Shown piece after piece: positions 1 through 64,000 of a stretch of 64,000 bases of DNA. This DNA is from Escherichia coli (GTDB lineage Bacteria; Pseudomonadota; Gammaproteobacteria; Enterobacterales; Enterobacteriaceae). Within the stretch, counting starts at the first letter, position 1. Every line of letters begins with the position of its first letter. The DNA is taken from NCBI RefSeq assembly GCF_044324875.1, contig NZ_CP172185.1. One strand, 5' to 3'. The position numbers and the translations under genes were made by a program. The notes under the pieces are model-generated. The model was not told the DNA's origin, did not search any database, and saw only the letters and a program-made list of their open reading frames with translations.

Positions 1-149
1 GGGTTATTGTGGAAATTCTGAAGAACGTATCTTTCGAATTCCTGCGCCTTTGATTTCAGGGTGAAAATCTTACGAATCCGCCTTCCTCCCGCCCCCTGAG
101 GCCTTACATCAACCTGATAACGTCCGTCTTTGAGTTGCTTAATCGACAT
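1..149 (-). CDS. int: P2-type tyrosine integrase, N-terminal ~49 codons only; gene continues beyond the window start
   Basis: Reverse-strand translation from ATG at 147-149 gives MSIKQLKDGRYQVDVRPQGAGGRRIRKIF..., matching the P2 Int N-terminus as I recall it (MAIKKLDDGRYEVDIRP...). Confidence 0.8.
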   Translation of the reverse strand, partial: MSIKQLKDGRYQVDVRPQGAGGRRIRKIFTLKSKAQEFERYVLQNFHNN

Positions 150-218
150 GATCAGCACCTCCGACGGATAAACCTGTTAACCCCTGCTTACTGAACGCCG
201 CCCGTTCAATATACAGCG

Positions 219-560
219 TCAGCCAGCATTGCGGCCTGATTGGGGTGATTTTTGGGTATTGCGGGTTGAAACCTGATCGTCCTCCGACTGCGTGGAGCCA
301 TCAAGAGAGAGAGCCGGGGCGATCTGACCGGCAACAGGTAGCGTCTTATCTTTGATTAGCCAGAACATATATTTTTCAAACCGATCCACTTGAAGGACGG
401 CCTCAACAATCTTTGCTCTGGCGATCTTTTGCCCTGACTCATAATTCCTGACAGTTGCCAGAGATAACCCTGTAATATCAGCAAATTGCTTTTGAGTTAG
501 CCCTTCCGTCTTGCGTATCAAACGCAACTTTTTCGCATAGTCTATTGACAAGATACTCAT
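219..560 (-). CDS. HTH (XRE-type) immunity repressor, in the position of P2 C
   Basis: 113 aa with a helix-turn-helix segment (QKQFADITGLSLATVRNYESGQ); sits between int and the divergent early operon. Confidence 0.75.
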   Translation of the reverse strand: MSILSIDYAKKLRLIRKTEGLTQKQFADITGLSLATVRNYESGQKIARAKIVEAVLQVDRFEKYMFWLIKDKTLPVAGQIAPALSLDGSTQSEDDQVSTRNTQKSPQSGRNAG

Positions 561-663
561 TTGGGGATTAATCTCCTACAAAAGATAACCGTACGATTAT
601 CTTTACAAGTCATCAAAAATCATCAAAAGGCGCAACAAGCGCACCAATGCAAGAGGATAACAA
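561..663. promoter_or_regulatory. Divergent promoter/operator region between repressor and early operon
   Basis: Palindrome AAAGATAA-N8-TTATCTTT at 581-604 and direct repeats ATCAAAA at 611-628, between divergent genes. Confidence 0.45.
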
Positions 664-1185
664 ATGCGGGAGATTATTGCCGACAAAGAGTTATCTGGCG
701 CTCAACCGGTTCAGGATGATGGCGCGGACAATGAATTCATTGAAGCTGCCAACGACAACGAACACCTGGAAACCAAAACCAGACCGTCCTACAAAAAGGG
801 CGCAACCCTACGACTGGACGGCCCAGTCGCAGGACTTGTGTCACTGGAAAAAGGGGCTGCCTATCTGGGGGTAACAAAATCTGCGCTACGCGCCGCCATT
901 CAGCGCGGGCAGATGCCGGGTCACAAAACGCGCTCAAATCCCGAAGATGAAAAGTCAGACGGTACATGGTGGTTTAACGCCAAAGCCTGGGACGAACTAG
1001 CCGACGAACTACTGGAGTGCGAACCGCCAGAGTGGCACAACTGGAAAAGCTACTGGACGTACGACCGCAAGAAAAGAAAGTTTTCACCGGCAAACAAGGA
1101 GGACTGCCAGACCGTTAAAGGTAAGCAGGTTTACTCCCCCAGAGTTTCAAAACTGGAGCAACTCAAAAACAACCAGCCCGGCTAA
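664..1185 (+). CDS. First early-operon protein with central HTH; Cox/Apl-like position but longer (173 aa)
   Basis: ORF with AGAGGA RBS; HTH-like segment LEKGAAYLGVTKSALRAAIQRG. Confidence 0.5.
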   Translation: MREIIADKELSGAQPVQDDGADNEFIEAANDNEHLETKTRPSYKKGATLRLDGPVAGLVSLEKGAAYLGVTKSALRAAIQRGQMPGHKTRSNPEDEKSDGTWWFNAKAWDELADELLECEPPEWHNWKSYWTYDRKKRKFSPANKEDCQTVKGKQVYSPRVSKLEQLKNNQPG

Positions 1186-1193
1186 ACACGAAA

Positions 1194-1400
1194 ATGACCA
1201 GCAATATCATCAATGCCGTTTTGAACATTATATTCCTGGAATTAGGCGTAGTAGTGATTTATCTGCTTGGCAAGCTAACAGGACAAAAAGAACGTTTTAT
1301 TGTCCTCAACGTTCATTACGTCGCAGCTTATTCTAAAGGGCTTTTTCCAATAGTTGTTGGCGCGGGACTTACAGCGTTTGTCATCTGGCTCATCAGGTAG
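1194..1400 (+). CDS. Small hydrophobic protein (68 aa)
   Basis: ORF with two hydrophobic stretches; no clear RBS. Confidence 0.3.
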   Translation: MTSNIINAVLNIIFLELGVVVIYLLGKLTGQKERFIVLNVHYVAAYSKGLFPIVVGAGLTAFVIWLIR

Positions 1401-1682
1401 AGGCACACAACGTAATCATTCGTAGCTATATTTCCGCAATAGTATTCAAGTAAAGGAAGACAACAACATGAAACCAAGACAAAGATTAACCTCCAGAAGT
1501 AGTGACGCATTGCACTTTAAAGCAAAAGACATAATAGCCACAACAAAGGTAGGAGCATAAGTCTATATACACTTTCAGAATTTCTATCTGGAGAGAACAT
1601 TAAAAACGGAAGAGGAAGCCAATGAGTATTTGTTATTCATGAAAGATTGCATAGAAGGAAAAATAAGCGCAGGAGATAAATA

Positions 1683-1991
1683 ATGCGAAAACATTATTCA
1701 CAGCCACATTTCCGCAACAGTGCACCACGCAGCAATAACCGCTGGAGCCTGCGCGAAACACACGCAACGCCGGGCGGTCATGCTGTAAAACAGACTGGTC
1801 AACACACCTGGCTGATTGAGCAGGCCGGACTCGTGATCCACAGATGCCACCGCAATCCGTTTACCGGAAACCGCATTTTTGCACTGAGCAGCGGCGACAA
1901 TCAGTTCGGACAGGATTTCACACTGCACGAAGCCTTGCGAACTGCCGACCGCTTAATCGAGGGGCGCAGCTTTCAGCATACCGACTACTAA
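1683..1991 (+). CDS. Hypothetical early phage protein
   Basis: 102-aa ORF, RBS GCAGGAG upstream, same strand as early operon. Confidence 0.45.
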   Translation: MRKHYSQPHFRNSAPRSNNRWSLRETHATPGGHAVKQTGQHTWLIEQAGLVIHRCHRNPFTGNRIFALSSGDNQFGQDFTLHEALRTADRLIEGRSFQHTDY

Positions 1992-2029
1992 GGCAAAAGG
2001 AGTCTTAATAAGACAGAAGAGGCAGCAAG

Positions 2030-2272
2030 ATGAAAAGAGCCTATAAAGAACTCATTAACGACGCGCTTCAGAATTACCATTACGGACTTACAAGCCGTGG
2101 CACTAACGGTGACGCTGTTTCACTTGCAGCACTGACTACAGCAATCAAGGGCCTGACCTGTTGCGCCTTTGGTTCCGGAGATAATGAAGCTCTGACGGAA
2201 TTACAGGCCATTAATAAAGACCTGTCTGAAGGAAACGTAATAACCCCCTTTGTAATTCAGGAGGAAGCATGA
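2030..2272 (+). CDS. Hypothetical early phage protein
   Basis: 80-aa ORF; stop overlaps next start (ATGA). Confidence 0.5.
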   Translation: MKRAYKELINDALQNYHYGLTSRGTNGDAVSLAALTTAIKGLTCCAFGSGDNEALTELQAINKDLSEGNVITPFVIQEEA

Positions 2273-2394
2273 GCGTATTTATGTCATGGTTAATTCTTAT
2301 CCTTGCCATTATTTGCGCTGTGGGGATTATGCGGGTAATTAACAGCATTAACACCATTGAATCGTTATTTACTGGCGATAAGCGCCGTAAATAA
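2269..2394 (+). CDS. Small membrane peptide (41 aa)
   Basis: GGAGG RBS 6 nt upstream; MSVFMSWLILILAIICAVGIM hydrophobic helix; start overlaps the previous stop. Confidence 0.4.
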   Translation: MSVFMSWLILILAIICAVGIMRVINSINTIESLFTGDKRRK

Positions 2395-2474
2395 ACAGGC
2401 GTTTAACACCAGAAACAACCAGAAACATCCGCTCACGCGGAGGGGTTGACCCGCTCAAAAAGGAGAAATCAGGA

Positions 2475-2768
2475 ATGCTTAATAATAAAAAAAACCGAAT
2501 CATTGATAACAGTGAACAGGTCAACAAAATAATCGAAGGCACAAACAAATTAATTAAGAAAAAAAACAAACTAAGCCGTGAATTAATGGAACATCCGGAA
2601 GAAATATTATTAGCCATGATGCACCAGACAGAAGCGATAGCCATCGCCCTTGCCGTGCAGGCGCTTTCTGAGTTCCGGGAAGAAAACATCAGGCTGGCTC
2701 AGGAGCTGAAAAACCTCAGACGTCAGCTTCAGAGCACTGAGGCTGGCACGTCATCACGAATACACTGA
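2475..2768 (+). CDS. Hypothetical protein, Lys-rich N-terminus
   Basis: 97-aa ORF with AAGGAG RBS; AT-rich patch. Confidence 0.5.
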   Translation: MLNNKKNRIIDNSEQVNKIIEGTNKLIKKKNKLSRELMEHPEEILLAMMHQTEAIAIALAVQALSEFREENIRLAQELKNLRRQLQSTEAGTSSRIH

Positions 2769-2778
2769 GGGCCACACC

Positions 2779-2988
2779 ATGACTGCAATTCTGAGAAGAC
2801 GCAATAAAACGCTTTTTACCGATACATCCGGGATGGAATACGAAGTGGAAAGCAGTGTCATCGCCACCACCACCCGATGCCCGGCAGGTGACGAACTGAT
2901 TTACGTCCACCTGACGGACGGGTCACAGATAACCGTCCTGACAGAGTCATGGCGCGAACTCGAGATAATAAGCGAGGTAAGAACATGA
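2779..2988 (+). CDS. Hypothetical early phage protein
   Basis: 69-aa ORF translationally coupled to the next gene (ATGA). Confidence 0.45.
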   Translation: MTAILRRRNKTLFTDTSGMEYEVESSVIATTTRCPAGDELIYVHLTDGSQITVLTESWRELEIISEVRT

Positions 2989-3197
2989 GCAGCAAACACG
3001 ATACCAACGCACGCAGACCAGGCAAAGAGGCGCGTCACCATATCGCCGTAATGCGCAACCTGCTTATGAGTGAAATCGACGATTTTGTGGCAGGCCTGGG
3101 GCAACCGGGCGAACCAGCAACACCAGGCCAGATACACAGGGAATTACGCCGCCGCGTGGAAAACGTCGTGGATTACGTCATAAACCCGAACGACTGA
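2985..3197 (+). CDS. Hypothetical early phage protein
   Basis: 70-aa ORF with GAGG RBS. Confidence 0.45.
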   Translation: MSSKHDTNARRPGKEARHHIAVMRNLLMSEIDDFVAGLGQPGEPATPGQIHRELRRRVENVVDYVINPND

Positions 3198-3236
3198 CGG
3201 GAACATGGCGAGCGTCAGATGACACACGCAGGGCAC

Positions 3237-3719
3237 TTATCGGGAAAAACCGATCGTAATGGCAGCCATCATCTTTTCAGCGAAAGAGAGAGATTCACGA
3301 TGACTGATATTCAGAGACATACAGGCTTTGTTGTACGCCACATTTTCCATGCATTCCAGGACAGGAGAGTCATGCATCTCAAGCTCTGGAAGGCGTGCCA
3401 GCAGAGCTTCCGTACTGAGGAGGGCGCTTTTGGTAATCAACTCATTGTAGCGATGGGCATGCTCACTCGCCGCCTGCGCACGTTGCCCGAAACGACATAT
3501 GAAATTACAGGCTCCGAGAACCACCACCACTGCCCCAAGCACCCAGCCGAAATGCCAGCCGGCTACGATGAACGCACCCGCCGCAAGGATCAAAATGTTG
3601 ATGATCGCATCAAGGCGACGATTGAATACCGCCGCGATGCGCTCCAGCCAGTAGCTGTACCAGAGACGGAACATGACCTCATCCCGTTCTCTCGATTTTT
3701 TACGTTGGTTGTTTTGCAT
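3237..3719 (-). CDS. Antisense-oriented two-TM membrane protein (160 aa); candidate moron
   Basis: Basic N-terminus (RKKSRER), two adjacent hydrophobic helices (IINILILAAGAFIVAGW / WVLGAVVVVLGACNFI), GAGGGA RBS; a competing plus-strand ORF 3219-3854 overlaps it. Confidence 0.4.
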   Translation of the reverse strand: MQNNQRKKSRERDEVMFRLWYSYWLERIAAVFNRRLDAIINILILAAGAFIVAGWHFGWVLGAVVVVLGACNFICRFGQRAQAASEHAHRYNELITKSALLSTEALLARLPELEMHDSPVLECMENVAYNKACMSLNISHRESLSFAEKMMAAITIGFSR

Positions 3720-3953
3720 GGTGTTTTATCCCTCATCGTCATCGCTCTGCCCCTAATCAGCGCAGAGTGCAGGGTAACCTGGCTCGTGGAATTTTTGCAG
3801 CCAGACATCTTTACCCCCGGGCGTGTTGAACAAAGTGTCCGCCAGATCCACTGAACGGCGGATTCATCAATGCTAACACGCCCTTCTTTTCCGGTTGAAG
3901 GCGAAAAAACCGGACCATTACCCCGACACAAAACAGAACAACGGAGAACAACT

Positions 3954-4508
3954 ATGCCCGCACTTAAACCTATGGGTGTATCAGGTGTACCACCGAAGCA
4001 TGTCAGAGCCTGGACACAACAGGAAGATGCTCTACTGGTCGGTTTATACCCCTCCCACACCGTACCAGAACTGACAAAACACTTTCAGAGAACCGGGCCA
4101 GCAATACGAAGCCGCATCCGTCTTTTGCTCTCTCAGGGGGTTATCCACACCAAACAACCCCCCCTGAATACAAAAGAACTCAACACGCTCATCAGGAATC
4201 GCCACACAAAAACCATCCGGGAACTCGCGAATGAACTGGGGCGCTCGACATCCACGGTGGGACTGAACCTGAGAAAAAGAGGGTACCGGTTCAGGAAATA
4301 CGGGGAACTCCACCACAGAGCCAGATACAGCGATCACCTGGTGGAGTTGGTAACTGAACTGCGCGATGAACAGGGGATGACATTCAGCGAAATCAGAAAG
4401 TACATCCGGGACATGGCCGGGATATCCCTTAAAAGATGGGTCCTCGCCCGGCTTTACGCACGATATACCGCCGCTGACACCGTGCTTTGCGAACTGCTAC
4501 CGGACTGA
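3954..4508 (+). CDS. DNA-binding protein with three tandem HTH-like repeats
   Basis: GGAGA RBS before ATG at 3954; three repeated helix-turn-helix-like segments. Confidence 0.55.
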   Translation: MPALKPMGVSGVPPKHVRAWTQQEDALLVGLYPSHTVPELTKHFQRTGPAIRSRIRLLLSQGVIHTKQPPLNTKELNTLIRNRHTKTIRELANELGRSTSTVGLNLRKRGYRFRKYGELHHRARYSDHLVELVTELRDEQGMTFSEIRKYIRDMAGISLKRWVLARLYARYTAADTVLCELLPD

Positions 4509-4828
4509 GTAACCACTATGCACACACAAAAAAACCGCTTGCCATGCCGCAATCAGTCAGGTTACATTTCCGCTGCACCTCATAAAACGGGTGCCGGGAT
4601 TGCAACCCCCGCTGACAACTACAGCGCACAACCGCGCCAGCGGTTTTTTTGTGCGTACCGTATCGCCACGTCTTTTTCGCGCCAGAATTATGGCGGGGCG
4701 TATGGGGCCGACTTCGGTCGGGCCGGTTTCTGTAGTTGCCGGTGGTTGCAACCCTGTACGTCTCGCCACCCAGAATTGCAACCTCTGGATGGTGAGTTTT
4801 CAAAACTTGCAACTACAGAGGCCACACC

Positions 4829-5053
4829 ATGGCAAACCGCAAACAACAGCGCGCATACGCTGCGCGTCGTCACATCCAGACTGAAATCAACCGCAGACTT
4901 TTCCGCGCATTCCGCGTCGCGCATATCATGCACATCAATATGCTGCATGAGCGCAGCCACGCACTGTCAAACATGTATTCCGCCGCTGTATTCAGCTACC
5001 TGGCGGATGACCTGCGCGAGCTGCAGGACCTCATTAACCAGCACCACCACTAA
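4829..5053 (+). CDS. Small hypothetical protein (74 aa)
   Basis: ORF immediately after a TTGCAAC repeat cluster; weak RBS. Confidence 0.3.
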   Translation: MANRKQQRAYAARRHIQTEINRRLFRAFRVAHIMHINMLHERSHALSNMYSAAVFSYLADDLRELQDLINQHHH

Positions 5054-5121
5054 TCAACATCCCGGAGCCATCCCGCCCCCGTACGCGGGAGGCTTCCGCA
5101 CGTCCGTTTCCGGAGGTTCTC

Positions 5122-5535
5122 ATGAAGAGCGTTAAGGGACTTTCAGATATTCAGGATTTTTTTAACTGGATGTGGGCGGTGGATCCACGCCTCGCTTCCC
5201 GTCTCAATGACCTGCACGACTATTACCGCCGCGCCTGTAAACAGGCAGCCCGCAGCGCTGCCACATACGGGGATTTTTCCTTCACCGTTGACGACCGTTA
5301 CCGCGTGGATGTCAGAGACCAGAACCACAGCCTGGAGCTGGGCCTGTTCCACATCAACGGGTGCGACAGCAGCGTTATCAGCTGGTCATCGTCAGAAATG
5401 GTGCTCGTTCTGGAAATGACCACCCACAGCGTGGTCGTGAAAGGGATTAAAACAGCAGAAGACTTTATCGCTGAATACCAGCGCCTTCTTGTGCTGTACC
5501 GGGCTGCATTTCAGAAGGCAACAGCAGGGGAGTAA
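5122..5535 (+). CDS. Hypothetical protein upstream of the replication gene
   Basis: 137-aa ORF with GGAGG RBS. Confidence 0.5.
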   Translation: MKSVKGLSDIQDFFNWMWAVDPRLASRLNDLHDYYRRACKQAARSAATYGDFSFTVDDRYRVDVRDQNHSLELGLFHINGCDSSVISWSSSEMVLVLEMTTHSVVVKGIKTAEDFIAEYQRLLVLYRAAFQKATAGE

Positions 5536-5540
5536 GCGGA

Positions 5541-8051
5541 ATGAGCCATCACCACACGCACCTGGCGTACCCGTGGAACGCCCCGCTGCCGGTTATTGAT
5601 CCTGAGACATTCGGCAGAGCATTACCGCAGAAGCCAACCGCATTACAACGGGCAATCCGTGACTACCTCACCGAAGACATTCGCACTGAGGCCCGGCTGG
5701 ATGAAGAAACCGTGGCCTTCCTGACAACCACGGACAAAGGTAAGCAAATTAATTCACACCTTCACCGGGACGAAGAGCGGCAGATAAGGCTGGATAAGCT
5801 GGCACGACACAGACGCGAAAATCCGCCAACGGCGGTATCGGAGGCGATAGCCGAACTTCGCACCCTGCCCTCGTTTCTTGCCAGTGTGTTGATCCGTGAT
5901 CTGGCACGACTGAACCGGAAACAGCAAAGTGCCCGCAGTGAAGGTGTAAAAAACAACAGCGCATACGTGGCCGATAATTTCGTTCGCCGTGGACTGCGTG
6001 CGCGCCTGAAACGTATTGAAAGGGTTAACGACCGCTTTGCAACGCCGGCATTCAAAACCACCGTCGTGCGCCATCGCCTTGAAGAACTGCTCACACTGCC
6101 GCAACTCACCCGTGACGAAATCCAGCGCATCGCCACACTGACAGCCCAGGCATTCGCCGCAGAATTTGAACGCATATGTGATGAAGTTCTTGAACGGACA
6201 GGCAAGGATAATGACAGCCCGGTTATCTGGCTGCTGGCCTACCAGAAGGTGGCACGCACAGCCTTAATTCTGGGCATGGTCCCGCCATACTGGCCGGAAC
6301 TCGAAATCAGGCACAACCGACGCACACCGCCGGACCCTGAACGGGTTCCGGGTGCGGTACTGCGCATCACCTGCGCGACCTGGTGGAACAACCAGTTACG
6401 CCACGTCGCCGATCTCTGGCGGGAGGAGTTACTGCGCGCCGCCGGCAGAGTGTCACGTAAACAATCCCCCTATATCAGCCATGAGTCACTACTGGAGTTC
6501 CGCGAGAAGCGCCAGCGCACCTGTGACTTTCTCAAAAGCTGGGATATTGAAAACGAAGACGGCGAGCGCCTGAGTCTGGAGGACGTGTACTGGGCTGGCC
6601 TGGGTAATCCACGCAACCGCCGCAATGAAATGATGGTCTGCGTCAGAGGGATGGAGATGGTGGCCGAATTACGGGCTGACGTCGCATTCTTCATCACAGT
6701 AACCACCCCTTCCCGCTTTCACAGCGTGAACGAGAACGGCAGCCTGAACCCGAAATACAACGGTGCCACAGTACGAGATGCCAGTGATTATCTGGTTTAC
6801 GACTTCTTCGCAGCCGTAAGAAAAAAAATAAAAAAAGAGGGGCTGGGCTGGTACGGCGTGCGAACCGCTGAGCCACACCATGACGGCACGCCACACTGGC
6901 ATATGCTGGTATTCACTTCCCCGGAGAACGCAGAGCGCATCATCGAAATTATGCGCGAAGCAGCAATTAAATCAGATCGCCACGAACTGGGGGACGATAT
7001 TTCACCGCGCTTTAAATGCGAGAAGATAGACCCGGAAAAAGGCACACCGGCAAGCTATATCGCAACCTATATCGGTAAGAACCTGGACGCCAGCGCTTTC
7101 CACAACAATGATCCGAAAACCGGAAAACCTTACGTTGATGAGGAATCCGGGAAAACCATGGCGGAAACCGTGGAGAACGCCATTGCCTGGGCAAGCCTTC
7201 ACCGCATCCGTCAGTTCCAGTTTTTCGGCATTCCGCCCCGCCAGGTATGGCGTGAACTCCGCCGCCTTGCAAGCCAGATGGAGCGCAACCCGGCATCACC
7301 GAAGCACCTCGATCATGACGATATTGACGCCATTATGGCTGCCGCAGATGTGGGATGTTTTGCCACCTACATCATGAAACAGGGTGGTGTGCTCATTCCG
7401 CGCAACCAGTATCTGGTCCGCACCGCATACGAAACCGCAGACGAAGCCAACGACTACGGTGAATTCCCTCAACGTATCTACGGAATCTGCGCCCCGTCGC
7501 TCGGAGAGCGGTACACCATATGCACCCATCCGGACGAGTGGAAACTGGTTAAAAAAGAAACAATACCAGACAACCGCACGGGCGAGGGTTTTGACCTTCA
7601 GGGCGACCCCGTCGCCCCTTGGACTCGTGGCAATAACTGTCCCCGGGATGAAAAAACAGACAATCACGGACCAGAAAACAGGCAGGACCCCGGACGACTG
7701 ACGCTTCCCGAAGAGAACCTGGAAAGCTGGCTGAATACGTTAAGCAGGGGCGATCGGAGAAAACTGCGTAATCAGATTAAAAATCAGCCGTCGGGCGCAA
7801 AAACCGGACAAAACGACACCACACCGGCATCTGACACCCCTGTAAGGGTGGGGATTGTCGTGCCTGCGGATACCGCGACGGACACGCAAATCGCCCGCGA
7901 ACTTGATGCGCTGGGTGTGCAGTTGCCTGACGCGGCCATCATCTCCGTGCGTAACGGTGCCCGTGTGCGTCTGGATAACGGGGGAACAGCGTACTGGGAT
8001 GAGTCAGCCCGTCACATCATCACAGAGCAGCCAGTGGAGGCGGGAGCATGA
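5541..8051 (+). CDS. A: P2 gpA-like rolling-circle replication initiator (HUH endonuclease)
   Basis: 836 aa; HxH motif context TPHWHMLVF; position and size match the P2 A family. Confidence 0.85.
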   Translation: MSHHHTHLAYPWNAPLPVIDPETFGRALPQKPTALQRAIRDYLTEDIRTEARLDEETVAFLTTTDKGKQINSHLHRDEERQIRLDKLARHRRENPPTAVSEAIAELRTLPSFLASVLIRDLARLNRKQQSARSEGVKNNSAYVADNFVRRGLRARLKRIERVNDRFATPAFKTTVVRHRLEELLTLPQLTRDEIQRIATLTAQAFAAEFERICDEVLERTGKDNDSPVIWLLAYQKVARTALILGMVPPYWPELEIRHNRRTPPDPERVPGAVLRITCATWWNNQLRHVADLWREELLRAAGRVSRKQSPYISHESLLEFREKRQRTCDFLKSWDIENEDGERLSLEDVYWAGLGNPRNRRNEMMVCVRGMEMVAELRADVAFFITVTTPSRFHSVNENGSLNPKYNGATVRDASDYLVYDFFAAVRKKIKKEGLGWYGVRTAEPHHDGTPHWHMLVFTSPENAERIIEIMREAAIKSDRHELGDDISPRFKCEKIDPEKGTPASYIATYIGKNLDASAFHNNDPKTGKPYVDEESGKTMAETVENAIAWASLHRIRQFQFFGIPPRQVWRELRRLASQMERNPASPKHLDHDDIDAIMAAADVGCFATYIMKQGGVLIPRNQYLVRTAYETADEANDYGEFPQRIYGICAPSLGERYTICTHPDEWKLVKKETIPDNRTGEGFDLQGDPVAPWTRGNNCPRDEKTDNHGPENRQDPGRLTLPEENLESWLNTLSRGDRRKLRNQIKNQPSGAKTGQNDTTPASDTPVRVGIVVPADTATDTQIARELDALGVQLPDAAIISVRNGARVRLDNGGTAYWDESARHIITEQPVEAGA

Positions 8052-8479
8052 CGCGATTTTGCTGCACCATGCAGCGCCCACAGTTTGAGGCCATCATGCG
8101 CCAGCGTATGCCGGTGCTGACACTGTTCAGGCCTGCCACAAGGCCACAACCGGGCGACGAGCTGGAAATCACGATAGTCAGCCCCGATCGCACCACGGAG
8201 ACCACCATCGCCGACATACTCAACAGGCGGCCGGGCAGCGAGAGCCATAGCTGGACTGTCGTCATTCGTCCGCGCCGTTCGCCGGAGGAACCGGAGCCGT
8301 GCACGCCTGCCGGGAAAATCATGCAGAGATATCACGAAGAGCGGACACGCAGGCACAACGGCGGACTGGCCAGAACACTGAACACAGTCAATCACAAGGC
8401 CGCGCTGGCGCGAATGGTCTTTTCACCACAACGCAATTCATTCGCCAGACCAGCACAGAACGGGAGGAAACAACAGTGA
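8048..8479 (+). CDS. Hypothetical cargo protein, first gene of the accessory operon
   Basis: 143-aa ORF, start overlaps A stop (ATGA), GGAGG RBS. Confidence 0.5.
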   Translation: MTRFCCTMQRPQFEAIMRQRMPVLTLFRPATRPQPGDELEITIVSPDRTTETTIADILNRRPGSESHSWTVVIRPRRSPEEPEPCTPAGKIMQRYHEERTRRHNGGLARTLNTVNHKAALARMVFSPQRNSFARPAQNGRKQQ

Positions 8480-8670
8480 GCAGAATATTACTTTTTCTGC
8501 TGTTTTTCGCGCCATTCGCACAATCAGCCACGCCGAACTGCGTAGCGAAAAAGAGCAACACCGTTGTCATTGTCCAGTGTGATGACGGCACGGTAACAAT
8601 CACCGACTCGAGCAAAGGAAGCGTCATTGTCTGCCGTAAAGAGAAACCCTGTCAGCGAACCGAACTTTGA
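8476..8670 (+). CDS. Small secreted Cys-containing protein (64 aa, GTG start)
   Basis: GGGAGG RBS; signal-peptide-like N-terminus ILLFLLFFAPFAQSA; four Cys in the mature part. Confidence 0.45.
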   Translation: MSRILLFLLFFAPFAQSATPNCVAKKSNTVVIVQCDDGTVTITDSSKGSVIVCRKEKPCQRTEL

Positions 8671-8681
8671 AGGAAAAATAT

Positions 8682-8761
8682 ATGAACAGGAAACAGAAGC
8701 AGGAACTGAAAGGCTTCTTACGTAAAGAAATTGCCAGGCTGGAAGATGTGGAATCTCAGTC
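8682..8761 (+). pseudogene. 5' part of a cargo gene split by the IS insertion
   Basis: AAGGA RBS and ATG at 8682; reading frame runs into the IS end at 8762. Confidence 0.6.
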
Positions 8762-8860
8762 TGCGTATTCCGCTCTATTCGATCACGGATTGGCATCGAA
8801 GTCCGATCAGCGATTCGCATCCATTCGATCAACCGGGAACTTAACTTTTTCTACCGCTTT

Positions 8861-9616
8861 TTAACGCGTTTTTTCGCTGCTTTCCACTACCGGGGGATTT
8901 TTCCTCAGTGACTCTCCCTGAAGGACCACTCGGTGTGAGTTATGTACCAGTCTGTCCAGGATGGCATCTGCTGTTGTTGGGTTCTCCATCAGACCATGCC
9001 ATTTATCTACCGGGAACTGGCTTACCACTATCGTGCTGCTTTGTCCGTAACGATCCTCTATGAGCTCCAGAAGGTCATTACACTGGGCGTTACTTAACTG
9101 TTCCAGCCCCAGATCGTCCAGGATTAGAACCTGTATTTTTTGCAACTGTTTCAGATATTTCAGCCAGCTGCCATCAACACGTCCCTGAGCCAGTTGTTCC
9201 AGTAATCGCCCGGTTCTACAGTACCGGACGCTGTGTTTCTGTCGACATGCCTGTTCGCCCAGCGCATTGGCTATCCAGCTCTTGCCACATCCTGTCGGAC
9301 CGGTTATCAGCAGGTTTTTCCTGTGGGTTATGTAGTGGCCGTTCAGCAGTTCTCTCATCTGTTCAGCCCGCAGACCTCTTGAGGCCGGATAGCGCAGCCC
9401 TTCCGGTGTTGCCTGGTATTTCAGGCCGGCATTTTTTCTCAACCGTGCCACACGGCTGTTTTCCCTGCTCAGAAGCTCGTCATCAACCAGCAGCGTCAGC
9501 CTTTCCTCGAACGACAGTTCGTCGTAGGTCTGAGGCGTTTCCCGCTGCCGTATCAGGCTCCCGGCCATCGCCGGGAGTTTCAGTTGGGTCAGTTTGTTTA
9601 ACAGGTTATCACTCAT
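8861..9616 (-). CDS. istB: IS21-family helper ATPase IstB
   Basis: Walker A GPTGCGKS; start taken at MSDNLLNKL. Confidence 0.85.
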   Translation of the reverse strand: MSDNLLNKLTQLKLPAMAGSLIRQRETPQTYDELSFEERLTLLVDDELLSRENSRVARLRKNAGLKYQATPEGLRYPASRGLRAEQMRELLNGHYITHRKNLLITGPTGCGKSWIANALGEQACRQKHSVRYCRTGRLLEQLAQGRVDGSWLKYLKQLQKIQVLILDDLGLEQLSNAQCNDLLELIEDRYGQSSTIVVSQFPVDKWHGLMENPTTADAILDRLVHNSHRVVLQGESLRKNPPVVESSEKTR

Positions 9617-9632
9617 ACTGTTGTTCCTTCTG

Positions 9633-11168
9633 TCAGTGGTAGTAGCCCGGACCACGCAGGTTTTCATGCTCTGAAGCATATGCCGGATGTTGTTCGCCCT
9701 GGCGGGATAATGGAAGCTCCAGGTTCTCCCGATGGTGACGCAGCAGATTGTCGATAAAGCGTCTGTCAGGGGCGTTATAGTGCAGGGCAACGTAACAGGC
9801 CTTTTCCAGCCGTTCCGGGCCGTATTTTTTCTGAAGTGCCAGCAGCCCCAGAACTGCACGATAAGCCAGTTCCGGATGGGGTTTTGCCTTCAGCATGGAT
9901 TCAACCACCCGGCCTGTGGACGGGCCCGTACGTTTTCCCTGCTCGATCAGGCGTTCCGGTGTCCATGTCCCGTGCTGCCGGTGGCGCTCTGGCATGTGAA
10001 GCGGATTGGTTGTGTGTTTATATTCATGTGTGCTGCGCGGATGTTGCGCCACACACTGCCCCTTGTGCCAGAGCTGTACCACCGACTGCCCCGCCTTCAG
10101 TGACAGACGCTGACCGACCAGTTCGTGTGGAACGGAGTACCAGTGACGGGCATATTCAACGTGGTAGTCAGGGCCAACCTTCACAGCTTTGTATTCCGTG
10201 TATTCATAAGGTGCCAGAGGCAGCGGAGAGAGTGCTGGCGCATCCAGTATGCGGAAGCGTTCTGCACGGGTTTGATTGCCGTACCCCTTCATTGGCCGGT
10301 TATTCATGTCTGTCAGTAACTCCCTAAGGCGCGCATTCAGCGCCCTGAGCGTGTGGAAGGTTTCATTACGGATGCGGGCAAGAAGCCATCGTTCAACGAT
10401 GAGGACGCCGTTTTCTGCTTTTGGTTTATCTTTAGGTTTGCGTGGTCGGGCCGGGATGATAACCGTGCCATAGTGCTCAGCCAGTGCCTGATAACTGTCG
10501 TTGATGACAGGCTCATATCGATCGGCCTTTTTCACTGCGCTTCTGAGGTTATCGGGGATGAGCAGCTTCGGTACGCCGCCCAGGAAGGTCAGGCAACGGC
10601 TGTGGGCATTTAACCATGACATCATGTCCTGACCTTCGCACGCTTCAACGTAGGTATAGTTGGACGCCCCCATTACGGCCACGAAGATTGCCACGCGGCG
10701 TATCTCACCGGTGTCCGGATTAATAACAGGAACCGTAGGACCACAGAAGTCGATAAAAAGCTTTTCGCCGGCACGATGCTCCTGGCGCATGGAGAGACGT
10801 CGCGTTTTTTTCCACTCCCGGTAGCAACGGCAGAAGTGCGAGTATCCCATCGCTTTGTTACCCGCCTGTGCCTTGTATTCCATCCACAACAGTTGCCGCG
10901 TCACACCTGGTTTTCTCATTTCCGTATCGAAGTACAACATGTCAGGCATTACAAGCTCTGATGCAAAGGTGTCTTTGGGCGGAAAAATGAGTTTCTCCAG
11001 CGTGTCATGGGATATATCAGCAGGTAATGGCCATGACAGAGAAGAGGCTTTGAAGCGGGCAAGAACCTCAAAAACGGTTGAGGCGCTGATGTGTAACGTC
11101 AGTCCGATACAACGGTTAGTCAGCTTCTTGTCGAACTTGAGCTGAAGGATCTTAAAACAGGTTTCCAT
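9633..11168 (-). CDS. istA: IS21-family transposase IstA
   Basis: ~512 aa from METCFKILQ; N-terminal HTH and integrase-like catalytic core typical of IstA. Confidence 0.85.
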   Translation of the reverse strand: METCFKILQLKFDKKLTNRCIGLTLHISASTVFEVLARFKASSLSWPLPADISHDTLEKLIFPPKDTFASELVMPDMLYFDTEMRKPGVTRQLLWMEYKAQAGNKAMGYSHFCRCYREWKKTRRLSMRQEHRAGEKLFIDFCGPTVPVINPDTGEIRRVAIFVAVMGASNYTYVEACEGQDMMSWLNAHSRCLTFLGGVPKLLIPDNLRSAVKKADRYEPVINDSYQALAEHYGTVIIPARPRKPKDKPKAENGVLIVERWLLARIRNETFHTLRALNARLRELLTDMNNRPMKGYGNQTRAERFRILDAPALSPLPLAPYEYTEYKAVKVGPDYHVEYARHWYSVPHELVGQRLSLKAGQSVVQLWHKGQCVAQHPRSTHEYKHTTNPLHMPERHRQHGTWTPERLIEQGKRTGPSTGRVVESMLKAKPHPELAYRAVLGLLALQKKYGPERLEKACYVALHYNAPDRRFIDNLLRHHRENLELPLSRQGEQHPAYASEHENLRGPGYYH

Positions 11169-11400
11169 AGTGCTCCTGGATTTTCTCTTTCTGGACATTG
11201 ACGTCTCCACTGGTTTAAACACGGCAATGGAGACTGTGGTGAAAAGAGTTAATTCCCGGAGTGACTGGCAGGATGCCAATCAATGATCGGAAGCATGCCA
11301 AATCGTGATCGATTGTGATGCCAAACTGTGATCGGAGATGGATGCCAAATCATGATCGATTCGAATGCCAAACTGCGATCGATTCAGATGCCATTTTGCA

Positions 11401-11641
11401 TCAGTCATCAGATATTCCATTCGGAATGGATATCAACGACGCCTGTATGCTCCAGGTATACCGCATAGCTCAGGCTGCACTACAGGCAAAACCGTCAGAT
11501 GGACTGGTTAGAGCAGTACGTTTCTATGAACTGGTAAAGCGTGAGAATCCGCCAGTCGAAACCGGAGCATGGCAAGACGCTGTTGACTGGGTGCTCAAAG
11601 AGGCTTGTCAGGTTGTAAACACTGGCATCAAAGGAGACTGA
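11401..11641 (+). pseudogene. 3' part of the cargo gene split by the IS insertion
   Basis: Removing the IS and one TSD copy joins 8682-8761 in frame to this segment, giving a 104-aa ORF. Confidence 0.6.
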
Positions 11642-11642
11642 T

Positions 11643-11852
11643 ATGGCTATTGCCGCAAGTTACACCATGCATCTCTATTGTGATTGTCGCCAGTGTACAA
11701 ATGGTAAATATCAAACGCCAGACTTCGGTGAATATATCGGTACGTCATGGACTGGCTGTGCAAAAGAGGCGCGTAAGGATGGCTGGCGAATAAGCAAAGA
11801 CAAAACTCGTGCTTTTGCGCCCGGGCATAAAGTTTTGAGGATTAACAAATGA
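11643..11852 (+). CDS. Small Cys-rich protein (69 aa), possible zinc ribbon
   Basis: AAGGAG RBS; CDC-x2-C ... C pattern; tightly packed in the operon. Confidence 0.5.
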   Translation: MAIAASYTMHLYCDCRQCTNGKYQTPDFGEYIGTSWTGCAKEARKDGWRISKDKTRAFAPGHKVLRINK

Positions 11853-12250
11853 CCACTATAACCAAAGAGCGACTACTGACAATCAGGCAGTGGCGCGAAA
11901 CATACGGACCTGGTAGCAACGTTGTACTGCCAGCCGAAGAAGCGGAAAAACTGGCACGGATTGCTTTGGCATCGCTGGAAGCAAAACCAATAGGTGCTTT
12001 CCACATTGCAGAACAGCAGGTCGATGGCACAAGTGACTACATCAAGGATGGGGAGTACCGCTTGCTGACATCTGAAGAACAAAAGATAGCCCAACTTTTA
12101 GGCGATGCATGGAACCTGTATTTTACATTGCCAGTTGAGCATCCAATGGGTAGAGATGAATTTTGCCGGGCAATTCATCATTGCCAAAATATGGTGTTGG
12201 CACGCCCTGCCATCAGGGCGCTGGCCAGTAAGGGGCAAGGCTATAAATAG
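11849..12250 (+). CDS. Hypothetical cargo protein (133 aa)
   Basis: Start overlaps the previous stop (ATGA); followed by a strong terminator. Confidence 0.5.
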   Translation: MTTITKERLLTIRQWRETYGPGSNVVLPAEEAEKLARIALASLEAKPIGAFHIAEQQVDGTSDYIKDGEYRLLTSEEQKIAQLLGDAWNLYFTLPVEHPMGRDEFCRAIHHCQNMVLARPAIRALASKGQGYK

Positions 12251-12256
12251 ATGAGC

Positions 12257-12285
12257 AAAACGCCCTCCTCCAGGGCGTTTATTTC
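12257..12285 (+). terminator. Rho-independent terminator closing the cargo operon
   Basis: Hairpin AACGCCCTCCTCCAGGGCGTT followed by a T-rich run. Confidence 0.6.
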
Positions 12286-12741
12286 AATGCACAATAGTGC
12301 ACAAATTTGCACAATTTTTTTGAACGACTTTTTGCCCTTCCGGCCCGTGTGGCGTCTGGATCCGTCGGGGATCCGTGCGTGCACGAAAAAAGGCCTTTTT
12401 CTGCGCGCAGGTGACGGGGGAACAGCCCGCGTTTCAGGGGGTAAATAGCATTCCCTGAACGATGTTGCAGTGACACAACAGAATGGCTGTATTTCTCACG
12501 CTGAGCGTGAAAAAGACGTAAGGGCTTTTGATTTGATGGGGTGAAAGATAAGGCCGTCAAAATCGCACTGAGGCAGCGAGAATATGTCGTCAGAGTTGCG
12601 GGGTTGCGTAAGCATCCGCCCGGCGATGATGGCTACAGGGCTGGAGATGTTGTGAAATTATCTGAAGGAATAACCAGCTTGCAGGAGAACCCGGGCAAAG
12701 TCAGAATAGCGGCAGGCATCAACTCAAAAGAGGATAATGTC

Positions 12742-13245
12742 ATGAGCCACTTTAATGATTTATGCCAGATCAATCGTGAAGCTGAAGAAAAACGCGCTGA
12801 GGCAGCTCAAATTTTGCGGGATGAAGCGGCAAGGCTGATTGATTTCTATGAAGAATGGCTGGGGCTTCCATCCATGTACTGGGAAGACGATGATGGCGAC
12901 CTGCACCGCTACGTGGAGACAGGCTTGCCATGTAAGACAGCGGCGGATTTTAGTCCTCTTTCAGTCCACAATATCGCATCTGCACCAGACAATATTTTCC
13001 GCATGGCCGTGCGAACCTGGGTTAAGTCATCTGACAGCAGCTACCCGGTAAGCGTGGTTATTGCACTTGAATTATATTCAGTAGATGCGGAACGGGTGTC
13101 TCTGAGAGTCCGGGTGGAAGACGATATTTCTGTTCGCGTATTTATCAATAAACCCAGCGAAGAAGCCTGGGGCGATGTTGTTATGCACATGAAAAAGCAC
13201 ATCGCTAATCACCTGAAAAAGCGAGCGCCATCAGCACTTCGTTAA
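12742..13245 (+). CDS. Hypothetical acidic protein (167 aa) next to the portal gene
   Basis: AGAGGA RBS before ATG at 12742; an upstream in-frame GTG at 12541 is an alternative start. Confidence 0.45.
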   Translation: MSHFNDLCQINREAEEKRAEAAQILRDEAARLIDFYEEWLGLPSMYWEDDDGDLHRYVETGLPCKTAADFSPLSVHNIASAPDNIFRMAVRTWVKSSDSSYPVSVVIALELYSVDAERVSLRVRVEDDISVRVFINKPSEEAWGDVVMHMKKHIANHLKKRAPSALR

Positions 13246-13311
13246 GCAGAGCTGGAGAGTCGGGGCATAAATTTTTTATGCCCCGGCGAAGCAGCAGACA
13301 AGCGAAGCGCG

Positions 13312-14367
13312 TCAGGATATGGGCTGGGTGTCTAACAGTGCGTAAGGGTTAAAACGGATCACCTCTTCGCCCAGCCAGTCGTTGACGTGTTTCATTGCTT
13401 CCATGACGGGCATCAGTTCGTTAATGGCAAACACACGGGCTGCCTTCTCCACATCCCCGAATGACCCCTTCTCACCCGGCATGGCCCCCATCAGCTGCGG
13501 CGGTACACGGTGCACGGACAGCACATCATCACGCGATGCAGCCTTGACGTTCATGAACTCATCCTTTGCGGTGATTTGCTGAAACGGCAAAATCTGTACG
13601 CCATCCTTACCACCTCCCGCCGCGTGGATGAGCAGATTTTTAAACGCCCCGCCACCACGCGCGCTTTGCAGTGTTTCCCGCAGTTTTTCCATGCTTTCAC
13701 GGTCAACCTGCGCCGCACCGATGTAGACAATACAGCCCGCGTGTGAGCCGTTATCGTAGTAGAGCTTGCGGAAGATATCGGCGGAATGTGACAGGCTGGC
13801 AGACAGCAGGCCGCCCAGGTAATCCGGCATCCCGTAAATCTCCTGGTTGATATCAGGATTCATCAGGTGGCATATCGTCCCCTCACGAAAGCGGTACTCT
13901 TCCTGTCCTTCCTGTATATACCACCATGATTTCATATCGCTGCCACGTCGCATGTATTTCGCCAGCGCCCGGCGCAGGGCCAGCGGTTCGCCAAGCATGT
14001 TGCGCCGCAGCTCAAGACAGGCATTACCGAACACAAACCAGTCCATCGCCACCCCGGCGAACTCCTGGCGGGACAGCAGAGGATGTGGAATATAGCAGCC
14101 CAGCAGCACATTACGTTTGAAGCTGAGCGCCGACTGGTGCCAGGACGTCTGGCGGGCAGCCCGTGCCAGTCCGTACCAGTCAACGGGCGTTTCAAACCAC
14201 CGCCCGTTGTCGGCGCAGTACATGCTGTCCAGCAGGTCGGCCCCTGACAGCCGGTAAGGTCCTTCAAACGTGAAGGCACTCAGTGTCGGGTCGCTTCGCA
14301 GGGAATCCGCAAGGCTGCCCTGCGCTGCGCGGGCGTTCGTACGTCGTTGTTTATTTTTTCTGCTCAT
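13312..14367 (-). CDS. Q: Portal protein, P2 gpQ-like
   Basis: 351 aa, adjacent to and co-oriented with the large terminase, as in P2. Confidence 0.85.
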   Translation of the reverse strand: MSRKNKQRRTNARAAQGSLADSLRSDPTLSAFTFEGPYRLSGADLLDSMYCADNGRWFETPVDWYGLARAARQTSWHQSALSFKRNVLLGCYIPHPLLSRQEFAGVAMDWFVFGNACLELRRNMLGEPLALRRALAKYMRRGSDMKSWWYIQEGQEEYRFREGTICHLMNPDINQEIYGMPDYLGGLLSASLSHSADIFRKLYYDNGSHAGCIVYIGAAQVDRESMEKLRETLQSARGGGAFKNLLIHAAGGGKDGVQILPFQQITAKDEFMNVKAASRDDVLSVHRVPPQLMGAMPGEKGSFGDVEKAARVFAINELMPVMEAMKHVNDWLGEEVIRFNPYALLDTQPIS

Positions 14368-16118
14368 CAGAACTCCGTAACACTGAAGGGGGCGGCATCA
14401 TGTTCACCGCCGACAGGTTCGTTGATAACGGCCAGCATGGTGGCCCATGCAAGATCGCCATGGCTTACGCCTCTTGCGCGATCTGTTTCGTAGGTGATAA
14501 ATCCGGCCTGCGTTTTTGTTTTGCGTACCGCGTTAAAGGCGCTCACCAGTTCGCGCTCGCTGCGGTCGTACTCCCACCGCCCGGCGCGCATGAGCTGCAG
14601 CATCTTCAGAACCAGCGTGCGCTTTGATGACAGGGTGAAGGTGTAGGGAATGGCTGCCGGAAAAAAGCGCTTCACAATCTGATACACCGCATCCCCGTGA
14701 CCGCCGGTTACGTCAATACCGATATGCTCAACGTTATAGCGAAAGGTGAACTCTTCAATCACCTTCGCCTGCGCCTCAAACTCCAGCCCCTGCACCCGCC
14801 GCGTCTCCACGGTGCGAAAACGCCCGCCCGGTACGGCTGGCGGCACCACCACGACAACCGCCCCGCTGTCACCGTTCCCGCTACTGCCGTTGGCGTCGTA
14901 CCCAATCCACACAGGGCGGTTCCCCATCGGACGCGGTGCAAACGGCTTCCAGTCCGGCCACTCGTCGTATCCGTCAACACCGCAGCCAATCAGGATATTC
15001 AGGTTAAATGCCGATTCCCCTTCGCGAGCAAATTCACACATGTAGAGATTGCGGAACTCGTCTTCAGTGTTATTGCGCCGGATTTTGTCAATGTTGGTTA
15101 ACGTCCATCCCTGACTGACCACATCTTCCAGCGTCACAATTTGCCGCCAGATATAGTCAGGACAGATAAGGCCGTTATGAAGCGCATTCCAGCTCACATC
15201 AAAATGCTGACGTTTATGAGTACGAAGCCCTTCATTCCAGTGATCGCCGTTCCAGTATGCATACGCCTCATGTGTTTCACTTGATGGCGTGGAAAAATAG
15301 GTACACCGCAAACCATCCAGCGTTGCCATAGCAGCAGCCACCTTGCGCAGCTCTGCGAAACGCCCCGTCCAGAAAAACTCATCAAAATACAGATTCCCTG
15401 TGTACGCTTGCGCGGTGGCCGCAGAAGTGCCGAGAAAATGCAGCTCTGCACCGTTGGAGAGGATGACTTTATCGCCCCCTTTCAGTTCCACATCAACTTC
15501 AGATGCAGCCTTCTGAATAATGCTTTTAAACTGGAGCGCCTGACGACGAGACGCAGACAAAAAAATCTGGTTACGCTGGTAAGGTTGTGCCACATCGTCA
15601 CGCAGCGCCATCAGCAGCGCTTCCTGCGCAAAATACCAGGTCGCCCCAATCTGGCGGGATTTCAGGATCATCCTGTCAGTAATTCCGGCACGCTCACAGG
15701 CACCGATAGCATCAAGCCATTTGCGCTGGTGTCCGGCCAGCCTGTCGGTAATTTTTTCCCGCAGCGCCGCGATCTGTTCCGGCGTGAAATGATTTTTGCG
15801 TTTTTTCGCCCGGCCTTTCTTTCCTGTTGCCGTCTCATCCGGCAGACCGTCATGCAGCTTTTTAAGCTGACGGGTCAGCAAATCAATTTCCTTAAAGTCC
15901 CCGCCTGTTTTATTCTGTTTTTCCGTGAGCTGAATGAGTCGCGCATCCATGGACTGCGTGACACGCTGAACCGGGGGCGTCTCATCCCACTGGTCGCGTT
16001 TTTTCCACGAATGGATCGTGTTCTGGTTGATACCCATAAGGCGGGAAATTTCCGCAACAGGGTAACCCTGCCAGTACAGCTGGCGTGCCCGCTGGCGAAC
16101 AAATGTATCCTGAATCAT
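14367..16118 (-). CDS. P: Terminase large subunit (ATPase), P2 gpP-like
   Basis: 583 aa; divergent from the scaffold gene as in P2. Confidence 0.85.
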   Translation of the reverse strand: MIQDTFVRQRARQLYWQGYPVAEISRLMGINQNTIHSWKKRDQWDETPPVQRVTQSMDARLIQLTEKQNKTGGDFKEIDLLTRQLKKLHDGLPDETATGKKGRAKKRKNHFTPEQIAALREKITDRLAGHQRKWLDAIGACERAGITDRMILKSRQIGATWYFAQEALLMALRDDVAQPYQRNQIFLSASRRQALQFKSIIQKAASEVDVELKGGDKVILSNGAELHFLGTSAATAQAYTGNLYFDEFFWTGRFAELRKVAAAMATLDGLRCTYFSTPSSETHEAYAYWNGDHWNEGLRTHKRQHFDVSWNALHNGLICPDYIWRQIVTLEDVVSQGWTLTNIDKIRRNNTEDEFRNLYMCEFAREGESAFNLNILIGCGVDGYDEWPDWKPFAPRPMGNRPVWIGYDANGSSGNGDSGAVVVVVPPAVPGGRFRTVETRRVQGLEFEAQAKVIEEFTFRYNVEHIGIDVTGGHGDAVYQIVKRFFPAAIPYTFTLSSKRTLVLKMLQLMRAGRWEYDRSERELVSAFNAVRKTKTQAGFITYETDRARGVSHGDLAWATMLAVINEPVGGEHDAAPFSVTEF

Positions 16119-16272
16119 TTCTCCCCCTCATGTGATTCAGGCAGTTTACTCACCCCTTACAGGCCTCCTGCCATGCCCGGTGTTGTCGGCATTCGCTTAC
16201 AACAAACGCACTTTGTCTGTCCCTGCCCCGTTTTGCCATCATGAGACAAACGATCATCACGAGGGCCCGACA

Positions 16273-17109
16273 ATGCCTGAACAGAAAAAAACATCCCGTA
16301 AAACATTCCGCGTGGCCGTTTCCGGTCCCACCGCAGACGGTCGCGAAATCAGCGCCGCAGATTTGCGCGCGGCGGCCAGTAACTTCAACCCTGAGATTTA
16401 CGGCGCACGCGTGAACGTGGAGCACTGGCTTTCACCGGTTCCGTCCAGTGAATTTTCCGCCATGGGTGATGTGACGGCACTGAGCACAGAAGAAATCACC
16501 GAAGGTCCGCTGGTCGGTCGTACTGCGCTGTATGCGGAAATCGAACCCACCGACCGCATGAAAAATCTGGTCTCCCGGGGTAAGAAAATTTACTCCAGTA
16601 TTGAGCTGGCACGAAATTTCACCCCTACGGGCACCCCGTATCTTATTGGCCTTGCCATGACAGACACCCCGGCAAGCATCGGCACGGAGCGTCTTCAGTT
16701 CGCCCTGCAGCAGCGCCGTTCGGTCATGACCTTCAATAATCAGCAGACGGAAGCACCGATGTTCTCTGACGCCATTGAGGCTGAAGTGATCGAACTGACG
16801 GAGCGCCGCAGCGAGGAAGGTGCGCAGTGGTTTAACCGCGTGATGAACATGATTGGGCGAGGACGCAGGGCTGACGACACCCGGTTCTCCCGCATTCATG
16901 ACGCCGTTGAGGGGATAGCCTCATCGCATGCCGACCTTCTCGACCGCTTCAGTGCACTGGAATCGCGCCATCAGGCAGACAGACAGAAAGTCGCCACCCT
17001 GTCCACTGAGCTGGCAGAGCTGAAAAACAGACTGCGCGGACTGGACGCTGATCAGCAAAGTCGTTTTACGGCAACCGGCGGGCAGTCCAGACAACTGGCT
17101 GACTACTGA
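16273..17109 (+). CDS. O: Capsid scaffolding protein, P2 gpO-like
   Basis: Start at MPEQKK; size and position between P and the capsid gene. Confidence 0.75.
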   Translation: MPEQKKTSRKTFRVAVSGPTADGREISAADLRAAASNFNPEIYGARVNVEHWLSPVPSSEFSAMGDVTALSTEEITEGPLVGRTALYAEIEPTDRMKNLVSRGKKIYSSIELARNFTPTGTPYLIGLAMTDTPASIGTERLQFALQQRRSVMTFNNQQTEAPMFSDAIEAEVIELTERRSEEGAQWFNRVMNMIGRGRRADDTRFSRIHDAVEGIASSHADLLDRFSALESRHQADRQKVATLSTELAELKNRLRGLDADQQSRFTATGGQSRQLADY

Positions 17110-17137
17110 CAGAAATAACCACAAGAGGTGATAACCG

Positions 17138-18277
17138 ATGAATCGGATCATGAGCGATGCCGCGCGGGCCGAGCTTTTTGCTTACCAGGCACAACAGGCG
17201 GAGATGAATAACATCACGATATCTGCGCTCTCCTCCCGCTTTTCGGTACAGCCGGCAGTGCAGCAGAGATTTGAAAACGCATCAAAGGAAAGCCATGATT
17301 TTCTTCAGAAAGCCAACAGCATTGGTGTGACAGAGCAGAAAGGTGAAAAGGTACTCCTGGACACCACCGGGCCGGTTGCGCGCACGAACAGCAGTTATGA
17401 CGGTACAAATCGTCGTAACCCGCTGAATGTGGTGGACATGAAAGCGCGACGCTATGAGTGCGAGCAGGTGAACTACGACACCTTCATCTCCTACCCTCAG
17501 CTTGACATGTGGGCCGGACACCCTGACTTCCAGCTGCGTGTGAGTCGCCAGATTGCCAGACAGGTGGCACTTGATCGCATCATGACAGGTTTTAACGGTA
17601 CGCACCATGCGGAAGTCTCGGATATAAAAAAACACCCGCGACTTGAGGACGTCAATAAGGGGTGGCTGCAGGATATCAGGGACCAGGCCCCGCAACGCGT
17701 CATGAAAGACGTGATGCTGACTGCGCGCAATATGGACAATTCGGTGGCATACACAGGCAGATACGCCAATCCCGATGCACTGGTCCAGGATGCACGCTCA
17801 TCCCTGCTTGACGAATGGCACAAGGACGCAGACGACCTCGTTGTCATCATGGGGCGAAACCTCTTTAACTCCCTGCGCCTGCCGGTCCTGAACAGTATCA
17901 GCATGCAGAATGCGAATGCCGAACTGCTTGCCGGACAGCTCATTGTGTCAACGCGGACCATTGGCGGCCTTGATGTGTACCTTGCGCCATTTTTCCCGGC
18001 TCAGTCAATGCTCATCACCTCATTCAGCAACCTGTCGGTTTACTGGCAGAAGGGGTCCATGCGTCGTCTCATGAAGGATGAGCCCGAATACAACCGTATC
18101 GCCATCTATCAGTCCGTTAACGACTGCTATGTGGTTGAGGACCATGGTAAGTGCGCACTGATTGAGAATATCAGCTTTGCCGAATATGACCATGACGCGC
18201 CGGACTGGTACCGGGACGCCACAAAAGCACTGTCAGCGCAGGCTGAAGACAGGGATGCAGGGGAAGAGGAGGATTAA
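17138..18277 (+). CDS. N: Major capsid protein, P2 gpN-like
   Basis: 379 aa; position after scaffold. Confidence 0.8.
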   Translation: MNRIMSDAARAELFAYQAQQAEMNNITISALSSRFSVQPAVQQRFENASKESHDFLQKANSIGVTEQKGEKVLLDTTGPVARTNSSYDGTNRRNPLNVVDMKARRYECEQVNYDTFISYPQLDMWAGHPDFQLRVSRQIARQVALDRIMTGFNGTHHAEVSDIKKHPRLEDVNKGWLQDIRDQAPQRVMKDVMLTARNMDNSVAYTGRYANPDALVQDARSSLLDEWHKDADDLVVIMGRNLFNSLRLPVLNSISMQNANAELLAGQLIVSTRTIGGLDVYLAPFFPAQSMLITSFSNLSVYWQKGSMRRLMKDEPEYNRIAIYQSVNDCYVVEDHGKCALIENISFAEYDHDAPDWYRDATKALSAQAEDRDAGEEED

Positions 18278-18279
18278 CC

Positions 18280-19062
18280 ATGCTGACACCGGCACAGGCT
18301 CATTTCCAGCGCGTGATGGCTTTACGGGCAGGAACGGCAGCAGAAAACGAGGATATCGTGGCCCGCACGGCTCATGAGCAGGTCCTTCACCGTCTGCGCC
18401 TGGCACAGCAACGCATAAAGGGCGTCCAGGCAAAAGCGGCAAAGGCCGCGCTCAAGCGTGAAATGCTGCCGGGTTTTGCAGGCTGGATAGACGGCACGCT
18501 GGAAGCCGACGGCGGACAGCAGGATGAGGTGATAGCCACACTCATGGTGTGGGCCGTGGACTGTGGCGACCTGGCGCTTGCACTGCGCATCGGGGATTAT
18601 GTGGTTCGCCACAACCTCACGATGCCTGACAACTTCGGGCGTACGGCAGCCACGGTACTGACCGAGGAAATCTGCAACCCTGTTCTGACACAGGCCGGAA
18701 CGGATGCACACGCCGATTTGTCCGGCTACATCGAACCGCTGGACACCCTCTGGCAAATTGTCGCGAACCGGGACATGCCCGATGAGGTCCGCGCCAAGCT
18801 GTGCAAGGCATGCGCCTTTGCCCGTCGTGGCCTGACCGATGCCGACAGCATGGCGGTGAGTCTGAAGCTGTTCCGTGAGGCAATGCACCTTAACCCGAAT
18901 GCGGGGGTAAAACGTGAGATTGCCACGCTTTCACGGGCCCTGAAAAAGGCCGGACAGGATGAAGCCGCTGCCGCACAGGAGCCTGCGGCACAGAAAGATA
19001 CAACCAGAGAACAGACCACGACGCCGAAGGCGAAAGCGAAAGCGAAGGCGAAACGTGGTTAA
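18280..19062 (+). CDS. M: Terminase small/endonuclease subunit, P2 gpM-like
   Basis: 260 aa with basic C-terminal KAKAKAKAKRG tail; position after capsid gene. Confidence 0.75.
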   Translation: MLTPAQAHFQRVMALRAGTAAENEDIVARTAHEQVLHRLRLAQQRIKGVQAKAAKAALKREMLPGFAGWIDGTLEADGGQQDEVIATLMVWAVDCGDLALALRIGDYVVRHNLTMPDNFGRTAATVLTEEICNPVLTQAGTDAHADLSGYIEPLDTLWQIVANRDMPDEVRAKLCKACAFARRGLTDADSMAVSLKLFREAMHLNPNAGVKREIATLSRALKKAGQDEAAAAQEPAAQKDTTREQTTTPKAKAKAKAKRG

Positions 19063-19164
19063 CGGCTGACCCCGTCAGAAGGCGGCGTGCCGGGCGTTCC
19101 GGTTACGGTTTTCCGTTCCCCTTACACCCGGCACCCACCGCTTTTTTTTCTGAAGGAGCGATTT

Positions 19165-19659
19165 ATGAGCATGGTCGCAAGACCGGAAGCCGCCCCTGCG
19201 CGGGACGACATCACCGACACCGACGACGGCGACGCCACCATCACCGCCGGGGCATTCTGGCCGGAGATTGTGCTGCGGGAGCTGCGCCTTGCAGTACGCC
19301 TGCCGGGCCGCATCACCTCCACACGTCTGGCGCACGTTGCCACGGGAGCCGTGGCTCACGTCACGCGGGAGCTGGAAGAGTGGCAGAAGGCGCAGTCTGC
19401 CGCAGGGTTCAGCATCCTCGCAGAAGTGCCTGCCGCCACCATCAACGGTGAGAGCGTCAACGTATGGCATTACCGCAACGCCGTCTACAGCGCCACCCGC
19501 GCCCTGATTCTGGAACGCTGGCGGGATGTGGACACCACTGATAAAGGGGACCGCCGGGCTGACGCACTGGATGAGCAGATGGAAGACTTATGGCGCGATG
19601 TGCGCTGGTCCGTGGCAGATATTCTGGGTCGCCCCCGTCTTTTTGCGGAGCTGGTGTGA
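19165..19659 (+). CDS. L: Head completion protein, P2 gpL-like
   Basis: AAGGAG RBS, start at MSMVAR; ~164 aa. Confidence 0.7.
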   Translation: MSMVARPEAAPARDDITDTDDGDATITAGAFWPEIVLRELRLAVRLPGRITSTRLAHVATGAVAHVTRELEEWQKAQSAAGFSILAEVPAATINGESVNVWHYRNAVYSATRALILERWRDVDTTDKGDRRADALDEQMEDLWRDVRWSVADILGRPRLFAELV

Positions 19660-19856
19660 TGAAAGTGAGGGCACTCCAGGGGGATACCGTCGATTTACTC
19701 TGTTTCCGGCACTACGGCACCACGCAGGGGGTGACCGCACAGGTACTTGATGCCAATCCAGGGCTCTGCCGCCAGGTAATTCTGGAAGCGGGACAGGAGG
19801 TGGAGATGCCGGAGCCGGAAAGGAAACAGCAACGCGAAAAGGTAAAGCTATGGTGA
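19659..19856 (+). CDS. X: Tail protein X-like (65 aa)
   Basis: Start overlaps L stop; small ORF preceding the holin as in P2. Confidence 0.6.
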   Translation: MKVRALQGDTVDLLCFRHYGTTQGVTAQVLDANPGLCRQVILEAGQEVEMPEPERKQQREKVKLW

Positions 19857-20140
19857 CGGGATTTTTTCAGCGCGTCAGTGACTGGATCACCTTCTGGGCG
19901 TCAGTGACGGCAACAACCATTGGTGTTATGACCATCAGCGAAAAAATTGCGCTGGCCGGGCTGCTTCTGGGGTCACTTTCCGCCATCCATGCCTGGTGCC
20001 ACCGCAGGCGTACGGAGCAGGCAATGAAGCGCCGCAATGACCTTATCGCCCGCATCCTGGCACGTTCAGAAAACCGCGAGCTTCACGACGGTGAGAGACG
20101 GGCACTGGACAGCGTGAGACAGGACGGAGAAGAGCGGTGA
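19850..20140 (+). CDS. Y: Holin, P2 gpY-like
   Basis: 96 aa with hydrophobic TM segments and charged C-terminus. Confidence 0.7.
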   Translation: MVTGFFQRVSDWITFWASVTATTIGVMTISEKIALAGLLLGSLSAIHAWCHRRRTEQAMKRRNDLIARILARSENRELHDGERRALDSVRQDGEER

Positions 20141-20682
20141 AACTGCCGGTAAAACGTTATGCGGTGGCGGCCATTGTGGCGCTGGGCGTCTCCATGGCAC
20201 CCGGTGAACTGAGAACCTCACGGGAAGCACAGATAAAAATCGCCACCCGGGAAGAGTGCCGGGCGACACCGTACCGTGATATTGCAGGAGTAATGACCGT
20301 GGGATGTGGTTCAACAGGGGGCGTGGAGAACCGGGTTTACGGAGAAAAGGAGGTGGCCCGCCGCTGGGTGAATGACCTGCGGCACGCGGAAAACTGTATC
20401 AACCAGAACTTCAGCGGTGCCGCCATGCCCCAGTCCGCCTTTGAGGCGATGACCGACGCGGCGTTCAACGTCGGCTGTACCGGCCTGATGTGGTACCGGG
20501 ACAGGAGCGGCAACCGGCAGCGCACCACCATCTGGAAGCACGCACAGGCGCACCGCTGGGTGGCGATGTGCGGGAGACTGACCGATTTTGTCAACAGTGG
20601 CGGACGCCGCTCACAGGGGCTGGTTAACCGCCGGGAGGAGTTCAGACAGTGGTGTCTTCGCGACACGGGAGGCAGCACATGA
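20137..20682 (+). CDS. K: Endolysin, P2 gpK-like
   Basis: 181 aa between holin and spanins; N-terminal hydrophobic segment. Confidence 0.7.
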   Translation: MKLPVKRYAVAAIVALGVSMAPGELRTSREAQIKIATREECRATPYRDIAGVMTVGCGSTGGVENRVYGEKEVARRWVNDLRHAENCINQNFSGAAMPQSAFEAMTDAAFNVGCTGLMWYRDRSGNRQRTTIWKHAQAHRWVAMCGRLTDFVNSGGRRSQGLVNRREEFRQWCLRDTGGST

Positions 20683-21086
20683 GACCGGTTTACGCCGTGA
20701 TTGTTGCCCTCATGGTGACCACCCTGACGGCGGCGGCCATGTGGCAGTCATACCGGCTGGGGCGTGCCGGTGAGGCACGTGACGCCGCAGAGCAGCAGCT
20801 GGGCGAATACAGCCGGGCGCTGCGTGAGTCCTCCGCCGTTATCAGCGATGCCTCCGCCGTACTGCATGAGGTGATGACGCAGCGACAGAAAAGGGCACAG
20901 GAAGGAGAAGTCAGACGTGAACAGCTTCGCGAAATTGCTGCGACGGATGAGTGCGCCGGCACTCTTCCTGACCACCGTTTTACTGACCGGCTGCGCGAAC
21001 ACACGGAACGCGCCACTGCCCGCGCCCTCCTTCCGGTTCATTCCGGCGGGACTGACGACGGGAACACGGCCCCCGCCCTTCCCTGA
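20679..21086 (+). CDS. lysB: Inner-membrane spanin (Rz-like), P2 LysB-like
   Basis: N-terminal TM helix then charged coiled-coil-like region; GGGAGG RBS. Confidence 0.7.
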   Translation: MRPVYAVIVALMVTTLTAAAMWQSYRLGRAGEARDAAEQQLGEYSRALRESSAVISDASAVLHEVMTQRQKRAQEGEVRREQLREIAATDECAGTLPDHRFTDRLREHTERATARALLPVHSGGTDDGNTAPALP

Positions 21087-21231
21087 ACACCCCACATGGG
21101 GAAATATCGGGATATGGAGCGACAGCCTCCTGGATGCACTGGAAACCTGCAACGCAGACAAACAGGCCATTGAGGCGCTGGAGCGCCGGAGACTCAACCG
21201 ACAGAACGGAGGGGGACATGCTGAAAAGTAA
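20917..21231 (+). CDS. lysC: Outer-membrane lipoprotein spanin (Rz1-like), P2 LysC-like
   Basis: Starts inside lysB in another frame; signal peptide with lipobox LLTGC; Pro-rich. Confidence 0.65.
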   Translation: MNSFAKLLRRMSAPALFLTTVLLTGCANTRNAPLPAPSFRFIPAGLTTGTRPPPFPEHPTWGNIGIWSDSLLDALETCNADKQAIEALERRRLNRQNGGGHAEK

Positions 21232-21682
21232 ATCCCTGAGCACACACATGAGTACAGCGTGCCGGTGGTGCAGGGCCAACCCGGAAAAGTTCACCGTGTT
21301 CATTGAACGTGGCGGGATAGAGACCACCGGCGAGACGCCGACGTTCGTGTACAACTACCGGCTGGTGATGTTCGTGATGGACTACACGGGCGATCTGGAC
21401 AACCTGACGCTTCCACTGATTGTCTGGCTGGCAGAGAACCAGCCGCAGTTGCTGCTTAATCCTGAGCGCAACAACGATATTCAGTTCACGGCGGCCATTA
21501 ACGACGACGACAGCGCGGACGTGCTGTTTGAGCTGCCGTTACGTGAACGCGTGCGCGTCACCCGCAGGGATGACGGCACCCTCATGACAGAACATCTACC
21601 GGAGCCGAAATCACGCATCCCGCAGGACGGCGACTGGTCACACATTCTGGAGGATGTGACGTGGAACATTGTCACCGGATAA
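21218..21682 (+). CDS. R: Tail completion protein, P2 gpR-like
   Basis: GGAGGGGGA RBS, start MLKSKS; ~154 aa. Confidence 0.7.
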   Translation: MLKSKSLSTHMSTACRWCRANPEKFTVFIERGGIETTGETPTFVYNYRLVMFVMDYTGDLDNLTLPLIVWLAENQPQLLLNPERNNDIQFTAAINDDDSADVLFELPLRERVRVTRRDDGTLMTEHLPEPKSRIPQDGDWSHILEDVTWNIVTG

Positions 21683-21739
21683 CACGCGGAGAATGTTATG
21701 GGGAAACTGAGATACCGTAACCTCGTTCCCGCTGAAGGA

Positions 21740-22354
21740 ATGAGTAACATGTTTGTCAATATCCGGCTGGCAACCAGCCCGCAGGCAGTGAAGCGCATTG
21801 CCGCGCATGTGGGTAAGGAGCTGCGGCGCGTGAACCAGAGCCGGATGCGCGCCCAGAAAGCGCCGGACGGTTCGGTGTGGACACGCCGTAAACGCCGTAT
21901 ATCACGCCTTCAGGAGCGCATCAGCTTTATCTGGCAAAACCAGAACCGCACCCTGAAAAACTGGCATCACGGTTCAGGAAAATACGGCCAGACCATCACC
22001 GGCTGGGATGAAGACCGGAGCGGCATACGTACCTTTTACCGGAGTGATATCCTCCGTTTCCTTGAAATCAGGACACGCCGCATCAACCGTGACACCACAA
22101 AAACGGTGCCGATGTTTGCGAAGCTGCGCACGGCCCGTTATCTGAAAGTGAAGGCGGACGCATCAGGCGTGACGGTGGGCTACAGCGGCGTGGCGGCACG
22201 CATTGCCCGCGTTCACCAGTTCGGGGAGCGCGACCGGGTGGCCGCAGGGATGTATACGGATTATCCGGCCCGTGAACTTCTTGGAATAACACCGGCAGAT
22301 GAACGACTTATTCAGCGTATCATTATGGACAATATCGCGAGGGCTGTGGCATGA
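21740..22354 (+). CDS. S: Tail completion/virion morphogenesis protein, P2 gpS-like
   Basis: Position between R and V; start uncertain (21698 or 21740). Confidence 0.6.
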   Translation: MSNMFVNIRLATSPQAVKRIAAHVGKELRRVNQSRMRAQKAPDGSVWTRRKRRISRLQERISFIWQNQNRTLKNWHHGSGKYGQTITGWDEDRSGIRTFYRSDILRFLEIRTRRINRDTTKTVPMFAKLRTARYLKVKADASGVTVGYSGVAARIARVHQFGERDRVAAGMYTDYPARELLGITPADERLIQRIIMDNIARAVA

Positions 22355-22932
22355 ACGCGGAATTAATGCGCCTTATCAGCAACATCATCAGAACCGGCGT
22401 GATTTTCGACGTGAACCCGCAGACCTGGGAGGTCCGGGTGCGCAGTGGCGGACTGGAGACAGGCTGGCTTCGCTGGAGCACCGCGCGGGCGGGCGCGTTC
22501 AGTGTCTGGGTGCCGCCAGCCACCGGTGAACAGGTGGCGTTCGTCTGTATCGGTGGTAATCCCGAAACCGCGATAATCATCGGCAGCCTCTGGAGCGATG
22601 ATATCCCGGCACCGGGCAGCACACTGAAGGAAATCATCATGACAGCACCGGACGGTGCGGTATTCCGCTACGATGCAGACGCCGGTGCACTGGAGGTTAA
22701 GGGGATTAAAACAGCCAGCATTCAGGCCGACACGCGCATCACCCTGGACACGCCGGAGGTGGTGTGTACCCGCAAACTTATCACCGCCACCCTGGAGGTG
22801 CAGAACGGCGGCGAGATGCGCGGCAGCATATCCCACAGCGGCGGCAGCCTGACATCCAACGGTATCACCGTTCATACGCACACCCACGGTGGCGTCAGGA
22901 CGGGCCCGGGCACCACGGGAGGCCCGCAATGA
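22351..22932 (+). CDS. V: Baseplate spike protein, P2 gpV-like
   Basis: 193 aa; position before W-J-I. Confidence 0.75.
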   Translation: MNAELMRLISNIIRTGVIFDVNPQTWEVRVRSGGLETGWLRWSTARAGAFSVWVPPATGEQVAFVCIGGNPETAIIIGSLWSDDIPAPGSTLKEIIMTAPDGAVFRYDADAGALEVKGIKTASIQADTRITLDTPEVVCTRKLITATLEVQNGGEMRGSISHSGGSLTSNGITVHTHTHGGVRTGPGTTGGPQ

Positions 22933-23279
22933 CCGCTGTTTACAGGGGGATGAACCCGCAGGGAACCGGCACGCTGAGCGACAGCGAACACCTGAAAAAC
23001 AGCGTGCGGGATATCCTGACCACACCGCCAGGCAGCCGGGTGATGCGCCGCGAATACGGCAGCCTGTTACCGGACCTCATCGACGAGCCCATGAACGACA
23101 CCACGCGTTTACAGTGCATGAGCGCCACGGTGACTGCGCTGGCGCGCCATGAACCCCGTATAGCACTGCAGAACGTCGATGTGAACTGGCGGGCTGGCGG
23201 ACGCGCCGTGGTGACGTTATCCGGCATCATCACCGAAACCATGCAGAACATCACATTCAGTATCACCCTGAGGGAGTAA
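22929..23279 (+). CDS. W: Baseplate protein, P2 gpW-like
   Basis: 116 aa; start overlaps V stop. Confidence 0.75.
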   Translation: MTAVYRGMNPQGTGTLSDSEHLKNSVRDILTTPPGSRVMRREYGSLLPDLIDEPMNDTTRLQCMSATVTALARHEPRIALQNVDVNWRAGGRAVVTLSGIITETMQNITFSITLRE

Positions 23280-23282
23280 ATC

Positions 23283-24179
23283 ATGCCTTCCGTTGACCTG
23301 TCACAGTTACCGGAACCGGCCATCATCGCGCAGCCGGATTTTGAGTCCATCCTGGCAGACATTAAAACCATGATGGTGAGCTCCTTCCCGGAAGAATACC
23401 GCGCCGCCGTCACCCGTGCCCTTACTCTGGAATCCGAGCCATTGAACATCATTTCCCAGGCCATGGCCTTTCGTGAAATGCTGCTTCGCCAGCGCATCAA
23501 TGAAGCCGCCCGCGCCTGCATGCTCAGCCACAGCCGGGGCAGTGACCTGGACAATCTGGCCGCCAACAACAACACCCGCCGCCTGGTCATTCATCCGGCC
23601 ACTGATACCACGGAAGCAGTGATGGAAAGCGACACATCGCTGCGTCTGCGTGCCCAGTCAGCCTGGGACGGCCTGAGTGTGGCCGGACCGTCCGGCGCGT
23701 ATGAGTATTTTGCCCGGAGCGCAAGCGGTCTTGTCCGTGATGCGCGCGCCATCAGCCCGTCACCGGCCACAGTCACCGTCTCCATCCTGTCAGCAGACGG
23801 TGACGGCACCGCCGGTGAGGCGTTACTGAACACGGTGCGCACCGCCCTGAATGCCGAGAACGTGCGCCCGGTTGCCGACCGCCTGACTGTGCAGAGTGCT
23901 ACCATCGTGAACTGGGTAATGGAAGCGAAGCTGTATTTTTATCCAGGGCCGGAGTCTGAACCCATGCTTGCGGCCGCTGACGCCGCTTTCCGTGCATGGC
24001 TGGCAGACCAGGGCCGTATCGGTCAGGACGTGGCCCTGTCAGCCATCACTGCAGCGCTGCATGTTCACGGTGTCCAGCGCGTTGAGGTCATAAAACCCAC
24101 GCAGAACATCACCATCAGTGACACTCAGGCAGCCAGATGTACCACATTCAGCATCAGCGAAGGAGGACGCAATGAGTGA
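23283..24179 (+). CDS. J: Baseplate assembly protein, P2 gpJ-like
   Basis: 298 aa. Confidence 0.8.
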   Translation: MPSVDLSQLPEPAIIAQPDFESILADIKTMMVSSFPEEYRAAVTRALTLESEPLNIISQAMAFREMLLRQRINEAARACMLSHSRGSDLDNLAANNNTRRLVIHPATDTTEAVMESDTSLRLRAQSAWDGLSVAGPSGAYEYFARSASGLVRDARAISPSPATVTVSILSADGDGTAGEALLNTVRTALNAENVRPVADRLTVQSATIVNWVMEAKLYFYPGPESEPMLAAADAAFRAWLADQGRIGQDVALSAITAALHVHGVQRVEVIKPTQNITISDTQAARCTTFSISEGGRNE

Positions 24180-24735
24180 CAGGAAAAAAACAGACAGCGC
24201 ACAGCACAGTACATCACTGCTTCCACCGTCCGCAGGGCCATTCATGCGCGCCACAGAGGCGACAGGAGTACGCATCAGTGCCATACCGGTGGACGCCGAC
24301 ACCCTGTGGTCGCCGGACCGCTGCCCTGCTCACCTCCTGCCCTACCTTGCATGGGCATGTTCCGTTGACAGCTGGGACCGCAACTGGCCGGAAGAGACCA
24401 GGCGACAGGTGATTCGGGACGCATGGATGATACATCGCCACAAAGGGACCATCAGTGCACTCCGCCGCATCGTTGAACCACTGGGCTACCTCATCCGTGT
24501 ATCAGAATGGTGGGAGTTTGACGGCTCGCCCGGGACCTTCACCATTGAGATTGGCACACTTGAAACCGGAGTAAGTGAAGAGCTGCATGAAGAAATGGAG
24601 CGTCTGATTGCCGATGCGCGCCCCGTCAGCCGCCACCTCGTGGGGCTTAGTATCATCCAGGAAATACACGGTGCCATTTACGCCGCTGCCGCAGGTTACG
24701 ACGGCGACATCATCACCATTTACCCGGAAGACTGA
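24172..24735 (+). CDS. I: Baseplate protein, P2 gpI-like
   Basis: AAGGAGGA RBS, start MSDRKK; ~187 aa. Confidence 0.7.
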   Translation: MSDRKKTDSAQHSTSLLPPSAGPFMRATEATGVRISAIPVDADTLWSPDRCPAHLLPYLAWACSVDSWDRNWPEETRRQVIRDAWMIHRHKGTISALRRIVEPLGYLIRVSEWWEFDGSPGTFTIEIGTLETGVSEELHEEMERLIADARPVSRHLVGLSIIQEIHGAIYAAAAGYDGDIITIYPED

Positions 24736-24738
24736 ACC

Positions 24739-26973
24739 ATGAGCACGAGAAAATTCAGAACCCTTATCACCGACATCGGGCTGGCAAAGCTGGCCGCAAC
24801 AACGGCGCCTGGCGGTAGACCTGTACGCCTTACGCACATGGCTGTAGGGGACGGCAATGGAGAGCTTCGTCAGCCGCAGAAAAACCAGACATCGCTTTAC
24901 AATGAGGTTTGGCGCCAGTCTGTCAACCGCGTCTTCACCGACCCGGAGAACCCGAACCGCCTCATCGCCGAACTGGTCATTCCTCCTGAAACCGGCGGAT
25001 TCTGGGTGCGTGAAATTGGTGTGTTTGATGATACAGGTACAATGATTGCAGTAGGAAATACCGCTGAAAGTTACAAGCCCACCAGAGAGGAAGGTTCAGG
25101 GCGGGCGCAGATATTCCGTGCAGTAATCACCGTCACCTCCGACGCCGTGGTGGAACTGGTCATGGACACAACAACAATTCTGCCGACCACGGACTACATT
25201 GATGAGAAAATGGCGGAACACGCACGTTCCCGTAACCACCCTGACGCGACACTGACAGAAAAAGGATTCACCCAACTGAGCAGCGCCACAAACAGCACCT
25301 CTGAAACACTGGCCGCCACACCGAAGGCCGTCAAGGCTGCATATGACCTTGCAGCCGGTAAAGCACCCGCCAGCCACACCCACCCGTGGAATCAGATAAC
25401 TGGTGTGCCATCAGCCTCGCTGACGGCAAAAGGCACCGTACAGCTGAGCAGTGCCACAAACAGTGAGTCAGAGACTGAGGCGGCCACCCCCAAAGCGGTT
25501 AAAGCCTTACACGATATGGTGACGAGCAAGTATACAGGACAGGATGCAACCACCGGACGCAAAGGCATCGTACAGCTGAGCAGCGCCACAAACAGCAATT
25601 CCGAAACACTGGCGGCCACACCGAAGGCAGTAAGTGATGCACTGAGCATGGCGTTCGTGAAGCCAACAACATCCCTGGGGGAAACAGACCTGAACACTCT
25701 GGGGCGTAAGGAAGACGCGGGAGATTATTACCAGCAGAGTGACTCAGGTGCGAGAACAGACAGAAACTATCCTGTAGAGAAGGCAGGAGAGTTACGCATC
25801 CGTGTTGGTGCATGGGGATTCTGCCAGCATGAATACACGAGCTGGGATCCGCCACGAAAATTTATCAGGACAGTTACCGGAAACTTTAACGGTAACGGCC
25901 CATGGTCAGAGTGGGTGGAGGTGACAAACACAGATGCAACAACTGGACGCAAAGGCATCGTACAGCTGAGCAGCGATACAAACAGCAATTCCGAAACGCT
26001 GGCGGCCACACCAAGAGCCGTCAAGGCTGCATATGACCTTGCAGCCGGTAAAGCACCCGCCAGCCACACCCACCCGTGGAATCAGATAACAGGTGTGCCA
26101 TCAGCCTCGCTGACGGCAAAAGGCACCGTACAGCTGAGCAGTGCCACAAACAGTGAGTCAGAGACTGAGGCCGCCACCCCCAAAGCGGTTAAAGCCTTAC
26201 ACGATATGCTGACGAGCAAGTATACAGGACAGGATGCAACCACCGGACGCAAAGGCATCGTACAGCTAAGCAGCGCCACAAACAGCAATTCCGAAACGCT
26301 GGCGGCCACACCAAAAGCTGTTAAAGCTGCGTATGACCTTGCCAACAGCAAAGCCTCGGCAGCCCACACTCATCGCTGGGCTCAGATCACAGACGCCCCT
26401 GTTTTTTCGTCTGTTGCCCGCGTCATCATGGGTAAACAAAGCATAAAAGATATTCTTGATTACTTTGGTTTAGGAGAAGGCTCGACGCTGCCAGTTGGCG
26501 TACCCGTTCCGTGGCCTTCGTCAAGACCACCTGAGGGGTGGTTACAGTGCAACGGTGCCGCATTCACGCGTACAAAATACCCAAAACTGGCGGTGGCCTA
26601 CCCTGACCTCAGGCTACCAGATTTGCGCGGGGAATTTATTCGTGGATGGGATGACCTGCGAATGATTGACAGGGGACGCTTATTGTTATCCACACAGGAA
26701 GCAACATATATTTGTACCGCCATACAGGCGTACCACGGCGTAGCGGGAGGTGCAGATATTCAGGCAGGGATTTCATTTGCATCACATGATAACGACATCA
26801 TAAACATAACCCCTGATCAACCCAGAACCGGTAACGGCATCCTGTACGGCACAAAACCAGTTGACAGATGGGCAATAGCCAGAGCCGGTAAGCTGGTGAG
26901 TAATGAAAAAGACAGATGGATAGCGATCAGACCGCGCAATATCGCTTTTAATTATATTGTGAGGGCAGTTTAA
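24739..26973 (+). CDS. H: Tail fibre protein, P2 gpH-like, with internal repeats
   Basis: 744 aa; conserved N-terminal domain followed by repeated LSSATNS-SET(L/E)AATPKAVKA motifs. Confidence 0.85.
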   Translation: MSTRKFRTLITDIGLAKLAATTAPGGRPVRLTHMAVGDGNGELRQPQKNQTSLYNEVWRQSVNRVFTDPENPNRLIAELVIPPETGGFWVREIGVFDDTGTMIAVGNTAESYKPTREEGSGRAQIFRAVITVTSDAVVELVMDTTTILPTTDYIDEKMAEHARSRNHPDATLTEKGFTQLSSATNSTSETLAATPKAVKAAYDLAAGKAPASHTHPWNQITGVPSASLTAKGTVQLSSATNSESETEAATPKAVKALHDMVTSKYTGQDATTGRKGIVQLSSATNSNSETLAATPKAVSDALSMAFVKPTTSLGETDLNTLGRKEDAGDYYQQSDSGARTDRNYPVEKAGELRIRVGAWGFCQHEYTSWDPPRKFIRTVTGNFNGNGPWSEWVEVTNTDATTGRKGIVQLSSDTNSNSETLAATPRAVKAAYDLAAGKAPASHTHPWNQITGVPSASLTAKGTVQLSSATNSESETEAATPKAVKALHDMLTSKYTGQDATTGRKGIVQLSSATNSNSETLAATPKAVKAAYDLANSKASAAHTHRWAQITDAPVFSSVARVIMGKQSIKDILDYFGLGEGSTLPVGVPVPWPSSRPPEGWLQCNGAAFTRTKYPKLAVAYPDLRLPDLRGEFIRGWDDLRMIDRGRLLLSTQEATYICTAIQAYHGVAGGADIQAGISFASHDNDIINITPDQPRTGNGILYGTKPVDRWAIARAGKLVSNEKDRWIAIRPRNIAFNYIVRAV
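25331..26315 (+). repeat. Near-identical ~295-bp direct repeats inside the tail-fibre gene
   Basis: 25331-25625 and 26021-26315 are almost identical at nucleotide level (offset 690 bp); shorter repeat at 25947-26015. Confidence 0.8.
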
Positions 26974-27584
26974 TGAGTAACACTGCAGTTCTGGATGAAA
27001 ACGGTATCGCCACTTTCGCAGGCGATATCACTGTATATCACTATGATGAGGAAACCCGGGAATACACCTCATCCTCTGTGGAGTATCTCGCCCTGGGGGT
27101 GGGTACCCCGGCACATTCATGCGCCGATGCCCCGCCAGAGGCAATGCCGGGTTACGTGATTTGCCGGACGTCCACGCTGGACGGGTGGGAGTATGTCCCC
27201 GATCATCGTGGAGAGACGGTATACAGCACAGAGAACGGTAATCCGGTCCAGATTACCCAACCAGGTGACTACCCGGAAGGGACAACGACAAAACAGCCTG
27301 CCACACCATGGGATACCTGGAACGGTGAGGCGTGGGTAACCGATACAGAACGGCAGCAAGCCGAAGAGCTGGAGGTTGCCAGACAGCAACGCAAGGAACG
27401 GGTGGATCAGGCGATGAAGTCCATCGACCTCATCAACCTTAAGTTGCGGGCAGGTCGCAGTCTGACACCAGAAGAAACGGCAAAACTGAATGCCGTGCTG
27501 GATTATATCGACGAGCTGAACGCACTGGATATCAGCACGGAGCCTGAAATAAGCTGGCCGGAAACACCACCAGAAATGGAATGA
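26973..27584 (+). CDS. G: Tail fibre assembly chaperone, P2 gpG-like
   Basis: 203 aa directly after the tail fibre gene. Confidence 0.75.
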   Translation: MSNTAVLDENGIATFAGDITVYHYDEETREYTSSSVEYLALGVGTPAHSCADAPPEAMPGYVICRTSTLDGWEYVPDHRGETVYSTENGNPVQITQPGDYPEGTTTKQPATPWDTWNGEAWVTDTERQQAEELEVARQQRKERVDQAMKSIDLINLKLRAGRSLTPEETAKLNAVLDYIDELNALDISTEPEISWPETPPEME

Positions 27585-27624
27585 GCGGGGAAAAGGAACG
27601 GGCATTCATAAATAATTCATCATG

Positions 27625-27652
27625 CAGGTGCCGCAAGAATGCGGCACATTAC
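27625..27652. terminator. Hairpin between convergent tail-fibre-assembly and gpU genes
   Basis: Perfect 8-bp stem GTGCCGCA-AGAA-TGCGGCAC at 27628-27647. Confidence 0.5.
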
Positions 27653-27654
27653 CT

Positions 27655-28143
27655 TCACATCAGATCATTTACGCCGCTTACTGTGGTATTCCAGACCGAA
27701 CTTAACTTCCCTTTCATTCCCGAAAGCATATCAGACACCGGCGACGAGGCCATACTCTCCCGCAAATCCTCATCACAGCGTTCCAGACTGACAGTGAACT
27801 CAATTTTTTTGGCCTTACCGTGGCGGTCAAGTTCGCTTCGCGTTGTGCGGACAGCCGTTATCACATACATGCCGTATATCTGCCCCACACCGTCAATCAG
27901 CGGCCATGGGCGACCAGTGTAAGCCTGCGTCGTTAAAAGGCTGAGGGAAACCTCACCGCCGGTAATTTCGGGATAAAGCACACCGGACAACGTGATCTGG
28001 TCGTCACCCGCCCCGATATACTGCCAGCTGGCCGAACGATTGATGCGTTCATTTTTAACGTGGCGCCAGGTTTTATTATGTTGCAGTTGTTGATGAGGCA
28101 GCGTACGCAACTCAAAAACAAACATGCCGTAAATCATCATCAT
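27655..28143 (-). CDS. U: Tail protein, P2 gpU-like
   Basis: 162 aa; recalled gpU motifs (GDDxITLxGVLYPEITGG, KPWPLIDG). Confidence 0.8.
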   Translation of the reverse strand: MMMIYGMFVFELRTLPHQQLQHNKTWRHVKNERINRSASWQYIGAGDDQITLSGVLYPEITGGEVSLSLLTTQAYTGRPWPLIDGVGQIYGMYVITAVRTTRSELDRHGKAKKIEFTVSLERCDEDLRESMASSPVSDMLSGMKGKLSSVWNTTVSGVNDLM

Positions 28144-28154
28144 GCGAGGTACTC

Positions 28155-31100
28155 CTAATCTCTGTCACGGAAACTACCGACTGTCTGGCGGATACGGCGT
28201 TCCATTTCCGCACGGACGGCATCACCCACCATTTTTGCCAGTTCGCGCGGGTTTTGCGTGTGAACATCATGCAGGTGAATATGCAGTTCGCCAGTTAATC
28301 CCCATGGTGCCGGCTCACTCTGGCGCGGTCGGGGCGATGCGGGGGATATGGGCTGGCGCACAGCCTCAACCACCGGACGGGATGTTGCCGCCATCACTGG
28401 TGTCATTAGCGGGGAGAACGTCGGCATGACATCGTGAGTCATAACCGGTTTGATCACCGGCGGAACCACTGGCGTAATATTACCGGACAGTACCGGACGG
28501 ACGACCGGAGGAATAACCGGCACATTATTCACGGACACCACCGGCTTCACGACCGGCGACACGTTCGCCGTGGTGGATATCAGCGGCGAAACACTGACAG
28601 GCGGTGGCGCTGGCAGCGGTGGCAACGAAGGCACACTGACCGACGGCACCTGCGGCAGTCTGACAGGTGGCTCACTGACACTACCCGGTAACAGGGAAGC
28701 TGCTCGGTTAAAGCGTTCCTCCTTCCACTCACCACGAACGGCCAGCGCTTCCGGCAGGTTTTTAAAGATAATATCGCCGGGACCAGCGCGTTTTTTCGCC
28801 TGTTTCGCCTCATCCAGCAGACCACCGGTGTTATCGACGATTTTGTTCAGGCGGCGCATAGTGCCGGTATTCTCCCCCGTCAGGGGTGGTTGCCCCCCTT
28901 TGGGTTTTTCGCCGTCTTTTTTATCCTCGTCCTTTTTCGGCGGATTAATGACGTTAACATCCGCCAGAAGCATGGCAGCTTTCTCGTTCAGCAACTCCTT
29001 CTGTTTTAGTTCTTCCGCCTTTTTCCGGGCGCGCTCAACCGCCGACGGAATCAGCCCGAGTTTTTCCAGCACCCGGGTTAATGAGTCAATCAGCAGCGTA
29101 ACCGGACCGGTCACCAGATTGCTGATAAACTCCCCTACCTTCTGCCCGAACGTACGCCCGGCTTCCGTGCACTTGTCCAGCTCATCCTTTGTTGTGCTTA
29201 CCGGCGCGAACAAATCCACGAACCACTGCCACACACGCCCGATTGTCTGCCCGACATACTCAAACAGCGGTCCCAGTGGTGCCACAGCCTCGCGCAGTGG
29301 CGTAAGCCCCTGCCACAGGCCGGACAAGAACCCGCCCACGACAGCCTTCAGCTGGTCCCAGTGCCGCCAGATAAGCACTGCCGCACCGACCAGTGTCGCC
29401 ACCACAAGGCCCACCGGACTTAACAGAAAACCCAGCGCCCCGCCAAGTGCGCCCACCGCACCACTCACCATCCCCCACAGTGCGGGCAGACCTGACAGTC
29501 TGAGCGCCAGTATTCCGATACCGCGCCCCAGTGAAATCAGTGCGCCGCCAGGTGAAGTGAACGCAGCCAGCAGACCACCACGCAGCGCGCCAAGTCCCGC
29601 CTGCACACCACGAAGCCGCCCCGCAACTACGCCCAGCAGTGCAGCAAACCGTCCGGCACCGGAGGTGATACCGACAAACAGCACGCGCCAGCCACCGATA
29701 CCGCCCAGCGGACCACCGAGTACGCCGCGCAGCTGCGTCAGTAACGGCAGCGCACGACCGAGGCCGGATGTGCCGGTCAGCAGGGCAAACCCAAGACGCA
29801 GTTTTGCCAGCGGCCCCATCAACACACCAGTGGCAAGTGACAGCGCCCCCATGGCCGCAACCGCAGCCAGCAGTACACCACCGGCAATCAGCAGTTGTTT
29901 TGTCAGTTCAGGGTGCGCCTGAGCCAGCGCGGTGACTTTCGCAATAACCCGGGTGAACGACTGCGTGACAGAACGCAGCGGCCCGTCAACGAGGTCAGCG
30001 ACACGGATACGCAGTCCTTCCCATGCGCTGTTCAGTGATTTCAGGTCACCGTCCAGGTTATCAGCCATAACACGGGCAGTGTGATTAAGTTCCCCGGTGG
30101 CCAGTTCAATCTCCTGCGTAAGACGGGGAAGATTATTTTCCCCCGCCGCAGTGACAAGATTCATCAGGGAAACATAGGACTCCTGCCCGGCAATAGCCCT
30201 GAAAAAGGAGACCTGCGCGGCATTACCGTATTTTCGGGTGGCCTGGTACAGCTCATTCAGGATATTTTCCATCCGGCGCATGTTCCCGTAAGCATCCTGC
30301 GTCTCCACGCCAAGCTCTTTCAGTGCCATTGCAGCGGCCTTCGGCGGATCAACCAGACGTGACAGACTGGCACGCAGCGCCGTACCTGCATCACTTCCAC
30401 GGATCCCCACACTGCCAAGGACACCCGTCATGGCTGCCGCCTGTTCAAGGGACAGGCCAAGTGAAGCTGCAACCGGACCCGTGTACTTCATGGTTTCACC
30501 CAGTGAACGGAGATCCGTATTGGTTCGTGTGAAGGTGGCGGCCAGCGTGTCACCCACGCGATCCATCTGGTCAGCGGACAGACCAAACTGTGTGAGGATA
30601 TTCGAACTGATATCGGCAGTCTGTCCCAGGTCCATCCCTGCAGCCATTGCCAGATCAAGCACGCCGGGTAGCGCCGCCTGTATGGCCTGTGGTGTGAAGC
30701 CGGCCATGGCAAGGAACGCCTGACCGCTGGCAGCATCACCGGCGGTAAACTGCGTTTCAGAGCCCAGCTTAATGGCCTGTTCGCGCAGCGCCTTAAACTG
30801 CGGACTGTTTTTGTCAATACGGGTCAGCGCCTGGACGCGTGACATCTCCTTACCAAAACTGACCGCCGGTTGCAGGAAACGTCCGGCCGCATAGCCGCCT
30901 GCCGCCGCCGTACCAACCGCCGTAAGTCCGACCGTTTTAAGTTTTCCCGCCGTCTCCTGAGCACGGGAATATTGCTGGCGTGCCTGCGTGACACGTGCCA
31001 GCGCCTGCCGTTCGCGTTCCAGCTGGTCGTTGTATTGCTGTGTTCGCCGTATGGCCTGTTGAATGGTGTTGTCACTGCCGGAAAGCGCAATACCGTGGCG

Positions 31101-31466
31101 CCGCAGCTCACCACCCAGTTCGCGCATTCGCTGAACTTCACGCGCACGGACCTCATTGAGACGCTCAAGTTTGAGGCTCAAATCGTTCATCAGCTTTTTC
31201 TGTTTGTCAGACAGCACGGTTCCGGCGCGCTGAATTTGCTGAAGTGCGCTTAACTGGCGTTGTGCCCGGGCAATGCCGTTTCCGGCCTTGTTTGCAGCCT
31301 CGCGGGCGCGATCAAATGAACGGGCGTGGCGTTCCAGGTTTTTGATCGCACCCTGCGTTCTCTGTATGGAGTCGCCAAGCTGGCCCATCATGCGACGGGC
31401 GTTTTCGGTGGGACGGGTCAGCCTGTCAACAGCGCTGAAGGCGACCCGTATATCAAGCGTTTTCAT
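28155..31466 (-). CDS. T: Tail tape measure protein, P2 gpT-like
   Basis: ~1100 aa, coiled-coil N-terminus, Gly/Ala-rich TM-like middle, Pro/Val-rich C-terminus; start MKTLDI overlaps the E' stop. Confidence 0.85.
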   Translation of the reverse strand: MKTLDIRVAFSAVDRLTRPTENARRMMGQLGDSIQRTQGAIKNLERHARSFDRAREAANKAGNGIARAQRQLSALQQIQRAGTVLSDKQKKLMNDLSLKLERLNEVRAREVQRMRELGGELRRHGIALSGSDNTIQQAIRRTQQYNDQLERERQALARVTQARQQYSRAQETAGKLKTVGLTAVGTAAAGGYAAGRFLQPAVSFGKEMSRVQALTRIDKNSPQFKALREQAIKLGSETQFTAGDAASGQAFLAMAGFTPQAIQAALPGVLDLAMAAGMDLGQTADISSNILTQFGLSADQMDRVGDTLAATFTRTNTDLRSLGETMKYTGPVAASLGLSLEQAAAMTGVLGSVGIRGSDAGTALRASLSRLVDPPKAAAMALKELGVETQDAYGNMRRMENILNELYQATRKYGNAAQVSFFRAIAGQESYVSLMNLVTAAGENNLPRLTQEIELATGELNHTARVMADNLDGDLKSLNSAWEGLRIRVADLVDGPLRSVTQSFTRVIAKVTALAQAHPELTKQLLIAGGVLLAAVAAMGALSLATGVLMGPLAKLRLGFALLTGTSGLGRALPLLTQLRGVLGGPLGGIGGWRVLFVGITSGAGRFAALLGVVAGRLRGVQAGLGALRGGLLAAFTSPGGALISLGRGIGILALRLSGLPALWGMVSGAVGALGGALGFLLSPVGLVVATLVGAAVLIWRHWDQLKAVVGGFLSGLWQGLTPLREAVAPLGPLFEYVGQTIGRVWQWFVDLFAPVSTTKDELDKCTEAGRTFGQKVGEFISNLVTGPVTLLIDSLTRVLEKLGLIPSAVERARKKAEELKQKELLNEKAAMLLADVNVINPPKKDEDKKDGEKPKGGQPPLTGENTGTMRRLNKIVDNTGGLLDEAKQAKKRAGPGDIIFKNLPEALAVRGEWKEERFNRAASLLPGSVSEPPVRLPQVPSVSVPSLPPLPAPPPVSVSPLISTTANVSPVVKPVVSVNNVPVIPPVVRPVLSGNITPVVPPVIKPVMTHDVMPTFSPLMTPVMAATSRPVVEAVRQPISPASPRPRQSEPAPWGLTGELHIHLHDVHTQNPRELAKMVGDAVRAEMERRIRQTVGSFRDRD

Positions 31467-31979
31467 GCTCTGCGTTCCCGCTGCGAAGGGCCGCCCGCTC
31501 ACGCCAGGCGACCACCTCGCCGGGATCCATCAGGAAGATTTCAGCGGGAGACCAGTTGAAAATAACGGCGATATCCGCCACAAAGTCTTCAATATGCTCA
31601 AAGGGCACGACGGTTATCAGCCTGCCGTCGCCGCCACGCTCTTCCCGCCAGAGTCCTGACCGGCCAAAAAATTAACCGCCACCCCGCACAGCTGAATAAA
31701 ATCAGCGGACCCCATGCGCTTAAGCAGAACCTCGTCCAGTCGCGGCGAAGTGACGCGCGGGAGTAACTCAAACATCGCGTCCGTTTTCATGTTCAGCACG
31801 TCAAGCAGTGACAGCCCGCGCAGTGAACCGGCCTGCTGTACAGCAGGCGTGATTTCCACATACGTGATTTTTTTGTTACCGAGCACAAGGGGCGTTTTCA
31901 GCGTCACGCCGCGCTCACTGGTCACGTCCGCCGCATCAGCACCGTCAGTAACAGGGGCAACAACCGGATTTTCTTTCAT
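31454..31979 (-). CDS. E: Tail assembly chaperones gpE (31617-31979) and frameshift extension E' (to 31454)
   Basis: E is a 120-aa ORF; a -1 frame is open from the slippery site to a stop at 31454 that overlaps the T start. Confidence 0.7.
31665..31671 (-). other. Programmed -1 ribosomal frameshift site (T TTT TTG) for E/E'
   Basis: Heptamer TTTTTTG in X_XXY_YYZ register within E, 15 codons before the E stop. Confidence 0.65.
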
Positions 31980-32029
31980 GCATAAAACCTCAAATCAGGG
32001 GGCGACGCCGCGCGCCGCCGTGGGAAACA

Positions 32030-32548
32030 TTAACCACCAAGACCAATCGCCGAGCGCACGCGGTCCGGGAAGACGTTTTTGCCGTCCTTGCGTTCGATGT
32101 GGTTCAGTAAATCAATCTCCAGCACCGGACGGTCGTTAATGCTGAGTTTGTAGTAGGTACTCCTGACCGCATAGGTGTGAGACGTGACCTCACCCTGTTT
32201 TGCCTCCCCCGTATCAATTTCCGTCACGCGGCCGCGAAGCTCAATTTCATACAGGTCGCTCTGCTCTTCATCGTTGTAGTACTCACCGACAAAGCGCAGC
32301 AGCGTACCGTCGATCGTGCCGCCGTACTTAAGGAACAGTTCGCGGGTCGGCCCGCCCATGGTGAAACTCGCATCCAGCGCGCCGTCATCCAGACCAAGGT
32401 CGATATTCACCGCGCCGGCCATACCACCACCGCGATAGGCTTCCGTTTTACGGGTCAGTTTGGGGGGCGTGAAGCCGGTCACCCTGCCAATCTGGTTCAC
32501 CCCGTCAGTAAACAGCGTGAACACCCTGAGATTTTTTGGTACGGCCAT
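32030..32548 (-). CDS. FII: Tail tube protein, P2 gpFII-like
   Basis: 172 aa directly downstream of the sheath gene. Confidence 0.8.
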   Translation of the reverse strand: MAVPKNLRVFTLFTDGVNQIGRVTGFTPPKLTRKTEAYRGGGMAGAVNIDLGLDDGALDASFTMGGPTRELFLKYGGTIDGTLLRFVGEYYNDEEQSDLYEIELRGRVTEIDTGEAKQGEVTSHTYAVRSTYYKLSINDRPVLEIDLLNHIERKDGKNVFPDRVRSAIGLGG

Positions 32549-33831
32549 TAAGCACCTCCAAGCGTCGCAAATGCAGGACCAAAGAATTCATCAGTAAACG
32601 TCTGGTAAAGTTCCATATCCTCAAGCGGCGGAACGGGCGTGTACTTGTAGCGGATACGCACGCGTCCCTGACGAAGTTCCGTGGTGCTGTTATCCACCAC
32701 GTCATACCAGCACTCCGCACCAACGAGACGTCCTGACGTAACCAGCGCATCCAGTTTTGCGCGAATTGCGCTTAACACGTCTTTCACATTAGCAGGGGTC
32801 AGCGGGGCATCAATCGTTTCAAACTGCGCTTCCGCAATGGAATCAGCCAGCACCTGAGCGGTTCGCGTGTACACCTCAAAGATATACGCCTTCGTTTCCG
32901 GCGTACGGTTGCCCCAGAAGCGGAAACCGTTACGGCAAATGATGGTAGTGATTTCCTTGTTGTTGAGATTGTTGGCATCGCTGTCTTCGGACTGAAGGGA
33001 CCAGAACACCGGGCTGGAAATACCCAGCACATTTCTTACCGGCACGTTGGACAGCGATTTATGCCAGCCCTGTTCGTGGTCAATACGTGCACGTAAACCG
33101 CAGGCGTACGCCGCAGCCGGGAAGACCTCATTAGCGCCGGATTTCGGGTTATGGGCGATGAAGTCCGGCCAGACCAGCATAAGTTCGCGCTCGTTAAATC
33201 TGGCGCGGTAGCTGATTGCATCGGCGGGCTTCTTGCAGTTGTGACAGCCCGCGTAGACAAATGCGCGAAGTTTTTCTGCAATTACACACAGGGATTTTGT
33301 GACAGCTTCAGTATCCAGTCCGGGCGCTGCGATGATGCGCGGACGGTAACCGATGGCATCATCCTGTTCAGCTATCAGAAGTGCATACATACCGGTATAA
33401 TTACCGTCGCCATCCGTGCCACCAATGACATACTGGTCCTGCGTTTTGTGTGGGTATACAGGATGTGCATCTTCAGACTCATCAATACCAAAAAATGCCC
33501 TGTCTTCAGGATCCAGATGACCGAATGATGTAACTCCTGTATCCGGGGCGCCCTGAGAACTGGCATCAGGAACGCGCACCACAATCACCTTCGTGCTCAC
33601 CTGGTCGGCGACAGCCTTAAGCGATTTGTAAAGCGTCCCCTTTGTGCCGGCCTTACCCAGCACATCACTGACGCGGGTCAGCAGTGTGGGTTTGTTCAGC
33701 GGGAACAGAGTTTCATCCGCGTCATCTGCCGTAGCCACAATACCAATAACACTGGAATCCACATCATTAATGGCGGTGGCAAGGCCGGTACTTTCCCTTA
33801 CGCGCGCACCATGAAAGCGTGTTTCACTCAT
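32548..33831 (-). CDS. FI: Tail sheath protein, P2 gpFI-like
   Basis: Start MSETRFHGARV resembles the recalled P2 FI start MSDYHHGVQV; ~427 aa. Confidence 0.85.
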   Translation of the reverse strand: MSETRFHGARVRESTGLATAINDVDSSVIGIVATADDADETLFPLNKPTLLTRVSDVLGKAGTKGTLYKSLKAVADQVSTKVIVVRVPDASSQGAPDTGVTSFGHLDPEDRAFFGIDESEDAHPVYPHKTQDQYVIGGTDGDGNYTGMYALLIAEQDDAIGYRPRIIAAPGLDTEAVTKSLCVIAEKLRAFVYAGCHNCKKPADAISYRARFNERELMLVWPDFIAHNPKSGANEVFPAAAYACGLRARIDHEQGWHKSLSNVPVRNVLGISSPVFWSLQSEDSDANNLNNKEITTIICRNGFRFWGNRTPETKAYIFEVYTRTAQVLADSIAEAQFETIDAPLTPANVKDVLSAIRAKLDALVTSGRLVGAECWYDVVDNSTTELRQGRVRIRYKYTPVPPLEDMELYQTFTDEFFGPAFATLGGA

Positions 33832-33992
33832 ATGTTTCACCCTTGTCTGGCTGGTTGATTTTGCGTAATCATTACCCACACACGCGGTAATCTCACCCCT
33901 TTGATGTTGTCTCCTGACAGCGACAACAAAACAGCCATTCAACGCCGCTGCGGTGCATGAAACCATTACAGAACGCACCAGGAGAGAACACC

Positions 33993-35084
33993 ATGAAAGA
34001 GCTGTCAGTTACCGTTCCGTCACCGGATATCGACATCACCATCAACAACAACACACTGGCAAACCTCACAGAGCGACTCATGACGCTGACCCTGACGGAT
34101 AACCGGGCCTTTGAGGCAGACCGCGTCACCCTCACCCTTGACGATACGGACGGGCAGTTACAGTTGCCACCACGTGGCGCACGCCTGAGAGTGATGATTG
34201 GCTGGCGAGGAGAATCACTGGTTAACAAGGGCACCTACGTCGTTGATGAGGTTGCGTGGGAAGGACCTCCAGATAAACTGATCATCACCGCCAGCAGCGC
34301 AGATTTTCGGGAAGAGTTCAACGTGAGGCGGGAGGTATCCTGGCACGACGTGACCGTAAAACAGGTTGTGTCAGCCATCGCTCACCGCTACGGCCTGAAG
34401 ACACAGATAAGCGAAATCCTCATGGATATCGAAATTGACCACGCTGACCAGACCGAAGAGAGCGATATATCCTTCCTGACCCGCATGGCTGAAATGCTGG
34501 GTGCGATTGCCACCGTAAAAAACGGCAGCCTGTTATTCATTCTGCCGGGTGGCGGAACCGGGCCGGACGGAAAAGCCCTGCCTTCGTTCGCCATTACCCG
34601 CAGCAGCGGCGACAGTCACCGCTTTCGCATTGCTGACCGTGATGCGTATACGGGGGTCCGGGCGCACTGGCTCGATCTGAAGTTCGGGCACAAGAAAAAA
34701 GTGAACGTGAAGCGACGCAGGGAAGCCGGGAAACAGAAACAGGAGAAGAGCAGCAGCCGGGAGGGTGATTACATGGAAGGCGCGGAAGGGAACGTCTACG
34801 TTCTGCGCAGGACTTACCAGAATGAAGAAACCGCACGACGTGCAGCTGCGGCAAAGTGGCAGGAGTTACAGCGGGGAGCAGCGGCATTCTCCATCACTCT
34901 GGCACGGGGTCGTGCCGACCTGTATCCCGAAATGCACGGCAGGGTAACAGGTTTTAAAAGCGAGGTGGACAATCAGGACTGGATTATTGCCAGGGTGGAG
35001 CACATCATAGATGAAAGCGGCTTCACCACACAACTGGAGCTGGAAGCGAAAATCCCCGAATGGATAGCAGATTCAGGCGGATAA
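33993..35084 (+). CDS. D: Tail protein, P2 gpD-like (late control D family)
   Basis: GGAGAG RBS before ATG at 33993; ~363 aa; followed by ogr as in P2. Confidence 0.75.
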   Translation: MKELSVTVPSPDIDITINNNTLANLTERLMTLTLTDNRAFEADRVTLTLDDTDGQLQLPPRGARLRVMIGWRGESLVNKGTYVVDEVAWEGPPDKLIITASSADFREEFNVRREVSWHDVTVKQVVSAIAHRYGLKTQISEILMDIEIDHADQTEESDISFLTRMAEMLGAIATVKNGSLLFILPGGGTGPDGKALPSFAITRSSGDSHRFRIADRDAYTGVRAHWLDLKFGHKKKVNVKRRREAGKQKQEKSSSREGDYMEGAEGNVYVLRRTYQNEETARRAAAAKWQELQRGAAAFSITLARGRADLYPEMHGRVTGFKSEVDNQDWIIARVEHIIDESGFTTQLELEAKIPEWIADSGG

Positions 35085-35127
35085 AATTAAAATGAGCCAT
35101 CTCCACTCAGCCAGATAAGGAGAAGCC

Positions 35128-35379
35128 ATGTTCCGTTGTCCCCTATGCGGTGCATCCGCACGTATCCGCACCAGTCGCAATGAAAATGATTCAGGCACAG
35201 TTCGCCTGAAGTACTACCAGTGCAATAACCTCGAATGCGGGATCGGCTTTACCACACTGGAGGGTTTTAACAAATTCACATCAAAACGCGCCCCGTCGCC
35301 GCAGGGTACAGAGCGGATACCGTGGGAAGATTTTCCGGGATCTCACAGGGGGAATGCTCAGATGAATCTTGATATTTAA
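35128..35379 (+). CDS. ogr: Ogr/Delta-family zinc-finger late-gene activator
   Basis: MFRCPLCGASARIRTSR...YYQCNNLECG resembles the recalled P2 Ogr MFHCPLC...HQCQNVNC. Confidence 0.8.
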   Translation: MFRCPLCGASARIRTSRNENDSGTVRLKYYQCNNLECGIGFTTLEGFNKFTSKRAPSPQGTERIPWEDFPGSHRGNAQMNLDI

Positions 35380-35521
35380 GAACAATAATCAGGTTGAGAG
35401 GACATCATAAGGCAAGTAGATTAACGGCAGATACTTTCCCGCAACCACGGGCAAGTATTTAATTATCCATGATGAAATATGACCTAAATTGTTTTTTGCC
35501 CGCCGGAAAGCGGGCATTTTT

Positions 35522-35737
35522 TTATTCTTTTGTGGTTATGGGGTCATCAGGAACCACGTGCAGATTATATTTTTGTTTTTTTGGCGTTCCTCCGGCAGCA
35601 ACGAGTTCATCAATAAGACACTGACACGCCTGAACATCCCGGGCATGTCTTAGTTTCACCTTTATTGATTTAACCTTATCCTCACCGGAGGAGAAATGCA
35701 GTTCAATCTCAATATCGTTTCTTCGGAACAATCTCAT
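35522..35737 (-). CDS. Small hypothetical protein (71 aa); the only intact copy of a thrice-repeated gene
   Basis: AGGGGGG RBS; decayed paralogues at ~36840-36905 and ~37500-37560; palindromic AT-rich upstream region. Confidence 0.4.
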   Translation of the reverse strand: MRLFRRNDIEIELHFSSGEDKVKSIKVKLRHARDVQACQCLIDELVAAGGTPKKQKYNLHVVPDDPITTKE

Positions 35738-36094
35738 ACGCCCCCCTGAATATATCAGAAATGCTAGTATCGAAAAATGAGAAAACAGTTAGACAGGAGA
35801 AACATATTAACACAAATCATTTATACCTATAGATGAAATTATAATTTCATTCATGAATATGATAGATAACTATATTGTGAACAAAATGAAAAATGGCTAA
35901 ATTAAAAATGGGCATGGAGGAATGCCCGGTTATCAATATAATGTGACGTAGATCATTGTTTTGCCCGCCGGAGAGCGGGCATTTTTTTTGCGCCTGCCAT
36001 CGAGGCGCCTTCCCTGGCGCACACAAAGCAGCCCTGATTTTCCATGAAAACTTCAGGGTTGAGCTGCGGGCACAAAGTGAGTAGATTAGCTACG

Positions 36095-36189
36095 GGTACC
36101 TCCCCCTGACAACAGGAAGGGTGTCCATTATCCATGATATACAAACGAAAAGTCTTGTTTTTTGCCCGCCGAAGCGCGGGCATTTTTTT
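36095..36189 (+). ncRNA. Candidate sRNA unit S1 (promoter plus intrinsic terminator)
   Basis: -35 TTGAGC (36059-36064), 17-bp spacer, -10 TAGATT (36082-36087), then ~95 nt with a CCTTCC/GGAAGG stem-loop ending in the hairpin and T-run. Confidence 0.35.
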
Positions 36190-36315
36190 ATGCATCAGAC
36201 AAGATACAGCCCACCCCAACTGACACCTGAAATATTGCCGCAACAAAAAGAAACAGTTAAATTACGCGCGGGTGCCTTTCGGCTGATGGCCGGAGGGAAA
36301 ACCTGAAGGCCGGAT

Positions 36316-36549
36316 GTGGAAAGGCCCCGGAAAACATTTCTGTTTAACCGAGGCCCTAACCGCATTACCTTGACAAGTGAAAGGTTAGCGCCTCTCCGGA
36401 AAAGGAGCAAGTGCTATGTCGCAAAAATCGCTTACGGCCATCACGTTCTGCGTGACGGCAATCCTCATCATCTGGATATTGCACGGTTCGCTGTGCGAAA
36501 TACGGATGAGCTTCTGGGGAGCGGAGTTTGCGGCGTTCTTACAATGTAA
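36316..36549 (+). CDS. mok-like overlapping reading frame of the hok-like locus
   Basis: 77-aa ORF starting ~100 nt upstream of and overlapping the hok-like ORF in another frame. Confidence 0.4.
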   Translation: MERPRKTFLFNRGPNRITLTSERLAPLRKRSKCYVAKIAYGHHVLRDGNPHHLDIARFAVRNTDELLGSGVCGVLTM

Positions 36550-36556
36550 GAAGTAA
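36416..36556 (+). CDS. Hok/Gef-family type I toxin (46 aa)
   Basis: MSQKSLTAITFCVTAILIIWILHGSLCEIRMSFWGAEFAAFLQCKK: TM helix then SLCEIR and E(V/F)AAF motifs as in plasmid R1 Hok; AAGGAG RBS. Confidence 0.7.
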   Translation: MSQKSLTAITFCVTAILIIWILHGSLCEIRMSFWGAEFAAFLQCKK

Positions 36557-36645
36557 GGAAACCGCGACGGGGGAGCAATCCCCCGTCAATCGGTTGCCAG
36601 GGTAAGGTCGATAAGGCACCCTATCTCACAGACATGAACAACAAA

Positions 36646-36676
36646 CCCGCAGCATAAAAACTGCGGGTTTTCTTTT
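36646..36676 (+). terminator. Intrinsic terminator of the hok-like transcript
   Basis: Hairpin CCCGCAG-CATAAAAA-CTGCGGG followed by TTTTCTTTTT. Confidence 0.6.
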
Positions 36677-37265
36677 TGGTGTCCTCACCGACTTGAAACA
36701 GTGATCAGACTATAAGACAAAGCCCGCAATGTTGCGGGCTTACTCTACCTCTCGAAAATGTGGTCACTGCGTGGACATACGCTGATACAAATCCTTTATA
36801 TCAATAAATTAAATCTTTGTTTTTTTCATCAACAATGATTTAACCTTATCCTCACCGGAGGAGAAATGCAGTTCAATCTCAATATCGTTTCTGTGGAACA
36901 GCCTCATAAGACAACCTCCTGAATTCATCAGAAACACAGTCAACTGAAAACCAGAAAGCAGACAAACAGTGGACACACATTAATACAAATCATTTATACC
37001 TATAGATGAAATTGCAGTTTCATCTATAACATGACAGGTAACAATATTGTGAAAAAACTCAAAACTCGTTAGATTAAAGACGGACAGAGCAATGCTACTT
37101 TATCAATAACATGTAACCTGTACTTCCTTATTTTGCCCGCCGAAGCACGGGCATTTTTTTTGCGCCTGCCATCGAGGCGCCTTCCCTGGCGCACACAAAG
37201 CAGCCCTGATTTTCCATGAAAACTTCAGGGTTGAGCCAAAAGCACAAAGACAGTAGATTAACCAC

Positions 37266-37359
37266 GGGTGCCTTCCACCTGACAACAGGAAGGGTGTCCA
37301 GTATCAATGACAGACAACTCACATTGCTGTTTTGCCCGCCGGAAAGCGGGCATTTTTTT
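37266..37359 (+). ncRNA. Candidate sRNA unit S2
   Basis: Same -35/17 bp/-10 (TTGAGC...TAGATT at 37231/37254) and terminator architecture as S1. Confidence 0.3.
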
Positions 37360-37914
37360 ATTCTTTTGTGGTTATTGGGTCATCAGGAACAACATGCAGA
37401 TTATGCTTTGATTTTTTTGGTGTTATTACAGCAGCAACGAGTTTATTAATAAGACACTGACATGCCTGAACATCCCTGACATATCATAATTTCACTTTAT
37501 TTTTTTAGCTTGTCCTTTCTGGAGCAGAAATATCTCAACATCGTTTCTGTGGAACAACCTCATTTGCCCCTGAATGTATCATAAATATCAGCATCGGAAA
37601 ACCAACAGCAATACAGAAGAAACATGTTAATGCAAATCACTTATACCTATAGATGAAATTACAGTTTTGTTCATAAATATGATAAGTAACTATATTGTGA
37701 ATAAAATGAAAACTAGCTAAATTAAACGTGGGCATGGTGGAATGCCTCGTAATCAATAATACATGATCCGTACTTCCTTGTTTTGCCCGCCGGAAAGCGG
37801 GCATTTTTTTGGCGGTTACCATCGCCTCACCTTCCTGGTTCACATGAAGCAACCCTGATTTTCCATGAAAACTTCAGGGTTGAGACAAAAGCACAAAGAC
37901 AGTAGATTAACCAC

Positions 37915-38007
37915 GGGTACCTTCCACCTGACAACAGGAAGGCTGTCCAGTATCAATGACAGACAACTCACATTGCTGTTTTGCCCGCCGGAAAGCGGGC
38001 TTTTTTT
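37915..38007 (+). ncRNA. Candidate sRNA unit S3
   Basis: -35 TTGAGA 37879, -10 TAGATT 37902, terminator hairpin 37983-38000. Confidence 0.3.
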
Positions 38008-38112
38008 GGCAGTTATCATAGCCGCACCTTCCTGGCACATATGAAGCAACCCTGATTTTCCATGAAAACTTCAGGGTTGAGACAAAAGCACAAAAACAGT
38101 AGATTAACCACG

Positions 38113-38208
38113 GGTGCCTGCCACCTGACAACAGGAAGGGGTGTCCATTATCCATGATATACAAACGAAAAGTCTTGTCTTTTGCCCGCCAAAGCGCGGG
38201 CATTTTTT
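38113..38208 (+). ncRNA. Candidate sRNA unit S4
   Basis: -35 TTGAGA 38077, -10 TAGATT 38100, terminator hairpin 38184-38201. Confidence 0.3.
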
Positions 38209-38420
38209 TATGCATCAGACAAGATACAGCCCACCCCAACTGACACCTGAAATATTGCCGCAACAAAAAGAAACGGGTGCCTTTCGGCTGATGGCCGGAG
38301 GGAAAACCTGAAGGCCGGATGTGGAAAGGCCCCGGAAAACATCTGTGTTTAACCGAGGCCTGACCCTTCCTACCGTGACAAGTGGAAGGTTAGCGCCTCT
38401 TTGTAAAAGGAGCAAGCGCT

Positions 38421-38561
38421 ATACCGCAAAAAACGATTATTGTTGGCATTTTATGCCTGACAATAACCCTGGTCATCTGGATGGTCCACGATTCGTTATG
38501 TGAATTCAGCTTTGATATCTGGGGAGCGCGTTTTGCGGCGTTCTTGCAGTGTAAACCGTAA
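38421..38561 (+). pseudogene. Degenerate second hok-like copy
   Basis: Start codon ATG replaced by ATA, LCEIR changed to LCEFSF; the matching mok-like frame (38321-38503) is truncated. Confidence 0.6.
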
Positions 38562-38711
38562 GAAACCGCAGCGGGGGAGAAATTCCCCGCTATCCGGTTG
38601 TTGGGGTGGGCCGATATGGCGCCCTTTCCCTGTAGAGACAAAACAAAAAACCAGATTTGCCCGCCATTGAGAGGGCTTTTTTGTCACCCTCACCAGTGAG
38701 GGCATCATCAT

Positions 38712-38939
38712 TCAGAGGCGCGTAAGCCACCCGGCGTTAACATCCTGCCTGTCAACCCTGGCCGCAGAGTCTGAACGGCAGGTACCGGAAGGAGTACCAA
38801 AAACATCCCTGACAAGTTCCGCCACCTTCCCGATATCATCAGGTGTCACATTCCTCACCTCGGCCGTGATCCGTGGCGTACCATCATCGTTAACAAGAGT
38901 GGCTTTAAAGCTGGTGCGAAGGGAAAACAACATCAACAT
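38712..38939 (-). CDS. Hypothetical small protein (75 aa)
   Basis: ORF only; between the repeat array and serS. Confidence 0.25.
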   Translation of the reverse strand: MLMLFSLRTSFKATLVNDDGTPRITAEVRNVTPDDIGKVAELVRDVFGTPSGTCRSDSAARVDRQDVNAGWLTRL

Positions 38940-39094
38940 CCCCTCCCTTTGGTTCGTTGCACTGACGGCACGACACCATCAGGAAAAAGAAAAGCCCACA
39001 ACGTCAGTATTGTGGACTTTTTTCTTCAAAGATGGACATTATCTGGACACATGAAAATAAAATCCATTTATTTTCATATAGTTAAGTACCATGC

Positions 39095-39117
39095 AAAAGC
39101 GCCCGCAGGCGCTTTTT
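39095..39117. terminator. Intrinsic terminator downstream of serS
   Basis: AAAAGCGCCCGCAGGCGCTTTTT hairpin, symmetric A/T flanks. Confidence 0.6.
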
Positions 39118-39137
39118 AGATTCAGAAAAATTGGGTA

Positions 39138-40451
<1,314 letters not shown>

Positions 40452-40520
40452 TTAAATGGGAGATGTGGCCACAGCCTGCGACCACAGGGATACAGTAACA
40501 ACATTACCGCAACGATAACA

Positions 40521-41864
40521 TTAACGGTAGCGTTTTATGGGGCTATTTTGATCCTGTTCAGCCAGCCAGGCGAGCTTTTCGCCAATCTTGCCTTCAAGGC
40601 CCCTGTTTGTCGGGAAATAATAGCGTGTTTGTGCTATTTCCGGCGGGAAGTAAACCTCACCGGCAGCATAAGCGTTTGCTTCATCATGAGCGTAACGATA
40701 TTCCTGCCCGTAGCCCATTTCCTTCATTAATTTCGTCGGCGCATTACGCAAATGAACCGGCACGTCATAATCCGGACGTTCGCGAGCATCGGCCAGCGCG
40801 GCTTTAAACGCGGTGTAGACAGCGTTGCTTTTTGGCGCGCAGGCGAGGTAAACAATCGCCTGAGCAATGGCGCGTTCTCCTTCCGCCGGGCCAACTCGGG
40901 TAAAGCAATCCCAGGCCGCAATTGCCACCTGCATCGCTCGTGGATCAGCATTACCCACATCTTCCGACGCTATCGCCAGACAGCGACGCGCGACATATAA
41001 CGGATCGCCACCGGCAGTAATAATTCGCGCATACCAGTACAGCGCCGCATCGGGTGCGCTACCACGTACCGACTTATGCAGTGCGGAAATGAGATCGTAA
41101 AAGCGATCGCCTTTGTTATCAAAGCGGGCGCTACGTTCACCGGCGATTTCGGTCAGTAATTCAGGCTTCAGGACCCGCTTACCGCTATCATCGACTTCGG
41201 CCATATCCGCCATCATTTCCAGCGTATTTAACGCCCGGCGCGCGTCGCCATTCACCACTTCAGCAATGGCGCGTCGCGTTTCATCTGGCAGAACTATATC
41301 CTGACCACCATAGCCACGGGTTTTGTCTTCCATCGCCTGAGTAAGCACCTGCTCAATATCCTCTGTACTCAGGGATTTCAGCAGATAGACACGGGCACGG
41401 GAAAGCAGTGCCGAGTTAAGTTCAAACGACGGGTTTTCAGTGGTTGCGCCAATAAAAGTGATGGTGCCGTCTTCAATATGTGGCAGAAATGCATCCTGCT
41501 GGCTTTTGTTGAATCGGTGAACTTCGTCAACAAAAAGAATAGTGCGGCGACCAGCATTGCGGTTTTGCCGAGCGCGCTCGATCGCCTCGCGAATCTCTTT
41601 CACGCCAGAAGTAACGGCAGAAATACGTTCCACATCAGCGTTCGCATAGCGGGCAATCACTTCAGCGAGGGTTGTTTTGCCGGTACCCGGCGGCCCCCAG
41701 AGGATCATAGAATGCAAATGCCCGGCTTCGATAGCGCGCGGCAACGGCTTCCCCGCAGCCAGCAAATGTTGCTGGCCGATATACTGTGCTAAATTTTCTG
41801 GCCGCATACGCGCGGCCAGAGGTTGAAAAGTATTATCCGAAAAATCGAGCGACAGATTGCTCAC
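40521..41864 (-). CDS. rarA: Replication-associated recombination protein A (AAA+ ATPase)
   Basis: 447 aa, Walker [10 protein letters not shown]; conserved position next to lolA. Confidence 0.9.
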
Positions 41865-41874
41865 TCAGGTGCCT

Positions 41875-42489
41875 CTACTTACGTTGATCATCTACCGTGA
41901 CGCCTTGCGGCGGGGTGAAGGTAAATTTCGCTGCTTCCACAGCCCCATTTTGCTGGGATTTCAGTTGATAACTGCTGCGCTGATCGTCCTGCTCCACCGC
42001 GCTAAACTGATGGATCGTGCCATCACGTCCCACGTTAATGGTGAACTGCTTCAGATTGCCATTGCTGGCTTTCGGCGTCAGGACAAAGTCATCGCCATTC
42101 TGTTTGATATTGTACTGCTGCCAGTCGCTGGACTGGTTGCGGGCAATCAGCATAAACGGCGTATTACCGGTGGCATCTTTCAGCCAGGTTGCCGTAGCTT
42201 GCTCAACGAACGGGTTATAGAACCACAGTGTTTTACCGTCAGAAACCAGAATGCTTTCATCAGGTTGAGTCATATGCCAGTTGAATAAGTTTGGACGTTT
42301 CACCCACAGATCGCCCTGACCTTCCTGCACCGCCGCGCCGCTACCGTCAGTCACTTTTTGTGTGAAGCTGGCGTGGAAGCTGCTGACTTTATCCAGGCGG
42401 CTTTTCAGATCGCTTGCGGCATCAGCCCAAACGCTGCTTGCTACTAAGCTTGAGAGTAATGCACAGGTGATGGCAATTTTTTTCATCAT
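41875..42489 (-). CDS. lolA: Periplasmic lipoprotein chaperone LolA
   Basis: 204 aa with signal peptide; synteny between ftsK and rarA. Confidence 0.9.
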
Positions 42490-42644
42490 TATTCCTCAAA
42501 TTACGTCACTCCCGACCGGGAGTTCCCTCTACTCTCTATTCCAGGCTAATAATCAGCTTGAGGAAAGAAGAAAATACTGAATTTTCAGTTGATAGAGTGC
42601 CGGATGCAACGCTACCGCGCCTTATCCGGCCTACGATGCATTAA

Positions 42645-45600
42645 TTAGTCAAACGGCGGTGGGGCCAGCACTTCACGATTACCGTTGTGCCCCTGTTCGC
42701 TGACAATCCCCTGCGCTTCCATCTGTTCGATAATACGCGCTGCACGGTTATAACCAATGCGGAACTGACGCTGTACGCCAGAAATTGATGCTTTGCGTTT
42801 TTCAGTGACAAACTGCACCGCCTGATCGAACAACGGATCCAGTTCTTCAGCGCCATCGAAACCGCCCGCGCCACCTTCGCTTTCACTGTCGGAGGTGATG
42901 CCATCAACATACTGTGGGCGACCACGCGCTTTCCAGTCCTGCACCACGGCATGAACTTCCTGATCGCGAACAAAAGCACCATGAACACGTACCGGCAACG
43001 TGGAGTTCGGCCCAGAGTAAAGCATATCCCCCATACCCAGCAGTGATTCCGCGCCAGCCTGATCAAGAATGGTACGTGAGTCAATCTTACTGGATACGGT
43101 AAAGGCGATACGGGTCGGAATATTCGCTTTAATCAGACCAGTAATAACATCAACCGATGGACGCTGCGTTGCCAGTACGAGGTGGATACCCGCGGCACGG
43201 GCTTTTTGCGCAAGACGTGCTATAAGCTCTTCCACTTTTTTACCTACCGTCATCATCAGGTCGGCAAATTCGTCCACCAACACCACAATGTACGGTTCTT
43301 TTTTCAGCACCGGATGCTGGGCATCCATACTGTCACCCGGCTTCCAGTACGGGTCTGGAATCGGACGCATCATGCGATCGGCTTCAGCAATTTTTTCGTT
43401 ATAACCCGCCAGATTACGCACACCTAGGGCGGACATCAGCTTATAACGACGTTCCATTTCATTTACGCACCAGCGCAAAGCGTTGGCAGCATCTTTCATG
43501 TCGGTAACGACTTCCGTTAACAGATGCGGAATGCCTTCATAAACCGAAAGCTCCAGCATTTTCGGGTCGATCATGATGAAACGCACATCTTCTGGCTGTG
43601 CTTTATAAAGCATGCTCAGGATCATCGCGTTCACCCCGACAGACTTACCGGAACCGGTAGTCCCCGCAACCAACAAGTGCGGCATTTTCGCCAGATCGGC
43701 AACCACCGGCTCACCGGCGATATCTTTACCCAGCACCACGGTTAATGGCGACGGATTATCGCGGAATTTGGCGTTATCCAATACTTCGCGCAGATAAACG
43801 GTTTGTCGTTTTTTATTCGGTAACTCCAGACCTACATAGGGTTTGCCAGGAATAACTTCAACGACACGCACCGCCACCGTCGAAAGTGAACGGGCAAGGT
43901 CCCGTGACAAGTTAGAAATGCGCGCCGCTTTTACGCCCGGTGCCAGGTTAAGTTCAAAGCGAGTGATAACCGGCCCCGGAGAGTAATTGACGACATCGGC
44001 TTTAATACGGAAATCAGCCAGACGCGCTTCCACCAGACGCGCCATTTGTTCAAGCGCAAAGGTATCTACCGGCTCCACTTCGCTCGGCGGAGGTGTCAAC
44101 AAATCCAAAGAAGGCAGCGGCGTCGTCGGTTTATGCAACGGACGGCTGTCGCCATTACGCATCAACAGCGGATGAAGCAGGGTATCCTGCGGCTGTGGCG
44201 CAACTGGCTGTTGTGGCTGCTGATACTGCTGCTGCGGTGCAACCGGTTGTTGCGGCTGCTGTACAGGTTCAACAATTGGCGTAAACAACGGTTCGTGTGG
44301 ACCATCATCCAGCAACGCTTTCATTGGCGAAAATTCAAAATCATCCAGCGAGAACGGATTCGCCCCAGCCGGTTGTTCGCCGGAATAACGTTGTTGTTGA
44401 GTTTGCGCAAACTGACGAGCCAGTTCAGCCTCTGCCGCAGCATCTGCATCTTCTGCGTTTACGGGCACATCATGTTGATACTGTTCGCCATAGCGTTGCT
44501 GCTGTGTCTGGGCGAACTGACGTGCCAGTTCATCCTGCTGCATCGCATCGATTTCATCATCGTTGTACTGATCGCCAGAATCGTACTGATTGCGCTGGGC
44601 TTCACGGGCTTTTTCTTCTGCCGCACGCTGTGAGGGCAGCTTAATACCGTAAGACGCCAATTCACGACGAGTTGGCACGCGGATACGTTTCGGTCGTGGC
44701 AACTGCGGGCCAATCCCCTCTTTGACCTGCGGACGCGGTCCACCGCTATTTGCCAGACTGAAGACTGGCGCGGCAACGGTTGCGGCAGCCCCCGTCGCCA
44801 GTGTCGCTTTTTTCACGCCAGATGCCAGCGGAGAAACAGCGGCAGCGGCTTCTACTGGAGGTACTGCTGCAACAGAAGGTGCTTTCAGCGAAGATTTGAT
44901 CGGTTCTGGTTCTTTAACCGGTTCAGGAATCGGTTGATACCAGGCCGCAAGTTGTTCACGTTCACGGGCACGCTTCTCTTCCACTTCTTCAAAATAGTAA
45001 AGCGGCGGACGCGCGGGTTTTGTCTCTTCTACAACGGGCTCAGGCTCCACAACAGGGTGCTGTTCAACGGGTTGCGGCTGTTGGTACAACGGCTCCTGAG
45101 CGGCTGGCTGCTGATAAGTTTGCTCAGTCTGGTATGTAGACTGTGGAGCAAAAGTGGATTGCTGCTCTTCGGCTTGCCAGGCGTTACCTGCCGCCGTTTG
45201 TTCTGGCGCAGGGGCGTAATACGGCTGTTGCGCAGACTGTTCCGCCGCAGTTGCATAATACGGCTGCTGAACAGGTTGTTCCGCCGCAGGAGCGTAGTAA
45301 GGTTGTTGCACAGGTTGTTCCGCTGCTGGCGCATAATACGGCTGCTGTGGCTGTACAGGTTGTTGCAGCGGCTCATTATATTGCACTGCAGGCTGCGCAT
45401 ATTGTGGCTGCTGTGGGTAACCTTCCTGTGCAGGAGCAATAACCGGCTCTCCCGTTTGTGGCCCCGGTACAGGCTGCCAGGCTACTGTAGGTTGTGCAGG
45501 TGGAACATCAACAGAGGCAACAGGCGGCGTCTGAGTCACAGGTTCAACCGGCGCAGCCCAGCTTTGTGTCGCCGTGGTAGCAGCAGCTGCTACAGCAACA

Positions 45601-46556
45601 GGTTCGGTAATTGGCGCACCGTTTAATAATGGATCGTATTCGTCATATTCTGGCTGCGTTGCACGATTGCCCGAAAAGAGGACGTCGTCCGGGTCGGCAG
45701 CCACACCGCGTGCAGTGTAGGTAATCTCTTCTTCATCATCCATCCGCTTACCGGAGAACAACGCAGCATCTGTTTGCCGCCCCATCGGATTAATGAATTT
45801 TTCCGCCAACCGTTTACGACGCGCTAACGCGCCGCGAAGAATACGGGCACGGCGTGATTCATGCTGTTTGCCGTGATTTTCATCTTCATACTCTTCGTCA
45901 TCTTCATACTCATCTTCATCGACCCAGGTATCATCGCGACGTGTACGATTACTGGCGAAGGTGAGAATGTTTAAAATCCAGCCGCCGAGTTTTTCAGCAA
46001 TGGTCACCCATGACCAACCGGTGAACAGCGTCAGACCCGCAGCCCAAACGCAGAGCAGCGCAATAGTTCCCCCGCTACTGTGTAGCAGTGGTTGTAGCGT
46101 AGTGCTTAGTAAGCTGCCAATGACGCCACCGGAGGCAAAATACCAGATATCGTCAGCGTTGATTGCCGCCAGACCACAGGAGGTAAGGATGAGCGCCAAA
46201 ACGCCAATGATGCGTAGCGAAACGGCAAAATAATCAATGTATTCGTCGCTGGACTGATGACGCCAGGCAAACCAACAACCGCCGACAATAATGACGGGAA
46301 TGGTGTAAGCCATCACGCCAAAAATAAAGAACAGCGTATCTGCCAGCCACGCACCGGGCATCCCACCTAAATTATGGATAGGTTCATGCCAGGCCGTTTG
46401 CGACCAGCTGGGGTCCGAAGGGTTAAAGCTTAGTAAGGCAGCCATCAACCAGACGGCAAACAGGACAATAAGGATCAGCAACGCCTCCAGAAGGCGGCGG
46501 CCGCTACTTAACTTTGTCAATGTGACTTCTTTGTCTTCAGTGTATTCCTGGCTCAA
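42645..46556 (-). CDS. ftsK: DNA translocase FtsK
   Basis: 1303 aa; N-terminal TM domain, long Pro/Gln-rich linker, C-terminal motor with Walker A GTTGSGKS. Confidence 0.95.
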
Positions 46557-46690
46557 GAAAGGCTCTCCAGGTTACAGGCTTTTCCTGCCCGATGCTAAAA
46601 CGGACAACAGTACCAGGTTACCCCAGTACTGTTGCTGTATGGATTAACAGGAGTGTAATCAAAATACGCCGATTTTGCACCTGTTCCGTG

Positions 46691-47185
46691 TTAGCGCGTC
46701 TTAATAACCAGACGATTACTCTGCTTGACTTCTTCCATAACAACGTATGTCCGTGTGTCATTGACGCCAGGCAGACGCAGCAGGGTTTCCCCCAGCAACT
46801 TACGGTAAGCTGACATATCCGGCACGCGTGTTTTCAACAGGTAGTCGAAATCACCGGATACTAAATGACACTCCTGAATTTCTTCAAGTTTTTGTACAGC
46901 GGTATTGAATTGTTCAAACACATCCGGTGCGCCACGATTCAGAGTAATCTCAACGAATACCAGAAGTGATGCATCCAGATAATGGGGGTTCAGCAGCGCC
47001 GTATAGCCCTGAATAAACCCTTGTCTTTCCAGCCGACGCACACGCTCAAGGCACGGCGTTGGGGAAAGTCCCACACGTTTAGAAAGCTCGACGTTAGAAA
47101 TACGCCCATCCTTTTGCAACTCATTAAGAATGTTACGATCGATACGGTCGAGATCTTTGCCAGGGCGCTTCTTGCTATCTACCAT
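46691..47185 (-). CDS. lrp: Leucine-responsive regulatory protein
   Basis: 164 aa from MVDSKKRPGKDLDRIDRNIL, matching the recalled E. coli Lrp. Confidence 0.95.
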   Translation of the reverse strand: MVDSKKRPGKDLDRIDRNILNELQKDGRISNVELSKRVGLSPTPCLERVRRLERQGFIQGYTALLNPHYLDASLLVFVEITLNRGAPDVFEQFNTAVQKLEEIQECHLVSGDFDYLLKTRVPDMSAYRKLLGETLLRLPGVNDTRTYVVMEEVKQSNRLVIKTR

Positions 47186-47612
47186 TATTATTGTCTCTCT
47201 GTATTCCTTCCCTACTCCTGTCTGACCCTGAAACATCACTGTTCAGAGTCGCTACCCGTCACGATAGACCGAAATCATGAAGATTCACGGCGCGCAATGC
47301 CTGGGTCTACGGTGAGAAGACCGTTGCCTTGTGGCAGCTATCGACATCACGAATGGCGTCTGTCCACGCCATACGTAGATTTCACTAGCACGGTAAACAT
47401 GGTATTTACATGCATGGTTATGCGCATATAAGAATACTGTTTTTTTTCTTCCTCGAATGTTTTCGCAAAACACCAGGGGATTGTCAAAGCAAAACATCGA
47501 TTTTTAGTACAACATGCCAGATATTCATTAACAGGGGCGTTTATTCATCATTTAATCGGCTTATAAAGCGGGAAATTTAAGTAGCAGAGGTGATAATGAC
47601 GGGAGAATTTGA

Positions 47613-48695
<1,083 letters not shown>

Positions 48696-48817
48696 TTTTA
48701 CAAATCAGTAACAAAAGTAAAGAAGGCGACACCATGCGACTATGGGTCGCCTTTATTTTTTCCTCGTTGTAACATTGCTCTGCAAATAATTCTGATAACT
48801 CACCTGCTAAGCGTGCA

Positions 48818-50584
48818 ATGAATAAATCCCGTCAAAAAGAGTTAACCCGCTGGTTAAAACAGCAAAGCGTCATCTCCCAACGTTGGCTGAATATTTCTCG
48901 TCTGCTGGGCTTTGTGAGCGGCATATTGATCATTGCCCAGGCCTGGTTCATGGCGCGAATTCTGCAACATATGATTATGGAGAATATTCCCCGTGAAGCC
49001 CTGCTGCTTCCCTTTACGTTACTGGTTCTGACCTTTGTACTGCGCGCATGGGTGGTCTGGTTACGCGAACGGGTGGGTTATCACGCCGGGCAGCATATCC
49101 GCTTTGCCATCCGCCGTCAGGTTCTCGACCGTCTGCAACAAGCAGGGCCAGCGTGGATTCAGGGTAAACCGGCGGGGAGCTGGGCGACGCTGGTACTCGA
49201 GCAAATTGACGATATGCATGATTACTATGCACGCTACCTGCCGCAAATGGCGCTGGCAGTGTCGGTGCCGTTGCTGATTGTGGTGGCTATCTTCCCCTCT
49301 AACTGGGCTGCGGCGCTCATTCTGCTGGGCACTGCTCCGTTAATTCCGTTATTTATGGCGCTGGTTGGAATGGGGGCTGCCGATGCTAACCGACGTAACT
49401 TTCTCGCTCTTGCTCGCTTAAGTGGGCATTTTCTCGATCGCCTGCGCGGCATGGAAACATTGCGTATTTTTGGTCGTGGTGAAGCTGAAATTGAAAGTAT
49501 TCGTTCTGCTTCGGAAGATTTCCGCCAACGGACAATGGAAGTGCTACGGCTGGCGTTTTTATCCTCCGGCATTCTCGAATTTTTTACCTCGCTGTCAATT
49601 GCTCTGGTGGCGGTCTACTTTGGTTTTTCCTATCTCGGCGAGCTGGATTTTGGTCACTACGATACTGGCGTGACGCTGGCTGCGGGTTTTCTGGCCCTGA
49701 TCCTTGCGCCGGAGTTTTTCCAGCCATTACGCGATCTCGGTACGTTTTATCATGCTAAAGCCCAGGCTGTTGGCGCAGCTGACAGTCTGAAAACGTTTAT
49801 GGAAACCCCGCTCGCCCATCCGCAACGTGGTGAGGCGGAATTAGCATCACCCGATCCGGTGACCATTGAAGCCGAGGATCTGTTTATTACATCACCAGAA
49901 GGTAAAACGCTGGCTGGACCGCTGAACTTTACTTTGCCAGCAGGCCAACGTGCCGTGTTGGTTGGTCGCAGCGGTTCAGGTAAAAGCTCACTGCTGAACG
50001 CGCTTTCTGGTTTTCTCTCATATCAGGGATCGCTACGAATCAACGGGATAGAATTACGCGATTTATCACCGGAATCATGGCGTAAACATCTCTCCTGGGT
50101 TGGGCAAAACCCACAATTACCGGCAGCAACACTACGGGATAACGTACTACTGGCACGACCTGATGCCAGCGAACACGAGTTACAAACAGCGCTGGATAAC
50201 GCCTGGGTCAGTGAGTTTCTACCGCTCCTGCCACAAGGCGTTGATACGCCTGTTGGCGACCAGGCTGCCCGCCTTTCCGTGGGGCAGGCACAGCGCGTGG
50301 CGGTGGCCCGAGCATTACTAAATCCCTGTTCGCTATTACTGTTGGATGAACCCGCTGCCAGCCTTGATGCTCACAGTGAACAGCGCGTAATGGAGGCGCT
50401 TAATGCCGCCTCTCTGCGCCAGACAACGTTAATGGTCACCCACCAGTTAGAAGATCTTGCTGACTGGGATGTCATTTGGGTAATGCAGGATGGTCAGATT
50501 ATTGAGCAAGGACGTTACGCGGAATTAAGCGTGGCTGGTGGTCCTTTCTCCACATTGCTGGCCCATCGTCAGGAGGAGATTTAA
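48818..50584 (+). CDS. cydD: Cysteine/glutathione ABC exporter subunit CydD
   Basis: 588 aa ABC transporter (TM domain plus NBD); synteny. Confidence 0.9.
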   Translation: MNKSRQKELTRWLKQQSVISQRWLNISRLLGFVSGILIIAQAWFMARILQHMIMENIPREALLLPFTLLVLTFVLRAWVVWLRERVGYHAGQHIRFAIRRQVLDRLQQAGPAWIQGKPAGSWATLVLEQIDDMHDYYARYLPQMALAVSVPLLIVVAIFPSNWAAALILLGTAPLIPLFMALVGMGAADANRRNFLALARLSGHFLDRLRGMETLRIFGRGEAEIESIRSASEDFRQRTMEVLRLAFLSSGILEFFTSLSIALVAVYFGFSYLGELDFGHYDTGVTLAAGFLALILAPEFFQPLRDLGTFYHAKAQAVGAADSLKTFMETPLAHPQRGEAELASPDPVTIEAEDLFITSPEGKTLAGPLNFTLPAGQRAVLVGRSGSGKSSLLNALSGFLSYQGSLRINGIELRDLSPESWRKHLSWVGQNPQLPAATLRDNVLLARPDASEHELQTALDNAWVSEFLPLLPQGVDTPVGDQAARLSVGQAQRVAVARALLNPCSLLLLDEPAASLDAHSEQRVMEALNAASLRQTTLMVTHQLEDLADWDVIWVMQDGQIIEQGRYAELSVAGGPFSTLLAHRQEEI

Positions 50585-52306
50585 ATGCGCGCTTTGCTAC
50601 CCTATCTGGCACTGTATAAACGTCATAAATGGATGTTAAGTCTTGGTATTGTGCTGGCAATTGTCACACTGCTCGCTAGTATCGGTCTGTTGACACTTTC
50701 CGGCTGGTTCCTCTCCGCCTCAGCGGTAGCGGGGGTTGCCGGACTGTATAGCTTCAACTATATGCTACCCGCTGCGGGCGTGCGTGGCGCAGCAATCACC
50801 CGTACTGCCGGGCGCTATTTTGAACGTCTGGTAAGTCACGACGCGACTTTCCGCGTGTTGCAGCATCTGCGCATTTACACCTTCAGCAAATTGCTGCCCC
50901 TATCCCCTGCCGGACTGGCGCGCTATCGTCAGGGCGAATTGCTCAACCGCGTGGTGGCGGATGTTGATACGCTCGATCATCTTTACCTGCGCGTTATCTC
51001 GCCGCTGGTGGGCGCTTTTGTGGTGATTATGGTGGTGACAATCGGGTTAAGTTTCCTTGATTTCACCCTCGCCTTTACGCTGGGCGGCATTATGTTACTG
51101 ACGCTTTTCCTGATGCCACCACTGTTTTATCGTGCGGGAAAAAGCACCGGGCAAAATCTGACTCATCTACGCGGGCAGTATCGCCAACAACTGACGGCCT
51201 GGCTGCAAGGGCAAGCTGAGCTGACCATTTTTGGTGCCAGCGATCGTTATCGGACGCAATTAGAGAATACAGAAATTCAGTGGCTGGAAGCGCAACGTCG
51301 TCAATCTGAACTCACCGCATTGTCGCAAGCGATAATACTGCTCATTGGCGCGTTAGCGGTGATCCTGATGCTGTGGATGGCGTCTGGCGGCGTTGGCGGC
51401 AATGCTCAACCCGGCGCGTTAATTGCCCTGTTTGTCTTCTGCGCGTTAGCCGCGTTTGAAGCACTGGCACCAGTAACGGGTGCATTTCAGCATCTGGGGC
51501 AAGTCATTGCCTCTGCCGTACGGATCACTGACTTAACGGATCAAAAACCGGAGGTCACCTTCCCTGATACCCAAACTCGTGTTGTCGATCGCGTTTCGCT
51601 GACGTTACGGGATGTTCAGTTCACTTATCCGGAGCAATCCCAACAGGCACTTAAAGGGATTTCTCTTCAGGTAAACGCCGGAGAACATATAGCGATTCTC
51701 GGGCGAACCGGATGCGGCAAATCAACGCTGTTACAACTGCTGACCCGCGCATGGGACCCGCAACAGGGCGAGATTTTGCTTAACGATAGCCCCATAGCCA
51801 GCCTGAATGAAGCGGCTCTAAGACAGACCATCAGCGTTGTTCCTCAGCGAGTGCATCTGTTTAGCGCCACGCTGCGTGATAATCTGTTACTCGCCTCGCC
51901 TGGCAGTAGTGATGAGGCTCTGGCGGAGATCTTACGTCGCGTTGGTCTGGAGAAGCTGCTCGAGGATGCAGGTCTCAACAGTTGGTTAGGTGAAGGCGGA
52001 CGCCAGCTCTCCGGTGGTGAACTACGCCGTCTGGCTATCGCCCGTGCGCTGTTACATAATGCGCCGCTGGTATTGCTGGATGAACCTACAGAAGGCTTAG
52101 ATGCCACAACCGAAAGTCAGATCCTTGAATTGCTTGCAGAAATGATGCATGAGAAAACGGTGTTAATGGTCACCCATCGACTTCGCGGACTCTCTCGTTT
52201 CCAACAGATAATAGTGATGGACAACGGGCAAATTATTGAGCAAGGTACTCACGCAGAACTGCTTGCCAGACAGGGGCGTTATTACCAGTTTAAGCAGGGT
52301 TTGTAA
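50585..52306 (+). CDS. cydC: Cysteine/glutathione ABC exporter subunit CydC
   Basis: 573 aa ABC transporter, Walker A GRTGCGKST; immediately after cydD. Confidence 0.9.
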   Translation: MRALLPYLALYKRHKWMLSLGIVLAIVTLLASIGLLTLSGWFLSASAVAGVAGLYSFNYMLPAAGVRGAAITRTAGRYFERLVSHDATFRVLQHLRIYTFSKLLPLSPAGLARYRQGELLNRVVADVDTLDHLYLRVISPLVGAFVVIMVVTIGLSFLDFTLAFTLGGIMLLTLFLMPPLFYRAGKSTGQNLTHLRGQYRQQLTAWLQGQAELTIFGASDRYRTQLENTEIQWLEAQRRQSELTALSQAIILLIGALAVILMLWMASGGVGGNAQPGALIALFVFCALAAFEALAPVTGAFQHLGQVIASAVRITDLTDQKPEVTFPDTQTRVVDRVSLTLRDVQFTYPEQSQQALKGISLQVNAGEHIAILGRTGCGKSTLLQLLTRAWDPQQGEILLNDSPIASLNEAALRQTISVVPQRVHLFSATLRDNLLLASPGSSDEALAEILRRVGLEKLLEDAGLNSWLGEGGRQLSGGELRRLAIARALLHNAPLVLLDEPTEGLDATTESQILELLAEMMHEKTVLMVTHRLRGLSRFQQIIVMDNGQIIEQGTHAELLARQGRYYQFKQGL

Positions 52307-52347
52307 GCTATTATTGAACGATCCGACTTGCGTGGAGTTTTGCGGTC

Positions 52348-63473: not shown

Positions 63474-63669
63474 GGTTTTATTTTCCTGTCAGTGATTCCG
63501 GCTTTATTCCGGCGCGAATACAGGCTTCAGAAAAAAAGCCAGAGAACCAATAACCTCATTATTTCTAAGGCGGCATTGCGATTTCACTTTCCCTTTATCC
63601 AGAAATATCAAAACGCGCCCCGTATAATCAGATGGCACATTAAGCACTACAGGTAAGTGCGCTTCATGA

Positions 63670-63987
63670 TTATTCATGGCTAACCACCTCCTGGAATTTT
63701 CTTCTGTAACGCGCCTCTGCCACATATTCAGCATAGTCCGACGCAATATTGAGAATATCGCTACCCGTTCCTGAATGTTCGGCGGTTTCCAGTAAAAAAC
63801 ATGCAGCTTTTACCATGTCAGCAACACATAACAGCGCAATATCTGTATCTTCCGGTGTGCCATCAAATTCCTGTTTCAGGGCATTAAAACGATCATCACG
63901 CATAACCCCATATTCACAATCAGCAATCAGGATGGCTTTGGCCTCATTCAGTGCCATATTAGCGGTAAGCTGTGCGTAGGCCAGCAA
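63670..63987 (-). CDS. Hypothetical island protein
   Basis: 105-aa ORF co-oriented with the island operon. Confidence 0.35.
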   Translation of the reverse strand: MLAYAQLTANMALNEAKAILIADCEYGVMRDDRFNALKQEFDGTPEDTDIALLCVADMVKAACFLLETAEHSGTGSDILNIASDYAEYVAEARYRRKFQEVVSHE

Positions 63988-64000
63988 ATGCGGGATTATT

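Follow-up and report, generated by a model that had tools for sequence, protein, structure and literature searches.

Side-by-side sRNA paralogs that have the same conserved scaffold but differ in part of their pairing regions are known from OmrA/B, PrrF1/2, Qrr1-5 and AgrA/B, which belong to the core genome and whose regulators and targets are known. The Pas sRNAs and others from prophages of pathogenic E. coli are often multi-copy, combine conserved 3' modules with divergent 5' or seed parts, are lineage-restricted, and lie near hok/sok (10.64898/2026.05.13.724894). The locus described here, part of a 64,000-nucleotide stretch of E. coli DNA (the window), resembles PasA-D, AgvB/AsxR, Esr41 and DicF in that each small gene has a promoter and a terminator of its own and is located in a prophage accessory region. 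Those genes, however, belong to lambdoid and Stx prophages, with copies far apart and derived from separate phages, whereas the eight units of this locus, designated S and T, are contained within 3.7 kb of a P2-like phage and have no sequence or covariance-model match to them. From siblings of the OmrA/B type, S and T are distinguished by being phage-carried and by a cassette-like variation in the form of a 2x2 mosaic. They are also comparable to phage morons, being promoter-gene-terminator cassettes at a variable cargo position that follows the last gene of the late region, beside toxin-antitoxin cargo; in P88 and Chuche, this ogr-att site holds other cargo. Unlike in morons, the product is apparently RNA, not protein.

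The cluster occupies the cargo region that extends from ogr to the right end of a P2-like prophage of the P88/Xuanwuvirus type, which is integrated downstream of serS. The initial annotation had recognized four S copies; the repeats are real, but the count was low, as the cluster comprises five S units and three related T units, all on the plus strand. Interspersed among them are a small gene, M, an intact hok/sok locus and a dead hok. The additional unit, S0, starts 15 bp past the ogr stop, outside the originally noted span, and is more divergent than S1-S4. The features of the region are as follows.

35128..35379, plus strand: ogr, late-gene activator and last backbone gene before the cargo (ORF; annotated as ogr/Delta-like zinc finger in identical RefSeq loci)
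35394..35523, plus strand: S0 unit, promoter TTGAGA-17-TAGATT (35394-35422), predicted RNA 35429-35523 (promoter/terminator anatomy, fold)
35522..35737, minus strand: M gene, 71 aa (ORF; WP_001236182.1; phrog_14142)
35875..35989, plus strand: T1 unit, promoter TTGTGA-17-TAAATT, predicted RNA 35910-35989 (promoter/terminator anatomy, fold)
36032..36189, plus strand: S1 unit, palindrome 36032-36058, promoter 36059-36087, predicted RNA 36094-36189
36235..36680, plus strand: hok/sok locus 1 (ORF; phrog_251; Rfam sok with 46 bits, below the gathering score)
36745..36815, no strand: internal copy of the prophage right-end architecture (alignment with true right ends)
36809..36976, minus strand: M', a truncated M copy (ORF and repeat comparison)
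37047..37161, plus strand: T2 unit, promoter TTGTGA-17-TAGATT, predicted RNA 37082-37161, with degenerate 5' hairpin
37204..37359, plus strand: S2 unit, palindrome 37204-37230, promoter 37231-37259, predicted RNA 37266-37359
37492..37563, minus strand: M'', a remnant with a frame of 23 codons, in the same convergent position to S2 as M to S0
37695..37810, plus strand: T3 unit, promoter TTGTGA-17-TAAATT, predicted RNA 37730-37810
37853..38007, plus strand: S3 unit, palindrome 37853-37879, promoter 37880-37908, predicted RNA 37915-38007
38050..38209, plus strand: S4 unit, palindrome 38050-38076, promoter 38077-38105, predicted RNA 38112-38209
38274..38682, plus strand: hok locus 2, inactivated (82% to locus 1; Rfam sok with 48 bits)
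38712..38939, minus strand: orf75, last phage ORF before the right end (also in sibling prophages at other sites)
39030..39095, no strand: prophage right end with tandem ATGGACA..CTGGACA arm-type repeats

M is convergent with S0, with its stop codon inside the S0 T-run, and divergent from T1. A palindrome is also present between M and T. The segment at 36745-36815, in the order terminator hairpin, TGGTCACTGCGTGGACA arm-type repeats and AAATCC.., is the mark of a 1172-bp extra block of this strain; SCU-115 is devoid of 36013-37185. Homology to the core chromosome starts at about 39095, 43 bp off the serS stop. The M protein yielded no Pfam-type, PADLOC or NCBIfam family match, and its predicted model, a low-confidence beta-beta-alpha arrangement, no structural match; for orf75, no toxin family was matched in PADLOC or NCBIfam.

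Members of the S family were found in 30 of 5426 complete E. coli genomes, every one within this phage lineage, which is common in E. coli from poultry and in some human E. coli; F11, SCU-115 and LH10-b-1 are among the lysogens. At least six insertion sites are used by the lineage (serS, copA, zapB/glpF, pheT/ihfA, hha, uvrC), and the block ogr-S0-M-T-S-S is its constant part, with differing cargo downstream. S0, T and two units of sibling prophages, S5 and S4b, are unchanged in prophages at five or more sites despite this difference. Beside the array, sibling phages invariably have a toxin-antitoxin module as cargo, with the hicB stop abutting the S4b terminator, and array content shifts via deletion between terminators, as seen on comparing L004 with the window. 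Over nine sibling prophages, the S5+S4b block has 0 variable sites in the 386 nt before the terminator loop; ogr is equally invariant, and the lack of variation in the block may be owed to recent spread and not to selection.

The S promoters had been annotated as sigma70-type, with a -35 of TTGAGC or TTGAGA, a spacer of exactly 17 bp and a -10 of TAGATT, which was confirmed by regex search and reading of the sequence, the -35 elements starting at 36059, 37231, 37880 and 38077. S0 (-35 start at 35394) provides a fifth copy, where the 17-bp spacing is kept though the spacer differs at 8 of 17 sites. The T promoters are of the form TTGTGA-17-TA(A/G)ATT and precede an RNA of about 80 nt. In a generic promoter scan, S0, S3 and S4 reached 9/12, and S1 and S2, with 8/12 by hand count, were unlisted; promoter-like sites in the whole region were not enriched (9 vs 6.6 ± 3.0). 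Across six S promoters, variable columns numbered 15 of 23 in spacer and discriminator and 1 of 12 in the hexamers (Fisher p=0.0016), such that the spacers are divergent at about half of their positions and the hexamers otherwise unchanged. S1 and S2 differ at 0 of 39 palindrome and hexamer sites as opposed to 9 of 23 spacer sites (p=4e-5).

The -35 had further been described as embedded in a perfect palindrome with a 7-bp stem. There is a palindrome at the -35, but the overlap amounts to two bases, and the outer arm measures 8 bp in S3/S4 (AACCCTGA) and 6 bp in S1/S2, with the inner pair TTTTC/GAAAA adding 5 bp. The 27-bp element, CCCTGATTTTCCATGAAAACTTCAGGG, is identical across S1-S4, with its centre about 49 bp upstream of the predicted start, and is found nowhere else in the 64 kb (4 found, 0.04 expected); S0 is without it. 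It constitutes a candidate site for a dimeric regulator. An assignment as Ogr, LexA or phage-operator site was rejected, given its absence elsewhere in the prophage and the lack of fit to TGT-N12-ACA.

At the 3' end, the annotated GCCCGCC hairpin and T-run recur in each S unit as (T)GCCCGCC..GCGGGC(A) followed by T7-8, ending the RNA 93-98 nt past the predicted start, and T units end in the same terminator. The region contains 17 terminator-like sites vs 4.6 ± 2.0 in shuffles, of which 8 are those of the S/T family on the plus strand. Function is predicted for this strand only, as on the minus strand the hairpin is without a T-run. All eight units carry UUUU, a GCCCGC hairpin and U7-8, as is typical of Hfq-type terminators with a U-rich tract; a terminator of the same type is present in RyhB of Intestinirhabdus, an enterobacterial Hfq sRNA. 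The terminator pattern proved too generic for tracing the family.

A CCTTCC/GGAAGG stem-loop, attributed to each S unit by the initial annotation, is perfect in S2 and S3 only, with CCTCCC in S1 and CCTGCC in S4. A two-tier 5' hairpin is predicted in all S copies, including six S variants, and the proposed covariation check was positive: the hairpin is retained through two-sided compensatory changes between S0 and S1-5 (outer stem A-U/G-C and U-A/C-G, inner stem C-G/U-A). Fold z-scores are modest, ranging from -1.4 to -3.4, the latter for S0 with -27.7 kcal/mol. T1 has a GGGCAU/AUGCCC 5' hairpin, and the T2 fold a z-score of -1.05. The conserved motif UAUC(C/A)AUGA forms an unpaired linker in every predicted fold. 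Internal sequence does differ between copies, as had been stated, but in two discrete middle versions and not by gradual drift: S1 equals S4 and S2 equals S3, with 62% identity between the versions. The upstream flanks likewise come in two versions, S1 being equal to S2 and S3 approximately to S4, and S1-S4 represent the four flank x middle combinations, i.e. a 2x2 recombination mosaic. Because of this mosaic, part of the core identity among S copies could stem from gene conversion. Small ORFs on either strand of the S/T units are not conserved and have no ribosome-binding sites, and no tRNA or tmRNA was found in the units.

The S units are related to hok. Locus 1 has the promoter TTGCCG-17-TAAATT (36235-36263), an mRNA starting at about 36270, the hok ORF at 36416-36556 and a bidirectional terminator at 36643-36670; locus 2 has lost the -10/start segment and has ATA as its start codon, and this dead copy ends in a terminator of the S type (38659-38682). 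From the -10 through the discriminator to about nt 20 of the RNA, S aligns with the promoter and 5' end of hok mRNA at z-scores of 5.3-7.1 (0/500 shuffles). Shared features are the -10 TAGATT/TAAATT, a discriminator of 6 nt and GGGUGCCUU(U/C)C..CUGA as the start; the 5' ends of S2 and S4 are identical to that of hok. Homology is confined to the promoter and first ~35 nt, plus the terminator, and the 3' part is otherwise not homologous. S units are also without the Hok ORF, mok leader, antisense Sok promoter and fbi element. Directly upstream of both hok loci lies an S unit (36119-36254 = 38139-38274, 99%), and S0 takes the position of hok in phage P88. Judged from these alignments, the resemblance is one of descent, comprising a homologous promoter and 5' end; given the S0 position and this 5' homology, the S family probably originated from a hok leader minus the toxin part. 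The idea of S as an internally deleted hok was rejected for the 3' half, where the terminator alone is common to both, and that of S as a hok/sok type I locus on account of the missing Hok ORF and of no RF01794 match even at E<=10.

The hok leader and the M gene, proposed as S targets by the initial annotation, are not supported as such, with complementarity no greater than in shuffled controls. Nothing beyond chance was obtained for S/T complementarity to the 64-kb window with all of its translation starts and to M and hok mRNAs, nor to P4, P4-like satellite sequences and a satellite M-like gene; one 15-nt match, to part of clpB in an unrelated contig, was attributed to chance. Rfam searches at gathering and permissive thresholds assigned no family to S or T. 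Using BLAST, no match to the S unit or to M+T was found in phage records, and the hok part was the sole match in plasmid records. The S promoter pattern, looked for in GTDB genomes and JGI metagenomes, gave nothing or only random matches, and literature searches by sequence strings and topic found no description of the S/T family. Identity with RyhB (RF00057) was rejected at a best score of 24.4 bits (S2) vs a gathering score of 55; units without an 11-mer shared with RyhB still score 20-21 bits, so the score comes mostly from the terminator. Identity with AgvB (RF02702) was rejected at 23.2 vs 56 bits, the duplex with GcvB R1 not exceeding those of shuffled S RNAs. Type III toxin-antitoxin RNA repeats (ToxI-like) do not fit units of 115-200 bp that each have their own promoter and terminator, and neither M nor orf75 matches a toxin family.

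The best-supported reading of the S units is that of sRNA genes, based on the conserved promoter, compensated hairpin, Hfq-type 3' end and fixed phage carriage. Each S or T unit would be a self-contained 'RNA moron' with a sigma70-type promoter, a non-coding transcript of ~95 nt (~80 nt for T) and an intrinsic terminator, presumably expressed from the lysogen. The S RNA would consist of a 5'-terminal two-tier hairpin; a mostly single-stranded, A/U-rich middle with UAUC(C/A)AUGA first and then one of two or three alternative cassettes; and a 3' end of the type bound by Hfq, with U-rich tract, GC hairpin and U7-8 tail. The sibling RNAs would base-pair in trans with host mRNAs or with those of competing mobile elements, probably at translation-start regions, since the conserved motif holds the anti-start-codon CAU. 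For S/T units as prophage-expressed, Hfq-type base-pairing sRNAs with exchangeable middle cassettes, we see slightly less than an even chance; most likely, as far as sequence comparison can tell, they are phage-encoded regulatory RNAs new to description, with a front end from hok toxin mRNA.

Alternatively, S units could be decaying hok leftovers, with promoter and leader fused to a terminator, which were multiplied by recombination at repeated terminators and cores and are maybe transcribed, but functionless. This would agree with the hok homology of the S promoter and 5' end, the dead hok copy adjoining S4, the visible degeneration of M', M'' and T2, the alteration of the array by inter-terminator deletion and a block invariance that may equal recency. 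Yet hexamers, spacing, palindrome and hairpin pairing are retained next to spacers diverged by ~50%, S0, T, S5 and S4b persist unchanged with different cargo at five or more sites, and hok homology stops after the first ~35 nt, terminator aside, which makes neutral relics unlikely. We are similarly doubtful about a role in cis, in which S, as antisense RNA or insulator, controls the stability of read-through cargo mRNAs or blocks antisense transcription into ogr and the late genes. S0/M, S2/M'' and S4b/hicBA are indeed tail-to-tail pairs, in which a read-through cargo mRNA is fully complementary to S. With the M stop in the S0 T-run and no T-run for the hairpin on the minus strand, M transcripts should run antisense through S0; the S-M junction recurs at S2/M'' (88%), and the hicB stop directly adjoins S4b in sibling prophages. 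However, no convergent gene faces S1, S3 or S4 in the window, S2 has been retained despite the broken M'', and the conserved 5' hairpin, alternative middles and palindrome are all left unexplained.

Decoys or sponges, either anti-sRNAs like AgvB/AsxR or mimics of a core sRNA seed, are suggested by the 3' half of S2, which resembles AgvB (23 bits) and RyhB (24 bits) in Rfam without reaching threshold, by CA-rich loops and by an 11-nt run, CUCACAUUGCU, common to S2, S3 and the RyhB core (10 nt in S5). We regard this as distinctly improbable, as both scores are far below gathering (56 and 55), with ~20 bits due to the terminator and S0, S1 and T1 scoring alike without the motif; pairing with GcvB R1 does not exceed that of shuffled S RNAs, and sharing 11 nt with one or another E. 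coli sRNA is, by our own estimate, not improbable. Of the two variants, action against GcvB was rejected and mimicry of RyhB retained as a lead. Still less probable is a modulation of hok, whereby the S 5' end GGGUGCCUU, equal to the 5' tac element of hok mRNA, pairs in trans with the 3' fbi element AAGGCACCC (about 36614-36622) and alters hok mRNA activation. The S2 and S4 5' ends equal to that of hok, the S unit immediately upstream of both hok loci and the constant toxin-antitoxin cargo of sibling-phage arrays would be in line with it, but complementarity is at most 9 nt, the S 5' end is sequestered in the predicted hairpin, and most sibling prophages have S units without hok. Moreover, an A at position 5 in S1, S3 and S5 breaks fbi pairing and spares the internal hairpin; the constraint therefore acts on the hairpin. 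That core and palindrome are mere recombination or protein-binding sites and not genes is hardly credible: the mosaic structure, deletions at repeated terminators and an att-like segment within the array would be expected, but not an RNA hairpin preserved by compensatory changes, nor the strict one-strand promoter-to-terminator polarity of all eight units.

If expressed, the S/T units, preferably read as sRNA genes, would constitute an undescribed sRNA family with two subfamilies, densely clustered in a temperate P2-like phage; the prophage sRNAs described to date come mainly from lambdoid phages. They would also be a clean natural case of sRNA genes that arose from a type I toxin mRNA leader and were diversified by cassette exchange. 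A more far-reaching and rather improbable version sees the array as a recombination-shuffled set of 'scaffolded' guide-like sRNAs with a fixed hok-derived 5' hairpin and Hfq-type 3' module, exchangeable middles and co-regulation via the palindromic operator, perhaps by M, deployed for host takeover or to counter competing phages, satellites or plasmid addiction systems; if true, this would amount to an accessory system made of RNA only and evolvable at the level of cassettes. As long as no target is known, the practical value is modest. With the phage lineage being common in poultry-associated and some human E. coli, the S/T RNAs could affect host physiology or phage-phage competition.

The window is E. 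coli chromosome in which a P2-like prophage occupies the bases up to ~39095, with genes for tape measure, tail tube, sheath, gpD and ogr (35128-35379). From ~39095 on, 43 bp from the serS stop, the sequence is homologous to core chromosome that 5425 of 5426 complete genomes share; the span of the initial annotation (36059-38208) therefore lies within the 3.7 kb between ogr and the prophage right end. The closest sequenced phages are P88 and other members of Xuanwuvirus. At the equivalent place, P88 carries a hok/sok locus and Chuche a hok together with a com/methyltransferase pair; the stretch from ogr to the right end is a variable cargo spot. In the window, it contains the following features:

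35394, plus strand: promoter of S0, a fifth S copy, 15 bp past the ogr stop
35522-35737, minus strand: M, a 71-aa gene with two broken copies, M' and M''
35875, plus strand: start of T1
36059, plus strand: promoter of S1
36416-36556, plus strand: hok ORF of the intact hok/sok locus 1
37047, plus strand: start of T2
37231, plus strand: promoter of S2
37695, plus strand: start of T3
37880, plus strand: promoter of S3
38077, plus strand: promoter of S4
38274-38682: hok locus 2, inactivated (-10 and start segment deleted, ATG changed to ATA)

The four promoters originally described (TTGAGC or TTGAGA, exactly 17 bp, TAGATT) were all recovered, but the count of four S copies had missed the more divergent S0. 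Every S unit closes, as had been stated, with a GCCCGC-loop-GCGGGC hairpin, flanked by UUUU on its 5' side and by U7-8 on its 3' side. The shorter T units consist of TTGTGA-17-TA(A/G)ATT, a body of ~80 nt and an S-type terminator, which brings the promoter-to-terminator units to eight (5 S, 3 T), every one on the plus strand. Terminator-like sites in the region number 17, against 4.6 +/- 2.0 in shuffles. A generic promoter scan listed S0, S3 and S4 only (9/12) and gave no regional enrichment of promoter-like sites, so that the promoter case depends on conservation, not on score. Among six S promoters, 1/12 columns vary in the hexamers versus 15/23 in spacer and discriminator (p=0.0016); between S1 and S2, 9/23 spacer and discriminator sites differ versus 0/39 for palindrome plus both hexamers (p=4e-5). 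S0 retains the 17-bp spacing although 8/17 spacer sites differ from S3.

The reported internal divergence holds insofar as the middle differs among copies, but it comes as two discrete versions rather than even drift (S1=S4 and S2=S3, 62% identity between versions). The upstream flank also exists in two versions (S1=S2, S3~S4), and S1-S4 represent all four combinations, a pattern indicating that they have been shuffled by recombination within a conserved core. Arm-type repeats, TGG(A/T)CA..GTGGACA followed by AAATCC..TTTAT, were found at the right end (39030-39095) and once inside the array (36745-36815), with related sequence in the M-T intergenic regions (35796-35839, 36969-37012, 37616-37659); the array may have been built by integrase-mediated or homologous recombination at such sites.

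The palindrome noted at the -35 is the 27-bp CCCTGATTTTCCATGAAAACTTCAGGG, identical in S1-S4 and confined to them within the 64 kb, with its centre ~49 bp upstream of the inferred RNA start. In one copy from a sibling prophage (same phage lineage elsewhere in E. coli) the sequence is a symmetric variant, TTTTTCCATGAAAAA, whose outer arms are degraded. The palindrome of the S units does not match the TGT-N12-ACA pattern of Ogr-dependent P2 late promoters; dyads of that type occur at 33908-33925, in the sheath/gpD divergent intergenic region, and at 12463-12480. A second, unlike palindrome, TAGATGAAA-N6-TTTCATCTA, lies between the divergent M and T promoters (35828-35867, 36996-37028 and 37648-37680; perfect 11-bp arms in copy 2) and is a candidate operator for M/T.

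If transcription begins ~7 nt past the -10, S RNAs measure 93-98 nt. On folding, the claimed stem-loop took the form of the same 5'-terminal two-tier hairpin in all six known variants (S0-S4 and S5, a copy from sibling prophages), in which an internal loop is predicted to separate the outer stem (7-9 pairs) from a 4-bp inner stem, itself closed by a loop that contains CAAC. Relative to the other variants, S0 shows three two-sided changes that preserve pairing (A-U/G-C, U-A/C-G and, in the inner stem, C-G/U-A), several further pairs change on one side via G-U, and RNAalifold recovers the hairpin despite a one-base misplacement of S0 by MAFFT. Further 3', the predicted fold comprises an unpaired stretch, opening with UAUC(C/A)AUGA in 5/6 variants and UAUUAAUGA in S5, a variable cassette, a U-rich tract and the terminator. 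The folds have modest z-scores, from -1.4 to -3.4. Neither a tRNA or tmRNA nor a conserved ORF with ribosome-binding site was found in the units. T1 (35914-35946), T3 (37734-37766) and T4 of sibling locus L004 (~3878-3910) each keep a 10-codon frame (MEECPVINIM, MVECLVINNT, MEECLVISNT) whose AUG is 4 nt from the inferred 5' end; these are probably untranslated, as they have no ribosome-binding site and lie within the hairpin.

M, by its alignments, is a genuine small protein: at 35-44% identity it matches a protein of 57 aa from P4-like satellites, as well as larger proteins (128-133 aa) in their C-terminal half, and one of the larger ones likewise sits in a P4-like element. No family annotation was found for it, nor a structural match to its model, in which a beta-hairpin and a helix are predicted at low confidence. 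Every T unit has a copy of M beside it in divergent orientation.

Of 5426 complete E. coli genomes, 30 carry the S unit, on which nothing is annotated. It was not found among 50,697 phage records, and in pattern scans neither GTDB representatives nor JGI metagenomes gave more than random matches. The same phage lineage is inserted at serS, copA, zapB/glpF, pheT/ihfA, hha and uvrC/pgsA, commonly as ogr-S0-M-T-S5-S4b (S4b being another sibling S copy) followed by variable cargo (orf75, the last phage ORF before the right end, hicAB, or a YafO-type toxin module). Cargo after the array is repeatedly toxin-antitoxin: hicAB and YafO-type toxin in siblings (L147-L156, bases 6260-7500), where the stop codon of hicB directly adjoins the S4b terminator, and hok/sok in the window. 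The SCU-115 array equals that of the window minus a 1172-bp block (36013-37185) holding the S1 3' part, hok locus 1, an internal copy of the phage right-end architecture, M' and T2; L004 is without the dead hok locus, apparently through deletion between two terminators. In nine sibling prophages the S5+S4b block has 0 variable sites over 386 nt, and gpD, ~1 kb off, differs by 2.35% on average. Since this set was chosen for identical Ogr protein and its ogr DNA is as invariant, the invariance is compatible with recent spread and no proof of selection.

Elsewhere in the window, four 160-nt direct repeats lie in the late region (25243-26392; 300/390-nt spacing, 66-100% identity). At 4575-4773 (plus strand), IsrK (60 bits) adjoins C4 antisense RNA (80 bits), each exceeding its Rfam gathering score. 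The two make up an RNA immunity pair of the P4/P1 type within the first 5 kb, where the P2-like prophage appears to have its early region. An 85-nt tRNA with long variable arm (53809-53893, plus strand), read as tRNA-Ser(GGA), is followed by an RtT-like element (53940-54074) and one perfect type I-F CRISPR repeat (54176-54203, minus strand), presumably the residual CRISPR locus near clpA/infA of E. coli strains without I-F cas genes.

The S -10, 6-nt discriminator and first ~20 transcribed bases align with the hok mRNA promoter and 5' end (P88 hok TAGATTACGCGCGGGTGCCTTTCGGCTGA, S2 TAGATTAACCACGGGTGCCTTCCACCTGA). For S2 and S4 against P88, Chuche and local hok, z was 5.3-7.1, with 0/500 shuffles as good; for T1 and T3 the likeness of the promoter to that of local hok was weaker (z 3.6-4.6). 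S0 occupies the place of hok in P88. Because this likeness spans promoter and 5' end only, with no similarity 3' of the hairpin save a terminator type common to the dead hok copy, the S genes look like descendants of a hok leader minus its toxin portion. They do not themselves qualify as hok/sok loci: Hok ORF, Sok promoter and fbi element are missing, and the Rfam sok model, which matches both hok loci at 46-48 bits, misses them. The dead locus has an intact-looking antisense Sok promoter (TTGCTC-17-TAACCT, minus strand, ~38395-38425) and could supply an orphan antitoxin RNA.

This ancestry is what a reading of the S units as neutral hok relics would draw on; we consider that reading improbable, given that promoter elements and hairpin pairing are constrained. 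Just as improbable is a role in cis, as antisense RNA or insulator against cargo genes that converge on the S units, suggested by S0 lying tail-to-tail with M and S2 with M''. Pairing of S/T RNAs, exact and energy-based, with the whole window, M mRNA, hok mRNA, P4 and M-like satellite loci did not exceed shuffled controls; the hok leader and M gene proposed as targets are thus unsupported, and modulation of hok systems is very unlikely. A decoy or sponge function is slightly less doubtful than that; pairing with the GcvB R1 region was no better than for shuffled S RNAs. Least credible are elements acting as DNA only, which would leave the paired hairpin changes aside.

Rfam similarities were sub-threshold and came mostly from the terminator (RyhB 24 bits, AgvB 23 bits). 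S2 (37318-37328) and S3 (37967-37977) share the 11-nt CUCACAUUGCU (= CTCACATTGCT) with the conserved RyhB core (positions 45-55), kept as a lead only. A literature search gave no described sRNA family matching the S/T units; comparable prophage families, Pas and AgvB/AsxR, are known from lambdoid phages. The S/T units are probably independent small RNA genes, a reading favoured by their anatomy, by the constraint acting on promoter elements and on hairpin pairs, and by their constant position in one phage lineage. Given the 3' module and the unpaired conserved motif, the likeliest mode, put forward tentatively, is that these RNAs would act by Hfq-type base-pairing in trans.
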